Origin: a virus | UHGV virus genome: UHGV-1326494 | Length of the DNA stretch: 10,564 nucleotides | Direction: 5' to 3' (one strand) | In this document: piece after piece, positions 1 to 10,564 of the stretch | How the letters are laid out: every line of letters begins with the position of its first letter | How positions within the stretch are numbered: position 1 is the stretch's first letter | The notes under the pieces: generated by a model | What the model was told of the DNA's origin: nothing | Seen by the model: only the letters and a program-made list of their open reading frames with translations | Databases searched by the model: none | Program-made: the position numbers and the translations under genes

Positions 1-550
1 AGATGAACGTGTCCGCGCCTTTGATTTCTTTCACGATCCCGTCTTGTGAGTTGCTGATTCGTTCGCGGTTCCAGATTACCTGCTGATGATCAACTGGCTT
101 ACCAAACTCGTATTCGTCACAAGGATAATCGGCGTGGCAGATGACATATTTTTTACCTTTGCTCACCAGTTCGATGATTAACGGAAGTTCATCTGCTTTA
201 TGGGCAAGAGCTTTAGCCAGAATTTCTTTGTCGTAATCGAGATTAAAGAACCAGCCACCGCCATTAAGCAACCAGTGATTGACGTTTCCACGCTCTGATA
301 AGCCATCAATCATCATGTGCTCATGGTTTCCACGTACAGCTCTGAACCAGGGGAATGTGATTAATTCCAGGCATTCGACGTTCTCTGTACCGCGATCGAC
401 CAAATCGCCAACCGAGATAAGCAGGTCTTTTTTGGTGTCGAATCCTATCGTCTCCAGTTTTTCCATCAGGTTCGTGTAGCATCCGTGCAGATCGCCAACT
501 ACCCAAATATTTCGGTATTTGCTGCCATCAATTCTTTCGTAATAGCGCAT
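1..550 (-). CDS. Serine/threonine protein phosphatase, lambda PPase-like (calcineurin-like metallophosphoesterase); N-terminal ~183 codons, 3' end lies beyond window start
   Basis: Minus-strand translation from ATG at 548-550 gives [24 protein letters not shown]...GDLVDRG...GNHE, the PPP-family metal-binding motifs. The frame stays open to position 1. Not in the ORF track because it has no stop in the window. Position after ninH matches lambda. Confidence 0.85.
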
Positions 551-734
551 CTCTTTCACTCCATCCGCGATGAACCATGAGAACGTCGTTGACGATGGCG
601 TGCATTTTCCCGTCTTTATCATCAACGTATTTTCTTACCGTACCGCGACTACATTTCAGTCTGCGTGCTACTTCTGTCTGGTTTCCGTATGCTTCAATGA
701 GCATGTCTGGAATGGTTTTTACTGAGAACGTCAT
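528..734 (-). CDS. ninH: NinH-like protein (68 aa)
   Basis: ORF track 68 aa, [37 protein letters not shown]..., matches my memory of lambda NinH in length and sequence. Its start overlaps the ninG stop (ATGA at 731-734). Confidence 0.8.
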
Positions 735-1342
735 GCGGCCTCACTTCTGCTGTTTCGCAGGTCTTTGAGTTTCTGCTGATATTCCGCCTTGATGGCCCTG
801 CACTCTTCGACAGTCCAGCGATGGCGGTTATGGTTTGATTCGATTTCGTCTACTGCTTCCTGCCCGATGCGGCTAATCAGTTCGACGCGATACGGAACGA
901 GATTTCCGCTTTTGTGCTGGTTGCACACCACGCATTGCTTGTGAATATTGCGTTCATCAAATCGGAGTTGAGGCGCCGCAGCAGTTGTCCGGTAATGCCC
1001 GGCATCCCACTGAGCAGACGTGAGCGTTCCGCACGAGATACATGGTAAGTCGCGGTCTCTTTCTCTGATGAAGGCGTTTACGGCTTGTTGGGCTTGTTTA
1101 ATCCAGTAACTGCGGGGCTTTAAGGCGAGTTTTCGAATCTTCAGTTTATCTTTCTGTTTCTGTTCCTCTCGTCGTCGTTTCTTCTCTGCTGCTTTTTCCG
1201 CTTTTTTGCGTTCTTTGCTTCGTCGTTCGAGTGCTATCTTTGTTCCACACTCTGGAGAGCACCACCACTGATTAGCGAATGCAGGGTGAAACCATTCCCG
1301 ACATTCATCGTTTTTACATCGTCTTCGCGCTGGTTTAGCCAT
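731..1342 (-). CDS. ninG: NinG/Rap-like recombination endonuclease (203 aa)
   Basis: 203-aa ORF with a Cys-rich N-terminus (C..C..C..C), a basic KR-rich linker and a C-terminal CxxC/H motif. Length and position match lambda NinG. ATG at 1340-1342 overlaps the ninF stop. Confidence 0.85.
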
Positions 1343-1511
1343 CGTCTTCTTCCTCGTACATTGAGCTATTCGGATCGCTCATCAGTTCTGCGCAGCAGTG
1401 CTCACACACATGAACTTCCAGCACATGCAGCTTCTGACCGCAGTTAGCGCACGTTAAAGCTCGCTCGACGCTTTCTTTCTGGTATTGAAGGGATTGGGAT
1501 GGGCTAAGCAT
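1335..1511 (-). CDS. ninF: NinF-like small protein (58 aa)
   Basis: Hand-translated minus-strand [61 protein letters not shown]. Below the ORF-track length cutoff. Overlaps neighbours at both ends. Confidence 0.7.
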
Positions 1512-1872
1512 TATTGGCGTCCTGAATCATGAGAAAGACAATCATGGCGGCACGGAGTGGATTGTCATATGCGACACCAACATTCGGTCCGGCATCATCA
1601 AACAAGTCCCTTGCGTTGTCTGTAGCGCACGGCATTGAGGGATTGTCTAAAATTATGCTGATGTTGTTTTCAGTGATAATCGGCCATGCGTCTGATGGTC
1701 TTTTACAGTAATCAACCGTTTTTATTGCATAACCAGTTTCGTCATCCCACTCAACACCAACGATTGATGTTCCCAACTTTGCGATTTCGCAATCTTCGGG
1801 AGCAAATCCACAGCAAATTGCCACTCGCTTGTTAATTTCAAAATCACTTAACTGTGAATAATCCATTGTCAT
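1504..1872 (-). CDS. Hypothetical nin-region protein (122 aa, 5 Cys), function unknown; occupies the NinX-like position between ninE and ninF
   Basis: ORF track gives 134 aa from an upstream ATG at 1908, but that extension overlaps ninE. The ATG at 1870-1872 ([10 protein letters not shown]...) forms an ATGA overlap with the ninE stop and is the likelier start. The stop overlaps the ninF start. Confidence 0.65.
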
Positions 1873-2045
1873 TTCCTCGCACGAAGTCTTAGCCACCGGA
1901 TATCCCACAGGTGAGCCGTGTAGTTGAAGGTTTTTACATCAGATTCTTTTGGGATTGGCTTGCGTTTATTTCTGGAGCGTTTCGTTGGAAGGTATTTGCA
2001 GTTTTCGCAGATTATGTCGGTAATACTTCGTCGCTGTCGTCTCAT
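1869..2045 (-). CDS. ninE: NinE-like small basic protein (58 aa)
   Basis: Hand-translated: [61 protein letters not shown] at 2043-2045 overlaps the ninC stop (ATGA). Below ORF-track cutoff. Confidence 0.65.
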
Positions 2046-2887
2046 GCCGCATCATCAAAATTAAATCCAAGCTGACATGAAAATGCTTCACATGATTCAG
2101 AACACGAACCTGAATCATACTGTCGCATTGATGTCATTCTTGAGGCTAACTCATCTCTTGATATATCACTAAACAAGGCAATCAGTGATTTAAGTGTATT
2201 ATTCCCTCGATACATAACCGGTTCCTTTCCTGTTTTTATTTCTGTATCAAGGATGTTGATAAATGCATCTGCAAGTTCTGGCTCATCCATGGCTGCCAGC
2301 GCAACCTTTTGCATACTTTTTTTTATACAGAAAACACAATTACCAAGATGCTCCTGTATGCCAAGATCAAACTTCTGCCCACTCCACCAATCAAGCACAT
2401 CCTGTTTTTCAAAATCGCTTATATCAGCCAGGTACCGAAAACCATTAGCCCTTTTAAGCCTGTTTGGTTCATCTGTGCGAATGCCAAGCCATGTGATGTA
2501 ATTTCCTTTCCCAAACTTTTCCTGACAATATTTGGTGAATGGAACAGACTTCATTCTGTCGGTACAGAACGCACCGCCGATATATGGATGTCCGTATTTA
2601 TTTAACATCCTTTTCCACGGTATAAGATCTGGACCAATATCATTGACACCTATCTCTTCATAACTACTGGCCTTCCCCATTTCTGGATTAGGTATTACAC
2701 GAAGGCAATGTAAGTCTATTTTCCAGTTACTGACGATATTTCGGATGAACTCATATGTTTTAGGGTGCTCTGCCCCTGTATCCATGAAAACGTAATGCAC
2801 GTCTTCACCTGCCTGTCGCTTTTGCTCCATTAGCCAGAGCAAATATGCTGACGTCCTGCCACCTGAGAAACTAACGACATTTATCAT
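2042..2887 (-). CDS. ninC: NinC-like protein, PAPS-reductase / PP-loop ATP pyrophosphatase superfamily (281 aa from internal start)
   Basis: ORF track 311 aa; the first 30 codons overlap the upstream methyltransferase. The internal ATG at 2885-2887 ([17 protein letters not shown], SGGxxS PP-loop) forms an ATGA overlap with the methyltransferase stop. Confidence 0.8.
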
Positions 2888-3411
2888 GCAGCCCTCCTGA
2901 CACCCTGCCCGATCGCCATCAATGCCGCTTTGGATACGGTAGTAAACATCCGTCGAGGACTGATGAACGGTCGCCAAATCAGCAGCATGGAGCCTTTGCT
3001 GTTTCCCTTCTTCTCCAGCCCTGTCGATGGTTCGATAAAATTAATCCGTCCATCAGTGATAATGCGAACTTCGTCGACACTCTCCAGAGCCTTGCTGAAC
3101 CATCCGACTGACATATCCTCTGGCACAAGCATAACTACCGTCTGTCGCTGTTGTATGCACTGCTCAGCGGCTTTTTCCACCCACGGCCTGATATTGCTGT
3201 ACGGTGGGTTATTCCAGATTGCACCGTGGCTTACCCACTCAGAATTGAGCGCGTCGTCGGCCTCAGTTAGCCAGTGAGCACACAGAGCATTTTTGTCGCT
3301 CGCTGCCGAATCCAGCCAGAATCCAAACTCAATATCCAGTGCATCAAAAAGCCAGAGCGGCGTTTGCCAGCAGTCCTTGTCGTGTGCTGGCGTATTTGAT
3401 TTGATAGTCAT
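2884..3411 (-). CDS. Orphan DNA N6-adenine methyltransferase, phage Dam family (175 aa)
   Basis: Translation from ATG at 3409-3411: MTIKSNTPAHDKDCWQTPLWLFDAL...WLDSAASDKNA...WNNPPYS. The WQTP start, D-A-A motif and NPPY catalytic motif are characteristic of phage-type Dam methylases. ATGA overlap with the ninB stop. No restriction endonuclease partner is visible. Confidence 0.8.
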   Translation of the reverse strand: MTIKSNTPAHDKDCWQTPLWLFDALDIEFGFWLDSAASDKNALCAHWLTEADDALNSEWVSHGAIWNNPPYSNIRPWVEKAAEQCIQQRQTVVMLVPEDMSVGWFSKALESVDEVRIITDGRINFIEPSTGLEKKGNSKGSMLLIWRPFISPRRMFTTVSKAALMAIGQGVRRAA

Positions 3412-3848
3412 GCAGCCCGATCTCCCCATCGCGCTTTCCATTCGAGAGCCAGTCGCGCTTCGTCTGACCACTTAACGCCACGCTCTGTACCGAATGCCTG
3501 TATAAGCTCTAATAGCTCCGCAAATTCGCTTACACGCATCCTGCTGGTTGACTGGCCTATTACCACAAAGCCATTCCCGGCAAGGTTAGGAACAACATCC
3601 TGCTGCTTTAATGCTGCGGTAAACACACACTTCCAGCTTTCTGCATCCAGCCAGCGACCATGCCATTCAACCTGACGAGAGACGTCACCAAGGCAAGCCC
3701 AAAGCTTTCGATTCTGGTCTAAGCTGCGGTTGCGTTCCTGAATGGTTACTACGATTGGTTTGGTTGGGTCTGGAAGAATTTGCTGTACTGCGTGAATAGC
3801 GTTTTGCTGATGTGCTGGAGATCGAATTTCAAAGGTTAGTTTTTTCAT
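3408..3848 (-). CDS. ninB: NinB/Orf recombination mediator (146 aa)
   Basis: ORF track 152 aa; start chosen at ATG 3846-3848 (MKKLTFEIRSPAHQQNAIHAVQQILPDP...), which has a purine-rich RBS (GGGAGAGAGGGAAG) upstream. Length and sequence match my memory of lambda NinB. Confidence 0.85.
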   Translation of the reverse strand: MKKLTFEIRSPAHQQNAIHAVQQILPDPTKPIVVTIQERNRSLDQNRKLWACLGDVSRQVEWHGRWLDAESWKCVFTAALKQQDVVPNLAGNGFVVIGQSTSRMRVSEFAELLELIQAFGTERGVKWSDEARLALEWKARWGDRAA

Positions 3849-3862
3849 GACTTCCCTCTCTC

Positions 3863-3896
3863 CCAAATAAAAAGGCCTGCGATTATCAGCAGGCCT
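3863..3896 (-). terminator. Intrinsic terminator between helicase and ninB (tR2-analog position)
   Basis: Perfect 8-bp inverted repeat aggcctgc (3873-3880) / gcaggcct (3889-3896) with an 8-nt loop. On the minus-strand transcript the hairpin is followed by UUUUAUUU (complement of 3865-3872). Confidence 0.6.
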
Positions 3897-3921
3897 GTTA
3901 TTAACTCAGTGATGTAGATGG

Positions 3922-5298
3922 TCATACGTCAGCCCCTTGTGCATATCGTCTGCCACGCGCAGCAGGTGCATTTGATGCTGTGCAAATCTGTCTGGCTTCA
4001 TCCTGGTCACATGCAACAAAGTGTCCGTTGCAGAACCGCTGGTAAACCGTACCAAGTGAGCCAAAACGGTTTTTCGTCACGATGATTTCAGCAAATGGCG
4101 CGGCGCTACTGTTCTCGTCATATACCGCTTCCCGATAGAGCATGATGATTGAGTCTGCGTCCTGCTCAATGCTTCCTGAATCACGCAAATCTGCGTTTGT
4201 CGGGCGTTTGTTTGGTCGCTTCTCAACATCGCGCGAAAGCTGACTCAGGGAGATAACCGGTGTTTTCAGGTCTTTCGCCATCGCCTTCAGGCTTCCGGAG
4301 ATGTGAGCAATTGCGAGGTCGTTGCGGTCTGCTTTCGGCTTCTCAATCAGGCCAAGATAATCCGCCATGATGAGTGACAGGTTTGGATTTTCCTGTTTGT
4401 GCCGTTCTGCGATTGAGCGTATTTCTTCGACCGATAACCGCGAGGCATCGACTACCCATACATCCAAATCTGCAAGCTGACTCATGCCGTTAGCAACACG
4501 CGCCCAGCCTTCGTCATCCATCGATGCAGGATTTCGCAGCACGCTAACAGACATCCTCCCGGCGTTGGCAATGCTTCGCTCTGCAATCTGCAATGCGCTC
4601 ATTTCCATCGAGAAAATCAACACTCCGCGCCGGATGTCAGAACCAGGAATAACGCGGCTTGCAACGCCTTCGGCAATCTTCAGCGCCAGTTCGGTTTTCC
4701 CCATACCCGGACGAGCAGCGATAATCACCAGGTCTTCCGCGTTCATCCCTCCGGTGATGGCGTCAAGTTCTTCGATTCCGGTCTTCAGGGTATCTGATTC
4801 CTCTCCGTTCCTCAGACGCCTGTCAAGCGTGTCAGTGTAGTCAGTGATGATTTCCCCTAACCGTACAGGTTTAACCTCGTCACGGGGCTTTCTGATGACT
4901 GAAAGACGCTTTACAAGCTCGTCCATCGCCTGACTCGATGTATCGATGGTTCCGCTCTGAATTGGTTCACGCATTTCATCCATGATTTCCAGCACCAGAC
5001 GGCGGTGATAGTTATCCGCGACCATTCCGGCATATCCCTTCAGGTTTGCGGCACTCGGGCAGTTCTTACTGGTCATCAGGATTGACGTGAAATGCTCCTC
5101 TCCGCACGCCTCGGCAACCATCAGCGCGTCGATTAGGTTTCTGTTTCTCGCCTGCTTACGGATAACTTCGAAGGCTTTCCTGTAGAGCGGAATTGAAAAC
5201 GCTTCCGGCTCAAGCGTTGCCAGAACGTCACTGGCGGTTGGAGTTAATCCACCAATCAGCAGGCCACCGATAACGCTCGCTTCGATATCCTGTCTCAT
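3922..5298 (-). CDS. Replicative DNA helicase, DnaB family (458 aa; P22 gene 12-like)
   Basis: 458-aa ORF with a DnaB-like N-terminus ([12 protein letters not shown]), Walker [10 protein letters not shown] and a RecA-like C-terminal fold. ATGA overlap with the upstream O-like gene stop. Confidence 0.9.
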
Positions 5299-6116
5299 GC
5301 AATCCCCCTGTCTGCAAACTTCCCTTCCCGAACTCCCGTTAACGAATCTTCCCTCAGCAGGTAATCAAAATCGGCCGTCCAGCCAGTGTCGTTGTCTCCG
5401 AAGTAAAACGGCTTGGCCTGATGTACAAACGCCCTGACATACGCTCTGAAACCGTCCACGTTTGGCGTTTTCAGTTGCGGGATGATTTTCTTCAGGCGGC
5501 GTTTGCGTTTCTCGTTGACCGCAACAGCGTGTGGCAGTCTGTCACCGACTTCGGTGTTGTAGGCGTTCAGGAAGGATTCGTAGTCGATTCGTTCTGCCTT
5601 GCGACGTTCAGGTTTAACCTGCCCATCGCCGCCCCCGTTAGGGGGTAAGGGGGTATTTGTATTTATTGTCTTTTGTATATTGTCTTTTGTGTTTAGCTGA
5701 CTTGGCTTATACCCATTAGCCGACTCGGCTAATGTTTTATTAGCTGTTTTAGCTAATGTTAAGCTGTCCTGGCTAATCCACTGAGAAACCACCTTGTTCA
5801 CTCCGATTTTCACGCCATCAGCAATGAGGAATTTACGCTCGATAAGCTGGCGCTTGGCAGCGCAAACATGAGTGTGATGAATACCTGTCATGGCTGCTAT
5901 CTGCGTGTTTGTGAGTCGATCCATCGGCTTATTGAATCCGTATGTCTTGCGCATGATAGCGAGCATCACCTTCAACTGCCGGACGGTTAAATCAGCCATC
6001 AGCAGACTGTCGGTAATCTCGTTAGCAACGCGCATGAAACCATCTTCGGTATCTGCCACGCGATGCTCCACGACCTCCAGTTGAGGCCTGTAATCAGCTA
6101 ACTTAACGACGCCCAT
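5295..6116 (-). CDS. Replication initiator / replisome organizer, lambda O-like N-terminal domain (273 aa; P22 gene 18-like)
   Basis: N-terminus ([22 protein letters not shown]...) resembles the phage O-protein DNA-binding domain. The gene contains the iteron array and AT-rich tract expected of an embedded origin, plus a Gly/Pro linker encoded by a G-rich palindrome. Confidence 0.85.
5632..5776. repeat. Candidate origin of replication inside the O-like gene: four dyad-symmetric ~17-bp iterons plus an AT-rich tract and a G/C palindrome
   Basis: Iterons TTAGC-N7-GCTAA at 5693-5709 (TTAGCtgacttgGCTTA), 5716-5732 (TTAGCcgactcgGCTAA), 5740-5756 (TTAGCtgttttaGCTAA) and about 5760-5776 (tAAGCtgtcctgGCTAA), spaced 20-24 bp. 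Adjacent AT-rich tract 5651-5692 contains ttgtcttttgt twice. Palindrome ccccc-gtta-ggggg at 5632-5645. Confidence 0.6.
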
Positions 6117-6264
6117 GTTTCACTCCTGCTTTGGCTAGTCTGTAAACACCAACAAGGCGCTCTGCGAACGCCCTGTTATTTGCTGCGGCTACCACTAATC
6201 CCTCAGGTGAATCAGGGTGTCGAATCTCTTCTTTTTCCTGGTATTTCTTACGACGTTTTGTCAT
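6103..6264 (-). CDS. Hypothetical small basic protein (53 aa) between c1 and the O-like gene
   Basis: ATG at 6262-6264 preceded by AGGAG at about 7 nt. [53 protein letters not shown]. The 3' end overlaps the O-like start by 14 nt. ORF track shows a longer 68-aa version that overlaps c1. Confidence 0.4.
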   Translation of the reverse strand: MTKRRKKYQEKEEIRHPDSPEGLVVAAANNRAFAERLVGVYRLAKAGVKHGRR

Positions 6265-6298
6265 AATTACTCCTGTGGATTGATCCAGTCTTTCTACA

Positions 6299-6577
6299 TC
6301 AGGCCTCAAAACTGTTGCAGCAGTCTTGAGGCTTTTCTTTTGTCAGCACCTTGGCTACTTTCTTTGCCAGTTCCGCCAATTCCTCGTCTTCAACACCCCA
6401 CTCCAGCACAGCCAGAAGCATGGCCATCTTTGGGATAAAACTGTCTTTCCATCGCGAAATTTGCGATTCATTAATCCCTAACGCGTCAGCAACCTTTCGC
6501 TGACCACGTACAGCAATTCGATTCAGGATGTTGCTTGTAATTGCATTCGCTTTCTTGCGAGTACTTGTAAGTTGCAT
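6299..6577 (-). CDS. c1: cII-like transcriptional activator (P22 c1-type, 92 aa)
   Basis: Start chosen at ATG 6575-6577 (MQLTSTRKKANAITSNILNRIA...GINESQISRWK...MLLAVLEWGV), which has the cII-family helix-turn-helix and conserved C-terminal motif. The longer track ORF (121 aa) would run through nutR. Confidence 0.8.
   Translation of the reverse strand: MQLTSTRKKANAITSNILNRIAVRGQRKVADALGINESQISRWKDSFIPKMAMLLAVLEWGVEDEELAELAKKVAKVLTKEKPQDCCNSFEA
6301..6343 (+). terminator. Plus-strand intrinsic terminator overlapping the 3' end of c1; candidate terminator of an oop-like antisense RNA
   Basis: Stem gcctcaa (6303-6309) / ttgaggc (6326-6332), with an inner actg/cagt sub-stem, followed by cttttcttttgt. 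Orientation is antisense to the PR operon. A possible extended -10 (TGTCATAAT, 6259-6267) lies about 65 nt upstream on the plus strand. Confidence 0.45.
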
Positions 6578-6600
6578 ATGTAAGTATTTCCTTAACAAAT

Positions 6601-6628
6601 AAGAAGTTATGCGCATCAAATTATGCGC
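6601..6628 (-). terminator. Candidate tR1-like partial terminator between nutR and c1
   Basis: Inverted repeat gcgcat (6611-6616) / atgcgc (6623-6628). On the minus-strand transcript it is followed by a moderately U-rich stretch (AUAACUUCUUAUUUGUU). The U-tract is interrupted, so this is weak. Confidence 0.3.
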
Positions 6629-6636
6629 GTTGTATT

Positions 6637-6679
6637 CCCGCATTTCGGCGGGAATGATGACCATGACTGTTAAAGAGCA
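6637..6679 (-). promoter_or_regulatory. nutR: boxA plus boxB hairpin downstream of cro
   Basis: On the minus-strand RNA, boxA UGCUCUUUAACA (complement of 6668-6679) is followed by a hairpin CCCGC-CGAAAU-GCGGG (complement of 6637-6652). The same boxA core and identical boxB occur at nutL on the other strand. Confidence 0.6.
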
Positions 6680-6685
6680 ATTTGC

Positions 6686-6871
6686 TTATGCCGCTTTGCG
6701 GTAAGCGCTTTCTTGATACTTCAGGGCGCCAGCTGTAACGACTTCCAGTCGATAGGCGTCTTTCTCTGGGATGACTTCCTTCCACTGAGAGACTGCTGCG
6801 TCGCTAATGCCTAACGCTTTAGCTACAGCACGCTGGGTTCCGAAGTGGTCGATAACATCTTTCTTGTACAT
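6686..6871 (-). CDS. cro: Cro repressor (P22 Cro-type, 61 aa)
   Basis: ORF track 61 aa, MYKKDVIDHFGTQRAVAKALGISDAAVSQWKEVIPEKDAYRLEVVTAGALKYQESAYRKAA, with a helix-turn-helix. Divergent from the repressor across the operator region. Confidence 0.9.
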   Translation of the reverse strand: MYKKDVIDHFGTQRAVAKALGISDAAVSQWKEVIPEKDAYRLEVVTAGALKYQESAYRKAA

Positions 6872-6885
6872 AGACTCGCTCCGAA

Positions 6886-6951
6886 ATTAAAGAACACTTA
6901 AATTATCCACTAAAGGAATCTTAAGTCAAGTTTATTTAAGATGTCTTAACT
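6886..6951. promoter_or_regulatory. OR region: three 18-bp operators of P22 c2 type between cro and the repressor gene
   Basis: Sites matching AnTnAAG-N4-CTTnAnT: 6886-6903 attaaagaacacttaaat, 6909-6926 actaaaggaatcttaagt, 6934-6951 atttaagatgtcttaact. Centre-to-centre spacing is 23 and 25 bp. The repressor ATG at 6952 has no Shine-Dalgarno, consistent with a leaderless PRM transcript. Confidence 0.7.
6902..6929 (-). promoter_or_regulatory. PR promoter for cro
   Basis: On the minus strand: -35 TTGACT (complement of 6924-6929), 16-bp spacer, -10 GATAAT (complement of 6902-6907). It overlaps operators 1 and 2 and lies about 30 nt upstream of the cro ATG. Confidence 0.6.
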
Positions 6952-7602
6952 ATGAAAACTCAATTGATGGGAGAGCGCATTCGCGCTCGGAGAAAAGAAC
7001 TCAAGATCAGGCAGGCCGCACTTGGAAAGATGGTCGGCGTGTCTAATGTTGCCATATCTCAGTGGGAACGCTCTGAGACAGAGCCAAATGGAGAGAATCT
7101 TCTCGCCCTGGCTAATGCGTTGAAGTGTTCCCCTGACTATCTGATGAAAGGAGAGGAAAGTCTTTCAAACATTGCCTATCACAGTAGGCATGATCCAAGA
7201 GGGTCATACCCTCTGATTAGCTGGGTGAGCGCAGGATGCTGGATGGAAGCTGTAGAACCATATCATAAGCGTGCAATAGATAACTGGTACGATACAACCG
7301 TAGACTGTTCAGAAGATTCGTTTTGGTTGGACGTGAAGGGAGACTCAATGACGGCTCCGGCCGGTCTCAGTATCCCTGAAGGAATGATAATACTCGTCGA
7401 TCCTGAAGTAGAGCCGCGTAACGGGAAACTGGTAGTTGCAAAGCTCGAAGGAGAAAACGAGGCAACTTTCAAGAAGTTAGTTATTGATGCAGGCAGGAAG
7501 TTTCTAAAACCACTTAACCCACAATATCCGATGATCGAGATCAACGGAAACTGCAAAATCATCGGCGTAGTTGTCGATGCAAAACTAGCAAACCTTCCAT
7601 AA
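6952..7602 (+). CDS. c2: Prophage repressor, P22 c2 / lambda cI family (216 aa) with HTH N-domain and LexA-like autocleaving C-domain
   Basis: ORF track 216 aa. N-terminal HTH (QAALGKMVGVSNVAISQWERSE) and C-terminal S24 peptidase-like domain (AG cleavage region, VKGDSM serine motif, a K near the C-terminus). Length matches P22 c2. Confidence 0.9.
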   Translation: MKTQLMGERIRARRKELKIRQAALGKMVGVSNVAISQWERSETEPNGENLLALANALKCSPDYLMKGEESLSNIAYHSRHDPRGSYPLISWVSAGCWMEAVEPYHKRAIDNWYDTTVDCSEDSFWLDVKGDSMTAPAGLSIPEGMIILVDPEVEPRNGKLVVAKLEGENEATFKKLVIDAGRKFLKPLNPQYPMIEINGNCKIIGVVVDAKLANLP

Positions 7603-7629
7603 GGGGGCATTCGCCCCTTTTTTTTATTT
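7601..7629 (+). terminator. Intrinsic terminator immediately after the repressor gene
   Basis: Hairpin aagggggc-attc-gcccctt (7601-7619) followed by a T-run (to 7629). It overlaps the repressor stop codon. Confidence 0.7.
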
Positions 7630-7649
7630 CCTTTAAAAATCAAAGCCAA

Positions 7650-7722
7650 ACTTAAGTTACGAAAGAAAATTTAAGTTTTCTTCAAAAATACTCTTGACCA
7701 TTAATTAAAGAGATCTTAAATT
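7650..7722 (+). promoter_or_regulatory. OL/PL region: PL promoter with an embedded operator
   Basis: -35 TTGACC (7694-7699), 17-bp spacer, -10 TAAATT (7717-7722). Operator-like site attaaagagatcttaaat (7703-7720) sits in the spacer. Further TTAAG/CTTAA half-sites at 7650-7680 are candidate extra operators. Confidence 0.6.
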
Positions 7723-7767
7723 TAAGCCATCAGCAGGACGCTGGTAGCCAAACGGAACAGATTGGCA

Positions 7768-7809
7768 GGCTCTTTAACATTGATGGGATTGTCCCGCCGA
7801 AATGCGGGA
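7768..7809 (+). promoter_or_regulatory. nutL: boxA plus boxB hairpin downstream of PL
   Basis: boxA GGCTCTTTAACA (7768-7779). boxB stem cccgc (7793-7797), loop cgaaat (7798-7803), stem gcggg (7804-7808). The RNA is identical to the nutR boxB transcribed from the opposite strand. Confidence 0.6.
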
Positions 7810-7980
7810 ACCAAAGAGTAGTTGGCTTTGGGGTGTGGTGAAGGGTTCATGGACGGGAATATGTCGCACGTAAAGCGGCGAGGCCTGCGGAACTATTGCC
7901 GAATTGAAGTCGGACGAAGCGGGTCGAAATGGGTCTCCCACCTACCACACCACCAAAGCTAATCATCTGAGGAACAAAAA

Positions 7981-8100
7981 ATGTTAGACATCATGACCAA
8001 CCCAATTCTCGGTGGTTTAGTTACCACATTCGCCATCTGCTTCGGTTTCACTATCTGGTCTGAAGTAGATGACTGGATGTGGGAACGCAAAAACAAATAA
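7981..8100 (+). CDS. Candidate small hydrophobic protein (39 aa) in the PL leader between nutL and the N-like gene
   Basis: ATG at 7981 preceded by GAGGAA at about 7 nt. MLDIMTNPILGGLVTTFAICFGFTIWSEVDDWMWERKNK has one predicted transmembrane segment. No homology claim. Confidence 0.3.
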   Translation: MLDIMTNPILGGLVTTFAICFGFTIWSEVDDWMWERKNK

Positions 8101-8140
8101 TCATCGTCACACAAGGATGTGTACCTTCCCGGAGGTCAAC

Positions 8141-8413
8141 ATGACAGTAGTCATTACATATCTGGCTGACGATAATGCCAGAAATCGCCGCAGAGCACGC
8201 AGACAGGCTCAACGTGAACAGGCAATGCAAGAGCAGCGACTGGCGCGAAAAATTGCGCTAAAGCTCTCTGGTTGCGTCAGAGCAGACAAAGCAGCATCAC
8301 TCGGAAGCCTTCGCTGCAAGAAGGCAGATGAATGCAGTGGAAGTATTTGCCTGCCAAACGTAGCTCTTTACGCGGCAGGCTACCGGAAATCAAAACAACT
8401 GACAGCGAGGTGA
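8141..8413 (+). CDS. N-like transcription antitermination protein (90 aa from the GGAGG-supported start; alternative 114-aa form from ATG 8069)
   Basis: GGAGG 6 nt upstream of ATG 8141. Arginine-rich motif NARNRRRARRQAQREQ near the N-terminus. The C-terminus (...VALYAAGYRKSKQLTAR) resembles what I remember of P22 gene 24. Located downstream of PL and nutL. Confidence 0.75.
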   Translation: MTVVITYLADDNARNRRRARRQAQREQAMQEQRLARKIALKLSGCVRADKAASLGSLRCKKADECSGSICLPNVALYAAGYRKSKQLTAR

Positions 8414-8435
8414 CGATCCCCGCGCCGTCGAGGAA

Positions 8436-8975
8436 CTAAATTAGCTCATCAGCTTTACCAGCAAAGCGCATATAACACTCATGGAACCAGACGTCAGGTA
8501 TAACAAATTTCTCTTTACCTGACGCGCTGTAAGTCACACCTGAGCGATGGAGAAGGCCTTTTCTCATAAGAGATAAAGCGACCGGATCGCCGTGCTTAAG
8601 TACGATTTTGTTATTTGCCATAACAGCAAATGCTAAAACCTCTTTTTCCTGAATACTCAGAGAATTGAATAGGCGCTCAGTCTCCACAATTACTTTAGCC
8701 TCATCTATCTTACTGAGATATTTTTTATATCTGTCTGAAGATGCCAGAAATATAAACTCCACCCCCCTGTTCAGAACATAACTGATACACAAAAGCATTG
8801 CGTAATACATCCAGTGATCTGGAAGTATTTCGGGGTTCCTTATATCTACCCACTCTTTAATTGATGCTGGGGTGATTATTATCAAGGTAATTAAAATAAT
8901 AAGCATATGAATTAACTGTTGTAGCGTAAGACCACGCAGGAAGAAACGTAATAGTTCCTGCCACCAGTTACTCAT
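8436..8975 (-). CDS. Membrane protein antisense to the PL operon (179 aa); superinfection-exclusion SieB-like by position and architecture, family not confirmed
   Basis: ORF track 179 aa. GGAG about 8 nt upstream of the ATG at 8973-8975. Two predicted TM segments (LIHMLIILITLIIIT and WMYYAMLLCISYVL) followed by a soluble domain. The gene is visibly AT-rich compared with its neighbours and is convergent with the N-like gene. Confidence 0.65.
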   Translation of the reverse strand: MSNWWQELLRFFLRGLTLQQLIHMLIILITLIIITPASIKEWVDIRNPEILPDHWMYYAMLLCISYVLNRGVEFIFLASSDRYKKYLSKIDEAKVIVETERLFNSLSIQEKEVLAFAVMANNKIVLKHGDPVALSLMRKGLLHRSGVTYSASGKEKFVIPDVWFHECYMRFAGKADELI

Positions 8976-8995
8976 CGGTGAATCTCCATCATTCT

Positions 8996-9043
8996 CTCTG
9001 TAGGGGTGAATAGAGTTTATCCGATTTCTCGCTGTAGGGGTAC
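8996..9043. repeat. Direct repeat pair upstream of the antisense membrane-protein gene
   Basis: ctgtaggggt at 8998-9007 and again at 9032-9041, 34 bp apart. Extended match tcNctgtaggggt. Confidence 0.5.
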
Positions 9044-9237
9044 ACGAGAACCACCGAGCCTGATGTGGTTAAAAGACAGGCATACGAATAAACACTGCAC
9101 TGTGTATTCATTCCAACGAGTGAATACACGGAGCAATGTCGCTCGTAACTAAACAGGAGCCGACTTGTTCTGATTATTGGAAATCTTCTTTGCCCTCTAA
9201 TGTGAGGACGATTTTTTATCTGTGAGGATATGAACAG

Positions 9238-9606
9238 ATGTCAAACATCAAAAAATACATCATTGATTACGACTGGAAAGCATCAATAGAAATTGAAATC
9301 GACCATGACGTAATGACAGAGGAAAAACTTCACCAGATTAATAATTTCTGGTCAGACTCTGAATACCGACTCAATAAACACGGCTCTGTATTAAATGCTG
9401 TATTAATCATGCTGGCGCAACATGCTCTGCTTATAGCAATTTCAAGCGACTTAAATGCATATGGTGTTGTGTGTGAGTTCGACTGGAATGATGGAAATGG
9501 TCAGGAAGGATGGCCTCCAATGAATGGTAGCGAAGGAATAAGAATTACCGATATCGACACATCTGGAATATTTGATTCAGATGATATGACTATCAAAGCC
9601 GCCTGA
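9238..9606 (+). CDS. ea10: Ea10-like protein (122 aa)
   Basis: ORF track 122 aa with GAGGA upstream. AT-rich. Position between the N region and cIII, and the length, match lambda ea10. The identity is from memory and position, not a search. Confidence 0.6.
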   Translation: MSNIKKYIIDYDWKASIEIEIDHDVMTEEKLHQINNFWSDSEYRLNKHGSVLNAVLIMLAQHALLIAISSDLNAYGVVCEFDWNDGNGQEGWPPMNGSEGIRITDIDTSGIFDSDDMTIKAA

Positions 9607-9681
9607 GCGCGGCTTTACCGCATACCAATAATGCTTCACGAGAGGCATTTTCGTTATGCAATCAAATATAAGGAGTTACCC

Positions 9682-9816
9682 ATGATGCACTTTCAGCTCG
9701 CGGGTAGCGGCGTCATGTCCGCTTTCTACCCGCACGAATCTGAATTATCACGCCGAGTTAAACAATTAATCAGAGCAGCAAAGAAACAACTGGAGGCGTT
9801 ATGCGCAATGAAATAG
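9682..9816 (+). CDS. cIII: cIII-like FtsH (HflB) protease inhibitor (44 aa)
   Basis: AAGGAG 6 nt upstream of ATG 9682. MMHFQLAGSGVMSAFYPHESELSRRVKQLIRAAKKQLEALCAMK resembles the lambda CIII core (..AG....PSESLLERITRKL..) as I remember it. The ORF-track version (61 aa) starts further upstream without an RBS. Confidence 0.55.
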   Translation: MMHFQLAGSGVMSAFYPHESELSRRVKQLIRAAKKQLEALCAMK

Positions 9817-9953
9817 CCATCAATCACCAGATGCTTCGTGCTGCACAGAACAAAGCAGTAATAGCCAGATTTATTGGTGATTCCAAAATGTGGCTTGAAG
9901 CAAATAAAGCGATGAAATCAGCTATCAACCTTCCGTGGTATCGCAGGAAATGA
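9801..9953 (+). CDS. kil: Kil-like small protein (50 aa), candidate host cell-division inhibitor
   Basis: ATG 9801 preceded by GGAGG. It overlaps the cIII-like 3' end, as kil overlaps cIII in lambda. MRNEIAINHQMLRAAQNKAVIARFIGDSKMWLEANKAMKSAINLPWYRRK; the FIGD.KM segment resembles remembered lambda Kil. Confidence 0.5.
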   Translation: MRNEIAINHQMLRAAQNKAVIARFIGDSKMWLEANKAMKSAINLPWYRRK

Positions 9954-10028
9954 GTTTTACAGATAACTGGTCAGACGAAGAATTCATTCGTCAGATGAAA
10001 GAATTAATCGGTAACGAAGGAGATATTC

Positions 10029-10199
10029 ATGTCACTTGCAACCACAGTGAAGGAGAGCAAGTTACAGAGACGCATGTACACGCAGCAGGCGTTAATGTAT
10101 CGCCAGAAGGGAGATCGTGAAGGTGTTCGCGTATTTTTAAATGCGGCAAAGACTGAAGTATTAAATCAGCGTTATTTCCTTGGGCCATGTCCATTCTGA
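10029..10199 (+). CDS. Candidate small protein (56 aa) between kil and the annealing-protein gene; Arf-like position
   Basis: AAGGAG (10017-10022) 6 nt upstream of ATG 10029. MSLATTVKESKLQRRMYTQQALMYRQKGDREGVRVFLNAAKTEVLNQRYFLGPCPF. An alternative overlapping frame (9950-10120, 56 aa, ATGA-coupled to the kil stop) is equally possible. Confidence 0.3.
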   Translation: MSLATTVKESKLQRRMYTQQALMYRQKGDREGVRVFLNAAKTEVLNQRYFLGPCPF

Positions 10200-10207
10200 G
10201 GTGAATT

Positions 10208-10564
10208 ATGGATTTGAATAAATTCGATGAGCCATTCAGCCCTGAAGATATCGAATGGCGAATACAGCAAAGCGGTAAAACACGCGATGGCAAGGTGTGG
10301 GCTATGGTGCTGGCTTATGTCACGAACCGGGCAATCATGAAACGCCTGGACGATGTTTGCGGCAAAGCAGGCTGGCGCAATGAATACCGCGATATTCCCA
10401 ACAACGGCGGCGTTGAATGCGGCATATCAATAAAGATTGATTCCGAATGGGTAACCAAATGGGATGCCGCTGAAAACACGCAGGTAGAAGCCGTCAAAGG
10501 CGGTCGTTCCGGTGCAATGAAGCGTGCTGCCGTTCAGTGGGGAATCGGTAGGTATCTGTATAAC
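10208..10564 (+). CDS. Single-strand annealing recombinase, Rad52-like (N-terminal 119 codons; continues beyond window end)
   Basis: GAGGTG 5 nt upstream of ATG 10208. The frame is open to the window end. The ...GAMKRAAVQWGIGRYLY segment resembles the Rad52-family ...A.KRA...FGN.LGN.LY motif. It occupies the position of bet/erf in lambdoid recombination modules. Confidence 0.6.
   Translation, partial: MDLNKFDEPFSPEDIEWRIQQSGKTRDGKVWAMVLAYVTNRAIMKRLDDVCGKAGWRNEYRDIPNNGGVECGISIKIDSEWVTKWDAAENTQVEAVKGGRSGAMKRAAVQWGIGRYLYN

What the first reader, a model, noticed from the sequence alone, without database searches (positions are those of the whole stretch)
1504..1872. Unknown 122-aa cysteine-containing protein embedded in the nin operon
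It lies between ninE and ninF with overlapping start and stop codons, so it is co-translated with the nin genes. I recognise no motifs. It has five cysteines and acidic patches. nin-region extras are frequently accessory functions of unknown role.
Basis: inference. Interest (0 to 1): 0.4.

Follow-up and report, generated by a model that had tools for sequence, protein, structure and literature searches.

The report
Known phage gene ninX, function unknown
This open reading frame is the already named and annotated phage gene ninX (Pfam PF10765, also called DUF2591), a small acidic accessory protein that nobody has characterised. It is a real gene but not a new one, and its most notable feature is a conserved helical frame carrying two swappable, highly variable segments.

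Summary
It sits between ninE and ninF with overlapping start and stop codons, and it has five cysteines.

It is not unrecognisable. It matches Pfam PF10765 (P22 NinX, also called DUF2591) over the whole model. It is 100% identical to the annotated NinX of phage mEp234. RefSeq labels the same sequence in E. coli prophages "phage protein NinX family protein".

The function of the family is unknown. I found no experimental paper, and the nearest solved structures (4pup, and 1r7l/BC1872) are also uncharacterised.

What I can add:
- Only one of the five cysteines (C56) is conserved, so this is not a cysteine metal-binding motif.
- The family is almost always acidic.
- The predicted fold is helix, β-hairpin, helix, β-hairpin, helix.
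- The three helices are strongly conserved. The two β segments are hypervariable and reassort independently between otherwise near-identical nin regions.

My best guess, at about 35%, is a cytoplasmic protein-binding accessory factor. On this reading the variable face tracks a fast-evolving partner, probably part of host or prophage immunity.

Novelty: already known. Interest: low to moderate.

The parts
1504..1872 (-). ninX coding sequence. It gives 122 aa from the ATG at 1872 or 120 aa from the ATG at 1866, and ends at the TAG stop at 1506-1504.
   Evidence: ORF and translation. PF10765 full-length match, E=5.8e-19. PHROG 444, E=1.7e-39. 100% identical to mEp234 NinX, whose CDS has the same extent.
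1875..1878 (-). GAGG ribosome-binding motif. It lies 8 nt upstream of the second ATG (1866) and 2 nt upstream of the first (1872).
   Evidence: Read from the sequence. Homologues mostly start at M-D-Y-S.
1869..1872 (-). ATGA overlap of the ninE stop codon and the ninX start codon.
   Evidence: ATGA junctions are described as typical of nin regions in PMC8022706.
1504..1511 (-). 8-nt overlap between the end of ninX and the start of ninF.
   Evidence: The mEp234 annotation shows the same overlap.
1819..1866 (-). Conserved block H1 (aa 3-18, M-D-Y-S-x-M-S-D-F-E-I-N-K-x-V-A), which contains predicted helix 1.
   Evidence: Conservation over 145 representatives. AF2 helix at 10-20. About 100% nucleotide identity across many E. 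coli prophage alleles. 91% codon identity at sites with the same amino acid.
1714..1818 (-). Variable cassette V1 (aa 19-53), predicted to form a β-hairpin. It holds the non-conserved C20, C21 and C28 and two acidic patches.
   Evidence: Median 12% identity between alleles whose NinF is at least 93% identical. AF2 strands at 38-43 and 48-53. Length ranges from 22 to 49 aa across the family.
1654..1713 (-). Conserved block H2 (aa 54-73, D-Y-C-N-N-P-x-D-A-W-P-I-I-x-E-N-x-I-S). It includes the invariant C56 (codon 1705-1707) and predicted helix 2. The window protein has K57 and R58 where the family usually has N57 and N58.
   Evidence: C56 100%, W63 97%, A62 99%. AF2 helix at 59-68. Codon read.
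1564..1653 (-). Variable cassette V2 (aa 74-103), predicted to form a β-hairpin plus a loop. It holds the non-conserved C82 and the D-L-F-D-D acidic patch.
   Evidence: Median 11% identity between alleles with near-identical NinF, and it reassorts independently of V1. AF2 strands at 72-77, 80-84 and 98-100.
1519..1563 (-). Conserved block H3 (aa 104-118, [15 protein letters not shown]), the C-terminal hydrophobic helix. A109 and L114 are invariant and R107 is 99% conserved.
   Evidence: AF2 helix at 105-121. 93% median identity between otherwise divergent alleles.
1869..2045 (-). ninE, the upstream neighbour in the same operon.
   Evidence: PF05322, E=6.6e-43.
1335..1511 (-). ninF, the downstream neighbour in the same operon, a small zinc-ribbon-like protein.
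   Evidence: PF05810, E=1.8e-12. NinF is the +1 neighbour of NinX in 84 of 214 viral loci.

Best explanation
Identity (about 0.98, shown): this is ninX, the P22-type nin-region gene (Pfam PF10765, also called DUF2591). It lies in the delayed-early rightward operon of a lambdoid phage or prophage, between ninE and ninF. It is probably translated in step with its neighbours through the overlapping stop and start codons.

Anatomy (shown or predicted with high confidence): the product is a stand-alone cytoplasmic protein of about 120 aa with pI about 4. It has an α/β sandwich fold with the order helix, β-hairpin, helix, β-hairpin, helix. The three helices form an almost invariant frame that includes one invariant cysteine (C56) and a near-invariant arginine (R107). 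The two β segments are hypervariable cassettes that recombine independently, using the conserved helix-coding DNA as crossover points.

Mechanism (inferred, about 0.35): NinX is a dispensable accessory protein that works by binding another protein. It is not a metal-cluster protein and it does not bind nucleic acid. The conserved helical frame provides the fold and perhaps a self-association surface or a docking surface for a conserved partner. The variable, mostly acidic β face determines which fast-evolving partner is recognised. The most likely partner is a component of host or resident-prophage anti-phage immunity, which would make NinX a counter-defence or host-takeover factor.

The confidence value given is for this mechanism, not for the identity.
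For: Identity:
- PF10765 match over the full model, 68.9 bits against a cutoff of 22.6. PHROG 444.
- 100% identical to mEp234 NinX, and the DNA is 98.7% identical to HK106 and mEp234.
- RefSeq names it "phage protein NinX family protein".

Dispensability and timing:
- The λ nin region has no ninX, and the whole region can be deleted without loss of plaque formation (PMC10695390).

Stand-alone protein:
- Of 1810 clusters at 50% identity, the 150 best-scoring that are listed are almost all 104-137 aa and show no fusions.

Fold:
- AF2 mean pLDDT 88.9 and pTM 0.84.
- An allele with 3% and 2% identity in V1 and V2 still gives the same order of elements, with pLDDT 86.7.

Frame and cassettes:
- C56, A109 and L114 are invariant, and 22 further positions are at least 90% conserved, all in the three helical blocks.
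- In 1267 locus pairs with NinF at least 93% identical, NinX is only 42% identical overall. By region: H1 82%, V1 12%, H2 60%, V2 11%, H3 93%.
- V1 and V2 reassort independently: 96 pairs share V1 only and 82 pairs share V2 only.
- In E. coli genomes, 1099 of 5426 carry a piece of this allele but only 18 carry all of it. Breakpoints fall at about nt 43-54 and about nt 198.
- Codon identity at sites with the same amino acid is 0.91, 0.60 and 0.79 in H1, H2 and H3, against 0.39-0.40 in the cassettes.
- An independent report notes ninX as the single divergent gene (43% identity) in otherwise identical nin regions (PMC4159516).

Acidity:
- 97% of 141 representatives are net negative, with a median charge of -8.

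Spread and neighbours:
- The gene occurs in early-gene clusters of many unrelated phage types: lambdoid phages, Skatevirus, Vibrio siphoviruses, Serratia phage Eta, and phages of 137-142 kb.
- It is often within four genes of a DNA methyltransferase: MT-A70 in 14 and Dam in 13 of 107 NinX groups.
Against: - No experiment on any family member was found.
- There is no hit in PADLOC, and no anti-defence library was available to search.
- No consistent partner gene emerged from 214 loci. The neighbours are generic early accessory genes.
- The methyltransferase proximity was not compared with a background rate.
- Hypervariability could be relaxed constraint on surface hairpins combined with the general mosaicism of nin regions, with no arms race involved.
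- The near-perfect conservation of the helices, and of a single cysteine at the start of a helix, would equally fit a catalytic or conserved-partner function located in the frame.
Confidence: 0.35

Rival explanations
1. NinX is an accessory factor of phage DNA metabolism. Through its conserved helical frame it would modulate the recombination, repair or replication functions encoded around it (NinB/Orf, NinG/Rap, RusA, methyltransferases). On this reading the β cassettes are merely tolerated variation.
For: It is embedded among NinB, NinG, RusA, YbcO, HNH and methyltransferase genes in many loci. The frame is conserved very strongly across distant phages. It is expressed from the same delayed-early operon as these genes.
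Against: λ has NinB, NinG and the other nin genes but no NinX, so these functions do not need it. The protein is strongly acidic, which makes direct DNA binding unlikely. No single DNA-metabolism gene co-occurs with it consistently.
Confidence: 0.2
2. NinX is a small thiol-dependent enzyme or redox or covalent-adduct protein. The invariant C56 at the N-terminus of helix 2 would be the reactive residue, assisted by conserved polar residues (D10, E12, N14, D54, D61, R107).
For: C56 is 100% invariant in 145 diverse representatives, whereas the other cysteines are not conserved. It sits in the loop just before predicted helix 2, a position typical of nucleophilic cysteines (established knowledge, used here as inference). 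The structural neighbour 4qyb was crystallised as a disulfide-bridged dimer (title).
Confidence: 0.12
3. NinX is a prophage-encoded defence or superinfection-exclusion factor that acts against other phages. The variable cassettes would recognise proteins of competing phages.
For: It has hypervariable cassettes. It is very common in E. coli and Salmonella prophages. In Salmonella virus VSt472 it lies two genes from a superinfection immunity gene.
Against: It lies in the repressed delayed-early lytic operon, not in a lysogen-expressed moron. No promoter excess was seen, with 3 promoter-like sites against 1.8 expected. It is also found in lytic phages such as Skatevirus, Vibrio phages and large phages. 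There is no PADLOC hit.
Confidence: 0.1
4. NinX binds double-stranded RNA or the ribosome through the dsRBD-like α-β-β-β-α half of its fold.
Confidence: 0.04
5. NinX is a cysteine-rich metal-binding (zinc) protein, as the five cysteines might suggest.
For: The window protein has five cysteines, and the neighbours NinF and NinE carry CxxC motifs.
Against: Four of the five cysteines lie in the variable cassettes and are not conserved. Family members carry 0-4 (V1) or 0-5 (V2) cysteines there, with no fixed spacing. There are no CxxC pairs and no conserved histidine.
Confidence: 0.02

Closest known systems
NinX of Escherichia phage mEp234 (AFM76327.1), with the near-identical genes of HK106 and HK544
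   Same: The protein is 100% identical. The CDS has the same 369-nt extent, the same position between NinE and NinF, and the same overlaps.
   Different: Nothing in the gene itself differs. The surrounding window is mosaic: no phage record covers more than 59% of the 10.5 kb.
NinX of Salmonella phage P22, the founding member of Pfam PF10765 (DUF2591)
   Same: It has the same family, the same slot between ninE and ninF, and the same three conserved helical blocks.
   Different: Identity is only about 43%, because both variable cassettes are of other types. Its function is equally unknown (PMC8022706).
PDB 4pup and 4qyb, an uncharacterised protein from Burkholderia cenocepacia
   Different: Identity is 15%. 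It is not detected by sequence profiles built from 40 or 141 NinX sequences. It has no known function. Whether the cysteine of its disulfide-bridged dimer aligns with C56 could not be checked.
PDB 1r7l, prophage protein BC1872 of Bacillus cereus. I link it to Pfam PF18066 (Phage ABA sandwich domain) from memory; I did not confirm that link with a tool.
   Different: Identity is 17%. The window protein itself does not hit PF18066. BC1872 was published as a "singleton with new fold" with no function (title cited in PMC7145618).
Acb4, the anti-CBASS cyclic-nucleotide sponge of Bacillus phage SPO1 (PDB 9e4w)
   Different: The similarity is weak and partial, covering 57-82 residues at TM about 0.3. 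There is no sequence relation. This is a lead only.

Membership tests
Pfam PF10765 Phage_P22_NinX (DUF2591) | Score above the curated gathering threshold over the whole model | tested here: met
   68.9 bits against a cutoff of 22.6, E=5.8e-19, model positions 1-114 of 114. PHROG 444 covers positions 1-121 of 121.
Pfam PF10765 Phage_P22_NinX (DUF2591) | The three family signature blocks (S-D-F-E-I-N; C-N-N-P-x-D-A-W-P-I-I; [11 protein letters not shown]) | tested here: met
   All three are present. One deviation: the window protein has C-K-R-P where 92% and 79% of members have N at positions 57 and 58.
Pfam PF10765 Phage_P22_NinX (DUF2591) | Stand-alone protein of about 105-135 aa in an early or nin-type accessory gene cluster. 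In lambdoid phages it lies between ninE and ninF. | tested here: met
   122 aa, with NinE upstream and NinF downstream. The order is the same in the P22-pbi and mEp234 annotations. NinF is the +1 neighbour in 84 of 214 loci.
Pfam PF18066 Phage_ABA_S (which I recall, from memory, to be the BC1872 family) | Sequence match to the family model | tested here: not met
   The window protein has no PF18066 hit even at E up to 10. Only 3 of 141 family representatives hit, and only weakly (best E=0.02).
Pfam PF18066 Phage_ABA_S (which I recall, from memory, to be the BC1872 family) | α/β/α sandwich fold of BC1872 | tested here: met
Double-stranded RNA-binding domain (dsRBD) | α-β-β-β-α fold with a basic RNA-binding surface | tested here: not met
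Cysteine-based metal-binding (zinc ribbon or finger) proteins | Three or four conserved Cys/His ligands with fixed spacing | tested here: not met
   Only C56 is conserved. C20, C21, C28 and C82 lie in the variable cassettes.
Known anti-phage defence system proteins (PADLOC-DB) | Match to a defence-protein model | tested here: not met
   0 families at E up to 0.01.
Known anti-defence proteins (for example the Acb4 sponge) | Significant structural or sequence similarity to a characterised inhibitor | tested here: inconclusive

The most novel reading that the evidence does not exclude
NinX is a modular specificity scaffold used by many unrelated phage lineages. An invariant three-helix frame with a single invariant cysteine carries two independently exchangeable β-hairpin cassettes. 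Phages would re-target an inhibitor of fast-evolving host or prophage immunity proteins simply by recombining at the conserved helix-coding DNA. That would define a new, very widespread counter-defence family with a built-in cassette-swapping mechanism.
Probability: 0.2. Interest if true: 0.6.

Novelty: already known. Interest (0 to 1): 0.22.

Why it matters
As a gene discovery it does not matter, because ninX is named, has a Pfam family and is routinely annotated. The residual value lies in the fact that the family is large and still has no function. It has 1810 clusters at 50% identity and is spread across lambdoid phages, Vibrio and Serratia phages, Skatevirus and large phages. The analysis here narrows the options: the protein is not a cysteine metal-binding protein, is unlikely to bind nucleic acid, and has no domain fusions. 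It also shows an unusually clean architecture of frame plus two cassettes, with independent reassortment. That gives a concrete experimental handle. Swapping cassettes or mutating C56 or R107 could tell whether this is a counter-defence specificity module.

Tried and rejected
- NCBIfam scan: no family.
- PDB sequence searches with the single protein and with profiles of 40 and 141 sequences: only chance-level hits, and neither 4pup nor 1r7l was reached.
- Foldseek against the PDB: nothing at E up to 0.001.
- Foldseek against the viral structure set BFVD: only uncharacterised proteins.
- The afdb50 library was not available.
- PADLOC: no hit for NinX.
- Rfam on the whole window: no RNA family.
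- Promoter and terminator scan of 1200-2300: 3 promoter-like sites against 1.8 expected and no terminator, so there is no sign of an independent transcription unit.
- Literature searches under NinX, DUF2591, PF10765, phrog_444, IPR019701, 1R7L, 4PUP, 4QYB, BC1872 and "ABA sandwich": only annotation-level mentions. The BC1872 structure paper is not held.
- A search for a link between the nin region and anti-defence: no paper connecting them.
- Domain fusions as a clue to function: none among the 150 best-scoring representatives listed. One 175-aa NinX-NinF product (P0057) looks like a frameshift or read-through artefact of the 8-nt overlap.
- Guilt by association over 214 viral loci: no consistent partner. 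The PAPS-reductase proximity seen here and in Vibrio phage K137 did not generalise.
- The plus-strand ORFs inside the region (1529-1711 and 1686-1835) were not pursued. The minus-strand frame explains all the conservation.

Full report
**1. The observation**

All genes between about 500 and 6900 of the window are on the minus strand. The ORF list gives 1504..1908 (minus strand) from an upstream GTG. Translating 1504-1872 gives 122 codons and a TAG stop. The protein has five cysteines (C20, C21, C28, C56, C82), 20 acidic against 8 basic residues, and a pI of 4.05.

Pfam identifies the flanking genes as NinE (1869-2045) and NinF (1335-1511). Further along the same strand are NinG, NinH, a PAPS-reductase-like protein, a Dam methyltransferase and NinB.

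The ninX ATG at 1872-1870 overlaps the ninE TGA stop, giving ATGA. The ninX TAG stop at 1506-1504 lies 8 nt inside ninF.

One refinement concerns the start codon. The GAGG ribosome-binding motif is 2 nt from the first ATG and 8 nt from the second (1866). Most homologues begin M-D-Y-S. The real product may therefore be 120 aa, unless it is made by coupled re-initiation at the ATGA.

**2. What it is**

The protein matches Pfam PF10765 ("Bacteriophage P22, NinX", formerly DUF2591) over the entire model, at 68.9 bits against a cutoff of 22.6. It also matches PHROG 444, a family of unknown function.

It is 100% identical to the annotated NinX of Escherichia phage mEp234, whose CDS has the same length and the same overlaps. 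The DNA is 98.4-98.7% identical to HK106, mEp234 and HK544. RefSeq calls the identical sequence in E. coli chromosomes "phage protein NinX family protein".

The rest of the window is a typical lambdoid early region. It carries an S24-type repressor, a P22-type Cro, CII, O, a DnaB-type helicase, N, cIII, Kil and SieB. No single phage record covers more than 59% of it.

This is a known, named gene.

**3. What is known about the family**

Nothing functional is known. Papers that mention NinX or DUF2591 only list it in annotation tables, or note that it is unusually divergent.

The λ nin region contains no ninX, and the whole region can be deleted without loss of plaque formation (PMC10695390). 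NinX is therefore a dispensable delayed-early accessory gene.

**4. Size and spread of the family**

There are 2578 homologues in the 5.8-billion-protein set and 1810 clusters at 50% identity. The 150 listed representatives are almost all 104-137 aa and show no informative fusions.

In the phage collection, 587 records carry a homologue. These include 321 Vibrio phage records, Klebsiella, Serratia, Erwinia, Providencia and Pectobacterium phages, and phages of 137-142 kb.

**5. Structure**

AlphaFold2 with a 40-sequence alignment gives mean pLDDT 88.9 and pTM 0.84. The order of elements is helix (10-20), β-hairpin (38-43, 48-53), helix (59-68), strands (72-77, 80-84, 98-100), helix (105-121).

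BC1872 was published as a "singleton with new fold" (reference title seen). Neither neighbour is reachable by sequence profile.

PF18066 (Phage ABA sandwich domain) is the only Pfam family other than PF10765 that is hit by more than one NinX representative: 3 of 141, best E=0.02. I recall from memory that PF18066 is the BC1872 family, but I did not confirm this with a tool. If that recollection is right, the hits fit a distant superfamily link.

**6. Conservation pattern**

Over 145 representatives that share less than 50% identity with each other, conservation is concentrated in three blocks that coincide with the three helices:
- aa 3-18: M-D-Y-S-x-M-S-D-F-E-I-N-K-x-V-A.
- aa 54-73: D-Y-C-N-N-P-x-D-A-W-P-I-I-x-E-N-x-I-S.
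- aa 104-118: [15 protein letters not shown].

C56, A109 and L114 are invariant, and R107 is 99% conserved. The regions between the blocks (aa 19-53 and 74-103) are essentially unalignable and vary in length, from 22 to 49 aa and from 20 to 43 aa.

That rules out a cysteine metal-binding motif.

Acidity, in contrast, is a family trait. 97% of representatives are net negative, with a median charge of -8.

This allele has K57-R58 where the family has N57-N58.

**7. Mosaic behaviour**

Among 57 distinct lambdoid loci there are 1267 pairs whose NinF proteins are at least 93% identical. In those pairs NinX is only 42% identical (median). By region the medians are H1 82%, V1 12%, H2 60%, V2 11% and H3 93%.

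The two cassettes reassort independently. 96 pairs share V1 but not V2, and 82 pairs share V2 but not V1.

At the DNA level, 1099 of 5426 complete E. coli genomes contain part of this allele, mostly at 99% identity or better. Only 18 contain all of it. The shared pieces fall into three kinds:
- nt 1-43 to 1-50, which is H1 only.
- nt 1-198, which is H1, V1 and H2.
- The two ends with a different V1.

At positions with the same amino acid, codon identity is 0.91 in H1, 0.60 in H2 and 0.79 in H3, against 0.39-0.40 in the cassettes. The helix-coding DNA therefore travels with the conserved flanks and serves as the crossover site.

An allele whose cassettes are 3% and 2% identical to the window's (P0219) is still predicted, at pLDDT 86.7, to have the same order of elements: helix, hairpin, helix, hairpin, helix. 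The cassettes are therefore structurally equivalent even though their sequences are unrelated.

An independent observation in the literature agrees. In phage Sf101 the nin region is identical to that of HK544 except for ninX, which is 43% identical (PMC4159516).

**8. Genomic context elsewhere**

I analysed 214 viral loci falling into 107 NinX groups at 70% identity. The recurrent neighbours were:
- A TraR/DksA-type zinc-finger protein immediately upstream (28 groups).
- NinF immediately downstream (23 groups).
- NinG, NinB, NinE and RusA.
- MT-A70 (14 groups) and Dam (13 groups) methyltransferases.
- DUF551, DUF4222, YbcO, HNH endonucleases, and integrase or excisionase.

Short metagenomic contigs showed the same kind of company. 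In Salmonella virus VSt472 the gene sits in a small cluster with a superinfection-immunity gene and a DUF551 gene, on the opposite strand to the flanking tail genes.

No partner is consistent across these loci. The PAPS-reductase proximity seen in this window and in Vibrio phage K137 did not generalise.

**9. Mechanism**

These points are shown:
- The identity of the gene.
- Its operon position.
- Dispensability of the λ nin region, which lacks ninX.
- Its stand-alone, acidic nature.
- The conserved frame with two reassorting cassettes.

The fold is predicted with high confidence.

The function is inferred. My best reading, at about 0.35, is a cytoplasmic protein-binding accessory factor. The helical frame would provide the fold and perhaps a self-association or docking surface. 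Helix 3 is hydrophobic all the way round, which suggests it is buried against another surface. The variable acidic β face would determine which fast-evolving partner is bound, most plausibly a host or prophage immunity component.

The rivals are:
- A DNA-metabolism accessory factor acting through the frame (0.20).
- A thiol-dependent enzyme or redox protein using C56 (0.12).
- A prophage defence or exclusion factor (0.10).
- RNA or ribosome binding (0.04).
- A cysteine metal-binding protein (0.02, effectively refuted).

There is no experimental evidence, and I could not reach the model coordinates to test whether the conserved polar residues cluster.

**10. Verdict**

The finding is a correct description of a real gene, but the gene is already known and annotated as ninX. 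The cysteines are a red herring. The most interesting thing about it is the architecture of frame plus two cassettes, which I did not find described in the papers available to me. That raises the interest slightly, but the finding does not become a new kind of system. Novelty: already known. Interest: 0.22.

Noticed in passing
window 2042-2977 (-) and 2884-3471 (-): A PAPS-reductase-like protein of 311 aa (the λ NinC type) also gives weak to moderate matches to the defence-system proteins SspD (E=3.7e-14), BrxP and DndC. It lies directly after a Dam-type N6-adenine methyltransferase. The two ORFs overlap by about 94 nt if the listed TTG start is used, so the real start is probably further downstream.
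   Followed up: partly
window 1866-1878 (-): The start codon is ambiguous. The GAGG motif is spaced 8 nt from the second ATG (1866) and only 2 nt from the annotated ATG (1872). Different gene callers give 120 aa (P0001) or 122 aa (mEp234).
   Followed up: partly
window 1699-1704 (-), aa 57-58 of NinX: This allele has Lys-Arg directly after the invariant Cys56, where 92% and 79% of family representatives have Asn-Asn. The change is next to the most conserved residue of the family.
   Followed up: no
window 8436-8975 (-): A 179-aa protein with hydrophobic N-terminal segments matches SieB, the superinfection exclusion protein B (PF14163, E=3.4e-19). It lies on the strand opposite to the N, cIII and Kil genes around it.
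   Followed up: partly
window 9238-9606 (+) and 9935-10120 (+): There are two further small proteins of unknown function in the leftward early operon. One is a 122-aa DUF2528 protein (E=1.4e-46). The other is a 61-aa ORF with no Pfam match, located after Kil.
   Followed up: partly
window 8069-8413 (+): This is an N-type antiterminator (PF25694). The Pfam match covers only residues 35-114, so the listed ATG start is probably too far upstream.
   Followed up: no
protein P0057: A 175-aa predicted protein carries both the NinX and NinF Pfam domains. It is probably a frameshift or read-through across the 8-nt ninX/ninF overlap in one assembled contig and not a real fusion.
   Followed up: no
L001 (Vibrio phage K137) 2199-4339: In this unrelated Vibrio siphovirus the NinX homologue lies two small genes downstream of a PAPS reductase. 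This echoes the order PAPS reductase, NinE, NinX in the window. The association did not recur in the 214-locus survey.
   Followed up: yes
214 viral loci, for example L094 and L086: Outside the classic ninE-ninX-ninF arrangement, the commonest gene immediately upstream of NinX is a TraR/DksA-type C4 zinc-finger protein of about 72 aa (28 of 107 NinX groups). NinX is thus often flanked by small zinc-finger proteins.
   Followed up: partly
L003 (Salmonella virus VSt472) 3664-4536: A four-gene cluster (superinfection immunity protein, hypothetical protein, DUF2591/NinX, DUF551) sits on the opposite strand to the flanking tail genes (tape measure and neck whiskers) of a lytic Skatevirus.
   Followed up: no

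Follow-up and report, generated by a model that had tools for sequence, protein, structure and literature searches.

The methylase gene and the ninC gene that adjoin in the nin operon of this lambda-like prophage are separately mobile neighbouring cassettes, and we lean towards the view that they serve counter-defence in parallel, as separable modules that each act on phage DNA and form neither an obligate complex nor a pathway. Directly observed are the gene identities, their motifs, their mosaic distribution and the fusions of NinC to methylases in other phages. The locus itself is ordinary: a methylase already known from Stx phages meets a NinC orthologue at a standard nin overlap.

Organisation of the locus

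The window, by which we mean the whole stretch of DNA analysed here (10,564 nucleotides, or 10.5 kb), contains a nin block with the following features.

3873–3896, minus strand: tR2-like intrinsic terminator at the start of the nin block, flanked by the helicase gene and ninB (eight-pair stem, six of them GC, then TTTTATTT)
3408–3848, minus strand: ninB, Orf-family recombination mediator, upstream of the methylase cassette (PF05772 NinB, 1.1e-54); its stop overlaps the methylase ATG
3408–3418, no strand assigned: 11-bp direct repeat TCATGCAGCCC, left copy, containing the ATGA joint and bounding the methylase cassette (from sequence)
3408–3411, minus strand: ATGA stop/start overlap of ninB and the methylase gene (from sequence)
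2884–3411, minus strand: methylase gene, 175 aa (PF05869 'Dam', TIGR01712)
3358–3369, minus strand: N-terminal WQTP motif of the methylase, residues 15–18 (T17 and P18 invariant, W15 and Q16 nearly so, in 32 homologues)
3199–3210, minus strand: NPPY catalytic motif of the methylase, residues 68–71 (N68, P69, P70 and Y71 invariant in 32 homologues)
2884–2894, no strand assigned: 11-bp direct repeat TCATGCAGCCC, right copy, at the joint from Dam to NinC (from sequence)
2884–2887, minus strand: ATGA stop/start overlap of the methylase gene and ninC, two ORFs in different frames (from sequence)
2042–2887, minus strand: ninC orthologue, 281-aa PP-loop protein of the PAPS-reductase/DndC/SspD superfamily (PF01507 PAPS_reduct, 1.8e-8)
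2849–2872, minus strand: PP-loop nucleotide-binding motif SFSGGRTS, NinC residues 6–13 (S6 and S8–S13 invariant in 33 NinC homologues)
2327–2338, minus strand: CxxC of NinC, C184 and C187 (invariant in 33 NinC homologues)
2090–2104, minus strand: CSESC motif, C262–C266, C-terminal in NinC (C266 invariant, G260–S265 nearly invariant)
2042–2045, minus strand: ATGA joint of NinC and NinE (from sequence)
1869–2045, minus strand: ninE, downstream of ninC (PF05322, 6.6e-43)

The neighbours around NinC are thus NinB, Dam, NinE and NinX, and the terminator occupies what we take to be the position of lambda tR2, between ren and ninB. The first-pass annotation had placed the methylase between ninB and ninC with ATGA overlaps on both sides, which the overlaps at 3408–3411 and 2884–2887 bear out, and had noted that lambda carries no such gene here; lambda indeed has NinB–NinC without a methylase. 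None of the unassigned ORFs of the window is big enough to encode a restriction endonuclease, in agreement with its statement that a cognate endonuclease is absent. TCATGCAGCCC occurs nowhere in the window except at positions 2884 and 3408. Of the nine junctions in the run from O to NinH, six have an ATGA overlap, as do most lambda nin junctions, and a GCnGCATGA joint is common to every type of cassette junction in the window and in other phages, whichever genes meet there. Because the joint is generic, the coupling of Dam to NinC is uninformative about this particular pair, and the ATGA overlap would be a generic exchange joint for nin cassettes.

The methylase is a known phage enzyme

The methylase matches PF05869 over positions 1–167 of 169 (6.4e-65, 218 bits, cutoff 28) and the TIGR01712 equivalog for phage N-6-adenine-methyltransferases (265.9 bits, cutoff 97), and it is identical at 175 of 175 residues to orf32 of phage VT2-Sakai. 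At 175 aa it falls inside the family size of about 170–180 aa and has no separate target-recognition domain. The family includes M.EcoVT2Dam, phage T1 Dam and HP1 Dam, and the window methylase fits among them. On annotation and family membership, orf32 is probably the cloned M.EcoVT2Dam, which the papers that cite its original description give as an orphan, GATC-specific enzyme (Radlinska & Bujnicki 2001, cited in PMC6602927 and PMC7556043). The gene occupies the same slot in VT2-Sakai, directly after ninB and with the same ATGA joint, but there ninE stands next to Dam and NinC is missing (NinB–Dam–NinE). Together with the conserved motifs, the orf32 identity and the M.EcoVT2Dam literature uphold the earlier description of an orphan N6-adenine methylase with WQTP and NPPY motifs.

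The accompanying label 'Dam-family' holds in one sense and not in another. Judged by sequence, 'Dam' is apt for GATC specificity and PF05869 membership, but not for the classical EcoDam family, since the methylase had no match at E ≤ 0.01 to PF02086 (EcoDam/T4Dam, D12 class). A search with the fold model retrieved EcoDam structures only at E > 0.1 and otherwise gave weak matches, limited to m6A-methylase cores. Part of the reason is the mediocre quality of the model (pLDDT 72.6, with residues 32–55 below 50). A PDB sequence search gave nothing significant for either the methylase or NinC. Two further candidates were set aside. A prophage 'DNA adenine methylase' that requires a second subunit and methylates 16S rRNA (PMC10810198, 2023) is an MT-A70 enzyme with a DPPW motif, from another family and another locus, and offers an analogy only. 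The non-specific adenine methylases Hia5 and Hin1523 (PMC3299994) have DPPY and FxGxG motifs and a TRD region, and were not taken as members of the same family.

NinC is a PP-loop protein with invariant cysteines

The window NinC is 56% identical to lambda NinC (NP_040635) over 281/290 aa (E 4e-118), and this full-length similarity and its nin-operon position make it a true orthologue. The first ~40 residues including the PP-loop are nearly identical in the two proteins, the conserved cysteines are all present in both, and the gene precedes ninD/ninE in the same operon slot; the lambda protein is nevertheless another allele (290 aa, 281 in the window), with no methylase upstream. The sequence of the lambda nin region dates from 1982. 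The papers found on NinC are essentiality and interaction-map studies that report no function, and lambda ninC is non-essential (PMC10695390).

Across 33 NinC homologues five cysteines are invariant and two more nearly so, with C108, C121, C184 and C187 also invariant in the fusion proteins described below. C184 and C187 together with C108 may form a metal or Fe-S site, and the weaker fold matches of NinC include the [4Fe-4S] enzymes LarE and TtuA. The AlphaFold model has a pLDDT of 87 that falls after about residue 260, so that the tail with the CSESC motif is probably flexible as modelled. Longer close homologues of 332–423 aa showed no extra domains in Pfam.

The PF01507 match and the top PADLOC profile matches, namely SspD (2.6e-14, 51.6 bits), BrxP (6.6e-8, 29 bits) and DndC (5e-4, 17 bits), substantiate the earlier assignment of NinC to the PAPS-reductase/PP-loop superfamily that also holds DndC. 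All of these proteins share a Cys-rich PP-loop PAPS_reduct domain with the window NinC, but the alignment to the three profiles is confined to residues 4–144, that is, to the N-terminal ~140 residues, and the window gene is phage-borne and lies outside any host defence island. All four established phosphorothioate systems require a PAPS-domain protein and a dedicated P-loop NTPase (PMC12914056); neither an NTPase of the DndD, SspC or BrxC kind nor a DNA-recognition partner such as DndE or SspB adjoins NinC in the window.

A relative implicated in escape from Dnd restriction

The PAPS domain of protein p0018 of Vibrio phage 44E38.1, a podovirus, is 62% identical to the window NinC over 278 aa, and its Dam domain is 38% identical to the window methylase. 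Both domain types and all motifs are common to p0018 and the window proteins, but p0018 is one polypeptide with NinC before Dam whereas the window has two genes with Dam before NinC. Transfer of p0018 together with p0019 led to infection of a Dnd-carrying host, the two genes having been moved jointly so that the PAPS and Dam domains were not separated (Piel et al., bioRxiv 10.1101/2021.05.05.442762). The PAPS–Dam fusion is thereby implicated in escape from Dnd restriction, and in a sister phage its Dam domain also forms a gene of its own (same preprint). No homologue of p0019 was found in the window.

Fusions of NinC to methylases

Single polypeptides in other phages join a NinC domain to methylases of five families (PF05869, PF02086, PF00145, PF01555 and PF05063), and no other kind of partner recurs in fusions of the NinC family. 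In 20 NinC–Dam fusions the motifs of both domains are invariant, including FSGGRTS of the PP-loop, and the D..W..TP positions equivalent to WQTP are kept. A tree of NinC domains interleaves fused and solo forms and shows methylase partners swapped, and fusion of NinC-type domains to DNA methylases is, as read from these sequences, repeated and independent. One fusion, P0363, has Dam before NinC as in the window, and the fusion profile phrog_33262 matches the window NinC at 4e-112 over positions 1–278 of its 495. Whereas these phages encode one polypeptide, the window has two ORFs.

Independent assortment of the two cassettes

Among the phage-collection records none held both window genes at ≥ 80% coverage, and close relatives carry one or the other. 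Salmonella phage SE16 has NinB–NinC at 98.4% DNA identity without Dam, its homology reaching window position 2897, just beyond the right TCATGCAGCCC copy, while phage 1H12 has NinB–Dam–NinE (Dam at 99.4%) without NinC. Salmonella phage vB_SosS_Oslo shows the window type of gene order (NinB–Dam–NinC–NinD–NinE) with ATGA joints and a Dam that is 99% identical, but its NinC is the lambda-type allele, 57% identical to that of the window. Across the architectures compared, ninE follows directly after Dam or NinB in most relatives.

Larger samples give the same picture. In E. coli complete genomes the Dam allele occurs in 1540 and the window ninC allele in 28, with both contiguous in 18; NinC is missing from 79 of the 80 IMG/VR loci with identical Dam; and 73 loci seeded on NinB included 40 with Dam, six with NinC and one with both, where 3.3 were expected (odds ratio 0.14). 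Of 80 NinC matches in GTDB genomes, 16 were identical to lambda, probably contamination, and these were left out. Dam and ninC thus assort independently in E. coli-type lambdoid phages. With Dam lacking NinC in VT2-Sakai and NinC lacking a methylase in lambda, this independence indicates that they are not obligate partners. The earlier suggestion that the two act together on DNA therefore survives in part: a link between NinC and methylases is seen in the fusions of other phages, but the argument from tight coupling fails on the generic joint and the genes assort independently.

Alternative explanations

The fusions, including the same-order P0363, mean that Dam and NinC could cooperate physically, and the two might constitute a single two-enzyme pathway or complex, possibly making a new modification jointly, in which the methylase recognises the DNA or the base and NinC carries out the ATP-dependent reaction. 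The occurrence of NinC–Dam fusions with either domain first, and with the active sites of both kept, is consistent with this, as are divergent alleles that sit adjacent in either order (loci L111, L113 and L133) and the gain of anti-Dnd activity in the Vibrio phage, which coincided with the joining of a PAPS domain to an existing Dam (bioRxiv 10.1101/2021.05.05.442762). We nonetheless judge it distinctly unlikely, for at ≥ 98% identity either gene is often found lacking the other, lambda has NinC with no methylase at all, the identical Dam occurs in VT2-Sakai without NinC, and M.EcoVT2Dam was characterised as GATC-specific after cloning according to the citing papers named above. The fusion partners moreover include C5-cytosine and N6-adenine methylases of unrelated families, so that no common base chemistry unites them, and fusions of a C5-methylase with Dam also exist, demonstrating that phages do fuse independent modification enzymes. 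A related proposal would make NinC itself a DNA-modifying enzyme that places a sulfur (phosphorothioate-like) or other ATP-activated mark without machinery of the DndD/DndE type and engages DNA through a methylase that adjoins it or is fused to it; the pair in the window would then be a two-domain 'self-mimicry' enzyme in split form. This we hold to be quite improbable.

At the other extreme, the adjacency could lack functional meaning, NinC acting on a target other than phage DNA (for example in the thiolation of host tRNA or RNA, or in a different PP-loop reaction) and the fusions being read-through by-products at ATGA joints. Read-through fusions of Dam with NinE, NinB, RusA and CII do exist, showing that nin joints fuse by accident, the fold matches of NinC include the tRNA enzymes TilS and TtuA, and there is no positive co-occurrence of Dam and NinC in lambdoid phages. 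Most NinC–methylase fusions, however, have a real linker of ~30–90 residues and have been kept in many genera, neither active site varying, and their partners come from five methylase families, which implies repeated selection and not accident; with the experimental anti-Dnd evidence for one fusion (bioRxiv 10.1101/2021.05.05.442762), this makes meaningless adjacency unlikely. Very improbable, in our assessment, is that NinC is a PAPS/APS reductase-type auxiliary metabolic gene boosting host sulfate assimilation, unrelated to DNA and next to a methylase by an accident of mosaicism. Its PF01507 match lies above the gathering cutoff, its nearest solved folds are the CysH structures 6vpu and 1sur (E 3e-4), it shares a DTG motif with CysH, a conserved cysteine on its flexible C-terminal tail recalls the CysH catalytic tail, and the virome literature places phage PAPS reductases among auxiliary metabolic genes (PMC13369170). 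Yet the fold match is weak (TM 0.4–0.5, ~20% identity), and NinC scores far below the CysH equivalog cutoffs (NF002537, 18.7 bits against 154; TIGR02055, 16.6 against 235). Its PP-loop is a canonical SGGxTS, while that of CysH is degenerate (SSSFGIQA in the aligned 6vpu). The C-terminal catalytic cysteine motif of CysH is ECGLH, which is absent from the GSCSESCE terminus of NinC, and the exclusive recurrence of methylases as fusion partners also speaks against a role in sulfur metabolism.

A proposed pair of parallel counter-defence modules

Under the reading of two parallel, separable modules that we lean towards, the methylase and ninC would be accessory cassettes that move individually within the lambdoid nin operon and are both expressed delayed-early from pR, as lambda nin genes are; both proteins probably serve counter-defence, with replicating phage DNA as their target. 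The methylase would be a minimal PF05869 enzyme that makes N6-methyladenine at GATC and needs no partner. NinC would be a PP-loop enzyme of the ATP-pyrophosphatase type, from the PAPS-reductase/DndC/SspD clade and with invariant cysteines, that most likely aids escape from phosphorothioate-dependent or other DNA-modification-dependent (Dnd-like) defences. We infer this role, like the activity and target of NinC and any anti-Dnd function in this prophage, from comparison, the Dnd-type escape resting on the 62% identity to the p0018 PAPS domain. The variety of DNA methylases joined to NinC in other phages would then reflect a common job and a common substrate. Against the reading stand the joint transfer of p0018 and p0019 in the Vibrio experiment, the lack in the window of a p0019 homologue and, beside NinC, of a dedicated P-loop NTPase, and the behaviour of lambda DNA, which is made with NinC present, is a widely used unmodified control and to our knowledge has no unusual modification reported.

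The main yield is therefore a lead on NinC, a comparative tie of the lambda-type protein to DNA-modification counter-defence that draws on the five-family methylase fusions, the identity to a domain implicated in Dnd escape and the resemblance to SspD and DndC. The usual annotation of NinC is 'PAPS reductase', and virome studies often list it among the auxiliary genes of sulfur metabolism. Were NinC itself DNA-modifying, lambda NinC would be a phage DNA-modification gene. If the counter-defence tie is confirmed, lambda and E. coli Dnd/Ssp strains that already exist would allow the function of NinC to be tested, and the tie would urge caution against a metabolic reading of phage 'cysH' genes.

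Organisation of the nin region

The window comes from a lambdoid prophage whose immunity region is P22-like, and covers its early region. Along the minus strand come cro, cII, O and a DnaB-type helicase gene, then a tR2-like terminator, then NinB, the methylase, the NinC-like gene, NinE, NinX, NinF, NinG and NinH, while the other side of the window carries the S24 repressor, N, SieB, cIII and Kil. The first-pass annotation described a methylase gene and a NinC-like gene linked by ATGA stop-start overlaps, and this description is correct since the interval it flagged holds both genes and three such overlaps:

2884-3411, minus: methylase gene (175 aa)
2042-2887, minus: NinC-like gene
3408-3411, 2884-2887 and 2042-2045, minus: ATGA overlaps
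2884-2894 and 3408-3418: exact 11-bp direct repeat TCATGCAGCCC bracketing the methylase gene
3873-3896, minus: tR2-like terminator, a hairpin with an 8-bp stem (6 GC) followed by TTTTATTT
8436-8975, minus: SieB superinfection-exclusion gene (PF14163)
9238-9606, plus: DUF2528 gene

The strong terminator-like hairpin lies within the 73-nt gap separating the helicase gene from ninB, the position of lambda tR2. SieB and DUF2528 belong to the pL operon beside N, cIII and Kil, and are ordinary lambdoid accessory genes. ORF calling places the NinX start at GTG 1908, overlapping NinE by 40 nt; an alternative ATG at 1872 is preceded by GAGGA, gives an N-terminus matching relatives, and would create a further ATGA overlap with the NinE stop (1869-1872).

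Junctions between nin cassettes

[quoted passage not shown] On the coding strand GCnGCATGA is present at every nin junction, AA-stop is the shared ending of NinB, Dam, NinC and NinG, and the joint is common to all junction types seen in relatives (NinB>Dam, NinB>NinC, Dam>NinC, Dam>NinE, NinC>NinE and NinC>NinD). Together with TCATGCAGCCC, found only twice in the window (at 2884 and 3408), these joints look like short homology at which nin cassettes swap in and out. The overlaps are thus the grammar of cassette exchange in the nin operon and no mark of a specific partnership, and the tight coupling earlier read as a possible sign of joint action on DNA is uninformative.

Proteins from various E. 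coli records fuse the same Dam to NinE, NinB, RusA, CII or a Q-type antiterminator domain (P0122, P0125, P0131, P0133, P0142, P0207); they probably arose by read-through or deletion at the ATGA joints, or are pseudogenes.

The methylase

The methylase is already known. Profile searches matched it to Pfam PF05869 'Dam' (6e-65) and to the NCBIfam equivalog 'phage N-6-adenine-methyltransferase' (266 bits, cutoff 97), with no Pfam match to PF02086, the classical EcoDam/T4Dam family, and its WQTP and NPPY motifs are kept across homologues. All 175 residues are identical to VT2-Sakai orf32, which lies in the order NinB>Dam>NinE without NinC. M.EcoVT2Dam of phage VT2-Sa is described as an orphan enzyme with a known GATC target (PMC6602927), its original cloning paper being Radlinska & Bujnicki 2001 according to the reference list of PMC7556043. 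No close solved structure was found, and the AlphaFold model (pLDDT 72.6) gave weak fold-search matches to m6A methylases. We consider m6A activity at GATC very probable. GATC itself occurs 22 times in the 10,564 bases, roughly two-fold under-represented in a phage with its own GATC methylase (expected ~41 from base composition and ~57 from trinucleotide frequencies).

The NinC-like protein

The NinC-like protein is a true orthologue of NinC, a known gene, with 56% identity to the lambda protein over its full length. Lambda NinC is non-essential (PMC10695390), and our literature search found no paper giving it a function. The window protein scores above the PAPS_reduct gathering cutoff and far below that of the CysH equivalog (18.7 vs 154 bits), and its closest defence-system profile is SspD (2.6e-14), followed by BrxP and DndC, all three being the PAPS-domain components of phosphorothioate (PT) DNA-modification systems. 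Its confident AlphaFold model (pLDDT 87) is nearest, weakly, to the solved fold of CysH (E 3e-4, TM 0.4-0.5), with further matches to other PP-loop enzymes, among them LarE and TtuA, which are [4Fe-4S] sulfur transferases. Combined with a canonical PP-loop (SFSGGRTS) and cysteines invariant in homologues (C108, C121, C184, C187, C266), these profile and fold matches suggest an enzyme that uses ATP for adenylation and may hold a metal or Fe-S site.

For many representatives of the NinC family 330-380 aa long (e.g. P0360, P0362, P0368, P0373), the match to the query is split in two near residue 145-150, which suggests a common insertion of ~60-100 residues. One viral contig (L161) encodes two different PAPS-reductase-domain proteins in tandem, a NinC homologue with 53% identity (L161:4001-4825) followed by a divergent 284-aa protein with PF01507 (L161:4909-5763). 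Sixteen of 80 NinC matches in species-representative genomes (GTDB) are at least 99% identical to lambda (contigs L255, L257-L263, L265-L267, L285, L297, L310, L315, L316). Their hosts are unrelated (Kitasatospora, Bradyrhizobium, Oceanobacillus, Shewanella and others), the contigs are often ~48.5 kb at ~1x coverage, and they are almost certainly lambda DNA contamination of public assemblies.

Distribution of Dam and NinC

All four combinations (neither gene, Dam only, NinC only, both) were found, and the counts indicate that Dam and NinC do not travel together in E. coli-type lambdoid phages. These counts are indicative rather than exact because the samples are best-scoring loci that include clonal relatives. 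Among 73 usable NinB-seeded loci, Dam occurred at 40, NinC at six and both at one, against 3.3 expected (odds ratio 0.14; one-sided p for enrichment 0.99). Dam adjoined NinC at 14 of 80 NinC-seeded loci (12 upstream, two downstream), and identical Dam lacked NinC at 79 of 80 IMG/VR loci. Complete E. coli genomes held the two-gene block in 18 cases, the window ninC allele in 28 and the Dam allele in 1540 of 5426. No record in the phage collection covered at least 80% of the two-gene query. In Salmonella phage SE16 the order is NinB>NinC>NinE (NinC 98.4% DNA identity), in phage 1H12 it is NinB>Dam>NinE (Dam 99.4% identity), and in phage Oslo the lambda-type NinC allele follows Dam.

Three prophage copies on the Xenorhabdus sp. 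TCT-1 chromosome (L270, L271, L272) carry NinC with a PF05869 Dam ~1.7 kb downstream, and in two of them the Dam gene is broken by an in-frame stop (5508-5852 and 5856-6125). Within a clade whose NinC alleles are 84-86% identical to that of the window, the immediate downstream neighbour is sometimes a methylase of another family (e.g. L112:4840-5433 and L114:4727-5209), either MT-A70, as at two loci, or a small protein weakly matching Methyltransf_11, an unfused form of the same theme as the fusions below.

NinC-methylase fusions

Scanning one genome per species with a NinC alignment revealed, in Sodalis, at two Providencia loci and in an Erwiniaceae genome, single ORFs that carry a NinC domain N-terminally and a PF05869 domain (134-148 bits) C-terminally. 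Among the best 120 protein clusters retrieved with a 495-aa Providencia fusion, 41 combined PF01507 with PF05869 (Providencia, Morganella, Serratia, Yersinia, Salmonella, Pectobacterium, Klebsiella, Pantoea, Erwinia, Shewanella and Vibrio phages), another 12 joined PF01507 to PF02086 (D12 Dam family), and one cluster each had PF00145 (C5-cytosine methylase), PF01555 (N4/N6 methylase) or PF05063 (MT-A70). The PP-loop, seven cysteines and the methylase NPPY/TP motifs are invariant in 20 aligned NinC-Dam fusions, and the best PHROG match of the window NinC is a 495-position profile, the length of a fusion. Solo and fused forms interleave in the NinC-domain distance tree, with partners swapped, and the fusion therefore arose repeatedly. 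Fusions are a minority of the NinC family and methylases its only recurrent fusion partner: of the best 150 representatives at 50% identity, seven reach at least 450 aa and six of these are methylase fusions, one of which (P0363) has the Dam>NinC order of the window.

Providencia-group phages also fuse two independent methylases, a C5-cytosine methylase and a PF05869 Dam domain (P0287, P0346, P0348, P0356; 631-674 aa). Given this and the many partner families, NinC and the methylases would more plausibly share a job and substrate than a reaction.

A putative role in counter-defence

The 479-aa p0018 protein of Vibrio phage 44E38.1 joins a PAPS domain to a Dam domain, the latter 96% identical to the stand-alone Dam of a sister phage, which infects a Dnd-carrying host once given p0018 and its neighbour p0019; the two genes were moved jointly, leaving the PAPS domain unseparated from p0019 or the Dam domain (bioRxiv 10.1101/2021.05.05.442762). 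The PAPS domain is 62% identical to the window NinC over 278 residues, closer than lambda NinC, the Dam domain of p0018 is 38% identical to the window Dam, and the window holds no p0019 homologue.

We posit that the methylase and NinC would act as two parallel, separable counter-defence modules, both presumably expressed, as in lambda, on the delayed-early transcript that starts at pR. Needing no partner, the methylase would methylate replicating phage DNA at GATC (m6A). More tentatively, and with somewhat less than even confidence, NinC may be a PP-loop enzyme assisting the escape of phage DNA from PT-dependent or similar restriction. A simple model has NinC itself writing phosphorothioate. 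Against this, to our knowledge unusual modification of lambda DNA has never been reported. Furthermore, in each of the four established PT systems the PAPS-domain protein depends on a dedicated P-loop NTPase beside it (PMC12914056), and none lies next to NinC in the window. The earlier interpretation of the pair is supported in part, by the NinC-methylase fusions and the anti-Dnd PAPS relative, with gene coupling falling away as a reason.

The methylase and NinC are known, as are the Dam-NinC order, seen in phage Oslo, and a fused form that is partly characterised. The window is therefore not new in kind, and its pair is a further, split-gene member of it. A point that may have gone largely unnoticed is that NinC of the lambda type groups with the anti-Dnd PAPS domain. 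It is, moreover, the protein to which methylases of five families are repeatedly fused, and this speaks against annotating it routinely as a sulfur-metabolism gene (e.g. PMC13369170).

Follow-up and report, generated by a model that had tools for sequence, protein, structure and literature searches.

A probable theta-type replication origin of the HK97 allele inside the O-like initiator gene of a lambdoid phage sequence

The segment at positions 5632-5776 of the DNA analysed here (the window, a stretch of 10,564 nucleotides of the UHGV virus genome UHGV-1326494) is in all probability the theta-type origin of replication of a lambdoid phage or prophage, carried in the part of its own initiator gene that codes for the linker, in the allele found in HK97 and in many Stx and Salmonella phages; we put the probability of this reading at about 0.9. 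It needs to be said that this kind of element is already known: it is an ordinary lambda-like phage origin, placed within the gene of its initiator just as those of lambda, P22 and HK97 are, and the current understanding of how such origins work is left unchanged. What is gained is a correct annotation of the origin belonging to a replication module often found in Escherichia coli and Salmonella prophages, Shiga-toxin phages included. The correlation between helix motif and half-site, together with the catalogue of iteron families described below, is what we add here, and its value is small.

The gene that harbours the segment (5295-6116, minus strand, 273 aa) was recognized from its open reading frame, translation and Pfam match as an O-like replication initiator, the Phage_rep_O profile covering aa 19-113 with an E value of 5.8e-33. 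Its DNA is 99.9% identical to that of phage HZ41 and 98.8% identical to gene O (gp54) of HK97, and identities between 98.3 and 99.9% were found over the group formed by HZ41, HK446, HK544, Nil2, the Stx2 phages 1717 and 2851, and many Salmonella P22-like phages. Taken over its full length, the window has a mosaic make-up drawn from phages such as HK97, HZ41, Nil2 and Stx phages. The genes upstream of O are a small orf, cII, a cro of the P22 type and a cI-like repressor gene that is divergently oriented; downstream, the start of a gene for a DnaB-like replicative helicase (3922-5298, minus strand, 458 aa; Pfam DnaB_C, E 1.1e-77, and DnaB, E 4.5e-13) overlaps the O stop codon. The resulting order is cI / cro / cII / orf / O / helicase, of which the part from cI to O is arranged as in lambda and P22, and beyond O and the helicase follow NinB, a DNA methyltransferase, a PAPS-reductase-like gene and NinG. 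We recognize in this gene set the early-right operon of a phage or prophage of the lambdoid kind. A putative pR-like promoter, TTGACT-16-GATAAT, located between cI and cro (6902-6929, minus strand), would read through cro, cII, O and the origin; it comes from a consensus scan only, and sites of this kind are no more frequent in the window than in shuffled sequences. As a separate observation, the PAPS-reductase-like gene (2042-2977) and the DNA methyltransferase gene (2884-3471) of the nin region, both on the minus strand, overlap by about 90 bp as listed open reading frames.

Within the 10.5-kb window, the pattern TTAGC-N7-GCTAA with at most one mismatch occurs at four sites, all of them in 5693-5776, while the chance expectation is 0.27 and four sites were reached in none of 200 shuffles. 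The first-pass annotation had counted four such iterons; four sites are indeed present, yet only two of them are perfect, the other two having one mismatch each. In the gene's direction, iteron 1 (TTAGCCAGGACAGCTTA, 5760-5776) has one mismatch in its right arm, iteron 2 (TTAGCTAAAACAGCTAA, 5740-5756) and iteron 3 (TTAGCCGAGTCGGCTAA, 5716-5732) have perfect arms, and iteron 4 (TAAGCCAAGTCAGCTAA, 5693-5709) has one mismatch in its left arm and ends 1 bp from the conserved box of the A+T-rich tract. Measured from that box, their centres stand at -77, -57, -33 and -10, respectively, the first of these being the place of iteron 1 in lambda, in P22 and in four other iteron families as well. Start-to-start spacing is 23, 24 and 20 bp on the plus strand, that is 20/24/23 in the direction of the gene, which agrees with the 20-24 bp proposed earlier. 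The iterons occupy codons 114-142 of O and the A+T-rich tract codons 142-154, so that both fall in the stretch between the codons of the DNA-binding domain and those of the C-terminal domain.

The tract that follows the iterons (5655-5692, 38 bp, 79% A+T, strongly A-rich on the sense strand) is presumed to be the unwinding element, and it forms the G+C minimum of gene O (25% at 5660-5699). A tract of 40 bp with an internal repeat had been anticipated: the repeat is real, TTGTCTTTTGT being found at 5666-5676 and again at 5680-5690, but the length is 38 bp. Read in the gene's direction, the tract has two copies of TATTGTCTTTTGT. Its conserved box, CACAAAAGACA-N4-ACAAAAGA, runs from 5691 down to 5669 and is common to lambda and P22, and the distance of 1 bp between iteron 4 and CACAAAAGACA is likewise the one seen in these two phages.

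Comparison with lambda supports the earlier view of a lambda-type architecture built on a different iteron sequence. In lambda, four dyad iterons are followed by CACAAAAGACA...ACAAAAGA and an A+T-rich tract of about 40 bp inside an O-family gene transcribed from pR (PMC5043065, PMC3349717), and iterons, box, tract and gene have the same layout in the window, where the pR-like promoter is a putative one. The annotated lambda iterons start at 39034, 39054, 39078 and 39101, which gives the spacing 20/24/23 that we find in the window, and a gapless alignment of the window, HK97, P22 and lambda extends over the four iterons and the start of the tract with its box. The differences are these: lambda iterons are TCCCTC-N6-GAGGGA of 18-19 bp, with TCCCTC arms in place of TTAGC, the C-terminal domain of lambda O is unrelated, its partner P is a loader of the host DnaB whereas the partner in the window is a phage DnaB-like helicase, and the palindrome downstream of the lambda tract has another sequence.

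In the P22 record OQ031658, a rep_origin feature at 32840-32984, inside gene 18, is labelled 'bi-directional replication origin similar to phage lambda', and its limits are the opening base of iteron 1 and the final G of the palindrome CCCCC-TAAA-GGGGG. Because it spans exactly these two landmarks, window 5632-5776 is homologous to it from end to end. In P22, too, the origin occupies this place in the gene and has four dyad iterons with matching centres, and its initiator has a related C-terminal domain and a helicase of the DnaB type as partner; gene 18 has been described as bearing four repeats of about 20 bp, unlike those of lambda (PMC8022706). The two sequences share DNA only over window 5607-5700 (A+T-rich tract, linker and C/G palindrome), at about 90% identity. 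The N-terminal domains are some 45% identical, with MAPTKC in P22 against IHHTHV in the window at the start of the recognition helix, and the P22 iterons are TTACC-N5-GGTAA as opposed to TTAGC-N7-GCTAA, so the window does not carry the P22 origin allele. It carries that of HK97, Nil2, the Stx2 phages 1717 and 2851, HK446, HK544 and many Salmonella P22-like phages, which have the same four iterons, A+T-rich tract and palindrome, and the same DnaB-like helicase downstream; the difference is one spacer base of iteron 3 (5726). The HK97 and Nil2 records annotate no origin feature. Our literature searches found no accessible paper describing iterons of the HK97 type, the HK97 genome paper not being among the texts covered.

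The base at 5726, read in the gene's direction, is G in the window but A in HK97 and most alleles, so that residue 131 is E instead of K and iteron 3 is a perfect palindrome (8+1+8); the same change was seen in one viral contig (L074). On the plus strand, 5714-5734 reads as the iteron 3 hairpin followed by TTTTATT and thus looks like an intrinsic terminator antisense to gene O, an appearance that may be a mere consequence of a dyad standing beside an A+T spacer.

One could suppose that the repeats have no function as DNA and are a by-product of a repetitive, low-complexity peptide linker. The region does code for such a linker, and iterons 2 and 3, which are in the same codon phase, both give L-A-x-x-A-N (LAKTAN and LAESAN). 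Iterons 1 and 4, on the other hand, lie in other phases (the four phases are 2, 1, 1 and 3) and encode I-S-Q-D-S-L and K-P-S-Q-L-N, and the same spacing is kept in lambda and P22 despite unrelated linker peptides. Conservation speaks in the same sense: over nine lineages, for which the iteron consensus is TTAGCCAAGTCAGCTAA, 33 of the 40 positions in the arms do not vary, compared with 4 of 28 in the spacers (6 of 17 between the iterons), so the arms are conserved while the spacers drift. Among 13 close alleles, 40 of the 822 positions vary, none of them in the arms or the A+T-rich tract, and the three variable sites of the origin core are all in spacers; about 3.8 changes would be expected in arms and tract together and none was seen, a difference that is only weakly significant. 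As the arms are kept while the spacers drift, and as the iterons occupy three codon phases, it is the DNA rather than the peptide that is conserved, and selection, as judged from this pattern, acts on the DNA of the repeats. We thus consider the peptide by-product explanation highly improbable.

The iterons also belong to a much wider pattern. A scan of viral contigs for the box CACAAAAGACA-N3-6-ACAAAAGA gave 120 loci, and in all of them, save a few chance matches and truncated or rearranged loci, the box sits in an O-family gene after four dyad repeats. The repeats fall into at least seven families. In six of these the dyad centres stand at about -77, -57, -33 and -10: two families agree exactly, those of P22 and lambda deviate by no more than 0.5 bp, and in the two others iteron 1 is displaced by 1-2 bp. 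When the viral contig loci were taken together with the window and with loci fetched earlier (126 matches), the most frequent family was TTACC-N7-GGTAA (43 matches), followed by the lambda type TCCCTC..GAGGGA (33), TTAGC-N7-GCTAA, the window included (22), GTCAC-N7-GTGAC (10), the P22 type TTACC-N5-GGTAA (8), TTTAC-N7-GTAAA (3) and GTTAC-N7-GTAAC (1). The window allele is thus one common member of a well-populated and highly regular family. Two viral contigs may be mentioned for their initiators: in L054 an otherwise HK97-type O protein contains a 24-aa internal duplication in its N-terminal domain, and in L091 some 100 aa are inserted between the winged-helix domain and the iterons.

The part of the protein expected to read these repeats is the N-terminal origin-binding domain (aa 19-113, 5778-6062, minus strand), a predicted winged helix according to Pfam and an AlphaFold2 model. 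The model, built from 19 sequences (pLDDT 80.4; a run on the single sequence was poor, with pLDDT 42), has helices at residues 45-61, 70-77 and 81-93 and a beta hairpin at 97-106, which is winged-helix topology. Codons 80-93 (5838-5879, minus strand) would form the recognition helix, starting with H80-H81-T82-H83. In a Foldseek search of the PDB, the best matches were all winged-helix dimeric regulators (MarR, CRP/FNR, IclR), with weak E values of 5e-3 to 3e-2, and we used them for the fold class and not for homology. PDB sequence searches with the O protein and with a profile of 15 N-terminal domains returned no meaningful match and no solved O structure. As the Foldseek matches are weak and the sequence searches found no structure of an O protein, the placement of HHTH in the recognition helix rests on the predicted model.

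The comparison of iterons between related initiators, which the first-pass annotation had proposed as a check, was run, and the half-sites were found to co-vary with the start of this predicted helix. In the alignment of N-terminal domains each iteron family has residues of its own there: LPVKRCNEAK goes with the lambda iterons, LPRQKVNxAK with the GTCAC type, ILPHKCSAAK with TTACC-N7 and MAPTKCSTAK with the P22 iterons. TTAGC iterons are accompanied by IHHTHV on the backbone shared by HK97 and the window, and by KHHTHCSTAK on a second, P22-like backbone, whose identity to the window domain is 40-52%, that is, no closer than that of P22 (45%) or of the TTACC-N7 proteins (46%). The pairing of HHTH with TTAGC was seen in the window and in loci L009, L021, L032, L041, L099, L112 and L128-L131. 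A protein search yielded further relatives, 45-67% identical, with IHHTHVC, and the four of them whose DNA was retrieved, at 45-60% identity (from Enterobacter kobei, Pantoea agglomerans and two metagenomes), all have TTAGC-N7-GCTAA at 20/24/23 directly before CACAAAAGA.

From this co-variation, which covers seven families and two backbones, we infer that the initiator binds the iterons. One may go a step further and propose that the start of the O-type recognition helix is a readable specificity code for the half-site, with HHTH (residues 80-83) specifying TTAGC, a pairing that recurs on two backbones only 40-52% identical; we see the arguments for and against such a code as evenly balanced. 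If it is true, the origin specificity, and with it the replication compatibility of lambdoid prophages, would be predictable from sequence, and the specificity could be re-engineered by swapping four residues and the iteron arms.

It might still be argued that the dyad sites are operators for another DNA-binding protein, such as a repressor, CII, DnaA or a host factor, since dyad-symmetric 17-mers are typical operators. What the half-site follows, however, are the recognition-helix residues of the initiator rather than the immunity genes: one and the same O allele stands beside cI/cro/cII sets that differ between HK97, Nil2 and the window, and two of the loci with the HHTH and TTAGC pairing (L129 and L131) have YdaS-type genes next to it. 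As to DnaA, no box (TTWTNCACA) was found within or near the origin, and the single match in the whole window, at 1853-1861, is at chance level. The operator explanation therefore seems to us to have very little to recommend it, and the sites are better taken as presumed binding sites of the initiator itself. For lack of a DnaA box cluster beside the unwinding element, we also rejected a DnaA-dependent (oriC-like) origin.

Theta plasmid origins of the RepA, pi and TrfA types were considered as well, as they too have an array of initiator-specific repeats beside an A+T-rich unwinding element (PMC5043065). In plasmids the initiator binds as monomers to iterons that are direct repeats, while lambda iterons are inverted repeats that bind dimers of O (PMC5043065). 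The sites in the window are inverted repeats (5+7+5) inside the initiator gene, and a plasmid-type iteron origin was therefore rejected. As these are inverted repeats of the lambda kind located in the initiator gene, binding by dimers is the mode that we expect here.

The C-terminal domain of the initiator (5295-5631, minus strand) is presumed, from co-occurrence, to recruit the phage helicase. Of 26 loci with a C-terminal domain of the window type, 23 also have a DnaB-like helicase gene, as compared to 4 of 85 loci with other C-termini; in the three exceptions the helicase match is absent or partial in the available locus DNA, and at least two of these loci stop at a contig end. The pairing of this domain with a phage DnaB-like helicase, and not with a loader of the lambda P type, is a known trait of the P22/HK97 subtype and places the window there. 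Natural mosaics separate the two halves of the protein. Phage BTP1 has the P22 N-terminal domain and iterons joined to a C-terminal domain of the window type, and in Kapi1 and many Stx2a phages the same C-terminal domain follows an unrelated N-terminal part, the joints lying at the A+T-rich tract and the linker. From these joints and the co-occurrence counts it appears that the N-terminal domain travels with the iterons and the C-terminal domain with the helicase. Two particular loci may be described here. In phage Kapi1 (L005, MT813197), the gene at 1201-2423, annotated 'replication protein O', has a non-O N-terminal part fused at the Pro/Gly linker to the window-type C-terminal domain, and a small, distinct ORF with the annotation Phage_rep_O-like lies upstream of it. 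In a Pantoea agglomerans chromosome (CP016889, L131), an O-like gene at 1501-1971 stops in the C-run right after the A+T-rich tract (…NKNTP*), so that this prophage keeps the DNA-binding domain and the iterons with no in-frame C-terminal domain.

These data fit a mechanism of the lambda kind. In lambda, O dimers bind the inverted-repeat iterons, and the complex, on supercoiled DNA, opens the adjacent A+T-rich tract (PMC5043065, PMC7466680, PMC3349717). By analogy, dimers of the O-like protein would bind the four dyad iterons of the window through their N-terminal winged-helix domain, the recognition helix start HHTH reading the TTAGC half-site. The resulting nucleoprotein complex, on supercoiled DNA and aided by transcription from pR, would then melt the adjacent 38-bp A+T tract, and the C-terminal domain of O would recruit the phage's own DnaB-like helicase, encoded at 3922-5298, instead of a loader of the lambda P type, upon which the origin could fire. 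The location of the origin inside the O-like gene, as first proposed, is well borne out by the Phage_rep_O match, the lambda-type spacing, the shared A+T box and the end-to-end homology to the P22 rep_origin. The catalogues that pair iteron family with helix motif, and C-terminal domain with helicase type, could be used to predict which co-resident lambdoid prophages share an initiator specificity; they could also guide the design of mini-replicons and indicate what DNA structures may be visible to defence systems that sense origins.

At the far end of the segment, in the gene's direction, lies a block of C- and G-runs (5632-5655) that codes for the linker P-L-P-P-N-G-G. It consists of a tandem TACCCCCT TACCCCCT (on the plus strand, two copies of AGGGGGTA, 5640-5655), which comes first in the gene's direction, and of the palindrome CCCCC-GTTA-GGGGG (5632-5645). 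The latter encodes P158-P159-N160-G161-G162 of the O-like protein, and its role in coding for the Pro/Gly linker was thus rightly predicted. The further idea that it is a functional DNA structure of the origin, for instance a G+C clamp or a cruciform that limits or positions unwinding, and not merely Pro/Gly coding, has several points in its favour. The palindrome falls within the rep_origin feature of the P22 record, and in lambda the centre of an imperfect palindrome lies at +49.5 from the box, near the +52.5 of the window. Diverged relatives have C-run/G-run dyads with other loops (CCCCC-AA-GGGGG in L128, CCCCCC-A-GGGGG in L129, CCCCCC-A-GGGGGG in L131), and the dyad is predicted to form a hairpin in single-stranded DNA. 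Its C-runs use CCC, the rarest proline codon of the window genes (7 of 83), two of the seven being here. Yet the outer pair of the palindrome is broken without compensation in natural alleles (GGGGA in Nil2, GGGGT in L094), in a large class of alleles the two C-runs are not accompanied by a G-run, and the lambda origin as defined in PMC3349717 (39034-39160) ends before the lambda palindrome. Perfect stems downstream of the A+T-rich tract were compared with control windows of the same genes in a crude test on non-independent sequences, and the enrichment was weak (mean 4.6 against 4.1 bp; stems of at least 5 bp in 39% against 28%). Because this enrichment is weak, we do not claim a function for the palindrome, and a structural role strikes us as rather unlikely.

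Some features elsewhere in the window may be recorded as well. An Rfam scan of the window gave no match. An inverted repeat with 19-nt arms (84%) and 19 nt between them lies at 7667-7723, a short way downstream of the end of the cI-like gene at 7602. In the gap between a sieB-like gene (8436-8975, minus strand) and an orf at 9238-9606, the direct repeat TTCTC(T/G)CTGTAGGGGT occurs at 8992-9007 and 9026-9041, the copies being 34 bp apart. Upstream of the same orf, which belongs to PHROG 646 (function unknown), a second inverted repeat, at 9092-9139, has 22-nt arms that are 82% complementary and a loop of 4 nt.

Follow-up and report, generated by a model that had tools for sequence, protein, structure and literature searches.

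The window, by which we mean the whole stretch of 10,564 nucleotides analysed here (virus genome UHGV-1326494), contains a lambdoid immunity and replication region in the orientation opposite to that of the lambda map. The ORF list, with support from Pfam, gives the gene order cI, cro, cII, small ORF, O-like gene and DnaB-like gene. Apart from the cI-type repressor (6952-7602, plus strand; HTH_3 and Peptidase_S24), all of these genes lie on the minus strand. They encode a P22_Cro protein identified using Pfam (6686-6871), a 92-amino-acid activator of the cII or P22 c1 type (6299-6577; Phage_CII, PF05269, E = 9.3e-45, with a match covering positions 1-91 of the 91 in the profile), a small protein of 53 amino acids belonging to the HK97 gp53 family (6103-6264, from the ORF list), an O-like protein recognised in Pfam as Phage_rep_O (5295-6116) and a DnaB-like protein (3922-5298, from the ORF list and Pfam). 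In related phages the cII homologues are annotated as cII or c1, and Sf6, HK629 and ES18 have homologues of the small ORF whose annotation notes a similarity to HK97 gp53. The profile search attributed no Pfam family to the small ORF itself. The last 14 nt of the small ORF (6103-6116) are shared with the beginning of the O-like gene, an arrangement that suggests translational coupling of the two genes.

Two further features of this region concern its regulation and replication. A sequence with the form TTGC-N6-TTGC (TTGCTTGTAATTGC, 6531-6544, plus strand), the CII/C1 box of the promoter pRE, is located within the 5' end of cII. It is the sole match in the window, yet taken alone it is not significant; the site is also annotated in Sf6, HK620, CL707 and P22. 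Inside the O-like gene (5692-5777) there are four iteron-like direct repeats of about 22 nt with a core AGCYGNNNNGGCTAAT and a spacing of 21-24 nt. These are probably the replication origin, and a rep_origin is annotated at the corresponding place in the O genes of Sf6, HK620 and ES18.

Between the small ORF and cII, which is the site of oop in lambda, the plus strand carries the element considered here (6259-6341). The initial annotation had described a hairpin and U-tract terminator antisense to the last codons of c1, and this structure is indeed present (6301-6341). Its hairpin, tO (6301-6334, plus strand), has 14 pairs, a 1x1 internal loop and a 4-nt loop, UGCA, and reads AGGCCTCAA-A-ACTGT-TGCA-GCAGT-C-TTGAGGCTT. 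The U tract (TTTTCTTTT, 6333-6341) overlaps the 3' end of the hairpin. Together they cover the cII stop codon (6299-6301) and the last 13 codons of the gene. The calculated energy of the hairpin alone is -18.6 kcal/mol. For the 76-nt stretch from 6270 to 6345 it is -26.5 kcal/mol (z = -4.6), and none of 200 shuffled sequences was as stable. Our own scan for hairpins followed by T tracts found tO among five sites in the window, compared with 0.6 +/- 0.6 per dinucleotide shuffle. A consensus terminator scan of the window missed tO, probably due to the internal loop, which seems to fall outside the stem-loop rule of that scan.

Upstream of the hairpin on the same strand lies an extended -10 (TGTCATAAT, 6259-6267), composed of TG (6259-6260), any base (6261) and CATAAT (6262-6267). 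The distance of about 65 nt originally given between the two applies only when the 3' side of the hairpin or terminator is taken as the end point: the hairpin begins 34 nt after the -10 hexamer, and the terminator ends about 66-75 nt after it. The complete motif occurs once in the window and is identical to that of lambda pO. Alone, TGNCATAAT is not significant (an expectation of 0.37 per window, with at least one copy in 61 of 200 shuffles), and the weight given to the -10 therefore derives from its homology and position and not from motif counts. The -35-like sequence of pO is the weak hexamer TGGTAT (6239-6244, plus strand), which agrees with the consensus at two of six positions and is placed 17 nt before the -10. 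An alternative, CTGGTA, is 18 nt before it, and overall the -35 is poor (two to three of six). The position of TGGTAT corresponds to that of TTGAGT in lambda and TGGTCA in P22; the latter comprises the first six bases of the stretch annotated as the oop promoter in the P22 record. The hexamer sits in the coding sequence of the small ORF, so that any conservation of the -35 is inseparable from protein constraint. Since the -35 is weak, a sigma-70 consensus scan of the window did not call pO. As the initial annotation proposed, this promoter overlaps the translation start of the small ORF: CAT at 6262-6264, within the -10, is the start codon read on the minus strand, and the Shine-Dalgarno sequence GGAG is found at 6270-6273.

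The surroundings of pO belong to a block shared by many phages. A core of 33 bp (TTTGTCATAATTACTCCTGTGGATTGATCCAGT, 6256-6288, plus strand) is identical at 30 of 33 bases to its lambda counterpart (TTTGTCATAATGACTCCTGTTGATAGATCCAGT, from the reverse complement of lambda 38560-38760; L005, 360-560). It is the reverse complement of ACTGGATCaATCcACAGGAGTaATTATGaCAAA, which Hayes and co-workers published, reading the other strand, as a conserved 33-bp pO/oop block of lambdoid phages (PMC3349717). These authors trace it to the 'sequence 5' of the HK620 paper (PMC3349717), and the Sf6 annotation marks the same position as boundary sequence bsq5. We found the core in 212 loci, in which 48 distinct sequences flank it on the left and 79 on the right. 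In the window, the segment 6230-6289 is 100% identical to phages with a cII and oop of the lambda type (HK629, mEp234 and Stx2 phage 1717), and HK629 carries an annotated lambda-type oop beside it. The segment 6255-6348, on the other hand, is 96.8% identical to P22, whose small ORF differs. With its left flank shared with phages carrying a lambda-type cII and its right flank with P22, the core is a joint between exchangeable modules.

Because the core also includes a Shine-Dalgarno sequence and a start codon and serves as a recombination boundary, its conservation alone is no proof of a promoter. We compared the upstream sequences at the 212 loci. The 48 distinct ones form 23 clusters encoding different N-termini on the other strand. 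Among these 48 contexts, position -12 is C in 46, position -14 is G in 38 and position -15 is T in 35, and position -13 varies freely (T in 20, G in 15, C in 9 and A in 4). On the coding strand this corresponds to a second codon NCA (Thr, Pro, Ala or Ser) in which the first base is variable and the synonymous third base is held. Such a pattern at -15/-14 fits the TGn of an extended -10 better than it fits protein constraint. A hexamer of the form TTGnnn or TGGnAn also recurs 17 nt upstream; it is within coding sequence and we give it little weight. A second case is provided by the Erwinia phage vB_EhrS_49 (L089, 420-445), in which the start codon of the small ORF is shifted by 3 nt (GGCATGTATAATTACTCCTG). 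Despite this shift, a perfect TATAAT is retained in register with ACTCCTG and the conserved start of the RNA, which speaks for selection on the -10 itself, separate from that on the start codon.

The RNA predicted from these two signals (6275-6341, plus strand) would be about 63-67 nt long, with a 3' end in the U tract at about 6340-6341. Its 5' end could be either of two bases. Lambda OOP RNA is 77 nt long and starts with pppG (PMC3349717). The +1 G in lambda comes after CATAAT plus 7 nt, and the equivalent base in the window, with the same spacing, is G6275. The second candidate, G6278, lies 3 nt downstream of G6275 and 11 nt after the -10, and corresponds to the 5' end of the P22 reads. The exact start is uncertain because the reads from P22 and the homology with lambda disagree by these 3 nt. 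The P22 reads come from small-RNA sequencing of infected Salmonella, which revealed ten phage RNAs including P22C-oop, a 63-nt species with the sequence GAUUGAUCCAGUCUUUCUACAUCAGGCCUCAAAACUGUUCCCGCAGUCUUGAGGCUUUUCUUU (PMC13397905). Its level was 1513 RPM after infection, against 0 in uninfected cells (PMC13397905). Positions 6278-6340 of the window agree with P22C-oop at 61 of 63 bases, and both differences (G6317 and A6319) are in the hairpin loop. In the GenBank record OQ031658 (P22virB-3), TGGTCAGGACTGAGTTGTTTTGGCATAAT is annotated as 'promoter oop; similar to phage lambda' and the hairpin as 'terminator oop'. In addition, an RNA in the transcriptome of BTP1, a P22-like prophage of Salmonella Typhimurium D23580, has been annotated as OOP(BTP1) (PMC7067206). 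The experiments proposed in the initial annotation have thus, in effect, already been carried out for P22; repression of c1 itself has been shown only for lambda.

Being encoded in cis, the predicted RNA is fully complementary to the end of cII, which it overlaps by 43 nt, and to the 24 nt that follow the gene. Its predicted fold includes a small 5' stem-loop (6275-6297; GUGGA..GAU...AGU..UCUAC) in addition to the terminator hairpin.

Downstream of GATCCAGT the 212 loci contain 79 distinct sequences. Each of these 79 alleles forms a stable hairpin, located about 62-81 nt past the conserved start. In nearly every allele the stem leads into a T-rich run, although this is interrupted in the Klebsiella-type alleles (CATCTCTTTT, CGCCTTTT). 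The alleles fall into a short length class of about 66-67 nt (P22, Sf6, L, Erwinia and Klebsiella types) and a long one of 77-81 nt (lambda and 933W types). We aligned 31 distinct alleles of the short class (alignment A1) and derived their common structure using RNAalifold, which returned 18 pairs, 12 of them with compensatory changes on both sides. In this structure 92.8% of the cells are paired, compared with 75.1 +/- 1.1% in shuffled alignments (none of 500 reached the native value), and the proportion falls to 31-53% if the partners are slid by one to three columns. Within the terminator helix, each of the 11 pairs has changed on both sides, and pairing is kept in 91.8% of cells across the 31 alleles. 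The mean hairpin energy is -19.7 kcal/mol for the native alleles but -12.2 kcal/mol for chimeras that combine the 5' and 3' arms of different alleles. The covariation events are not independent, since they represent some six to eight types of hairpin, and the shuffle statistics overstate their independence. Nevertheless, the comparison clearly points to maintenance of structure rather than sequence in tO, despite the location of the hairpin in the final codons of cII. A similar but fainter hint comes from the 5' stem-loop, where there is one compensatory pair (columns 4 and 20 of A1): 6278:6294 is G:C in the group of the window, P22 and Sf6 and A:U in 22 other alleles. This may mean that the 5' stem-loop is also kept, or may reflect only two lineages.

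Taken together, the comparisons indicate that the element is very probably the P22-type allele of the lambdoid oop, consisting of pO, a short non-coding RNA and tO, and hence something already known. It is located between cII and the replication genes and is directed opposite to pR, and the 3' part of its RNA is antisense to the last cII codons. Its promoter is homologous to that of lambda, is embedded in the 33-bp core and has a -10 that covers the start codon of the next rightward gene. Finally, an intrinsic terminator is present on the antisense strand 60-80 nt from the start. The initial annotation had seen a likeness to lambda oop, and this is borne out by the pO homology, by a tO in the same place and by the P22 counterpart that has been both annotated and sequenced. 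A search of Rfam 15 gave no hit at 6250-6350, even at E <= 10. The lambda and P22 oop sequences gave only sub-threshold chance hits in Rfam 15, which appears to contain no oop family, and so this result says nothing against membership. We also checked the features tagged 'promoter' under the match in Sf6, HK620, ES18 and CL707; these proved to be pRE, pR or pRM, and not pO.

The closest relative is the oop of P22, whose promoter pO and terminator were described by Backhaus and Petri (1984), as cited in PMC13397905. The P22 element is found in the same position antisense to the 3' end of c1 and shares with the window CATAAT with its upstream TG, the terminator stem and the U tract. The differences are upstream and include the -35 (TGGTAT in the window, TGGTCA in P22) and the base at -13 (T in the window, G in P22). 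They arise because the window has a small ORF of the HK97 gp53 type, whereas P22 has orf48. The hosts also differ, being E. coli for the window and Salmonella for P22.

The lambda element has the same position in the gene order and the same strand relation to cII and the replication gene. Its promoter and the first 14 nt of its RNA are homologous to those of the window, its -10 similarly covers the start codon of the next gene, and its intrinsic terminator is likewise placed inside the last codons of cII. From nucleotide 15 onward, however, RNA body and terminator have no sequence relationship in the two elements. The RNA measures about 66 nt in the window and 77 nt in lambda, and the overlap with cII is 43 nt and 55 nt, respectively. 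In lambda the 5' stem-loop is larger and tO is GC-rich (GCCGCCGGGC). In addition, lambda pO overlaps the start of O directly, whereas in the window it overlaps the small ORF that precedes the O-like gene. The mechanism has been tested experimentally in lambda, whereas the element in the window is known from its sequence. Krinke, Mahoney and Wulff reportedly published a study of lambda OOP RNA in 1991. A third type, the oop of 933W and other Stx phages (L092), shares the 33-bp core and likewise has its intrinsic terminator within the last part of cII, but belongs to the long class (about 80 nt); its body and terminator (CCCCGGCGGCCACCGGGG) are different, and the cII linked to it is of the lambda type.

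By analogy with lambda, the element could act as follows. RNA polymerase would start at pO, which coincides with the translation start (ribosome-binding site and start codon) of the small ORF, and would transcribe the plus strand from about G6275-G6278 until it stopped at the hairpin and U tract (6301-6341), to give an RNA of about 63-67 nt. This RNA would pair with the pR transcript across the last 13 codons of cII, the stop codon and the bases immediately beyond it. The duplex would then be cut by RNase III, shortening the life of the cII message and lowering the amount of CII. Less CII would mean less pRE activity and fewer lysogens, and the decision would be tilted towards lytic growth. 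In lambda, hydrolysis of cII mRNA is RNase III-dependent and overproduction of oop gives clear plaques (Krinke and Wulff 1987 and 1990, as cited in PMC3349717 and PMC3985674). For this prophage we infer both transcription of the element and an RNase III-dependent effect on cII. Possible control of lambda pO by LexA received no support: LexA is not mentioned in PMC3349717 or PMC3985674.

A different view is that the promoter itself has the main job. Firing head-on against pR, pO would damp transcription towards the O-like gene and its iterons and so tune the initiation of replication. The short RNA would then be largely a by-product, which must end before it runs antisense through cII, cro and pRE. 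There is a precedent for this in lambda, where inactivation of pO raises pR-driven expression beyond pO and impairs replication of both phage and plasmid, and where raised levels of oop RNA barely affect plasmid copy number (PMC3985674). The geometry of the window is also suitable: pO faces pR, and the O-like gene, which carries the iteron-like repeats described above, starts 146 nt downstream of pO. However, interference by the promoter alone requires no overlap with cII, and yet the terminator is always located inside the last cII codons. The promoter effect is known from lambda, whereas the replication module here is of the P22/HK97 type, and a lambda/P22 hybrid escaped the oop-ori inhibition phenotype (PMC3349717). 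A role for the promoter does not, moreover, exclude the antisense role, which has also been shown in lambda. We consider it doubtful that control of replication by the promoter is the main function. As a second function beside the antisense RNA, with which it is compatible, interference between the convergent promoters pO and pR is possible.

The position of pO raises another possibility. In modules with a small ORF of the HK97 gp53 or the P22 orf48 type, the start codon lies under the -10, and a gap of just one or a few bases separates the 5' end of the RNA from the Shine-Dalgarno sequence. Occupancy of pO, or pairing by oop, might therefore also gate translation of the small ORF, and this could reach the replication initiator because of the 14-nt overlap between the small ORF and the O-like gene. 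If so, one element would couple the lysis-lysogeny decision to the start of replication in a way that is not described for lambda. The suggestion is drawn from the geometry, and we regard it as improbable.

An explanation without a separate RNA gene can also be proposed, in which the core is conserved simply as a translation start region and recombination joint and the hairpin is a structure of the sense transcript from pR, such as a processing or stabilising element at the end of cII. Read on the other strand, the core does contain GGAG and ATG for the gene downstream; it coincides with the boundary sequence of Sf6 and marks mosaic joints, and the hairpin can form on both strands. On the minus strand, however, the hairpin is followed by CTGATGTAGAAAG, without a U run, and this rules it out as a terminator of the sense (pR) transcript; the T-rich run that follows the stem in nearly all alleles is on the antisense strand. 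RNAs with exactly these ends have been seen in P22 (PMC13397905), an OOP RNA is annotated in BTP1 (PMC7067206) and lambda oop is the classic 77-nt transcript (PMC3349717). Neither the TG at -15/-14, kept at a synonymous site, nor the TATAAT of vB_EhrS_49, in register in spite of a moved start codon, would be expected from a translation start and a joint. This explanation is very unlikely. Chance co-occurrence of a -10-like motif and a hairpin can practically be dismissed: a motif such as TGNCATAAT is cheap at its expected frequency, and the consensus scans flagged neither part, but the homology with lambda, the near identity to the P22 RNA, the covariation in 31 alleles and the z-score of the fold all contradict it.

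The 121 bases from 6230 to 6350 match 328 phage records. Among 5426 complete E. coli genomes they match 957, of which 272 do so over at least 80% of the query. Several E. coli genomes match at 100%, and their annotation at this place includes only a CII protein and a hypothetical protein. Since oop RNA is not listed in RefSeq phage records or in E. coli prophage annotations (PGAP), and seemingly has no Rfam model, the element is unmarked in hundreds of genomes. It carries little weight as a discovery, as oop is a textbook antisense regulator whose P22 version has been annotated and sequenced and whose core has been published. It is useful as an annotation, and the covarying alleles, at least 31 in number, would suffice to build a model of the Rfam type.

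Other hairpins with T tracts occur elsewhere in the window. Two of those flagged by our scan are in the origin region, with T tracts from 5656 and 5733. The hairpin at 5733 falls within the palindromes of the repeats and that at 5656 is just upstream of the repeats; both were rejected as terminators and taken instead as structure of the origin region. A terminator-like hairpin with a T run is found directly past the stop codon of cI (7581-7629, plus strand; GGGGGCATTCGCCCC plus TTTTTTTTATTT), and another past the DnaB-like gene (3865-3913, minus strand; GGCCTGC..GCAGGCC plus TTTTTATTT). The latter has a sub-threshold match in Rfam to the Trp_leader terminator.

Follow-up and report, generated by a model that had tools for sequence, protein, structure and literature searches.

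It is established for phages lambda, P22 and phi21 that boxB, the hairpin of the nut site, tracks the N-terminal Arg-rich motif (ARM) of the antiterminator N. The boxB loops of the known types are listed here beside the loop found in phage HK620 and in the DNA analysed in this work, a stretch of 10,564 nt from virus genome UHGV-1326494, called the window throughout.

lambda type: U-GAAGA/GAAAA-A
P22: U-GACAA-A (left), C-GACAA-C (right)
phi21: hexaloop or heptaloop, CUAACC / UCUAACC
VT2-Sakai: U-GAAA-A
HK620 and the window: C-GAAA-U hexaloop on a C-G closing pair

The RefSeq record of HK620, NC_002730.1 (genome paper: Clark et al. 2001, J Mol Biol 311:657, as cited in PMC2629481), carries the features 'nutL; putative N-utilization leftward' at 7753-7794 (GGCTCTTTAACATTGATGGGATTGTCCCGCCGAAATGCGGGA) and 'nutR; putative N-utilization rightward' at 9423-9468 (CGCTCTTTAACAGTCATGGTCCTCATTCCCGCCGAAATGCGGGAAT), both of which contain the elements of the window. 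Since the same sequences are annotated there, the nut sites of the HK620 class were already known, and those of the window are ordinary members of this class, present in many E. coli prophages. In nutL, boxA, spacer and boxB are identical in the two phages; the HK620 nutR differs in one spacer base and in the base ahead of boxA, and past nutR, one base in the loop of the second hairpin is the sole difference in that hairpin and the cII leader. The two phages differ between the nut sites, where HK620 has a 434/L-like cI and an extra gene (inter-nut distance about 1680 nt) and the window a repressor of the P22 c2 type (1138 nt), and also between nutL and N, an interval that is 224 nt longer in the window and contains a 39-aa ORF.

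The immunity region and the early operons

Judged by its similarities, the window is part of a P22-like (Lederbergvirus), HK620-type prophage of E. coli. The region matches the P22-like E. coli phages IME10, N7, JEP4, CUS-3 and Gally at 98-99%, and its cII-cro-c2-PL part is approximately 84% identical to P22 and ES18. The genes and signals form a textbook lambdoid immunity region, with the order PR-cro-nutR-cII-O-helicase leftward and cI-terminator-PL-nutL-N rightward:

3873-3896, minus strand: strong intrinsic terminator past the helicase gene, placed as tR2 is in lambda; 8-bp stem with 6 G-C pairs, then UUUUAUUU
3922-5298, PR operon, left of cII: DnaB-type helicase gene
6299-6577, minus strand: cII (P22 c1-type), first gene past nutR; Pfam Phage_CII, E = 9.3e-45, over the full length of the 92-aa form
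6686-6871, minus strand: cro; Pfam P22_Cro, E = 8.7e-28
6902-6929, minus strand: PR promoter, -35 TTGACT, -10 GATAAT, inside the OR operators
6952-7602, plus strand: cI/C2 repressor gene, between the nut sites; HTH_3 and Peptidase_S24 domains
7601-7620, plus strand: intrinsic terminator ending the cI/C2 gene, from a terminator scan
7694-7722, plus strand: PL promoter, -35 TTGACC, 17-nt spacer, -10 TAAATT, from a promoter scan, within OL operator repeats of the P22 c2 type
8141-8413, plus strand: N antiterminator gene, 90 aa; Pfam N_peptide PF25694, E = 4.8e-16; phrog_271

Further left, a lambda-O-type replication gene accompanies the DnaB-type helicase gene. Both promoters are surrounded by operator-like repeats of the P22 c2 type (D1, I2, I4 and I5), and the PL sequence is the same in HK620, CUS-3 and N7. 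The candidate nut sites both lie in untranslated RNA: nutL about 40-80 nt past the PL -10 element and 331 nt ahead of the N start codon, nutR within the 108-nt interval between cro and cII, its boxA starting about 7-8 nt past the cro stop codon. On the PL side, the window holds weak terminator candidates only, as found with tools that cannot predict Rho-dependent terminators. Automated gene callers, as well as the CUS-3 and N7 records, run cII across nutR (ORF 6299-6664); recognition of nutR corrects this over-extension.

The N gene has a GGAGG Shine-Dalgarno sequence 7 nt upstream, and its PHROG match is described as 'anti-termination protein N-like'. The protein is 97% identical to HK620 N, and its identity to the N proteins of HK620, mEp213 and JEP4 is 97-99%. 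Its ARM, DDNARNRRRARRQAQREQA, occupies residues 9-27 and aligns with the ARMs of other phages on xAxxRRRxRR, but where lambda has Trp18 the aligned residue is not aromatic; the N peptide carrying the ARM is MTVVITYLADDNARNRRRARRQAQREQAMQ, and the RNA of the boxB hairpin is UUCCCGCCGAAAUGCGGGAA. A sequence search of the PDB with N gave chance matches to RNF168 only and no solved structure for the HK620-type class.

The inverted repeat, boxA and the hairpins

The 19-nt sequence TCCCGCCGAAATGCGGGAA occurs at 7792-7810 on the plus strand, and a pattern search of the window found its exact reverse complement at 6635-6653. The repeat finder returned the same pair (repeat I1, 19 nt, 100% complementary), and none of 200 dinucleotide-preserving shuffles contained any match. 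Upstream of each copy in the transcript sense, and separated from the hairpin by a spacer of 12 nt in both cases, stands the boxA sequence GCTCTTTAACA, exact at 7769-7779 (plus) and 6668-6678 (minus); these are the only two matches in the whole window with one mismatch tolerated, and two or more matches were found in 2 of 200 shuffles. The four elements are the following:

7769-7779, plus strand: nutL boxA, GCUCUUUAACA, within the annotated HK620 nutL feature
7792-7809, plus strand: nutL boxB hairpin, 6-bp stem 7792-7797/7804-7809, loop CGAAAU at 7798-7803, stem covarying in relatives
6668-6678, minus strand: nutR boxA, GCUCUUUAACA, with the preceding base UGCUCUUUAACA, within the annotated HK620 nutR feature
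6634-6655, minus strand: nutR boxB hairpin, 8-bp stem, loop CGAAAU (ATTTCG on the plus strand at 6642-6647)

An earlier note on this DNA, made from the letters alone, had described the repeat near PL with its reverse complement downstream of cro, each behind a boxA-like sequence, and had named the two sites nutL and nutR; the scripted search bears out the pair and both boxA copies. Its coordinates for the second copy, 6634-6655, are those of the 8-bp nutR hairpin, of which the exact 19-nt copy is a part. The string it gave has 20 letters and one mismatch on the plus strand, where position 7791 is G and not T; owing to this base, the nutL stem has 6 bp and the nutR stem 8 bp. The hairpins are thus identical, as the note had it, in the loop and the inner 6 bp, and not in stem length. 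Since the stems are self-complementary, the inverted orientation rests on the asymmetric loop (CGAAAT versus ATTTCG) and on the flanking boxA, and the two give concordant orientations.

The elements at 7792-7810 and 6635-6653 are most probably the nutL and nutR of a P22-like, HK620-type temperate phage (we put the probability at roughly 0.92). Several features by which nut sites are recognised were found here: positions in the early leaders, boxA 5' of boxB, a hairpin with a conserved loop, a cognate ARM-bearing N downstream of nutL, and covariation of boxB with the ARM. The assignment made in the earlier note also agrees with the orientation of the sites, the order boxA-spacer-boxB, the Arg-rich N-terminus encoded downstream, the comparative data and the HK620 annotation. 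The sites fix the direction and the start of both early operons, and place the prophage in the HK620 antitermination class, which aids annotation. A scan of the whole window against Rfam (E at most 1) gave no match, and so no curated RNA family over the nut sites or the N leader.

Both hairpins are G+C-rich and lie early in their transcripts, and HK620 has tR1 annotated directly past nutR, so that they might be read as terminators or attenuators opening each early operon instead of sites for loading N. Folding predicts hairpins with 6-nt loops and energies of -10 to -13 kcal/mol (the z-scores of these short hairpins taken alone are modest, -0.7 to -1.8), followed by no U-tract, the next bases being ACCAAAGAG and UACAACGCG. 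The terminator scan called neither hairpin, and terminators are not marked by an invariant loop on a covarying stem or by a boxA at a constant 12 nt upstream. An intrinsic terminator was thus rejected as extremely improbable.

In rrn leaders boxB precedes boxA (boxB-boxA-boxC) and no phage N protein takes part. An rrn-like antitermination, in which a consensus boxA and host Nus factors act alone and the hairpin and N are dispensable, would suit the full-length boxA GCUCUUUAACA, which we take to be closer to the rrn consensus than lambda's CGCUCUUA and which also serves sites of the phi21 type. The elements of the window, however, stand in the phage order, boxA and then boxB, with an N gene downstream, and on these grounds an rrn-type leader was rejected. 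Moreover, phages with the CGAAAU hairpin nearly all retain an N gene with the matching ARM; the joint retention argues that both are under selection, and the rrn-like alternative is very unlikely.

As nut sites, the elements would be expected to work in the manner described for lambda, P22, phi21 and H-19B (PMC3526286), on which N binding, Nus dependence and terminator read-through are modelled here. When PL and PR fire, each nascent RNA would bear the boxA, the 12-nt spacer and the boxB with its CGAAAU loop. The Arg-rich N-terminus of N would bind the boxB loop, host NusB-NusE (S10) would attach to boxA and NusA to the spacer; tethered through the looped RNA, the complex would stay on RNA polymerase together with NusA and NusG, and the polymerase would then resist Rho-dependent and intrinsic terminators. 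To the right, the terminators overcome would be a tR1 region past nutR and ahead of cII and the intrinsic terminator at 3896-3873, for which read-through by nutR-loaded polymerase is likely; to the left they would be terminators beyond N.

Co-occurrence with N and covariation of the stem

Nearly all of some 200 viral contigs, with different immunity modules among them, carry the hairpin pair together with this N ARM. Among 80 IMG/VR loci, defined as those encoding an N at least 95% identical, the exact 18-nt core occurs once per strand upstream of N in 74. The distance between the sites ranges in these loci from 1134 to 1723 nt, with clusters at about 1136, 1213, 1678 and 1722 nt, and the sequence ahead of the nutR boxA, the 3' end of cro, has three unrelated forms, which indicates that different immunity modules lie between identical nut sites. 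Substitutions are present in the spacer and in the loop of the next hairpin, and none in boxB. Three of the exceptions have too little upstream DNA; two others (L040 and L060) have nutL and no nutR within 3.5 kb upstream. Another is mEp213 (L058/L087), which has its own lambda-type N and lambda nut sites and, in addition, a further N, of the HK620 type, that follows a truncated nutL; an N gene can therefore persist without a working site.

The reverse search, by the boxB core, gave 120 loci in viral contigs, and NARNRRRARRQ is encoded downstream in 96 of them. Twelve exceptions were examined: five have close variants of the ARM (DNTRNRRRARR, NARNRRRARRR, DTAKNRRRERR and NARNRRRARRAL among the variants seen), and most of the others are nutR sites that lack an N gene within reach; the exceptions beyond these 12 mostly have little DNA downstream. 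As the closest relatives are near-identical, much of this co-occurrence reflects shared ancestry; independent evidence comes from the divergent relatives and the chimeras alone.

Other stems around the CGAAAU loop were sought with a degenerate scan. Its number of matches was about that of our rough chance estimate, and it yielded further divergently oriented pairs of sites in phages with a more distant N, e.g., MTIVMTILASDNARNRRRAKRAAERE and MTVVYTLSPNSRTRRKARRATQRE. Fifteen distinct sequences from the scan that form no hairpin were discarded, and the hairpin-forming sites of four loci (L228, L229, L260 and L261), which have no flanking lambdoid genes, were left out of the covariation count. 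In the 14 distinct sites validated by their context, the CGAAAU loop and its closing C-G pair are invariant, and six of the eight stem pairs show changes on both sides, such as G-C to A-U at the second pair; the stems CTCCCTAC/GTAGGGGC and GTCTCCAC/GTGGAGAT are examples. Paired cells make up 88%, versus 36-60% when the 3' partner is slid, and none of 500 shuffles reached the covariation score. The compensatory substitutions include G-U pairs. The pattern supports the view that boxB is maintained as an RNA structure.

Chimeric N proteins and boxB loop classes

Four groups of N proteins share the centre LARKIALKLSGCVRADKAASLGS and combine two ARMs with two C-termini. The N of phi21 (lambda imm21) has the phi21 ARM and a lambda-like C-terminus, that of HK629 the phi21 ARM and an H-19B/P22-like C-terminus; the N of CUS-3 and N7 joins the HK620 ARM to the lambda-like C-terminus, and the N of the window and HK620 joins it to the H-19B/P22-like one. 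The pair with the phi21 ARM carries the phi21 boxB (CTCAACCTAACCGTTGAG) and the groups with the HK620 ARM the CGAAAU hairpin, boxA and flanks being common to all four. From this two-by-two set it follows that boxB tracks the first 33 or so residues of N, i.e., the ARM, and nothing else in the protein, a pattern in agreement with the statement on gp24 in the phage L paper (PMC8022706). These natural chimeras lend support to a further proposal of the earlier note, that the element would define the antitermination specificity of the phage.

The comparison with phi21 and HK629 shows how narrow the exchange is. Both share boxA and its flanks with the window (GGCTCTTTAACAT at nutL, TTGCTCTTTAACAGT at nutR) together with the N centre, and HK629 also the C-terminus of N; the difference, limited to ARM and boxB, lies in the ARM GTAKSRYKARRAELIAERR and in the boxB CUCAAC-CUAACC-GUUGAG (nutL) and CACC-UCUAACC-GGGUG (nutR). 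Such joints could also suggest that the repeat acts as DNA, either by binding a protein or by serving as a recombination 'boundary sequence' on both sides of the immunity module, and that the RNA fold is incidental: the cI-N interval of CUS-3 is annotated 'bsq5; boundary sequence', and mosaic joints lie at or inside the nut sites, HK629 and the window diverging exactly at boxB past the shared boxA and the mEp213 joint falling inside boxB. A role at the DNA level nevertheless has little probability and was rejected, since the orientation to transcription is constant, with boxA 5' and CGAAAU as the loop in RNA, the compensatory changes in the stem include G-U pairs, which are relevant in RNA only, and boxB is linked to the ARM of N. 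Use of the sites as recombination joints is compatible with their function as nut sites, and is probably a by-product of it.

With P22 and ES18 the window shares the position of nutR and its CCGC/GCGG inner stem, and N shares with their gp24 the Pfam family and a C-terminus of one type (LPxVALYAAGxRKSKQxTAR). The P22 ARM is GNAKTRRHERRRKLAIERDTI, and its loop is GACAA, flanked by U/A in nutL and by C/C in nutR, whereas that of the window is GAAA flanked by C/U; in nutR, the inner stem is kept and only C-GACAA-C is replaced by C-GAAA-U in DNA otherwise 84% identical. The Stx phages VT2-Sakai and 933W have the GAAA loop core, the RRRARR core of the ARM (GTAASRRRARRANLQ) and the last 25 residues of N (92% identical) in common with the window. 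There, however, GAAA is a true tetraloop with a U-A closing pair on GGC/GCC or CGC/GCG stems, and boxA and spacer (GCTCTTTAAAC, GCTCTTTGTAAC) are unlike those of the window. Lambda, along with the first N of mEp213, resembles the window in architecture, genomic positions and the alignment of the ARM on xAxxRRRxRR; it differs in its boxA, in the GCCCU-GAAGA/GAAAA-AGGGC pentaloop boxB and in Trp18 of N.

Comparison with the known N-specificity classes, suggested in the earlier note, thus sets the boxB loop of the window apart from the lambda, P22, phi21 and VT2-Sakai types. The GAAA might take a GNRA fold over a C-U mismatch. We give even odds to the proposal that the HK620-type ARM, D-N-A-R-N-R-R-R-A-R-R-Q-A-Q-R-E-Q, and the C-GAAA-U hexaloop on a C-G pair form a further N-boxB specificity class, orthogonal to those of phi21, P22 and lambda, perhaps also to the U-GAAA-A of 933W/VT2-Sakai, and widespread in enterobacterial prophages; the literature searched contained no biochemical, structural or antitermination work on the HK620-type boxB. 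If the class is orthogonal, the HK620-type ARM and boxB would provide one more RNA-peptide pair for tethering, and the P22 nutR C-GACAA-C, C-GAAA-U and the VT2 U-GAAA-A would make up a natural series in which to follow how the recognition of a GNRA-like loop drifts. Of 5,426 complete E. coli genomes, 109 contain at least 80% of the stretch from nutR to N, and 1,741 contain parts of it.

Mosaic N gene and the nutL-N interval

The N gene of the window (8141-8413), encoding a putative antiterminator, is a mosaic of three parts. Residues 1-33, with the arginine-rich motif, are of the kind seen in HK620, CUS-3, and N7, the centre, LARKIALKLSGCVRADKAASLGS, is common to phi21, HK629, and CUS-3, and the C-terminus, CSGSICLPNVALYAAGYRKSKQLTAR, is as in the N proteins of the H-19B/VT2-Sakai/P22 type. 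The N proteins of CUS-3 and N7 have a lambda-like C-terminus instead, with the breakpoint lying near window position 8330.

The interval between nutL and N (window 7811-8140) is an insertion hot-spot. In 52 of the 75 relatives (the HK620 type), 125 nt separate the boxB core from the start of N; the others have 212-579 nt, and the window has 349 nt. Within the interval a long-range stem is found at about 7821-7962, in which GGCUUUGGGGUGUGGUG pairs with CACCACACCACCAAAGCU (z = -2.66). Its ends correspond to the ends of the mEp213 leader that precedes the lambda-type N; in the window the stem is followed not by N but by a small ORF:

7981-8100: hydrophobic ORF of 39 aa, phrog_7482, present in 8 loci fetched

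Additionally, a small hairpin, CCAAAG-N10-CUUUGG, follows the nutL boxB (window 7811-7840); its P22 counterpart is CCAAAC-N7-GUUUGG, and the change is compensatory. After the hairpin comes GGGGUGUGGUG, which we take to resemble boxC.

Variant and possible nut sites in other viral genomes

mEp213 (NC_019720.1, 2016-3773), like the viral contig L058 grouped with it, encodes two N proteins. The first is of the lambda type and is accompanied by the lambda nutL and nutR; the second, located 1.2 kb downstream, is of the HK620 type (the class with the CGAAAU-loop boxB). The nutL of the latter is truncated: it is devoid of boxA, and the left arm of its hairpin is replaced, GCCCTCCGAAATGCGGGA. The loss of boxA together with the replaced boxB arm thus places a recombination joint inside boxB.

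Two other viral contigs, L040 and L060, carry the HK620-type N and nutL, but in the 3.5 kb upstream the opposite strand has no recognisable nutR or boxA. In four more, L228, L229, L260, and L261, a boxA-like GCTCTTTAAAA is followed by a perfect hairpin, GGCCUAC-CGAAAU-GUAGGCU, the loop of which is identical to that of the window boxB. Homologues of the window cI, cro, cII, O, and N are absent from their vicinity, and these hairpins may be nut-like sites of an unrelated phage group.

The nutR-cII junction and the terminator after the helicase gene

An ATG at 6664, within the nutR spacer, is in frame with cII and opens a 121-aa ORF running across boxB (6299-6664, minus strand). This long form is annotated in the CUS-3 and N7 records, while those of HK620 and P22 give the equivalent short form of 279 nt. 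The Pfam CII match covers the 92-aa form (start 6577) from its first residue. The long form probably results from mis-annotation and hides nutR. Past the nutR boxB lies another hairpin:

6611-6628, minus strand: second hairpin, GCGCAU-AAUUUG-AUGCGC, 5 nt 3' of the nutR boxB

It is kept, with varying loops, in HK620, P22, and ES18, and may be part of tR1 or of the control of cII expression. The 76-nt stretch that holds boxB, this hairpin, and a third one preceding the cII ribosome-binding site has a fold z of -4.2.

Further along the minus strand, a terminator separates the gene of a DnaB-type helicase, located directly before it, from the nin-like genes, a location corresponding to that of lambda tR2:

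3873-3896, minus strand: strong intrinsic terminator, AGGCCUGC...GCAGGCCU, then UUUUAUUU

Follow-up and report, generated by a model that had tools for sequence, protein, structure and literature searches.

Which part of the open reading frame at positions 8069–8413 of the window (the whole 10,564-nucleotide stretch of viral DNA analysed here) belongs to an N antiterminator gene, and from which phages do its parts derive? An initial annotation had described this frame as encoding a mosaic N-like protein with a lambda-like arginine-rich motif (ARM), a carboxyl-terminus like that of P22 gene 24, and, upstream and in frame, the remnant of a second ARM. The translation of the frame was exactly as given there. 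We are highly confident that the gene is an HK620-type N and a mosaic of three modules, that positions 8069–8140 lie outside N, and that the likeness of this stretch to the P22 ARM is most plausibly a coincidence. The features concerned are as follows.

8141–8413, plus strand: N antiterminator gene of HK620 type, 90 amino acids plus stop codon, assigned by homology, Pfam and phrog
8131–8135, plus strand: Shine-Dalgarno sequence GGAGG of N, 5 nt 5' of the ATG at 8141, read directly
8069–8140, plus strand: in-frame upstream stretch, with the motif 'GNAKTNNHRHTRM' at 8081–8119; not part of N

The start at 8141 supported by a ribosome-binding site was confirmed: in addition to the GGAGG in the window, the sequence GGAGGTCA(A/T)C located 5' of the ATG was invariant among approximately 100 HK620-type N genes. 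The encoded protein was 97–99% identical throughout to the N proteins of HK620 (AAK28866.1), JEP4, mEp213, HK630 and HK140, which are likewise 90 amino acids long and differ by one to three residue changes; it corresponds to annotated N in HK620, JEP4, mEp213 and HK140. The exact 90–amino acid sequence is recorded on 120 contigs, and PGAP has called an identical 273-nt coding sequence in E. coli genomes. The Pfam profile PF25694 (N_peptide, based on P22) matched with 59.5 bits (cut-off, 27.9 bits), with residues 11–90 of N aligned to profile positions 13–100, and phrog_271 matched with an E value of 1.1e-33. This profile, the register of the ARM, the position in the pL operon and the nut sites all place the protein in the P22 gp24 branch of lambdoid N proteins, and an ARM module identical to that of HK620 at 33 of 33 amino acids and 98 of 99 nucleotides, together with an identical boxB, places it in the HK620 type. 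Positions 8141–8413 are thus an already catalogued lambda/P22-like prophage N gene, module-swapped as is usual for such genes.

Comparisons with other N genes revealed three modules, a map that holds at both the protein and DNA levels and whose junctions are visible in the sequence comparisons.

8141–8239, plus strand: module 1, amino acids 1–33, amino-terminus and ARM (ARM core at 8174–8221), near-identical only in HK620-type N
8240–8332, plus strand: module 2, amino acids 34–64, middle segment of phage 21 type, matching imm21 N at 30/31 amino acids and 91/93 nt
8333–8410, plus strand: module 3, amino acids 65–90, carboxyl-terminus of H-19B/HK97/P22 type, matching H-19B and HK97 at 21/22 and P22 gp24 at 19/24 amino acids

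Outside the HK620 type, module 1 resembled other N proteins by generic ARM similarity alone. Phage 21 N shares residues 34–64 (LARKIALKLSGCVRADKAASLGSLRCKKA.E) but differs in its ARM, its boxB (CUCAACCUAACCGUUGAG) and its carboxyl-terminus, which is of the lambda/21 type (...GRQKIKLGSKPLI). The N proteins of H-19B, 933W and HK97 share the final 22 residues (95% identical), whereas their other approximately 100 residues are unrelated and the boxB of those phages is of the P22 type. P22 gp24 has in common the PF25694 profile, the MTV(V)ITY start and a related carboxyl-terminal module (LP.VALYAAG.RKSKQ.TAR), whereas its middle segment is unrelated and its ARM, although in the same register (NAKTRRHERR versus NARNRRRARR), differs in sequence. 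Lambda N is the same kind of protein, with the same mechanism and the generic ARM core, but differs in boxB and in the middle and carboxyl-terminal modules. In other phages that share the ARM, module 3 is swapped for a lambda/21-type carboxyl-terminus, as in the SCU-308 form. Proteins of the N family are short and for the most part disordered.

The proposed resemblance of the carboxyl-terminus to P22 gp24 was borne out, with residues 47–90 being 59% identical (tblastn E value of 3e-6), but P22 gp24 is a more distant relative of module 3 than are H-19B, HK97 and 933W. The mosaic nature of the gene was likewise demonstrated at the DNA level, but with parents other than those proposed, namely an HK620-type ARM, a phage 21 middle and an H-19B/HK97/933W carboxyl-terminus; it evidently arose by recombination among lambdoid phages. 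The HK620 record of 2001 already states 'similar to Bacteriophages H19B and 21 N protein,' and domain swapping among N/gp24 proteins has been described, for example, for phage L versus P22 gp24 (PMC8022706).

The surroundings of the gene are those of a lambdoid immunity region, with a C2/LexA-type repressor, P22-type Cro, CII, O, a DnaB-like helicase and SieB, as well as a cI terminator.

6952–7602: cI-type repressor gene
7694–7722, plus strand: pL promoter (TTGACC, 17 nt, TAAATT), at the position of the annotated HK620 pL
7769–7809, plus strand: nutL, with boxA GCTCTTTAACA at 7769–7779 and the boxB hairpin at 7792–7809; annotated as nutL in HK620
6636–6678, minus strand: nutR, between cro and cII, with boxA GCTCTTTAACA at 6678–6668 and the boxB hairpin at 6653–6636
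7821–7963, plus strand: N-leader hairpin with a 19-bp closing helix and one bulged A (7821–7839 and 7944–7963)
7981–8100, plus strand: conserved 39-codon membrane-peptide gene (MLDIMTNPILGGLVTTFAICFGFTIWSEVDDWMWERKNK), phrog_7482, with GAGG 8 nt upstream

The order is therefore repressor, pL, nutL, an RNase III–type leader hairpin, an insert with the small membrane-peptide gene, and N, which is the first strongly translated regulator in the pL operon. In HK620 and the four other phages whose N proteins are compared above, the boxA and boxB of nutL, the ribosome-binding site and the placement after pL are all as in the window. The leader between nutL and N is short in HK620, whereas that in the window is longer and contains a leader hairpin of the HK97/933W/lambda type and the 39-codon gene.

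The hairpin had a folding z-score of –3.6, and positions 7830–7965 were 95% identical to the HK97/933W leader. It has GGCUUUGGGGUGUG and CACACCACCAAAGCUAA in common with the leader of lambda, in which the homologous hairpin lies between nutL and the first ribosome-binding site, and the inner 7–10 bp of the helix covary among at least six leader variants. These comparisons identify 7821–7963 as homologous to the hairpin in the N leader of lambda that RNase III cleaves. A tRNA-like element or RNase P substrate formed by a 7-bp helix and A-CCA within 7832–7954 was considered and rejected, given that the CCA pairs inside the 19-bp helix and that the lambda leader has those strands; ARAGORN and Rfam yielded nothing for this stretch. 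PGAP has annotated a 'tRNA-OTHER' at the equivalent site in E. coli AR_0058.

The 16-nt boxB sequence CCCGCCGAAATGCGGG was found twice in identical form, at 7793–7808 on the plus strand and at 6637–6652 on the minus strand, each time after boxA, with a chance expectation of 0.01 for such boxA-boxB matches. The two sites face the two early operons. The boxB RNA (UUGUCCCGCCGAAAUGCGGGAACC) is predicted to form a 6-bp stem and a 6-nt loop (UCCCGC-CGAAAU-GCGGGA), in contrast to the GCGCUGACAAAGCGC pentaloop of P22 boxB. The homology of the protein to P22 gp24 and lambda N, and the co-inheritance described below, lead us to infer that it acts by antitermination. Its HK620-type ARM (approximately residues 10–30; ARM peptide YLADDNARNRRRARRQAQREQAMQEQR) would bind boxB in the nutL and nutR RNAs as these are being transcribed, and N together with Nus factors loading at the adjacent boxA would render RNA polymerase resistant to termination. 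Module 3, at the carboxyl-terminal end, is presumed from the example of lambda N to contact the polymerase.

The relation between ARM and boxB was surveyed from both sides. On the RNA side, viral contigs were picked by the boxB 16-mer and downstream N genes were detected with a regular expression; all 77 of the 77 N genes so detected have an HK620-type ARM. Another 11 loci with both sites gave no match to the expression, and eight of these were inspected: six contained a complete N open reading frame with LADDNARNRRRARRQAQREQA and variant first residues, one contained an N open reading frame without the ARM end, and one had too little downstream sequence. Among the surveyed loci, LADDNARNRRRARRQAQREQA was found after every nutL with the window-type boxB; the HK620-type pair consists of ARM LADDNARNRRRARRQAQREQA and boxB CCCGCCGAAAUGCGGG. 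The carboxyl-termini in the boxB-selected loci were of the lambda/21 type in 38 cases and of the P22/H-19B type in 33. On the protein side, the HK620 ARM was accompanied by the window-type boxB in two of two cases, the P22 ARM by GCGCTGACAAAGCGC and the phage 21 ARM by CTCAACCTAACCGTTGAG. In 27 sequences selected solely by the small gene (26 loci and the window), the type of ARM always corresponded to that of boxB where upstream sequence was available. Strict co-inheritance of ARM and boxB in approximately 100 loci, with the other modules varying, indirectly supports binding between the two as well as antitermination.

The survey also bears on whether the ARM (NARNRRRARRQAQREQ, residues 12–27 of the 90–amino acid N) might be functionally lambda-like and recognize lambda boxB, since both loops contain GAAA. 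This N does share an RRR-x-RR core and a QAQ tripeptide with lambda N, and the boxB loop includes GAAA. However, in a multiple alignment the core NARNRRRARR, in register with DAQTRRRERR, NAKTRRHERR, TAKSRYKARR and NSRSRRRERL, matched lambda, P22 and H-19B at 6/10 positions each and phage 21 at 5/10, and the best ungapped BLOSUM score was approximately equal, at 36 each, for lambda, P22 and H-19B. The PF25694 match covers the ARM, whereas the lambda ARM profile PF11438 (N36) did not match this N at an E value of ≤1; lambda N itself scored 92 bits. In lambda N, Trp18 makes a stacking contact with the boxB loop; the present protein has Ala28 at that place in the alignment and contains no Trp among its 90 residues. 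Furthermore, the boxB has a CGAAAU hexaloop on a G-C–rich stem of a different sequence, not the 5-nt GAAAA or GAAGA loop and 5-bp stem of lambda, and in approximately 100 loci this boxB was found with no other ARM and this ARM with no other boxB. We therefore regard recognition of lambda boxB as improbable. The arginine-rich motif and the GAAA in both boxB hairpins are present as first described, but the likeness is not specific to lambda and compatibility with a lambda-type ARM was not supported. The ARM module constitutes an HK620-type class of its own, not derived from lambda. We found no published binding or structural data on the pair of a Trp-less ARM and a CGAAAU hexaloop; the literature located on HK620, boxB and antitermination omits this pair.

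The stretch upstream of N presents a different problem. Positions 8069–8100 coincide with the 3' end of the small gene, read here in the +1 frame, and 8101–8140 are the intergenic spacer with the ribosome-binding site of N. The peptide TGCGNAKTNNHRHTR nevertheless matches TFAGNAKTRRHERRR of the P22 ARM (full ARM, GNAKTRRHERRRK) at 8 of 15 residues, corresponding to residues 10–24 of P22 gp24 and including an exact GNAKT, and only 11 of 200,000 composition-preserving shuffles scored against four reference ARMs reached this likeness (p of approximately 5e-5). The motif noted initially is thus present and nominally beyond chance. Given also its suggestive place, just 5' of N and in frame, and the occurrence of the insert in phages with a P22-type N, positions 8081–8119 could be what survives, in decayed form, of the 5' end of an ancestral gene 24 of P22 type, with recombination or duplication having left it there and the small gene having overprinted part of it. 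Other evidence makes this very unlikely. The DNA of the stretch did not resemble that of the P22 ARM (shuffle p of 0.3–0.65). Identities by codon position were 10, 8 and 4 of 16, with third positions at the random level, the reverse of the pattern expected for a relic not under selection. No likeness flanks the 15 residues, nothing like MTVITY is found upstream at the spacing expected, that place being occupied by a stop codon (8066–8068), and key arginines are missing (RR replaced by NN, and ERRR by RHTR).

The distribution of the motif also argues against a recombination scar. The block of homology among N genes begins at the ribosome-binding site (CGGAGGTCAACATG, at approximately 8130), and the PF25694 match stops short of the upstream stretch. 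An MTGC...AKT upstream frame was found for 22 of approximately 100 HK620-type N genes (20 with GNAKT, one with WNAKT and one counted twice), and was confined to N genes with the small-gene insert, the commonest arrangement being an unrelated upstream frame without a start codon. The insert is rare and also precedes P22-type N genes that are intact, so nothing was replaced there.

The motif overlaps a small gene that is itself genuine. Phrog_7482 matched over the full length of residues 1–39 (E value of 8.1e-25), the 39-codon open reading frame retains its length at 84% nucleotide identity with silent and conservative changes, and the exact 39–amino acid peptide occurs on 800 contigs. The clustering of this peptide with N variants of 99–101 amino acids was treated as an artefact, and the exact-sequence count alone was used. 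Searches for the gene were performed with a 40-codon DNA reference and an exact 27-nt DNA pattern. RefSeq leaves the gene, which occupies the position of the lambda N start site, unannotated. Its WERKNK-stop tail forces the +1 frame to read G-(N/S)-(A/E/G/V)-(K/R)-(T/I) with any synonymous codons, and drift of the +1-frame motif has already occurred (GSAKT, WNAKT): in a diverged copy before a P22-type N, a change of GAA to GAG leaves the small peptide unaltered and converts GNAKT to GSAKT in the +1 frame. One locus (L020) shows a substitution that alters the small peptide and is silent in the 8069 frame. Distant full-length relatives of the small gene were found in virulent phages (Mooglevirus and Avunavirus), and these weak matches (tblastn E values of 0.02–0.2) yielded no N gene, which suggests that the small gene was not derived from N. 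That 8072–8116 is a true vestige and that the small gene took over the 5' end of a gene 24–type N by overprinting or duplication accordingly has, in our estimation, a very slim chance of being correct. The coincidental reading, which draws on this evidence and not on the shuffle statistics, is preferred.

A longer isoform, in which translation also initiates at ATG 8069 to give a 114–amino acid N with an amino-terminal extension, merits almost no credence: although the frame is open from this ATG in all 27 insert-carrying sequences (over 24 nearly identical codons, so that this carries little weight), the ATG lies within the small gene, whose translation uses a different frame, and is preceded at 3 nt by only a GAAG rather than a usable Shine-Dalgarno sequence, the extension is missing from most HK620-type N genes and falls outside the family profile, PGAP and phage annotators all start at the equivalent of 8141, and the exact 114–amino acid sequence has never been recorded by gene callers and is missing among the 15 billion proteins on record.

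Public records already contained this N gene, the nut sites and the mosaic ancestry, in the HK620 annotation of 2001, in Pfam N_peptide and in identical proteins numbering in the hundreds. Were the upstream stretch a vestige after all, the locus would preserve a fossil of the birth of a small gene inside an antiterminator leader. For the HK620-type N as we read it here, the position of the small gene at the lambda N start could alter N autoregulation, and the combination of an ARM lacking Trp and a boxB with a CGAAAU hexaloop represents a putative specificity class of modest residual interest. The family provides a natural experiment in which the ARM co-segregates with boxB and the carboxyl-terminal module assorts freely.

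The gene at 8141–8413 on the plus strand is an N gene of the HK620 type and is already known. The long ORF at 8069–8413 that contains it is present, with the translation given in the initial annotation. Its surroundings form a standard P22/lambda-type immunity region with the following features.

6637–6652, minus: boxB hairpin CCCGCCGAAATGCGGG at nutR, identical to that at nutL
6952–7602: LexA/C2-type repressor gene
7601–7620: terminator of the repressor gene
7694–7722, plus: pL promoter
7733–7830: HK620-type nutL segment of the leader
7793–7808, plus: boxB hairpin CCCGCCGAAATGCGGG at nutL
7821–7963, plus: leader hairpin (7821–7839 paired with 7944–7963; 19 bp, one bulged A)
7830–7965: HK97/933W-type leader segment, 95% identical
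7966–8128: rare insert (31 of 5426 E. coli genomes)
7981–8100, plus: small gene, GAGG 8 nt upstream, product MLDIMTNPILGGLVTTFAICFGFTIWSEVDDWMWERKNK
8069–8413, plus: long ORF
8131–8135, plus: Shine-Dalgarno GGAGG of N, 5-nt spacer to the ATG at 8141
Strand opposite N: P22-type Cro, then CII, O and a DnaB-type helicase
Downstream of N and convergent with it: SieB

Translation from the ATG at 8141 yields 90 amino acids, MTVVITYLADDNARNRRRARRQAQREQAMQEQRLARKIALKLSGCVRADKAASLGSLRCKKADECSGSICLPNVALYAAGYRKSKQLTAR. In megablast and tblastn searches of phage genomes, the block 8130–8411 was 96–99% identical to HK620, HK630, JEP4, ECP1, mEp213 and HK140, in each of which N is annotated as a 273-nt CDS with the identical start. 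PGAP predicts the same 273-nt CDS in E. coli chromosomes (once named 'transcriptional antitermination N peptide'), and the exact protein is recorded on 120 contigs. The Pfam family PF25694 (N_peptide, P22 gp24 family) scored N at 59.5 bits against a cut-off of 27.9, and the phrog_271 profile matched it with an E value of 1e-33. Some part of the stretch 7650–8450 is matched by 1678 of 5426 complete E. coli genomes. Both boxB copies lie 12–15 nt past a GCTCTTTAACA boxA (chance expectation, 0.01 matches) and are predicted to form a 6-bp stem capped by a 6-nt loop, CGAAAU; nutR is situated between cro and cII. A mechanically called cII ORF of 121 amino acids (6299–6664, minus) passes in its upstream part through nutR (boxA 6678–6668, boxB 6653–6636), and the Pfam CII domain fits the 91-residue form with its ATG at 6574, not the 121-residue ORF; this is another upstream in-frame extension outside the gene proper.

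Segment-by-segment comparison at the amino acid and nucleotide levels resolved N into three modules.

Residues 1–33, ARM: HK620-type N only (33/33 amino acids, 98/99 nt)
Residues 34–64, middle: nearest to phage 21 N (30/31 amino acids, 91/93 nt)
Residues 65–90, C-terminus: nearest to H-19B and HK97 N (21/22 amino acids); P22 gp24, 19/24

The mosaic character proposed in the initial annotation was thus borne out. The resemblance of the C-terminus to P22 was also correctly seen (tblastn with P22 gp24 gave 59% identity over residues 47–90, E 3e-6), although H-19B and HK97 are the nearest relatives there, and the phage 21-like middle had been missed. The GenBank record of HK620 describes its N as 'similar to Bacteriophages H19B and 21 N protein'. 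A comparable exchange of the C-terminal 25–35 residues distinguishes the otherwise near-identical, functionally interchangeable gp24 proteins of phages L and P22 (PMC8022706).

Contrary to the initial annotation, the ARM is not specifically lambda-like. Residues 1–33 show only generic ARM similarity to N proteins other than the HK620 type, and in a multiple alignment the core NARNRRRARR shares, in register, 6 of 10 residues with each of lambda (DAQTRRRERR), P22 (NAKTRRHERR) and H-19B (NSRSRRRERL), and 5 with phage 21 (TAKSRYKARR). Ala is aligned with Trp18 of lambda N, and a Pfam profile search with the lambda ARM model PF11438 did not match the protein.

Viral contigs scanned with the boxB 16-mer alone gave 119 loci. 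At 77 sites a regex search placed the ARM of N no more than 1 kb downstream, and it detected no other ARM type; the remaining sites lie on the nutR side or on truncated contigs. Of 11 two-site loci that lacked a regex match, 8 were inspected: six contain a complete N ORF with LADDNARNRRRARRQAQREQA after variant first residues (MIIVTY..., MTVVITI..., MAVVITF...), some with a quite different middle and C-terminus, one has an N ORF without the ARM end, and one has too short a downstream sequence. Among the 77 ARM-positive proteins, the C-terminus was of the lambda/21 type in 38 and of the P22/H-19B type in 33. When GTDB genomes were searched from the protein side, the HK620 ARM was paired with the boxB of the window (2/2), the P22 ARM with GCGCTGACAAAGCGC and the phage 21 ARM with CTCAACCTAACCGTTGAG, and in 27 sequences picked by the small gene only, ARM and boxB types agreed wherever upstream sequence was present. 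Such co-inheritance, as read from sequence, is the expected signature of an N protein's RNA-recognition module, and residues ~10–30 therefore probably bind the boxB hairpin. The H-19B and HK97 ARM (GNSRSRRRERLKAK) is quite unlike that of P22, yet their nutL boxB is the P22 GCGCTGACAAAGCGC.

The leader between nutL and N is itself composite. Its hairpin, with a branched interior (folding z, −3.6), adopts the same fold in HK620, P22 and lambda, and the strings GGCUUUGGGGUGUG and CACACCACCAAAGCUAA are common to the lambda leader. The inner 7–10 bp of the helix covary in at least six variants: GGTGACGTG/CGCGTCACC, GATTGGATG/CATCCAATC, GATTTGATG/CATCAAATC, ACTGGCG/CGCCAGT, GGTGAATGCA/TGTATTCACC and GGTGTGGTG/(T/C)ACCACACC. 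The structure is homologous to the hairpin of the lambda N leader that RNase III cleaves. According to Wilson et al. (1997, 2002), as cited in PMC5725501, RNase III acts through that hairpin on translational autorepression of N. With A-CCA-AAG at the end of its 3' strand, the hairpin appears tRNA-like at first look; in a relative, E. coli AR_0058 (NZ_CP021689.1, 4471566–4471646; L007 401–481), PGAP labels the hairpin interior 'tRNA-OTHER', a tRNA-like insert within the N leader that has a canonical-looking T arm (ACCAG-TTCAAGT-CTGGT) and a D arm.

Whereas the lambda N RBS directly follows the helix, in the window this position is occupied by the small gene, and N begins 160 nt beyond it, preceded by a strong RBS of its own. 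The small gene encodes, in 39 codons, a small single-pass membrane peptide and is a real gene, because phrog_7482 matches the product over its full length (E 8e-25), the exact peptide occurs on 800 contigs (once labelled 'putative membrane protein'), its few homologues keep the tail while the hydrophobic half varies, and copies at 84% DNA identity retain ORF length, with conservative replacements and many silent changes (TTA→CTG, ATC→ATT, GGT→GGG, GAA→GAG and others). Virulent Mooglevirus and Avunavirus phages also carry weak but full-length, colinear relatives (34–38% identity) sharing M-L/I-D/E-I-x-x-NPIL-x-G...E-x-x-D. In those E. coli genomes where it occurs, the gene has no PGAP/RefSeq annotation; it precedes both HK620-type and P22-type N. 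The peptide is grouped in a 90%-identity cluster otherwise listing N variants of 99–101 residues, which looks like a look-up or clustering artefact. The distance from boxB to the N start ranges from ~100 to ~620 nt, and a viral contig (L129) has a 193-residue ORF between nutL and N of this ARM type (~63–645 nt downstream of boxB), which shows that extra genes have inserted repeatedly between nutL and N.

Read from 8069, the frame runs in the +1 register through the small gene's last 10 codons and then through a 40-nt spacer holding the RBS of N. The initial annotation saw in it the remnant of a second, P22-like ARM, and at the peptide level the likeness is striking: TGCGNAKTNNHRHTR matches the P22 ARM TFAGNAKTRRHERRR at 8 of 15 residues with a BLOSUM62 segment score of 40, above that of the real ARM against any reference ARM, and when the 24-residue stretch was shuffled 200,000 times, only 11 of the shuffles reached this score against four reference ARMs, so the likeness cannot be set aside on statistics alone. 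All other evidence speaks against homology. At the DNA level, neither P22 gene 24 nor either of two P22-type N genes from E. coli is similar to the stretch (shuffle p, 0.3–0.65), and in-register nucleotide identities at codon positions 1, 2 and 3 were 10, 8 and 4 of 16, with random third positions, the reverse of the pattern of an unselected relic. Similarity to gp24 does not extend past the 15 residues in either direction, a stop codon (8066–8068) sits where the rest of its N-terminus should be, and the ARM-defining arginines are missing. Among ~100 N genes of this type, the motif is confined to those bearing the insert, the commonest upstream arrangement being an unrelated frame without a start codon. 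The basic tail W-E-R-K-N-K-stop of the small peptide forces the +1 frame to G-(N/S)-(A/E/G/V)-(K/R)-(T/I); the GAA→GAG change, silent in the small gene, gives GSAKT before a P22-type N, and another genome has WNAKT.

A recombination scar fares no better: conservation with HK620, JEP4 and HK140 starts at CGGAGGTCAACATG (~8130), upstream of which the sequence differs phage by phage, and in eight sequences the same insert precedes an intact P22-type N with a P22-type boxB, so it replaced no such gene. A 114-residue isoform from 8069 is not supported, given that this ATG lacks a Shine-Dalgarno sequence, the PF25694 match does not extend into 8069–8140, and the 114-residue sequence is not among ~15 billion recorded proteins. 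Of the overall initial reading, the mosaic therefore stands without the lambda-type ARM, scar or isoform. The temptation of a long ORF has a history: the accepted lambda N is the ARM-bearing 107-residue form beginning MDAQTRRRERR, whereas the old record J02459 (J02459.1, 35037–35438; L013) starts N at an ATG upstream in the same frame, for a length of 133 codons.

The order pL, nutL, leader hairpin, small gene and N, the place of nutR, the ARM in the N-terminal module of N and the module boundaries are all evident from the sequence. As family membership and co-inheritance indicate, the ARM would bind boxB in nascent transcripts and NusB/E the adjacent boxA. By analogy with lambda N, for which both properties are established (PMC8022706, PMC3526286), the complex would enable RNA polymerase to resist termination, and the C-terminal module would contact the enzyme. 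More speculatively, the loop C-GAAA-U could take the form of a canonical GNRA tetraloop with a closing C-U mismatch, in contrast to the pentaloop with an extruded base of lambda and P22 boxB, which would fit an ARM without Trp.

Follow-up and report, generated by a model that had tools for sequence, protein, structure and literature searches.

A predicted single-pass membrane protein encoded between nutL and gene N in the PL leader of lambdoid prophages

Comparison of homologous sequences indicates that a small open reading frame (ORF) between nutL and the HK620-type N gene of a lambdoid immunity region is a protein-coding gene under purifying selection. We consider it probable, with some reserve, that this is a genuine gene for a 39-residue single-pass inner-membrane protein, which would be the first cistron of the PL transcript, expressed immediate-early and independently of N, and acting as a protein. 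The ORF was studied in UHGV virus genome UHGV-1326494, of which a stretch of 10,564 nt, here called the window, was analysed as a whole. Its frame, start, stop and ribosome-binding site are conserved in diverged relatives, changes within it are mainly synonymous, and its product belongs to a family that also occurs in virulent phages.

Results

Organisation of the immunity region

The window is identified by its P22-type immunity region, which it carries in reverse orientation. A cro-like gene (6686-6871, minus strand) lies beside the gene for a c2-like repressor of 216 aa (6952-7602, plus strand), at the end of which there is a terminator-like stem-loop (7601-7620). A consensus scan places a PL-like sigma-70 promoter (TTGACC, 17 nt, TAAATT) at 7694-7722 on the plus strand, in alignment with the pL annotated in HK620; the conserved motif CATCAGCAGGA (7728-7738, plus strand), which heads nearly all of the leaders compared, is the likely start of the transcript. 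Both elements of nutL follow on the same strand, boxA as GCTCTTTAAC (7769-7778) and the boxB hairpin as TCCCGCCGAAATGCGGGA (7792-7809), the stretch being identical to the one annotated as nutL in HK620; boxA and boxB lie 3' of PL and 5' of N in the manner of a lambdoid N leader. In the minimum free energy fold they are succeeded by a long stem of 20 bp (7821-7963, plus strand; 5' arm 7821-7840, 3' arm 7943-7963) with a structured interior of about 100 nt.

The small ORF and its immediate surroundings, all on the plus strand, come next. A first copy of the direct repeat TAATCATC (7960-7967) marks the upstream edge of the small-ORF module; the Shine-Dalgarno (SD) sequence GAGGA (7969-7973) stands 7 nt 5' of the ATG; the ORF itself, 39 codons for a predicted single-pass membrane protein of phrog_7482, occupies 7981-8100; and the second copy of TAATCATC (8098-8105) includes its stop codon. 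Eight nucleotides past the stop codon RNAalifold predicts a small hairpin, ACACA-AGGA-TGTGT (8109-8122), after which the SD sequence GGAGG (8131-8135) serves the gene for an HK620-type antitermination protein N of 90 aa (8141-8413; phrog_271, E = 1e-33; Pfam PF25694 N_peptide, E = 5e-16), some 97% identical in DNA to the N gene of HK620. Directly after N, on the minus strand, is a SieB-type superinfection-exclusion gene of 179 aa (8436-8975; phrog_1301, E = 3e-92; Pfam SieB, E = 3e-19). The stretch from PL to N is free of predicted intrinsic terminators, an Rfam search of the window at E <= 1 gave no match, and ARAGORN called no tRNA in it.

The first-pass annotation had described the small ORF as overlapping, in another frame, an upstream extension of the N-like ORF. 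An item beginning at ATG 8069 does stand in the list of open reading frames, but the extension is spurious and N starts at 8141; we rejected a real overlap with N because the extension is without homology support and the annotated N gene of HK620 measures 273 nt. A further in-frame ATG is found 24 nt 5' of the N start (8117-8140), in the 3' arm of the post-stop hairpin and directly after its AGGA loop. The E. coli alleles have it in the frame of N and one diverged locus (L034) does not; it is probably not a start.

The predicted peptide

From ATG 7981 to TAA 8098-8100 the ORF specifies MLDIMTNPILGGLVTTFAICFGFTIWSEVDDWMWERKNK. Its first description, as 39 codons with a good ribosome-binding site and a single-TM product, agrees with the start at 7981, the GAGGA 7 nt upstream and the one hydrophobic segment that the peptide contains. 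This segment spans residues 9-27 and has a Kyte-Doolittle 19-residue mean of 1.74, a value that in the E. coli allele is barely over the usual transmembrane threshold of 1.6. AlphaFold2, given an alignment of 13 sequences, models a short helix at residues 2-6 that breaks off at Asn7-Pro8, then one uninterrupted helix from 8 to 38, with a mean pLDDT of 86.5; the peptide thus has a single hydrophobic segment of bilayer length, predicted to be helical, as is expected of a single-pass membrane protein. Its layout would be a short N-terminal turn (MLDIM), the invariant Asn-Pro break and one helix crossing the inner membrane (residues 9-27), which would run on into a Trp-rich charged tail (SEVDDWMWERKNK) that is probably cytoplasmic. 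All of its lysines and arginines are C-terminal of the hydrophobic segment, and by the positive-inside rule the predicted topology would be N-out/C-in.

Evidence for coding

The length of the ORF is by itself no proof of coding, given that 38% of mononucleotide shuffles of the 412-nt leader hold a closed ATG ORF of at least 39 codons; it is the comparative data that settle the question. We collected 17 distinct nucleotide versions from 40 loci in E. coli, E. albertii, Citrobacter and metagenomes, and every one is intact at 39 codons (40 in a single case), in a sample that favours intact copies inasmuch as most of the diverged homologues came via predicted proteins. All 17 have an ATG with an SD sequence 5-8 nt upstream, though the upstream sequence is otherwise not alignable. 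Scans of IMG/VR, metagenomes and E. coli genomes that were anchored on the invariant N-terminal 20-mer, and did not demand an intact C-terminus, found the 39-codon ORF intact in 32 of 32 loci, and the three least-identical E. coli copies recovered by plain DNA search are intact as well.

The pattern of substitution is that of a translated frame. The pooled pN/pS of the ORF frame is 0.26, that of the other two sense frames 1.29 and 1.26, and the variable sites at codon positions 1, 2 and 3 number 21, 16 and 36 of 39. When alignment columns were shuffled, all 17 sequences were free of stops in just 10 of 20,000 trials, and the share of changes that falls on third positions (0.54) was matched in none of 20,000. 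Synonymous sites are near saturation (pS 0.6), and protein identity averages 72%. At closer range, the alignment of two E. coli alleles is free of indels and shows 17 differences over 117 positions, ten of them at third codon positions; the binomial probability of seeing 9 or more synonymous changes among the 17 is 0.0025. Comparison of the window with the AR_0058 allele gives a dN/dS of 0.17 in frame and 0.81 and 2.29 off frame.

The first-pass annotation had proposed to look among relatives for indels or stops in the frame and for the balance of synonymous and nonsynonymous change. Changes proved to be mainly synonymous, with frame, length, start, stop and SD sequence kept in the 17 versions, and the only disrupted relatives found were two large rearrangements. 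One of these (L048) has lost 2.1 kb, window positions 8047 to about 10155, and N and sieB with it; the other (L049) is a low-coverage contig in which position 8053 is fused to an integrase region. They show that the gene can be lost, though only along with neighbouring genes. A side observation concerns the same part of the ORF: of the differences between the two E. coli alleles, 16 fall in ORF nt 4-66 and just one beyond, and the breaks in L048 and L049 are at 8047 and 8053, which suggests a recombination junction inside the gene at about 8046-8053 (codons 22-24).

On the opposite strand there is an open frame of 51 codons with a TTG start (7959-8114, minus strand), and its register, -2, is open in 16 of the 17 versions. 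This register shares its third positions with the sense frame, so that periodicity alone cannot choose between the strands. We rejected it as a gene on other grounds: its pN/pS is 0.41 against 0.27 for the sense frame; it has no constant start, end or SD sequence, contains an internal stop in one member (L039) and has no predicted promoter; and distant homologues are annotated on the sense strand, within co-directional gene arrays with SD sequences. The antisense open frame is a mirror effect of the sense gene and not a gene. With start, stop and frame conserved, an excess of synonymous change and the mirror frame set aside, the small ORF has the general properties of a protein-coding gene.

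The leader stem and the insertion of the module

The stem that precedes the ORF is itself a conserved structure. Its duplex energy in the window is -32.6 kcal/mol, compared with -15.9 for shuffled arms, and a stem of 17-20 bp is kept in 11 lineages whose arms differ in sequence, with energies of -24 to -33 against -9 to -16 kcal/mol when shuffled. The base of the stem is invariant (GCTTTGG/CCAAAGC), the upper arms vary by lineage yet still pair, and the interior ranges from about 10 to 240 nt. In lambda-type N leaders an RNase III-sensitive hairpin reportedly modulates translation of N (Kameyama et al. 1991; Wilson et al. 1997, 2002), and the long stem described here is a probable analogue of it.

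Within the leader, a 140-bp element (7826-7965) is 95-98% identical to a stretch found just 5' of N in 933W, HK97, Stx phages and mEp234, and of 5,426 E. coli genomes, 877 match some part of the region 7800-8140 when it is used as a query. Since this element is like that of HK97 and 933W while nutL and N are of the HK620 type, the leader is itself a mosaic. A variant of the stem occurs in E. coli AR_0058 (L002, 2928-3009), where the upper stem and interior are formed by a tRNA-like element that scores 38.2 bits against Rfam tRNA (gathering threshold 29) and is called tRNA-Pro(tgg) by ARAGORN and tRNA-OTHER by PGAP. Where a 7-nt anticodon loop would be, it has an insert of 15 nt, and the conserved CCAAAG overlaps with its CCA end; this variant may be an RNase P-type site in place of one for RNase III.

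In HK620, HK97 and CUS-3 the stem lies directly before the ribosome-binding site of N and there is no copy of the small ORF; HK620 has a single uninterrupted junction, AATCATC-GGAGGTCAACATG, at this point. The window instead carries a module of 138 bp (7968-8105), composed of the SD sequence, the ORF and the second TAATCATC repeat, between the stem and the ribosome-binding site of N. The direct TAATCATC repeats at its flanks, taken with the uninterrupted junction of HK620, imply that the ORF entered as a discrete module between the stem and the translation start of N. As a result, the ribosome-binding site of the small ORF now holds the stem-adjacent place that belongs to the N site in HK620 and HK97. 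The leader of lambda is regarded as untranslated at this place. The first-pass annotation had made that comparison with lambda, and it carries over to HK620, HK97 and CUS-3, which we found to be without this ORF; for lambda itself it is background.

Distribution and annotation

Homologues were sought with a query padded by one in-frame residue, with a longer homologue leading the alignment and with degenerate DNA patterns. None of 50,697 phage records contains the lambdoid form; DNA matches in them split around the ORF, and tblastn gave no close copy. It is present at 84-99% identity in 31 of 5,426 complete E. coli genomes, and in none of these 31 does PGAP call it; strains with the locus include SCU-308, E189 and E148. 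Profile searches added further diverged members from Citrobacter, E. albertii and metagenomes, and a remote profile search of 1.84 billion representatives added three more; two other products of that search (P0010 and P0011) were discarded as spurious repeat proteins. A scan of species-representative genomes found no copy, and the taxonomic range given here is that of protein-source names and the E. coli genomes. Several of the diverged members had been called with spurious N-terminal extensions, two of which begin 'MLFNN', that is, boxA read in frame.

The neighbouring N gene is not always recognised by annotation either. In several complete E. coli genomes PGAP labels it only 'hypothetical protein' or 'regulator' (L005, 2342-2641; L050, 576-881; L051, 576-848; L052, 570-878), and the small ORF upstream of it is uncalled in all of them.

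Searches of NCBIfam, PADLOC and PDB sequences with the peptide returned empty or insignificant matches and Pfam returned no accepted one, a match to TrbC being rejected as sub-threshold (13.9 bits against a cut-off of 27.9). A search of the literature yielded nothing on the small ORF, its family or a translated N leader.

The phrog_7482 family

A clear relationship was found in PHROGs v4, where the peptide matches phrog_7482, a family of unknown function, with E = 8.1e-25 and 87.5 bits, residues 1-39 aligning to positions 1-39 of a 46-position profile. The diverged lambdoid members match the same family, as do proteins of virulent Mooglevirus and Avunavirus phages of Shigella, Citrobacter and E. 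coli that are annotated as hypothetical or membrane proteins. A profile-profile comparison (hhalign) of the lambdoid and virulent-phage forms gives a probability of 97.8% and E = 8.5e-13. The two forms have in common the pattern M-x-[DE]-I-[IL]-x-NPIL-x-G, one transmembrane helix and an acidic-aromatic-basic tail; examples from virulent phages are gp86 of Shigella phage Sf18 ('putative membrane protein'), gp115 of Citrobacter phage Michonne and Av05_0034 of Escherichia phage Av-05. These proteins of enterobacterial myoviruses are about 35% identical to the peptide and longer, at 45-46 aa compared with 39, and their helix is more hydrophobic (Kyte-Doolittle 2.5-2.7 compared with 1.74). Their genes stand in arrays of small genes of unknown function and not in a PL leader, and no N gene was seen in the neighbourhoods fetched.

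One further member, of 40 aa, stands alone (L039, 3001-3123; Logan contig of SRR33471208). It is followed by a terminator-like stem-loop (GGGGCTTAGGCCCC and a T run) and adjoins the genes for a YadA-anchor adhesin and a lipoprotein; lambdoid genes are not visible in the 3.7 kb fetched. The protein family, then, had already been clustered in PHROGs and is sporadically annotated as hypothetical, while its position in the lambdoid locus is unusual and apparently undescribed. That the ORF might be a real small membrane protein had been one of two readings put forward in the first-pass annotation, and both the signature of purifying selection and the membership of a family common to virulent phages speak for it.

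Relation to N

Among the lambdoid relatives the position of the ORF is strict. In all eight diverged lambdoid loci fetched, the order is repressor, PL, CATCAGCAGGA, boxA, a lineage-specific boxB, long stem, SD sequence, small ORF and N, and the ORF thus lies beside N in every one of them; this position is found neither in the virulent phages nor in L039. The partners themselves are exchanged freely: the ORF is paired with several repressors, at least five types of boxB and at least five types of N, the latter distinguished by the starts MTVVITY, MTVIVYGK, MTKFIAS/MTTLIAS, MTNREHK and MTRRTSF. The gap from its stop codon to the ATG of N is 38-40 nt across five N types and 57-58 nt in two loci (L036 and L041), where a larger hairpin is followed by an N of the 933W type.

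RNAalifold, applied to 10 versions, supports the post-stop hairpin with five pairs, of which one covaries (GC in 6, AU in 3, AC in 1). No conserved RNA structure joining the ORF to the ribosome-binding site of N emerged from the same 10 versions, and the SD sequence of N is unpaired in the consensus; a local hairpin that sequesters it in the single-sequence fold was rejected because it is not conserved. RNAalifold also draws a hairpin inside the ORF (8048-8082; 12 bp, G-U rich), between the codons for FTIWS and DWMW. Its pairs hardly vary because Trp and Met fix the bases, it shows no compensatory change, and one of its pairs is broken in two lineages.

Discussion

In proposing a role for the small ORF, we need to account for a protein sequence under purifying selection, with relatives in virulent phages, and also for a position that, in the lambdoid loci, is always directly before N. 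We suggest that, of the cistrons on the PL transcript, the ORF comes first, after nutL and the long stem and before N. As the first ORF after PL, with no terminator predicted before N, it would be made upon loss of the repressor and without antitermination by N. The product would be a membrane protein, most likely acting through association with itself or with a membrane protein of host or phage, as other tiny single-pass proteins do. An autonomous function is indicated because the amino-acid sequence is selected, because homologues occur in lytic phages with no nearby N, and because the copy in L039 stands alone. Translation of the ORF stops 40 nt before the start codon of N and may modulate translation of N as a side effect. 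The strict lambdoid position, the near-constant spacing and the conserved small hairpin fit such a link with N expression, since a free-standing accessory gene would not need them; a secondary effect on N translation, the other of the two readings in the first-pass annotation, is possible but unsupported.

The same three features can be given more weight, and the ORF read as a regulatory uORF, in which translation itself, and not a peptide acting elsewhere, sets the level of N. Ribosomes could clear the post-stop hairpin and be delivered near the start of N; they could keep the leader translated and hence shielded from Rho or RNases; or the ORF could have taken over the stem-adjacent place of N translation control in phages such as HK620. 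Its place directly before N in eight diverged loci at a gap of 38-40 or 57-58 nt, the covarying pair in the hairpin, and the replacement of the ribosome-binding site of N beside the leader stem by that of the ORF are all as such a device would have them. Selection, however, has acted on the amino-acid sequence and not on mere translatability, the family persists in virulent phages away from N and as a stand-alone gene with its own terminator-like stem-loop, no conserved structure pairs the SD sequence of N with the ORF or its surroundings, and a gap of 40 nt is long for classical termination-reinitiation coupling; that regulation is the main role of the ORF seems to us unlikely. A related and bolder proposal, that the small ORF and the long stem make up a swappable cassette for post-transcriptional control of N, in which membrane insertion of the nascent peptide anchors the growing PL transcript at the membrane or gates ribosomes to N in the manner of MifM, strikes us as very improbable. 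If it were true, the phage's first regulatory decision would be tied to the state of the host membrane or to the insertion machinery, and the tRNA-like stem variant would represent an alternative processing signal that uses RNase P instead of RNase III.

Two readings depart further from an autonomous early protein. By its size and shape (under 50 aa, one transmembrane helix, a charged tail) the product resembles many small membrane toxins, and it might be a membrane-damaging toxin (like a type I toxin, like a holin, or an effector of abortive infection) that, made early, would depolarise or kill the cell. We hold this to be quite improbable: searches of Pfam, NCBIfam and PADLOC gave no toxin, holin or defence family for the peptide; a toxin made immediate-early, ahead of N, would leave the phage no living cell in which to develop; virulent phages retain the gene among early-looking small genes; and no promoter-like site was found on the minus strand in 7400-8600, although with a simple consensus scan such an absence is weak evidence. 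The other reading denies that the ORF is translated, and would make it a chance frame in a leader RNA conserved for RNA-level reasons, or a shadow of a real gene at 7959-8114 on the antisense strand. The ease with which shuffled leaders yield an ORF of this length, the near identity in nucleotides of the 3' half of the two E. coli alleles, the hairpin predicted within the ORF and an antisense register that stays open while sharing third positions with the sense frame could all be cited for it. Yet pS has reached 0.6 while the protein still averages 72% identity, the internal hairpin lacks compensatory change and is broken in two lineages, and the antisense frame is the less constrained of the two, with no constant boundaries, SD sequence or promoter, an internal stop in L039 and distant homologues annotated opposite to it; that the ORF is untranslated seems to us exceedingly unlikely.

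If the ORF does encode an early membrane protein, the account of the first events after induction changes for the subset of lambdoid prophages concerned, those in 31 of 5,426 complete E. coli genomes as well as those of Citrobacter and E. albertii. Before antitermination N has been taken as the sole product of PL, and here a membrane peptide would come first. The locus is a concrete case in which a small, conserved phage protein has gone unnoticed in a leader presumed to be untranslated. That the family is common to temperate lambdoid phages and virulent enterobacterial myoviruses points to an early role at the host membrane that may be general. The insertion also shifts the ribosome-binding site of N some 160 nt from the stem, and so provides natural variants for the control of N synthesis by leader processing and proximity to nutL.

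The structural features of the locus have counterparts in several known systems. Nascent-chain regulators of the MifM, VemP and SecM class share with the small ORF an N-terminal membrane segment, a conserved C-terminal tail and a place just 5' of the regulated gene; here, in contrast, there is no conserved structure sequestering an SD sequence and no known arrest motif, and homologues occur without a downstream N. The lambdoid N leaders of lambda, HK620, HK97 and 933W have the promoter, boxA and boxB, and long stem in the same order as the window, the resemblance being closest to HK620 in nutL and N (about 97% identical) and to HK97 and 933W in the stem element at 7826-7965 (95% identical). 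There the ribosome-binding site of N comes immediately after the stem and the leader is untranslated, whereas here the 138-bp module intervenes. Processing of the stem by RNase III would be expected by analogy with lambda (Kameyama et al. 1991; Wilson et al. 2002).

As a protein, the peptide may be set beside Kil and CIII of lambda, which are likewise small products of the leftward early operon and act on host functions; these, however, are encoded downstream of N and tL1, depend on N as delayed-early genes, are not transmembrane and are unrelated in sequence. Its nearest likeness in form is to the AcrZ, MgtS, MgrB and CydX class of E. coli, which it resembles in size (about 30-50 aa), in its one transmembrane helix and in its short charged tail. 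It is common for members of that class to work through a larger membrane protein to which they bind. No sequence relationship to them appears in Pfam, NCBIfam or PDB, and unlike them the peptide is phage-borne and placed under the control of PL.

What the first reader, a model, noticed from the sequence alone, without database searches (positions are those of the whole stretch)
8436..9237. AT-rich antisense membrane-protein gene with its own control region inside the PL operon
A 179-aa two-TM protein is encoded on the strand opposite to PL transcription, between the N-like gene and ea10. It has its own RBS and a 260-bp upstream region containing direct repeats and a hairpin. Its AT content is clearly higher than the flanking replication and nin genes, which suggests a horizontally acquired moron. 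Position and architecture fit a SieB-type superinfection-exclusion or abortive-infection protein, but I cannot confirm the family from sequence memory, so it could be a distinct exclusion protein. This is the most defense-like element in the window.
Basis: partly seen in the sequence, partly recalled or inferred. Interest (0 to 1): 0.65.

Follow-up and report, generated by a model that had tools for sequence, protein, structure and literature searches.

The report
Known SieB superinfection-exclusion gene module
The antisense membrane-protein gene is an ordinary copy of the long-known lambdoid prophage gene sieB, with its conserved promoter, internal Esc start and sas antisense-RNA region, already annotated in over a hundred E. 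coli genomes.

Summary
A 179-aa ORF (8436-8975, minus strand) lies between N and ea10, antisense to PL transcription. It has a GGAG ribosome-binding site, two hydrophobic segments and 39% GC against 47% for the window.

The protein scores 69 bits against Pfam SieB (cut-off 26) and E 2.7e-92 against PHROG 1301. It is 50% identical over its full length to the experimentally characterised P22 SieB. The same allele, at 99% identity or more, is in 112 complete E. coli genomes, named "super-infection exclusion protein B".

Only the proximal ~110 bp of the "260-bp control region" belongs to sieB. It contains a 31/31 match to the annotated P22 sieB promoter. On the PL strand it matches the P22 sas antisense RNA at 104 of 112 positions. 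The direct repeats lie inside this block. Met24 aligns with the P22 Esc start.

The distal ~150 bp is the lambda ral-ea10 spacer, with ral absent, and it holds the large hairpin.

A structure model suggests a two-helix membrane anchor plus a cytoplasmic winged-helix-like domain. The module is already known and of low interest. No exclusion phenotype was tested.

The parts
8436..8975 (-). sieB coding sequence (179 aa), P22-type SieB allele
   Evidence: Pfam PF14163 scores 69.3 bits against a cut-off of 26. PHROG 1301 gives E 2.7e-92 over residues 1-179. BLASTP against P22 SieB gives 50% identity and E 8e-56. The same gene at 99.4% identity is annotated 'super-infection exclusion protein B' in RefSeq E. 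coli genomes.
8436..8906 (-). Esc-equivalent in-frame reading frame, starting at Met24 (156 aa)
   Evidence: Met24 aligns with Met25 of P22 SieB, which is the annotated start of Esc (BK000583 29830). M24 is conserved in at least 90% of 34 family members. No Shine-Dalgarno sequence precedes it. Expression was not tested.
8859..8930 (-). Codons for hydrophobic segment 1 (about aa 16-39; predicted transmembrane helix)
   Evidence: Kyte-Doolittle 19-residue windows reach up to 2.5. AlphaFold2 places a helix at residues 18-34.
8739..8813 (-). Codons for hydrophobic segment 2 (about aa 55-79; predicted transmembrane helix that continues as a long stalk helix to aa 104)
   Evidence: Hydropathy reaches 1.6. 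AlphaFold2 places one helix at residues 55-104. The loop between the two segments carries a net charge of -2. That suggests an N-in/C-in topology, but the evidence is weak: the N-terminus is only +1 and aa 80-100 are net 0 (inference).
8451..8663 (-). Codons for the C-terminal soluble domain (about aa 105-175), winged-helix-like, the more variable half of the family
8984..8987 (-). Shine-Dalgarno sequence GGAG of sieB
   Evidence: Read directly from the sequence; an 8-nt spacer separates it from the ATG.
9007..9007 (-). Position equivalent to the mapped 5' end of P22 sieB mRNA
   Evidence: The P22 record annotates 'sieB RNA start site' at 29727. The same sequence, ACCCCTACAGAGAG, begins at window 9007.
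9014..9044 (-). PsieB promoter equivalent
   Evidence: The 31-nt annotated P22 sieB promoter (BK000583 29690-29720) is present with 31/31 identity. It is a weak sigma-70 consensus and was not picked up by the consensus scan.
8992..9007 (.). Direct repeat copy 1 (ACCCCTACAGAGAGAA on the minus strand), at the mRNA start
   Evidence: conserved in P22 and lambda.
9026..9041 (.). Direct repeat copy 2 (ACCCCTACAGCGAGAA on the minus strand), overlapping the -35 side of PsieB
   Evidence: invariant in P22, lambda, VT1-Sakai and two E. coli prophages.
8972..9082 (+). sas antisense-RNA equivalent (PL-sense strand). It covers the SieB start codon, the Shine-Dalgarno sequence, the leader and the promoter block.
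   Evidence: It is identical at 104 of 112 aligned positions to nt 2-111 of the 127-nt P22 sas RNA sequence reported from RNA-seq in PMC13397905, Table 2. The predicted three-hairpin fold is the same as for P22 sas. Transcription in this phage was not tested.
9084..9237 (+). Distal half of the intergenic region. It is homologous to lambda's ral-ea10 spacer and is not part of the sieB control region. It contains a long hairpin (9092-9139) and a terminator-like hairpin plus T-run (9192-9220) just upstream of ea10.
   Evidence: The alignment with lambda and with prophage CU37RT-2 shows the ral module missing, with the junction at about 9083/9084. VT1-Sakai and RM8385 have the same junction. Fold z-score is -4.3.

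Best explanation
This is the sieB/esc/sas superinfection-exclusion module of a lambdoid (HK97/HK544-like) E. coli phage, carrying a P22-type sieB allele.

Expected behaviour, by homology with P22 (published genetics, not tested here):
1. In the lysogen, the repressor-independent promoter PsieB (9044-9014, minus strand) makes a short-leader mRNA starting at about 9007. This is translated into SieB.
2. The model of SieB shows two N-terminal transmembrane helices, a long stalk helix and a cytoplasmic winged-helix-like C-terminal domain.
3. When a heteroimmune lambdoid phage superinfects, SieB aborts its lytic development midway. Macromolecular synthesis stops. This is an abortive-infection phenotype, and its molecular trigger and effector step are still unknown.
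4. The phage protects itself in two ways. PL transcription on the + strand yields the sas antisense RNA (about 8972-9082), which pairs with the sieB leader, Shine-Dalgarno sequence and start codon and blocks SieB synthesis. Translation from the in-frame Met24 codon (8906) continues and gives Esc, an N-terminally truncated SieB that inhibits SieB.

Shown here: family membership, locus architecture, promoter identity, the sas-equivalent sequence and the conserved internal Met.

Inferred: expression, membrane topology, the fold of the C-terminal domain, exclusion activity and its spectrum.
For: Family membership:
- Pfam SieB scores 69.3 bits against a cut-off of 26.
- PHROG 1301 'superinfection exclusion' gives E 2.7e-92 over the full length.
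- Identity to P22 SieB is 50% over residues 2-179, E 8e-56.
- The top BFVD structural hit is the P22 protein Q38660.

Locus architecture:
- The gene has the same position and orientation as in P22 and lambda: convergent with N/24 and antisense to PL.
- The 31-nt P22 PsieB is identical in the window. The TSS-equivalent is at 9007.
- The block 9000-9082 is nearly invariant across P22, lambda, VT1-Sakai and E. coli prophages, while the coding regions fall to 22-50% amino-acid identity.

Self-protection elements:
- Window 8972-9082 (+) matches the P22 sas RNA at 104 of 112 positions.
- Met24 aligns with the P22 Esc start and is at least 90% conserved in the family.

Existing annotation and literature:
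- The allele is present at 99% identity or more in 112 complete E. coli genomes (123 of 5426 genomes have any match). It is annotated as SieB.
- The SieB phenotype and the Esc/sas switch are described in PMC10883804, PMC12197685 and PMC7067206. These cite Susskind 1974 and Ranade & Poteete 1993 (PMIDs 8335629 and 8339929).
Against: - No functional data exist for this allele.
- It is only 50% identical to P22 SieB (43% in the C-terminal half). Pairwise BLASTP against lambda SieB finds no meaningful match (best E 0.11, a short out-of-register stretch).
- No Shine-Dalgarno sequence precedes Met24.
- The sas-equivalent and the mRNA leader do not fold more stably than shuffled sequence (z -0.25 and -0.6).
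- There is no Rfam family for sas, so the RNA assignment rests on sequence identity alone.
- PADLOC and NCBIfam have no model that matches.
- The promoter is a poor sigma-70 consensus and is identified only by homology.
Confidence: 0.88

Rival explanations
1. A SieB-family gene that is intact but no longer acts as an exclusion system in this phage. It could be a drifting remnant, or a copy whose partner functions (Esc or sas) are uncoupled, carried along only because it lies inside a conserved recombination block.
For: All three nucleotide differences from the closest RefSeq allele are nonsynonymous: A30T, M72V and R90I. A 6-codon upstream ORF (8992-8972) overlaps the start codon in this allele but not in P22. 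Of the 123 E. coli genomes with a match, 53 carry only a partial copy.
Against: The ORF is full length. The promoter, Shine-Dalgarno sequence, Met24 and sas block are all intact. The invariant family residues are retained. The allele is kept at 99% identity or more in 112 genomes, across prophages with different immunity and replication modules.
Confidence: 0.08
2. A distinct, non-SieB membrane exclusion or abortive-infection protein that merely occupies the sieB slot.
For: No phage record in the collection carries a protein more than 60% identical. There is no PADLOC hit. Pairwise BLASTP against lambda SieB finds no meaningful match (best E 0.11).
Against: Collinear homology to P22 SieB runs the full length (E 8e-56). 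The Pfam score is far above threshold. The promoter and sas block are shared.
Confidence: 0.02
3. A membrane-anchored winged-helix regulator whose main role is to control phage or host gene expression or DNA transactions at the membrane, with exclusion only as a side effect.
Against: The winged helix is a very common small fold, sequence identity to the hits is 4-17%, and Foldseek E-values are not significant. Published P22 genetics assign the gene to exclusion. No DNA-binding residues were tested.
Confidence: 0.03

Closest known systems
Salmonella phage P22 SieB / Esc / sas RNA (Susskind et al. 1974; Ranade & Poteete 1993, PMIDs 8335629 and 8339929)
   Same: - 50% identity over the full length.
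- Same two hydrophobic segments and the same conserved loop motif (KEW.N..NPEI.P..WMYY).
- Same locus: convergent with the N/24 gene and antisense to PL.
- Identical 31-nt PsieB and the same mRNA-start sequence.
- Conserved in-frame Met at the Esc start.
- 104 of 112 positions identical to the sas RNA.
   Different: - 13 residues shorter at the C-terminus.
- The C-terminal half is only 43% identical.
- The part of sas that actually pairs with the mRNA (leader, 8979-8995) differs from P22 at 8 of the 9 alignment differences, including indels. The antisense is therefore allele-matched.
- The Shine-Dalgarno sequence is GGAG instead of AAGAGAA.
- A small upstream ORF overlaps the start codon.
- ral is absent upstream; ea10 follows directly.
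- The host is E. coli.
Phage lambda SieB (lambdap48, 34482-35036)
   Same: Same slot between N and the ral/ea10 genes and the same orientation. The upstream promoter block (window about 9010-9082) is essentially identical. Both belong to Pfam PF14163. An in-frame Met aligns with Met24.
   Different: About 22% amino-acid identity. Pairwise BLASTP finds no meaningful match; the relationship shows only through profiles (PHROG 6399, E 9e-6). The leader and coding sequence are unrelated at the DNA level downstream of the mRNA start.
RefSeq WP_000073663.1 and WP_021548194.1, 'super-infection exclusion protein B' of E. coli prophages (O103 RM8385, O26, O16:H6 CU37RT-2 and others)
   Same: This is the same allele: 179 aa with 3-5 amino-acid differences, and an identical promoter/sas block. 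RM8385 also has the same ral-less junction.
   Different: Three substitutions relative to WP_000073663.1 (A30T, M72V, R90I). The surrounding immunity, replication and recombination modules differ, as expected for lambdoid mosaics.
Lambda RexA/RexB and other prophage abortive-infection systems with membrane components
   Same: They work alike in outline only: a prophage-expressed, membrane-associated system that aborts the lytic growth of superinfecting phages.
   Different: There is no sequence or fold relationship. SieB is a single gene with a built-in antidote (Esc) and an antisense RNA. This window has no rex genes: a terminator directly follows cI at 7601-7620.

Membership tests
SieB (Pfam PF14163; P22-type superinfection exclusion protein B) | Sequence matches the family profile above the curated threshold | tested here: met
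   69.3 bits against a gathering score of 26, covering residues 23-154. PHROG 1301 gives E 2.7e-92 over residues 1-179.
SieB (Pfam PF14163; P22-type superinfection exclusion protein B) | Full-length collinear homology to the experimentally characterised P22 SieB | tested here: met
   BLASTP gives 50% identity, 73% positives and E 8e-56 over residues 2-179. The top BFVD structural hit is P22 Q38660.
SieB (Pfam PF14163; P22-type superinfection exclusion protein B) | Located in the early-left region next to the N/24 antiterminator gene and transcribed against PL | tested here: met
   The window layout matches the annotated P22 and lambda loci.
SieB (Pfam PF14163; P22-type superinfection exclusion protein B) | Own repressor-independent promoter PsieB with a mapped transcription start | tested here: met
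   At the sequence level, the annotated P22 promoter is matched 31/31 and the start-site sequence is identical. Promoter activity itself cannot be tested with these tools.
SieB (Pfam PF14163; P22-type superinfection exclusion protein B) | In-frame internal start that gives the Esc antidote protein | tested here: inconclusive
   Met24 aligns with the P22 Esc start and is at least 90% conserved. There is no Shine-Dalgarno sequence before it, and no expression data exist.
SieB (Pfam PF14163; P22-type superinfection exclusion protein B) | sas antisense RNA complementary to the 5' end of sieB mRNA | tested here: met
   At the sequence level, window 8972-9082 (+) matches the published P22 sas RNA at 104 of 112 positions. 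It covers the Shine-Dalgarno sequence and ATG but not Met24. Transcription was not tested, and Rfam has no matching family.
SieB (Pfam PF14163; P22-type superinfection exclusion protein B) | Membrane association through N-terminal hydrophobic segments | tested here: met
   By prediction only: two hydrophobic segments that are helical in the model, within the most conserved part of the family.
SieB (Pfam PF14163; P22-type superinfection exclusion protein B) | Aborts lytic growth of superinfecting heteroimmune lambdoid phages, while the home phage escapes | not testable with these tools
   The phenotype is known only from the literature on P22 and lambda.
Known defence systems in PADLOC-DB | Match to any PADLOC protein model | tested here: not met
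   No family matched at E 0.1 or better. SieB does not appear to be modelled in that 2023 release.

The most novel reading that the evidence does not exclude
SieB/Esc/sas modules may form allele-specific 'exclusion groups'. Two observations point that way.
- Between this allele and P22, the only part of sas that pairs with sieB mRNA (the 36-nt leader and start region) carries 8 of the 9 differences, while the rest is invariant.
- The C-terminal winged-helix-like domain is the variable half of the protein.

If so, this allele could have a different trigger or exclusion spectrum. Its antidote (Esc and sas) might not cross-protect phages that carry P22-type or lambda-type sieB. The winged-helix domain would then be the sensor for a phage nucleic acid or protein at the membrane.
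Probability: 0.25. Interest if true: 0.4.

Novelty: already known. Interest (0 to 1): 0.12.

Why it matters
It matters little as a discovery. The gene family, its promoter, the Esc antidote and the sas antisense RNA were described in 1974-1993, and this exact allele is routinely named by NCBI's annotation pipeline.

Two things still have value:
- The molecular mechanism of SieB remains unknown: what it senses, and how it stops macromolecular synthesis.
- A naturally divergent allele with a matched leader/antisense pair and a variable winged-helix-like cytoplasmic domain would be a convenient comparison partner for P22 SieB in domain-swap and specificity experiments.

Tried and rejected
- Rfam scan of the whole window at E 1 or better: no hit, so no curated RNA family covers sas or the hairpins.
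- PADLOC: no hit.
- NCBIfam: only a spurious sub-threshold lspA match.
- PDB sequence search: no hit.
- Foldseek against the PDB: nothing significant, best E 0.1.
- Thermodynamic support for structure in the sas-equivalent and the sieB leader: not better than shuffles, z -0.25 and -0.6. I therefore make no structure claim beyond the shared predicted fold with P22 sas.
- The consensus promoter scan did not find PsieB. It is assigned by homology only.
- I looked by eye for a separate + strand promoter for sas inside the 5' coding region and found nothing convincing. Whether sas comes from its own promoter or from processing or termination of PL transcripts is left open.
- The original Ranade & Poteete J Bacteriol paper (PMC204922) and the Casjens & Hendrix lambda review (PMC4424060) are not held. 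Statements about them rest on secondary citations and my own recollection.
- One literature search was badly specified and returned irrelevant papers.
- The word-index homologue search with the single sequence found only 6 proteins. A profile search was needed to find more.
- I considered that the large hairpin at 9092-9139 might belong to sieB control and rejected this. It lies in DNA homologous to lambda's ral-ea10 spacer, beyond the ral-less junction.

Full report
**Context.** The window is the immunity/early region of a mosaic lambdoid coliphage. Its closest deposited relatives are HK544 and HK446, and no record covers more than 67% of it.
- On the + strand lie a cI-type LexA/S24 repressor (6952-7602), an N-like antiterminator (8069-8413), ea10/DUF2528 (9238-9606), then cIII and kil.
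- On the minus strand lie cro, cII, O, a DnaB-like helicase and the nin genes.
- A sigma-70-like promoter at 7694-7722 sits among TTAAG-type operator repeats and is followed by a boxA/boxB-like nutL. PL transcription therefore runs left to right on the + strand.

**Observation.**
- It spans 8436-8975 on the minus strand and encodes 179 aa, starting at ATG, with GGAG 8 nt upstream.
- It is convergent with N (22 bp between the two stop codons) and antisense to PL.
- Hydropathy gives one strong hydrophobic segment (about aa 16-39) and one weaker (about aa 55-79).
- GC is 39.4%, against 46.9% for the window and 50-53% for N, O and the helicase gene. ea10 (38.5%) and part of the nin region are equally AT-rich.
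- The 262-bp upstream region contains a 16-nt direct repeat (8992-9007 and 9026-9041, 15/16 identical) and a long inverted repeat (9092-9139).

**Identity of the protein.** The protein belongs to the SieB family.
- Pfam SieB (PF14163) scores 69.3 bits against a gathering score of 26.
- PHROG 1301 ('superinfection exclusion') matches end to end at E 2.7e-92. The lambda-type SieB family, PHROG 6399, matches at E 9e-6.
- tblastn against phage genomes finds 91 records, all below 60% identity. The best are P22 and P22-like phages at about 50% over residues 2-179, on features annotated sieB/esc.
- Direct BLASTP against P22 SieB gives 50% identity and E 8e-56.
- Pairwise BLASTP against lambda SieB finds no meaningful match (best E 0.11, a short out-of-register stretch). 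MAFFT identity is about 22%.
- The exact allele is not new. A megablast of the gene finds it in 123 of 5426 complete E. coli genomes, 112 of them at 99% identity or more. It is annotated 'super-infection exclusion protein B' throughout (examples).
- The window's protein differs from WP_000073663.1 by A30T, M72V and R90I.
- An exhaustive phmmer scan of 1.84 billion cluster representatives finds only 35 related clusters. A profile search finds 119 clusters at 90% identity; the organisms named in the listing are Enterobacterales genera such as Salmonella, Escherichia, Citrobacter, Yersinia and Xenorhabdus. This is a narrow family of enterobacterial prophages.

**The control region is composite.** Alignment with P22, lambda and an E. 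coli prophage splits the 262 bp into two parts.
- *Proximal part (about 8976-9082).* This belongs to sieB. From 9082 to about 9000 it is nearly invariant in P22, lambda, VT1-Sakai and two E. coli prophages, even though the adjacent coding sequences have diverged to 22-50% amino-acid identity.
  - It contains a 31/31 match to the annotated P22 sieB promoter (BK000583 29690-29720, equivalent to window 9044-9014).
  - It contains the sequence at the annotated P22 sieB RNA start (29727, equivalent to window 9007).
One copy begins at the mRNA start and the other overlaps the -35 side of the promoter.
- *The opposite strand of the same block.* On the + strand, the PL-sense strand, it corresponds to the sas antisense RNA.
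  - A 2026 RNA-seq study reports the sequence of a 127-nt P22 sas RNA (PMC13397905, Table 2).
  - That sequence maps to BK000583 29636-29762 on the complementary strand. Window 8972-9082 (+) matches its nt 2-111 at 104 of 112 positions and has the same predicted three-hairpin fold.
  - The sas-equivalent covers the SieB Shine-Dalgarno sequence (8987-8984) and start codon (8975-8973). It stops well short of the in-frame Met24 codon (8906-8904).
  - Eight of the nine differences from P22 sas fall in 8979-8995. This is the segment complementary to the sieB mRNA leader, so the antisense is matched to its own allele.
- *Distal part (9084-9237).* This is not sieB control DNA. It is about 98% identical to lambda's ral-ea10 spacer, with the ral module missing at a junction near 9083/9084. 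VT1-Sakai and E. coli RM8385 have the same junction.
  - It holds the long hairpin (9092-9139) and a terminator-like hairpin plus T-run (9192-9220) just before ea10.
  - The + strand RNA of 9080-9240 folds far better than shuffled sequence (z -4.3).
  - These are features of the PL transcript.

**Esc.** P22 records annotate esc as the in-frame product starting at Met25 of SieB. Met24 of the window protein aligns with it. The column is invariant in the four-sequence alignment and at least 90% conserved among 34 family members. No Shine-Dalgarno sequence precedes it. That is compatible with the published idea that its use depends on the sas-induced translational switch, but I could not test this.

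**Protein architecture.** An AlphaFold2 model built from a 34-sequence alignment has mean pLDDT 76, about 60-68 over the N-terminal 60 residues and 85-92 in the C-terminal domain.
- It shows helices at residues 3-15, 18-34 and 37-46, one long helix at 55-104, and a compact alpha/beta domain at about 105-175.
- Foldseek against the PDB is not significant. I treat the winged-helix assignment as fold-level resemblance only.
- The inter-segment loop carries net charge -2. This hints that both termini, and hence the C-terminal domain, are cytoplasmic. The support is weak, because the N-terminus is only +1 and aa 80-100 are net 0 (inference).
- The N-terminal 80 residues are 64% identical to P22 SieB and the remainder 43%. 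A conserved membrane module paired with a variable soluble domain suggests that specificity lies in the soluble domain (inference).

**Mechanism.** The literature describes the P22 system as follows (PMC10883804, PMC12197685, PMC7067206 and PMC3224144, citing Susskind et al. 1974 and Ranade & Poteete 1993).
- SieB made by the prophage causes macromolecular synthesis to stop midway through the lytic cycle of superinfecting P22-like phages.
- P22 itself escapes, because sas RNA switches translation of sieB mRNA from SieB to the truncated inhibitor Esc.

Every sequence element of that system is present and intact in the window, so I assign the same mechanism with high confidence. What SieB senses and how it halts synthesis is unknown for any member of the family. 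Membrane perturbation triggered through the cytoplasmic domain is a reasonable guess, not a result.

**Verdict.** The module is already known and already annotated. Interest is low. The only mildly new points are descriptive:
- the allele-matched divergence of the leader/sas pairing segment;
- the winged-helix-like prediction for the variable C-terminal domain;
- the ral-less junction that places the ea10-proximal PL spacer next to the sieB promoter block.

Noticed in passing
window 8972-8992 (minus strand): A 6-codon upstream ORF (ATGATGGAGATTCACCGATGA) lies in the sieB leader, and its stop codon overlaps the sieB ATG (ATGA). It is present in this allele (also in CU37RT-2 and RM8385) but not in P22 or VT1-Sakai. 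It may be chance or a case of translational coupling.
   Followed up: partly
window 9092-9139 (+): A long hairpin (22-nt arms, with a 14-bp perfect core) lies in the PL-sense transcript between the sieB promoter block and ea10. It is conserved in lambda's ral-ea10 spacer. The region folds with z = -4.3. No T-run follows it, so it is not an intrinsic terminator. It could be a processing site. Rfam has no match.
   Followed up: partly
window 9192-9220 (+): A terminator-like hairpin plus T-run (GCCCTCtaatgtGAGGACGATTTTTTATC) ends about 18 nt before the ea10 start codon. Compared with lambda (GCCCTCcagtgtGAGGGC), the stem carries a G-to-A change that introduces a mismatch. The consensus scan did not call it.
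   Followed up: no
window about 9083/9084: The ral gene module, which lies between sieB and ea10 in lambda, P22 and prophage CU37RT-2, is absent. VT1-Sakai and E. coli O103 RM8385 share the same junction sequence (TTATTCGTATGCCTGTC). This is therefore an inherited ral-less arrangement rather than a private deletion.
   Followed up: partly
window 7601-7620 (+) and 7603-8068: A strong intrinsic terminator (AAGGGGGCATTCGCCCCTT followed by a T-run) starts at the stop codon of cI. There are no rexA/rexB genes between cI and PL, unlike lambda and several related E. coli prophages. sieB is therefore the only recognisable exclusion gene in the window.
   Followed up: no
window 2042-2977 (minus strand) and 2884-3471 (minus strand): The nin region carries a Dam-type N6-adenine methyltransferase (Pfam Dam, E 9e-65). 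Its coding region overlaps that of a 311-aa PAPS-reductase-domain (PP-loop) protein, which lies in an AT-rich block (GC 0.39-0.43 over about 1650-2850). This could be a DNA- or nucleotide-modification cargo.
   Followed up: partly
window 8591-8604 (+): A weak terminator-like site (CGTGCTTAAGTACG followed by ATTTTGTTAT) lies on the PL-sense strand inside the sieB coding region. From memory only, lambda's tL1 lies antisense within its sieB region, so this could be a positional analogue. Equally, it could be chance.
   Followed up: no
window 8436-8975: All three nucleotide differences from the commonest E. coli allele are nonsynonymous (A30T in TM1, M72V in TM2 and R90I in the stalk).
   Followed up: partly

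Follow-up and report, generated by a model that had tools for sequence, protein, structure and literature searches.

Probable antisense and small-RNA control elements between sieB and ea10 in the early-left region of a lambdoid prophage

The 262-bp gap between the start of sieB and the start of ea10 (positions 8976-9237 of the window, meaning the whole stretch of 10,564 nucleotides that was analysed) very probably carries a compact set of RNA-level controls that has already been described in phages P22 and lambda. Its content is already known, namely the promoter PsieB together with the antisense RNA sas (P22, 1993), the terminator tL2a (lambda, 1983) and the small RNA PreS (lambda, 2024), and the gap is mostly ordinary, nearly all of it having been described in those two phages. 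Besides these elements, a hairpin preceding PreS, a direct repeat whose two copies appear to evolve together and an apparent reuse of the sas hairpin and its adjoining block with other genes seem worth a note, and the relatives of PreS bearing other seeds, one of them in P22, appear to go beyond the literature found. All functional statements made here for this prophage are transferred from P22 or lambda. The preliminary description of this gap had listed direct repeats, a hairpin and near-repeats, at coordinates that all proved correct when the sequence was re-read, and had considered none of them explained by the coding features; what it observed is real and its interpretation is partly supported. 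As PsieB is annotated in the P22 record BK000583, sas has been published for P22 and PreS and tL2a have been published for lambda, the elements are in fact accounted for. Small RNAs and a terminator, both among the functions it had offered, are present, but its assignment of the elements to those functions did not hold.

Pfam recognizes five genes in the window: an S24/HTH repressor similar to cI (6952-7602), the N antiterminator (8069-8413), SieB, Ea10/DUF2528 and cIII (9631-9816). On account of this gene set, the + strand, on which the repressor, N and cIII are found, is taken as the direction of the PL operon, and the window, judged by its gene content, is the immunity and early-left (PL) region of a lambdoid prophage. 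The only one of these genes running against the PL direction is sieB (superinfection exclusion B, 179 aa; 8436-8975, - strand; PF14163, E = 3.4e-19), followed to the right by ea10 on the + strand (122 aa; 9238-9606; PF10800, E = 1.4e-46), whose assignment is in agreement with the lambda annotation. The gap is divergent, as had been stated, with sieB reading leftward from 8975 and ea10 rightward from 9238.

Compared with phage records by BLAST, the gap is lambda-like, in two pieces lying on either side of the ral insert. Window 8998-9082 corresponds to lambda 34480-34396 with 94% identity, and window 9086-9650 to lambda 34056-33492 with 97.7% identity; between them, lambda carries 339 bp (orf28 and ral) absent from the window, leaving a module junction at 9083-9091. 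In related contigs, this point is occupied by ral, by several other small genes or by nothing, and the upstream inserts carry their own terminator, GGCCGCATAGTCGGCCTTTATTTTT. To the right of the junction, the left flank of the PreS unit, with the conserved sequence CGAATAA(A/G)CAC, starts at 9085. A 1251-bp stretch that includes the gap (8400-9650) has a match in 2256 of 5426 complete Escherichia coli genomes. Regarding general predictors, the Rfam covariance models, applied to 7600-10564 with E up to 10, gave no match within 8976-9237 and, on seven related loci, only unrelated matches, sas and PreS evidently not being in Rfam 15. A scan for sigma-70 promoters and terminators likewise made no call inside 8976-9237, a result that says little, because the weak PsieB and the weakened tL2a described below fall short of the thresholds of the scan.

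By homology to the P22 annotation, the - strand of 8976-9082 would hold a weak sigma-70 promoter of sieB and a 32-nt leader. The record BK000583 annotates a "sieB RNA start site" at L083 position 914, corresponding to window 9007, and a "sieB promoter" at L083 921-951, located in a stretch identical to the window; the identity between both sequences covers 8994-9064. PsieB is thus placed at 9014-9044 on the - strand, having the -10 hexamer TAAACT (9019-9014) and a weak -35 region, TGTACC (9044-9039). It is identical to its P22 counterpart from the -35 region to +14, including the -10 and the start base, whereas the leader past +14 and the ribosome-binding site come from another sieB allele. 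The predicted 5' UTR of 32 nt (8976-9007, - strand) contains the Shine-Dalgarno sequence GGAGA at 8987-8983. A sensitive BLAST search with 8990-9090 found this stretch in phages of Salmonella, E. coli and Klebsiella, and the sieB promoter of lambda has itself been assigned by homology to that of P22 (BK000583). Inside the gene, the in-frame Met24 of sieB (ATG at 8906-8904) corresponds to the Esc start of P22, where esc begins 24 codons inside sieB (BK000583), and the surrounding HMLIILI context is conserved.

On the opposite strand, the same DNA aligns with the antisense RNA sas. The P22A-sas RNA, defined by RNA-seq in a 2026 study, has 127 nt, starts at the complement of the sieB start codon, spans both repeat copies, the hairpin and the block discussed below and ends just past ...AAAAGACAGGCA (PMC13397905). 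Aligned to window 8971-9097, it is 92.0% identical as far as the block extends and, over 8992-9082, 96.7% identical. The homologue in the window (8971-9082, + strand) is antisense to the ATG of sieB (8975-8973, on the other strand), to its Shine-Dalgarno sequence and to its 5' UTR, and runs past the sieB RNA start. It shares with the P22 sas/sieB/esc system its strand and its placement with respect to the start of sieB, and both versions contain the two repeat copies, the hairpin and the 32-nt block; sieB likewise keeps the internal Esc start. The differences are found at the ends, since the 5' 20 nt of the window version, antisense to the leader and the start codon, follow its own sieB allele, and what comes after the block is not the same, ral being located there in P22.

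According to abstracts and reviews of the work of Ranade and Poteete in 1993, sas reportedly blocks the synthesis of SieB and allows the production of the internally started Esc, by which P22 is said to escape its own exclusion system. A comparable switch may operate in this prophage, as suggested by the identity of 92-97% and the conserved Esc start. The PL transcript would yield a sas RNA of about 105-127 nt pairing with the translation start of sieB, which would shut off SieB and allow Esc, and an induced or infecting phage would then escape self-exclusion.

Two parts of sas are relevant to the repeats. The first is a hairpin predicted at 9026-9050 on the + strand (UUCUCG-C-UGUA-GGGG-UACA-CGAGAA), and the second is the 32-nt block that follows it, CCACCGAGCCTGATGTGGTTAAAAGACAGGCA (9051-9082), forming the 3' part of sas and lying, on the - strand, upstream of PsieB. 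The block is almost invariant in ten phages from three host genera (E. coli, Salmonella and Klebsiella), and its right edge coincides with a mosaic boundary. It could possibly fold as an H-type pseudoknot (CCAC..GCCUG..GUGG..CAGGC), although the block loci described below were gathered with a pattern that fixes those putative pseudoknot bases.

The direct 10-mer CTGTAGGGGT was found, as reported, at 8998-9007 and 9032-9041, 34 bp apart, and does not occur elsewhere in the window on either strand. It is, in reality, part of a 16-mer with one mismatch (8992-9007 and 9026-9041). An exact 10-mer repeat appeared in 40 of 2000 dinucleotide shuffles of 8976-9237, and a 16-mer repeat with at most one mismatch in 1 of 300. 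Because the RNA start maps to 9007, the proximal copy, TTCTCTCTGTAGGGGT (8992-9007), corresponds to +1 to +10 of the sieB mRNA, or +1 to +16 when extended, and its - strand thus reads as nucleotides 1-16 of that mRNA, ACCCCUACAGAGAGAA. The distal copy, TTCTCGCTGTAGGGGT (9026-9041), overlaps the -35 region of PsieB and provides, on the + strand, the 5' arm and the loop of the sas hairpin. Both copies are kept in lambda, P22, HK620 and Klebsiella phages, in line with the conservation that had been proposed as a check. Across lineages, they change together: four repeat families were recognized (ACCCCTACAG, TCCCCAACAA, TTCCACAGTCAAA and ATTCCCCAAC), the two copies matching within each, and the spacer between the copies looks related from one family to another.

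The proposed explanation is that the loop copy would be kept identical to let the hairpin loop serve as the point where pairing with the 5' end of the sieB mRNA nucleates; in this reading, the repeat owes its existence to the need for the loop to remain complementary to that end, and the direct repeat would be the footprint of the two-strand arrangement of PsieB and sas. No published account of this apparently co-evolving repeat was found in the literature examined. In the RNA-OUT/RNA-IN system of IS10, a stable antisense hairpin has a loop complementary to the outermost 5' nucleotides of its target mRNA, the place where pairing would start. The similarity to the pairing proposed here is a functional analogy, with no sequence relationship, and the arrangement differs in that the duplicated loop copy of sieB, located upstream of the mRNA start, offers a second complementary site beside the cis-antisense one.

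It is also conceivable, but unlikely, that both copies are DNA sites for a protein regulating PsieB, forming an operator-like pair at -35 and +1. The copies are placed at about -34 to -25 and +1 to +10 of an annotated promoter whose poor -35 hexamer makes an activator conceivable, and their conservation and covariation across lineages would also be expected from two sites for one protein. Nevertheless, no such regulator is annotated or mentioned in the literature found, and direct repeats 34 bp apart lie on different faces of the helix. The distal copy is, moreover, part of a hairpin with a covarying stem, which a pair of protein sites does not explain, and whose fold is more stable on the + strand, pointing to RNA rather than duplex DNA; in addition, 35 variants of the same hairpin and block are single-copy versions.

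Those variants come from a scan for the block, which gave at least 120 loci. Among the matches listed, the block and its hairpin are found upstream of many unrelated genes on the opposite strand, the cargo comprising dozens of unrelated "moron" genes, including several SieB alleles. Ten sampled cargo proteins fell into eight PHROG families of unknown function, two having no match. In the one locus that was mapped, read along the early-left strand, the order is repressor, small gene, opposite cargo, block and early-left genes up to int, so the cargo occupies the same slot as in the window.

In 42 of the 45 distinct variants among the matches listed, an equivalent hairpin is predicted immediately before the block on its 5' side, under a criterion (a minimum of 6 pairs, the stem ending no more than 4 nt from the block) that is also reached by 44% of shuffles. 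Owing to this background, the case for the hairpin rests instead on the variety of its stems and on its strand asymmetry: the same listed matches include 18 different complementary outer stems, and the fold is more stable on the + strand than on the - strand in 39 of the 45 variants. They also separate into two clean architectures, single-hairpin and duplicated. In all 35 single-hairpin variants listed, the block ends, on the cargo strand, in TGGTATnCT, an extended -10-like motif, followed after 36-42 nt by the Shine-Dalgarno sequence and ATG of the cargo. The duplicated variants (29 of 29 among those listed) lack that TAT and repeat the loop sequence 32-35 nt further downstream; ahead of this proximal copy they have a TAnnnT -10, separated from it by 5-6 nt in most of the 28 tabulated. 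In both architectures, the cargo mRNA would begin with a sequence complementary to the loop of the antisense hairpin. No published account of such a reuse of the sas hairpin and block, apparently with many cargoes, was found in the literature examined.

The right part of the gap corresponds to PreS. In lambda, the Hfq-bound RNA LPR1, or PreS, is encoded between ral and ea10, is Hfq-dependent, measures about 88 nt, or about 68 nt once processed, and ends at tL2a; it is made in the lytic cycle and not in lysogens (Silverman et al., bioRxiv 10.1101/2024.10.31.621285). As described in the same preprint, its unpaired seed pairs with the dnaN mRNA and opens the ribosome-binding site, raising the level of the beta clamp, and PreS also lowers alaS and supports phage DNA replication. 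The ends of PreS were taken from the primers P810, P1103 and P1104 of that work (GAGCAATGTCGC... and ...GATTTTTTA), and the seed from the deletion primers P970/P971 and from the primers P838/P839 of the M1 variant, in which CTG is mutated (bioRxiv 10.1101/2024.10.31.621285).

The orthologue in the window, of 88 nt (9131-9218, + strand; fold z = -3.4), matches lambda at 85 of 88 bases (96.6%) without gaps, which places it within the conservation limit set for LPR1, at least 92% identity with at most 3 gaps (bioRxiv 10.1101/2024.10.31.621285). The preliminary description had placed no small RNA between the hairpin and the near-repeats, where PreS is found. As in lambda, it closely precedes ea10 on the PL strand, and its 3' end is a GC-rich stem followed by T6; the difference is the absence of ral upstream, by which PreS comes to be about 50 nt from the end of sas. 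The 5' part and the seed, TGTTCTGATTATTGGAA (9166-9182, the nucleotides mutated in M1 being 9170-9172), are identical to lambda, and PreS would act here on dnaN as it does there. A search for the 16-nt seed in 596 Gb of genome contigs gave chance matches in unrelated phyla, the pattern being too short.

All three substitutions fall in the terminator hairpin, tL2a (9190-9217, + strand), composed of the stem 9190-9197/9204-9211 and T6 at 9212-9217. The change of GAGGGC to GAGGAC creates a C-A mismatch in the stem, with a folding energy of -7.0 compared to -12.9 kcal/mol in lambda, and was seen in none of about 60 other PreS variants compared. As this mismatch weakens the stem, the yield of PreS or its binding to Hfq could be lower in this prophage, and the GC-rich stem and T6, although present, were not called by the terminator scan. 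The homologous site is annotated "tL2A" in HK620, which, like others, has different DNA after the PreS terminator. The near-repeats noted just before ea10 do share TGTGAGGA, at 9201-9208 and 9221-9228, but they do not constitute a repeat element, since an 8-mer repeat arises in 561 of 2000 shuffles: the first (9201-9210) is the loop end and 3' arm of tL2a, and the second (9221-9230) includes the ribosome-binding site of ea10, GAGGA (9224-9228, + strand), 9 nt before the ATG at 9238. The translation start of ea10 takes up 9221-9237. The segment with this Shine-Dalgarno sequence accompanies PreS only when ea10 is the next gene; before other genes, different DNA takes its place.

Immediately 5' of PreS, the arms that had been noticed, TGTGTATTCA (9101-9110) and TGAATACACG (9121-9130), are present, although the RNA helix is longer than noted. 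The hairpin extends over 9092-9139 on the + strand, with a core of 14 bp (9100-9113/9118-9131) closed by the loop CAAC and 3 + 3 more pairs across two 1x1 mismatches, giving about 20 pairs in 22 positions. Its fold has -25.4 kcal/mol (z = -5.8), and none of 200 shuffles folded as well. The core is closed by a pair whose 3' member is G9131, the 5' nucleotide of PreS, a few bases of offset being possible. Among about 60 distinct variants bearing PreS, this hairpin is always present and nearly invariant, while the DNA to its left is unrelated.

In two contigs, a different hairpin was observed at the same place, and a scan for this second type gave 86 loci and found it also in phage P22 itself. 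Common to both types are CGAATAAGCA and 2 further nt as the left flank, the sequence ACGAGU at the junction of the loop and the 3' arm, and a distance of 9 nt from ACGAGU to GAGCAAT. Because MAFFT alignments put the hairpins out of register, a re-cut alignment in a shared register was used, in which the types have both members changed in 8 of 11 pairs and 98.2% of the cells pair, compared to 24-51% in slid controls, this covariation covering two lineages only. Compensation of this kind had been proposed as a check on the hairpin, and the eight double changes appear hard to explain without selection for pairing. Read on the other strand, an invariant U-G pair would turn into an A-C mismatch, and the structure is therefore assigned to the PL transcript. 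No published account of this hairpin, seemingly conserved in structure, was found in the literature examined; its role is not addressed in the PreS preprint (bioRxiv 10.1101/2024.10.31.621285).

The same data bear on the notion that the hairpin acts at the level of duplex DNA, serving as a palindrome for a protein to bind or as a hot spot of recombination at the module boundary, which we regard as quite improbable. Its perfect 10-bp inverted arms and its proximity to a mosaic junction receiving many different inserts would fit such a role, but the actual junction is 10-15 nt to the left, at CGAATAA(A/G)CAC. A protein site would also conserve sequence, while the two types share only ACGAGU (the 3' half of the loop and the start of the 3' arm) and its partners; the remaining changes that preserve pairing, and the U-G pair that the other strand could not form, also speak against it.

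Still less probable is a terminator in the PL operon, as had been suggested for the hairpin, or one of an upstream unit. Although it is a strong stem-loop in a region with an annotated cluster of tL2 sites, neither strand has a U-tract after it (the + strand continues with GAGCAAUG and the - strand with GUGCAGUG), for which reason it cannot be taken as an intrinsic terminator. Its stem is AU-rich, the terminator scan did not list it, and the annotated tL2A lies about 80 nt downstream, where PreS ends; the hairpin, furthermore, stays with PreS and not with the upstream genes, whose inserts bring their own terminator. That the repeats and the hairpin are chance features of an AT-rich spacer is scarcely credible, since, even if the 8-mer near-repeat is at chance level and the 10-mer by itself only mildly unusual (40/2000), the 16-mer with one mismatch, the z of -5.8 and, decisively, the conservation of repeats and hairpin in phages of three host genera with unrelated flanks contradict it.

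The hairpin is thus taken as part of the PreS unit, given that it has no U-tract and no promoter hexamers and that PreS is absent in lysogens. A promoter of PreS inside the hairpin was considered and rejected, there being no plausible -10 or -35 ahead of the small RNA in either type and no PreS in lysogens. Formed in the PL transcript, the hairpin would define or insulate the 5' end of PreS, either by directing the cut that makes this end or by shielding the fold of the small RNA from the upstream RNA. Cleavage by RNase III is possible at the long hairpin of the window, of about 20 pairs, and less likely at the second type, whose 11 bp are short for this enzyme. RNase E prefers U-rich sites, which the sequence at the junction of the hairpin and PreS does not resemble. 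A literature search for RNase III sites in the PL operon gave nothing useful, and another with the block, seed and hairpin sequences found nothing relevant beyond the P22 paper on small non-coding RNAs.

The loci with the second hairpin also differ in what follows, as 42 continue into canonical PreS and 47 into a diverged relative. These putative relatives keep the 5' sequence GAGCAATNTCGCTCGTAAC and have a different seed, ACTCGTTCTGGTTATTGG or ..GGTTAATCG, and a different GC-rich terminator. P22 carries a PreS-like copy between orf87 and gene 17, 70% identical to lambda PreS, which is not annotated in BK000583 and whose sequence is absent from the P22 paper on small non-coding RNAs.

Considering both halves of the gap together, we regard as possible rather than probable that the sas hairpin with its block, and PreS with its alternative-seed members, each member preceded by a structure-conserved hairpin that would set or insulate the 5' end of the RNA, are portable cassettes. 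Under this view, any gene that is expressed in the lysogen and occupies this slot would be switched off by PL transcription, the agent being an antisense RNA of the sas kind with a hairpin loop whose complementarity to the cargo mRNA, at its 5' end, is maintained.

For the window itself, the value of these results is mainly one of annotation, as an apparently non-coding stretch, read in part on both strands, would correspond to two regulatory RNAs, one of which would reprogram the host replication clamp. If confirmed, the relatives of PreS with variant seeds would suggest that different phages tune different host targets, and the reusable antisense cassette would represent a general rule for silencing genes expressed in the lysogen upon induction.

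Directly after the hairpin of the antisense RNA sas lies a near-invariant 32-nt block (9051-9082), an example of which is found on the - strand of another locus (L090 3678-3708). Among the block matches listed (L090-L209), the block and a covarying hairpin precede dozens of unrelated opposite-strand genes, and the slot of this pair in the early-left operons is constant across these loci. Two mutually exclusive block architectures occur among the matches listed: a single hairpin with a block terminating in TGGTATnCT (35 variants) and a duplication of 32-35 bp that carries a -10 of its own (29 variants).

In single-hairpin loci, a GC-rich stretch that is conserved and some 130 nt long (L090 3289-3640, - strand; similar in L091, L098, L102, L169 and L087) begins within approximately 10-60 nt after the block and contains ...GTGAATGCGGCTCAGCGCACGCGG...CACCGGGAGGCACCCGGCACC... 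This stretch, which had no Rfam match, looks like a structured RNA, perhaps one that acts in antitermination (put-like), although this is only a guess.

Regarding the sieB leader, the G-run in the proximal copy of the direct repeat (9003-9006), corresponding to a C-run just downstream of the sieB RNA start, varies among relatives: many contigs carrying the sieB allele of the window have five or six G at this position where the window has four, the longer run being found at the equivalent position of L333-L343 and L351. This difference could be true length variation or an assembly artefact. One relative (L330) has foreign DNA in the leader immediately after GGTGAATCT (equivalent to window ~8985), the start of which resembles that of an insertion element and includes a reading frame similar to a transposase; this insertion separates sieB from its promoter and sas.

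Beyond the block, lambda carries 339 bp with ral and orf28 (L001 1586-1924) that are missing from the window at 9083-9085, a junction occupied by other small genes in related contigs. The sieB allele of the window joined directly to the sRNA gene PreS and ea10 was found in no complete E. coli RefSeq genome, ral being present in all four best matches; the same direct junction occurs in the IMG/VR locus L335.

The PreS terminator (tL2a) carries GAGGAC at 9204-9209, a sequence present in none of the approximately 60 other PreS variants compared, most of which have GAGGGC. The resulting C-A mismatch weakens the terminator stem, to -7.0 kcal/mol as against -12.9 in lambda. Downstream, a terminator-like hairpin at 9630-9649 (AATGCTTCACGAGAGGCATT, then TTCGTT), homologous to the annotated tL2B site of HK620, overlaps the opening codons of cIII, whose ORF is called at 9631. 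Immediately after the repressor gene, at 7601-7620, there is a strong intrinsic terminator in which AAGGGGGCATTCGCCCCTTT precedes a T-run, and the equivalent site of VT1-Sakai is annotated as the PRM transcript terminator.

A diverged PreS-like sRNA gene is also found in P22, on the - strand between orf87 and gene 17 (L439 427-573; BK000583 28726-28872), and further PreS-like sRNA genes occur among loci L354-L438. The P22 gene has no annotation in BK000583 and is absent from the ten P22 sncRNAs of PMC13397905. It retains the 5' 19 nt of PreS, with an altered seed and a terminator of its own, and is preceded by a second type of hairpin upstream.

Follow-up and report, generated by a model that had tools for sequence, protein, structure and literature searches.

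Two overlapping small reading frames between kil and a Rad52-type annealing-protein gene of a lambdoid phage are probably separate genes

Main finding

Between kil and a gene for a Rad52-type annealing protein, the window analysed here (10,564 nucleotides of the virus genome UHGV-1326494) carries two small open reading frames, A and B, which overlap each other in different frames. We favour, with reasonable confidence, the reading that both are genuine small genes of the early-left (PL) recombination module, each with its own translation start. Taken together, both frames are probably real genes; taken singly, B is very likely real and A is likely real in its first 20–26 codons. The overlap between them is ordinary compact gene packing and no special device. 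An earlier note on this DNA had held that only one of the two was likely to be real, a view that finds no support here, since A and B fall into separate conserved families, each of which is found without the other. Two 56-codon open reading frames within 250 nt are not remarkable alone; it is their conservation that appears to put them beyond chance, as both belong to families of Enterobacterales phages and both display coding-type substitution patterns.

Organization of the locus

The window comprises the immunity, replication and early-left region of a lambdoid phage, with cII, an O-like initiator, a DnaB-like helicase, NinB and NinG on the minus strand and the repressor and PL operon on the plus strand. 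On the plus strand, kil (9801–9953; Pfam Lambda_Kil, E = 1.7e-20; phrog_2055, E = 1.2e-35) ends in a TGA (9951–9953) that overlaps the start of frame A, the start and stop sharing the letters ATGA. Frame A (9950–10120, plus strand) extends from the ATG at 9950 to the TGA at 10120 and encodes an acidic protein of 56 residues. Frame B (10029–10199, plus strand), which is +1 relative to frame A, extends from the ATG at 10029 to the TGA at 10199 and likewise encodes 56 residues, predicted to form a basic helical hairpin. Its ribosome-binding site, read from the sequence as AAGGAG (10017–10022, plus strand), is located within the coding sequence of A, 6 nt 5′ of the B ATG. The overlap measures 92 nt (10029–10120, plus strand) and contains codons 1–31 of B and codons 27–56 of A together with the A stop, leaving codons 1–26 of A (9950–10027, plus strand) outside. 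Downstream of B follows the 5′ part of the gene for a Rad52/Rad22-type single-strand annealing protein of the Sf6 gp28 type (10208–10564, plus strand; Pfam Rad52_Rad22, E = 2.3e-23), which starts at the ATG at 10208, carries the same annotation in phage mEpX2 and continues beyond the end of the window. Its ribosome-binding site, also read from the sequence, is GAGGTG (10198–10203, plus strand) and overlaps the B stop codon; the gap between B and this gene is 8 nt.

These coordinates agree with the earlier note, which had given the same limits and lengths for the two frames, an ATGA overlap of A with the kil stop, an AAGGAG site in front of B and an overlap of about 90 nt. It had further placed the end of B just before the ribosome-binding site of the annealing-protein gene; the two are indeed adjacent, and "before" needs correcting, as the B stop is part of GAGGTG.

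Open reading frame prediction lengthens A upstream to a GTG at 9935, a start that is impossible in those relatives where cIII, not kil, precedes A. An antisense open reading frame of 88 codons (10027–10293) was also set aside, as the substitution pattern matches the plus-strand frames.

Frame B belongs to the HkaM family

Frame B matches phrog_1723 over its whole length (residues 1–56; E = 4.5e-34), the same profile that is matched by HkaM of phage HK620 (NP_112046; E = 3.6e-33). Members of the family include HK620 HkaM, Sf6 gene 29, HK97 Gp42, mEpX2_035 and WP_000050554.1, and frame B is 100% identical to mEpX2_035 and to the proteins of HK022 and HK75. A profile search returned 139 homologues at E ≤ 1e-3 from Escherichia, Salmonella, Enterobacter, Citrobacter, Serratia, Yersinia, Pantoea, Erwinia and others; among the matches listed, most were 56–62 residues long and none carried a Pfam domain. 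An exhaustive profile search of 1.84 billion representative proteins gave 31 clusters at E ≤ 1e-3, with no informative domain fusion of B among them. The nine distant or unusually long members that we inspected from these clusters were small standalone proteins ending in Pro-Phe unless frameshifted, the long hits being frameshift artefacts.

A21 and R25 are the same in all of 95 aligned members, and T6, S10, R14, L37, E43, N46, F50, L51, P55 and F56 are near-invariant. The AlphaFold2 model of B is a helical hairpin (pLDDT 93.7) with helices at residues 7–27 and 30–49 followed by a seven-residue tail, for which a Foldseek search against the PDB returned only generic helical hairpins and no match at E ≤ 0.001.

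B and HK620 HkaM are alike in profile, size, predicted helical hairpin, terminal Pro-Phe and position directly upstream of an annealing gene. They differ in that B belongs to a 56-residue subfamily with the tail ...YFLGPCPF, whereas HkaM belongs to a 62-residue subfamily with the tail ...SELPF, the two sharing about 33–36% identity; furthermore, B of the window precedes a Rad52-type gene and HkaM precedes Sak4. HkaM itself is an orphan that was first annotated as "arf" from its position and is not homologous to P22 Arf (Hutinet et al. 2018, PMC5928155). In oligonucleotide recombineering with the HK620 functions, the stimulation by the whole module, hkaM included, was matched by sak4 and ssb alone, and it requires the SSB tail NDYPPF (PMC5928155). 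That sak4 and ssb alone give the full HK620 stimulation is a point against the accessory role proposed below for the B family. A literature search on HK97 gp42.1 and gp42 found nothing relevant.

The position of B is highly regular. Across about 150 loci the gap between B and the annealing-protein gene is 8–10 nt, and the gene that follows belongs to at least three unrelated families (P22-type Erf, Rad52-like or Sak4), with one exception where an HNH endonuclease gene is inserted after B. Directly after the annealing gene, an SSB gene is present in most of the B-containing modules examined. The same B allele is found with Erf and with Rad52-like genes. Because one allele thus occurs upstream of unrelated annealing proteins, a single annealing-protein fold appears less likely as the target of B than a shared partner, such as a host or phage single-strand-binding protein or its clients. 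B without A occurs in HK620, S9-5, Erwinia phage 59 and a Yersinia prophage. Upstream of B in Erwinia phage 59 there is a 49-codon open reading frame containing the sequence DFDFIRALYEM, which is reminiscent of A; profile comparison gives no support for kinship.

Frame A and its relation to P22 Arf

Frame A matches phrog_2123 over residues 1–52 (E = 4e-40), a family that includes the N-terminus of HK97 Gp42.1, Sf6 gene 30 and mEpX2_036. Its conserved part is the N-terminal helix outside the overlap (MSFTDNWSDEEFIRQM), the segment for which selection at the protein level is suggested below. Residues M1, S2, D5, W7, F12 and M16 are invariant in A-type N-termini, and the N-terminus is retained in Enterobacter, Pseudocitrobacter and Salmonella relatives at 37–45% identity. 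AlphaFold2 predicts a single helix at residues 9–23 and a tail of low confidence.

This N-terminus is found with three classes of tail: the window/Enterobacter type, which overlaps a 56-residue B; a 60-residue Salmonella type, which overlaps an HkaM-type B; and a very common 35-residue type, which runs into the beginning of an unrelated 103-residue gene in RecT modules. A lacks a well-spaced ribosome-binding site of its own. Its start/stop overlap with the preceding gene is maintained where cIII is upstream instead of kil, and takes the form GTGA in a Pseudocitrobacter prophage. An open reading frame starting in such an overlap was present at all 80 loci ascertained by the kil protein, truncated in two of them.

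The earlier note had likened this position to that of small accessory recombination genes in P22-type modules, and rightly so: P22 arf sits here, between kil and erf, and overlaps kil by 11 nt. Like A, Arf is small and acidic, follows kil and starts within the end of the upstream gene, and the two N-termini (P22 Arf MQHEFSDEEFIALISPEIEEEVEQQ...; frame A MSFTDNWSDEEFIRQMKELIGNEGD...) share the motif [WF]SDEEFI followed by an acidic stretch. Residues 5–26 of A give a marginal match to phrog_2445, "Erf recombination cofactor Arf" (E = 0.042), as do two other A-type proteins similarly. With hhalign, an alignment of 18 A sequences compared with five Arf sequences places residues 6–27 of A on residues 4–25 of Arf (22 columns) with a probability of 42% and E = 2.7e-4. 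The Pfam model Phage_Arf (PF17585; gathering score 27 bits, P22 Arf 121 bits) gave no hit to A at E ≤ 10. The C-terminal halves are unrelated, and P22 arf stops at the start of erf whereas A stops within a second small gene that is absent from P22. We therefore consider a relationship between A and Arf to be plausible from these comparisons, and not established. One public record names a 98%-identical homologue of A "accessory recombination function protein". In P22, Arf "aids in, but is not essential for" recombination (PMC12315714; Poteete et al. 1991 cited therein).

Selection on each frame

The earlier note had proposed codon-position conservation in homologous prophages as a check. Such an analysis gave coding-type patterns in both frames, but the overlap follows B only; both families are conserved in relatives. 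A first scan of IMG/VR, made with a B alignment, returned only loci with a 100% identical B and was thus biased for the overlap; it was used for the A-only segment alone. Variant counts were repeated on loci chosen by their kil protein only.

Among the kil-ascertained loci, the segment occupied by B only holds 21 synonymous and 6 nonsynonymous variants in frame B (per-site ratio 0.09, P = 3e-9). In the overlap, the same set gives 9 synonymous and 8 nonsynonymous variants in frame B (per-site ratio 0.23, P = 0.003), and read in frame A the counts are 1 synonymous and 16 nonsynonymous. Between the window and Sf6 DNA, differences in the stretch encoding the Gly-Asp-Arg-Glu-Gly turn are confined to third codon positions of B. 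The substitution patterns indicate strong purifying selection on B.

For the part of A outside the overlap, codons 2–20 were compared among three sequences. Synonymous differences exceed nonsynonymous ones between the window and the Pseudocitrobacter sequence (pS 0.97, pN 0.18), between the Enterobacter phage and Pseudocitrobacter (pS 0.67, pN 0.12) and between the window and the Enterobacter phage (pS 0.45, pN 0.24), and no synonymous excess was seen over these codons in the other two frames in the same three pairs. Polymorphism in the A-only segment, pooled over 138 loci, amounts to 9 synonymous and 16 nonsynonymous variants against 12.3 and 62.7 sites (ratio 0.35, P = 0.014), distributed over the three codon positions as 3:7:15 (P = 0.011). 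The kil-ascertained subset alone has 5 synonymous and 13 nonsynonymous variants, which is not significant (P = 0.17). Together, these comparisons point to moderate purifying selection on the first 20–26 residues of A.

The 92-nt overlap

Within the overlap, frame A shows a different picture from frame B. Between the window and the Enterobacter phage, pS is 0.67 and pN 0.37 in frame B, and the corresponding values in frame A are 0.30 and 0.46. Synonymous changes in B are frequent here (pS 0.61–0.97 in diverged pairs), and synonymous sites of B are not suppressed within the overlap. The stop codon of A lies at B codons 26/27 in the Sf6 type, 28/29 in the Enterobacter type and 30/31 in the window type, and is formed in each case where a B codon ending in T precedes one for Asn, Asp or Glu in the B turn. 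When B was re-coded synonymously in simulations, A tails at least as long as the observed ones arose in 18–48% of trials per lineage (P = 0.18–0.48). A natural nonsense allele of A, Gln37* (C10058T), is silent in B, where Ser10 changes from AGC to AGT. The RNA of positions 9940–10215 has a folding energy no better than that of shuffled sequences (z = −0.89), and no slippery site shared by the three lineages was recognised by eye around the A stops, where the surrounding sequences differ.

We read the overlap as effectively coding for B only, the 30-codon tail of A being a probable unconstrained run-on. In this respect it is like the out-of-frame overlaps of compact phage genomes, where one frame (here B) is constrained and the other varies within its limits. 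It is unlike a constrained dual-coding region or a programmed frameshift site in that there is no sign that the overlap itself is functional; both were rejected here, as the position of the A stop varies by lineage, synonymous sites of B are free to change and the length of the A tail is compatible with chance. The "true dual-coding segment" that the earlier note had named as the condition for both frames being real thus applies only in a weak sense: two genes share these 92 nt in our reading, and substitutions in them follow B while the A tail is unconstrained.

Alternative explanations

The points that count against two genes are that selection on A is only moderate, that truncated A alleles occur naturally, that NCBI PGAP skips A and that the link to Arf is weak. 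Much the same observations would fit a locus in which only B is a gene and A is a non-functional open reading frame, its 5′ part being kept as DNA or RNA (a kil-linked mosaic block, or the B ribosome-binding site) or through recent divergence. PGAP calls B and not A, the A tail is unconstrained and of chance length, truncated alleles exist, constraint on A polymorphism is weak in the kil-ascertained set (P = 0.17), and the junction between the tail classes falls inside A at about codons 16–20, as for a mosaic boundary. We nevertheless regard this explanation as unlikely. Diverged relatives preserve the amino acids of A while synonymous sites change, and they do so in frame A only; pooled A variants show the third-position excess given above (3:7:15, P = 0.011); the start/stop overlap of A persists with a different gene upstream and with GTG in place of ATG; the RNA fold (z = −0.89) is no better than shuffled sequence; and the N-terminal motif is common to A and P22 Arf, which has genetic support. 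Conserved amino acids also speak against A being a coupling or leader frame whose translation matters and whose product does not, with ribosomes carried from kil over the B start to tune B and the annealing gene: a pure leader needs none, and codons 2–20 appear to be under purifying selection. Moreover, the stretch of the downstream gene that A enters ranges from 23 nt to about 95 nt, which leaves no fixed coupling geometry, and B has a strong ribosome-binding site of its own. Such a leader would account for the universal ATGA or GTGA coupling to the upstream gene, for the fact that A always enters the next gene, whether this is B, an HkaM-type B or the 103-residue gene, and for a tail sequence that is free to vary; on balance we judge it quite improbable.

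A third explanation treats A and B as one gene, with a fusion of about 82 residues that would arise by programmed +1 frameshifting in the overlap or, as for HK97 Gp42.1, be encoded directly. In HK97, two single-base insertions join A(1–43) to B(19–56), and in the P0109 fusion a complex change, one base shorter, is located at the HK97 insertion spot. Fused open reading frames of 81–83 codons with several different junctions do exist (HK97, P0109 on 36 contigs, and others), and HK97 and P0109 represent two independent fusions at the same spot. Since both frames are open across the overlap, however, a −1 or +2 indel anywhere in it suffices to produce an open fusion, and the searches that returned the fusions returned other frameshifted variants of B about as often. 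Only a small minority of loci carry a fusion, one of the 80 kil-ascertained loci, which is the HK97 genome itself, and the two insertions of HK97 are unique to its record. Most fusions replace the conserved N-terminus of B, including the near-invariant T6, S10 and R14. The A stop is found at three places in three lineages with no shared slippery site by eye, B-synonymous sites in the overlap vary freely, and A and B are each found alone. We read the fusions as ordinary mutations or sequencing errors and not as evidence for a single gene, an explanation that we consider very improbable.

Proposed expression and function

Under the two-gene reading, ribosomes that end at the kil stop would probably restart at the overlapping ATG and translate A. 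The working part of A would be an acidic N-terminal helix of about 20–26 residues that stays clear of the overlap and is similar to the beginning of P22 Arf; the other 30 codons would give a probably disordered run-on that ends where the B sequence first creates a stop in the A frame. B would start independently at its own strong ribosome-binding site inside A and form a basic helical hairpin with a flexible Pro-Phe tail. Their constant position just 5′ of the annealing gene and the genetic precedent of P22 Arf lead us to infer that A and B may be non-essential accessory factors of phage single-strand-annealing recombination.

A more speculative reading, which we consider a long shot, is that A and B form a two-part accessory system in which the Pro-Phe end of B mimics the tip of SSB and the acidic, Arf-like helix of A binds the basic hairpin of B. 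The E. coli SSB tip reads ...DDDIPF. That of HK620 SSB, ...NDYPPF, is required for Sak4 stimulation (PMC5928155). In such a system, the Pro-Phe of B would dock into SSB-tip pockets on host or phage partners. The recurrent A–B fusions, taken as "Rosetta stone" hints, and the SSB gene in most B modules examined are in favour of this idea. Against it, the 56-residue subfamily lacks an acidic tail, A and B are each found on their own and the fusions are explicable by trivial indels. A literature search on SSB-tail mimics gave no precedent for the SSB-tip idea.

Prior annotation and prevalence

A and B are already known, being annotated in public genomes as overlapping genes: mEpX2_036 and mEpX2_035, Sf6 genes 30 and 29, and two hypothetical proteins in HK022. 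The practical value of the present analysis lies in annotation: it ties A (weakly) to P22 Arf and B to HkaM, maps the part of each that appears to be under selection and yields frame-specific knock-out mutations, T10030C for B and C10058T for A, each of which is silent in the other frame. Lambdoid recombination modules are a source of recombineering tools, and to our knowledge Arf and HkaM are among the few genes of these modules still without a molecular function. If Arf and HkaM truly have an accessory role, it would be useful for recombineering; our results suggest no new kind of mechanism. Pipelines based on PHROG tag both A and B as "recombinase", a label for which our analysis gives no support.

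The 965 bases around A and B are 98–99% identical to phages mEpX2, mEp235 and HK75. As exact sequences, A is found on 166 public contigs and B on at least 1000. In E. coli genomes, PGAP calls either B alone or neither frame at this segment. Of 5,426 complete E. coli genomes, 856, or about one in six, carry at least 80% of the 250-nt segment.

Frame fusions and natural alleles of A and B

The HK97 reference (AF069529, L002 1831-2082) carries two single-base insertions, absent from all near-identical relatives, that join frame A (9950-10120) and frame B (10029-10199) into the fusion protein Gp42.1. In the same record the SSB-like gp40 (L002 2698-3087) ends in ...YDDSNPILI, whereas its close homologues end in ...YDDSIPF, the typical tip of a single-strand-binding protein (SSB). 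Because several indel differences lie within one module, we suggest that the HK97 reference contains sequencing errors or lab-strain mutations in this region. The window segment 10072-10085 (approximately 720-735 in the comparison loci L184 and L185), ACGCATGTACACGCAG, is the shared site of two independent frame-fusing changes: the two HK97 insertions, and a complex change one base shorter in the lineage of the A-B fusion protein P0109, which is found on 36 contigs. This site may be an indel hotspot, or else the changes may reflect exchange with a diverged allele.

In-frame tandem duplications also occur in natural alleles of both frames (proteins P0124, P0125 and P0091; locus L151). Within A, a 21-nt unit coding for EFIRQMK (9980-10000) is found in two or three copies, and in the turn region of B an 18-nt unit (approximately 10095-10112) is doubled.

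In the RecT-type modules of Kapi1 (L010), SEN22 (L009) and mEpX1 (L011), the A-type gene encodes only 35 aa (MSFTDNWSDEEFIRQMNKMLNQHKEQEKDDDSDSE). Its last 23 nt are shared with the beginning of an acidic, uncharacterised gene of 103 aa, which itself precedes the RecT or exonuclease gene; the pair lies at 1001-1397 in these loci. This 35-aa form was found in at least 1000 contigs.

Both A (phrog_2123) and B (phrog_1723) bear the PHROG-derived label "recombinase" in RefSeq entries for phages (NC_019705 and NC_002730, for example), a name for which size, fold and literature offer no support.

Terminator-like hairpins and the cIII start

A terminator-like hairpin lies inside B at the stop of A (10116-10141; CGTGAAGGTGTTCGCG followed by TATTTTTAAA). 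The T run is missing from the Sf6-type allele. HK620 has an annotated terminator, tL2D, within hkaM. The hairpin could be one of the tL2-type terminators of the PL operon or a chance occurrence, as two terminator-like sites were found against 1.1 expected.

The 61-aa cIII ORF, as annotated in mEpX2, starts at 9631, within a second terminator-like hairpin (9630-9649) whose HK97 equivalent is marked as a putative terminator. An AAGGAG at 9671-9676 precedes an ATGATG at 9683, and the shorter 44-aa form of the HK97 annotation is therefore the more likely cIII product.

Other features of the modules

The SSB of the mEpX2 module (L001 2817-3323) extends 15 residues beyond the usual C-terminal DDDIPF (...DDDIPFAPVTLPFPRHAIHAI), and this extension matches the C-terminus of the Sf6 gene 26 protein. 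Relative to Sf6, it looks like a deletion fusing the SSB gene to the gene 26 equivalent, which would bury the SSB tip.

On the minus strand of the window, two ORFs overlap by approximately 94 nt as listed: one is PAPS-reductase-like (2042-2977, 311 aa, beginning with TTG), the other DNA-methyltransferase-like (2884-3471, 195 aa, beginning with GTG). Their actual start codons probably lie downstream of those listed.
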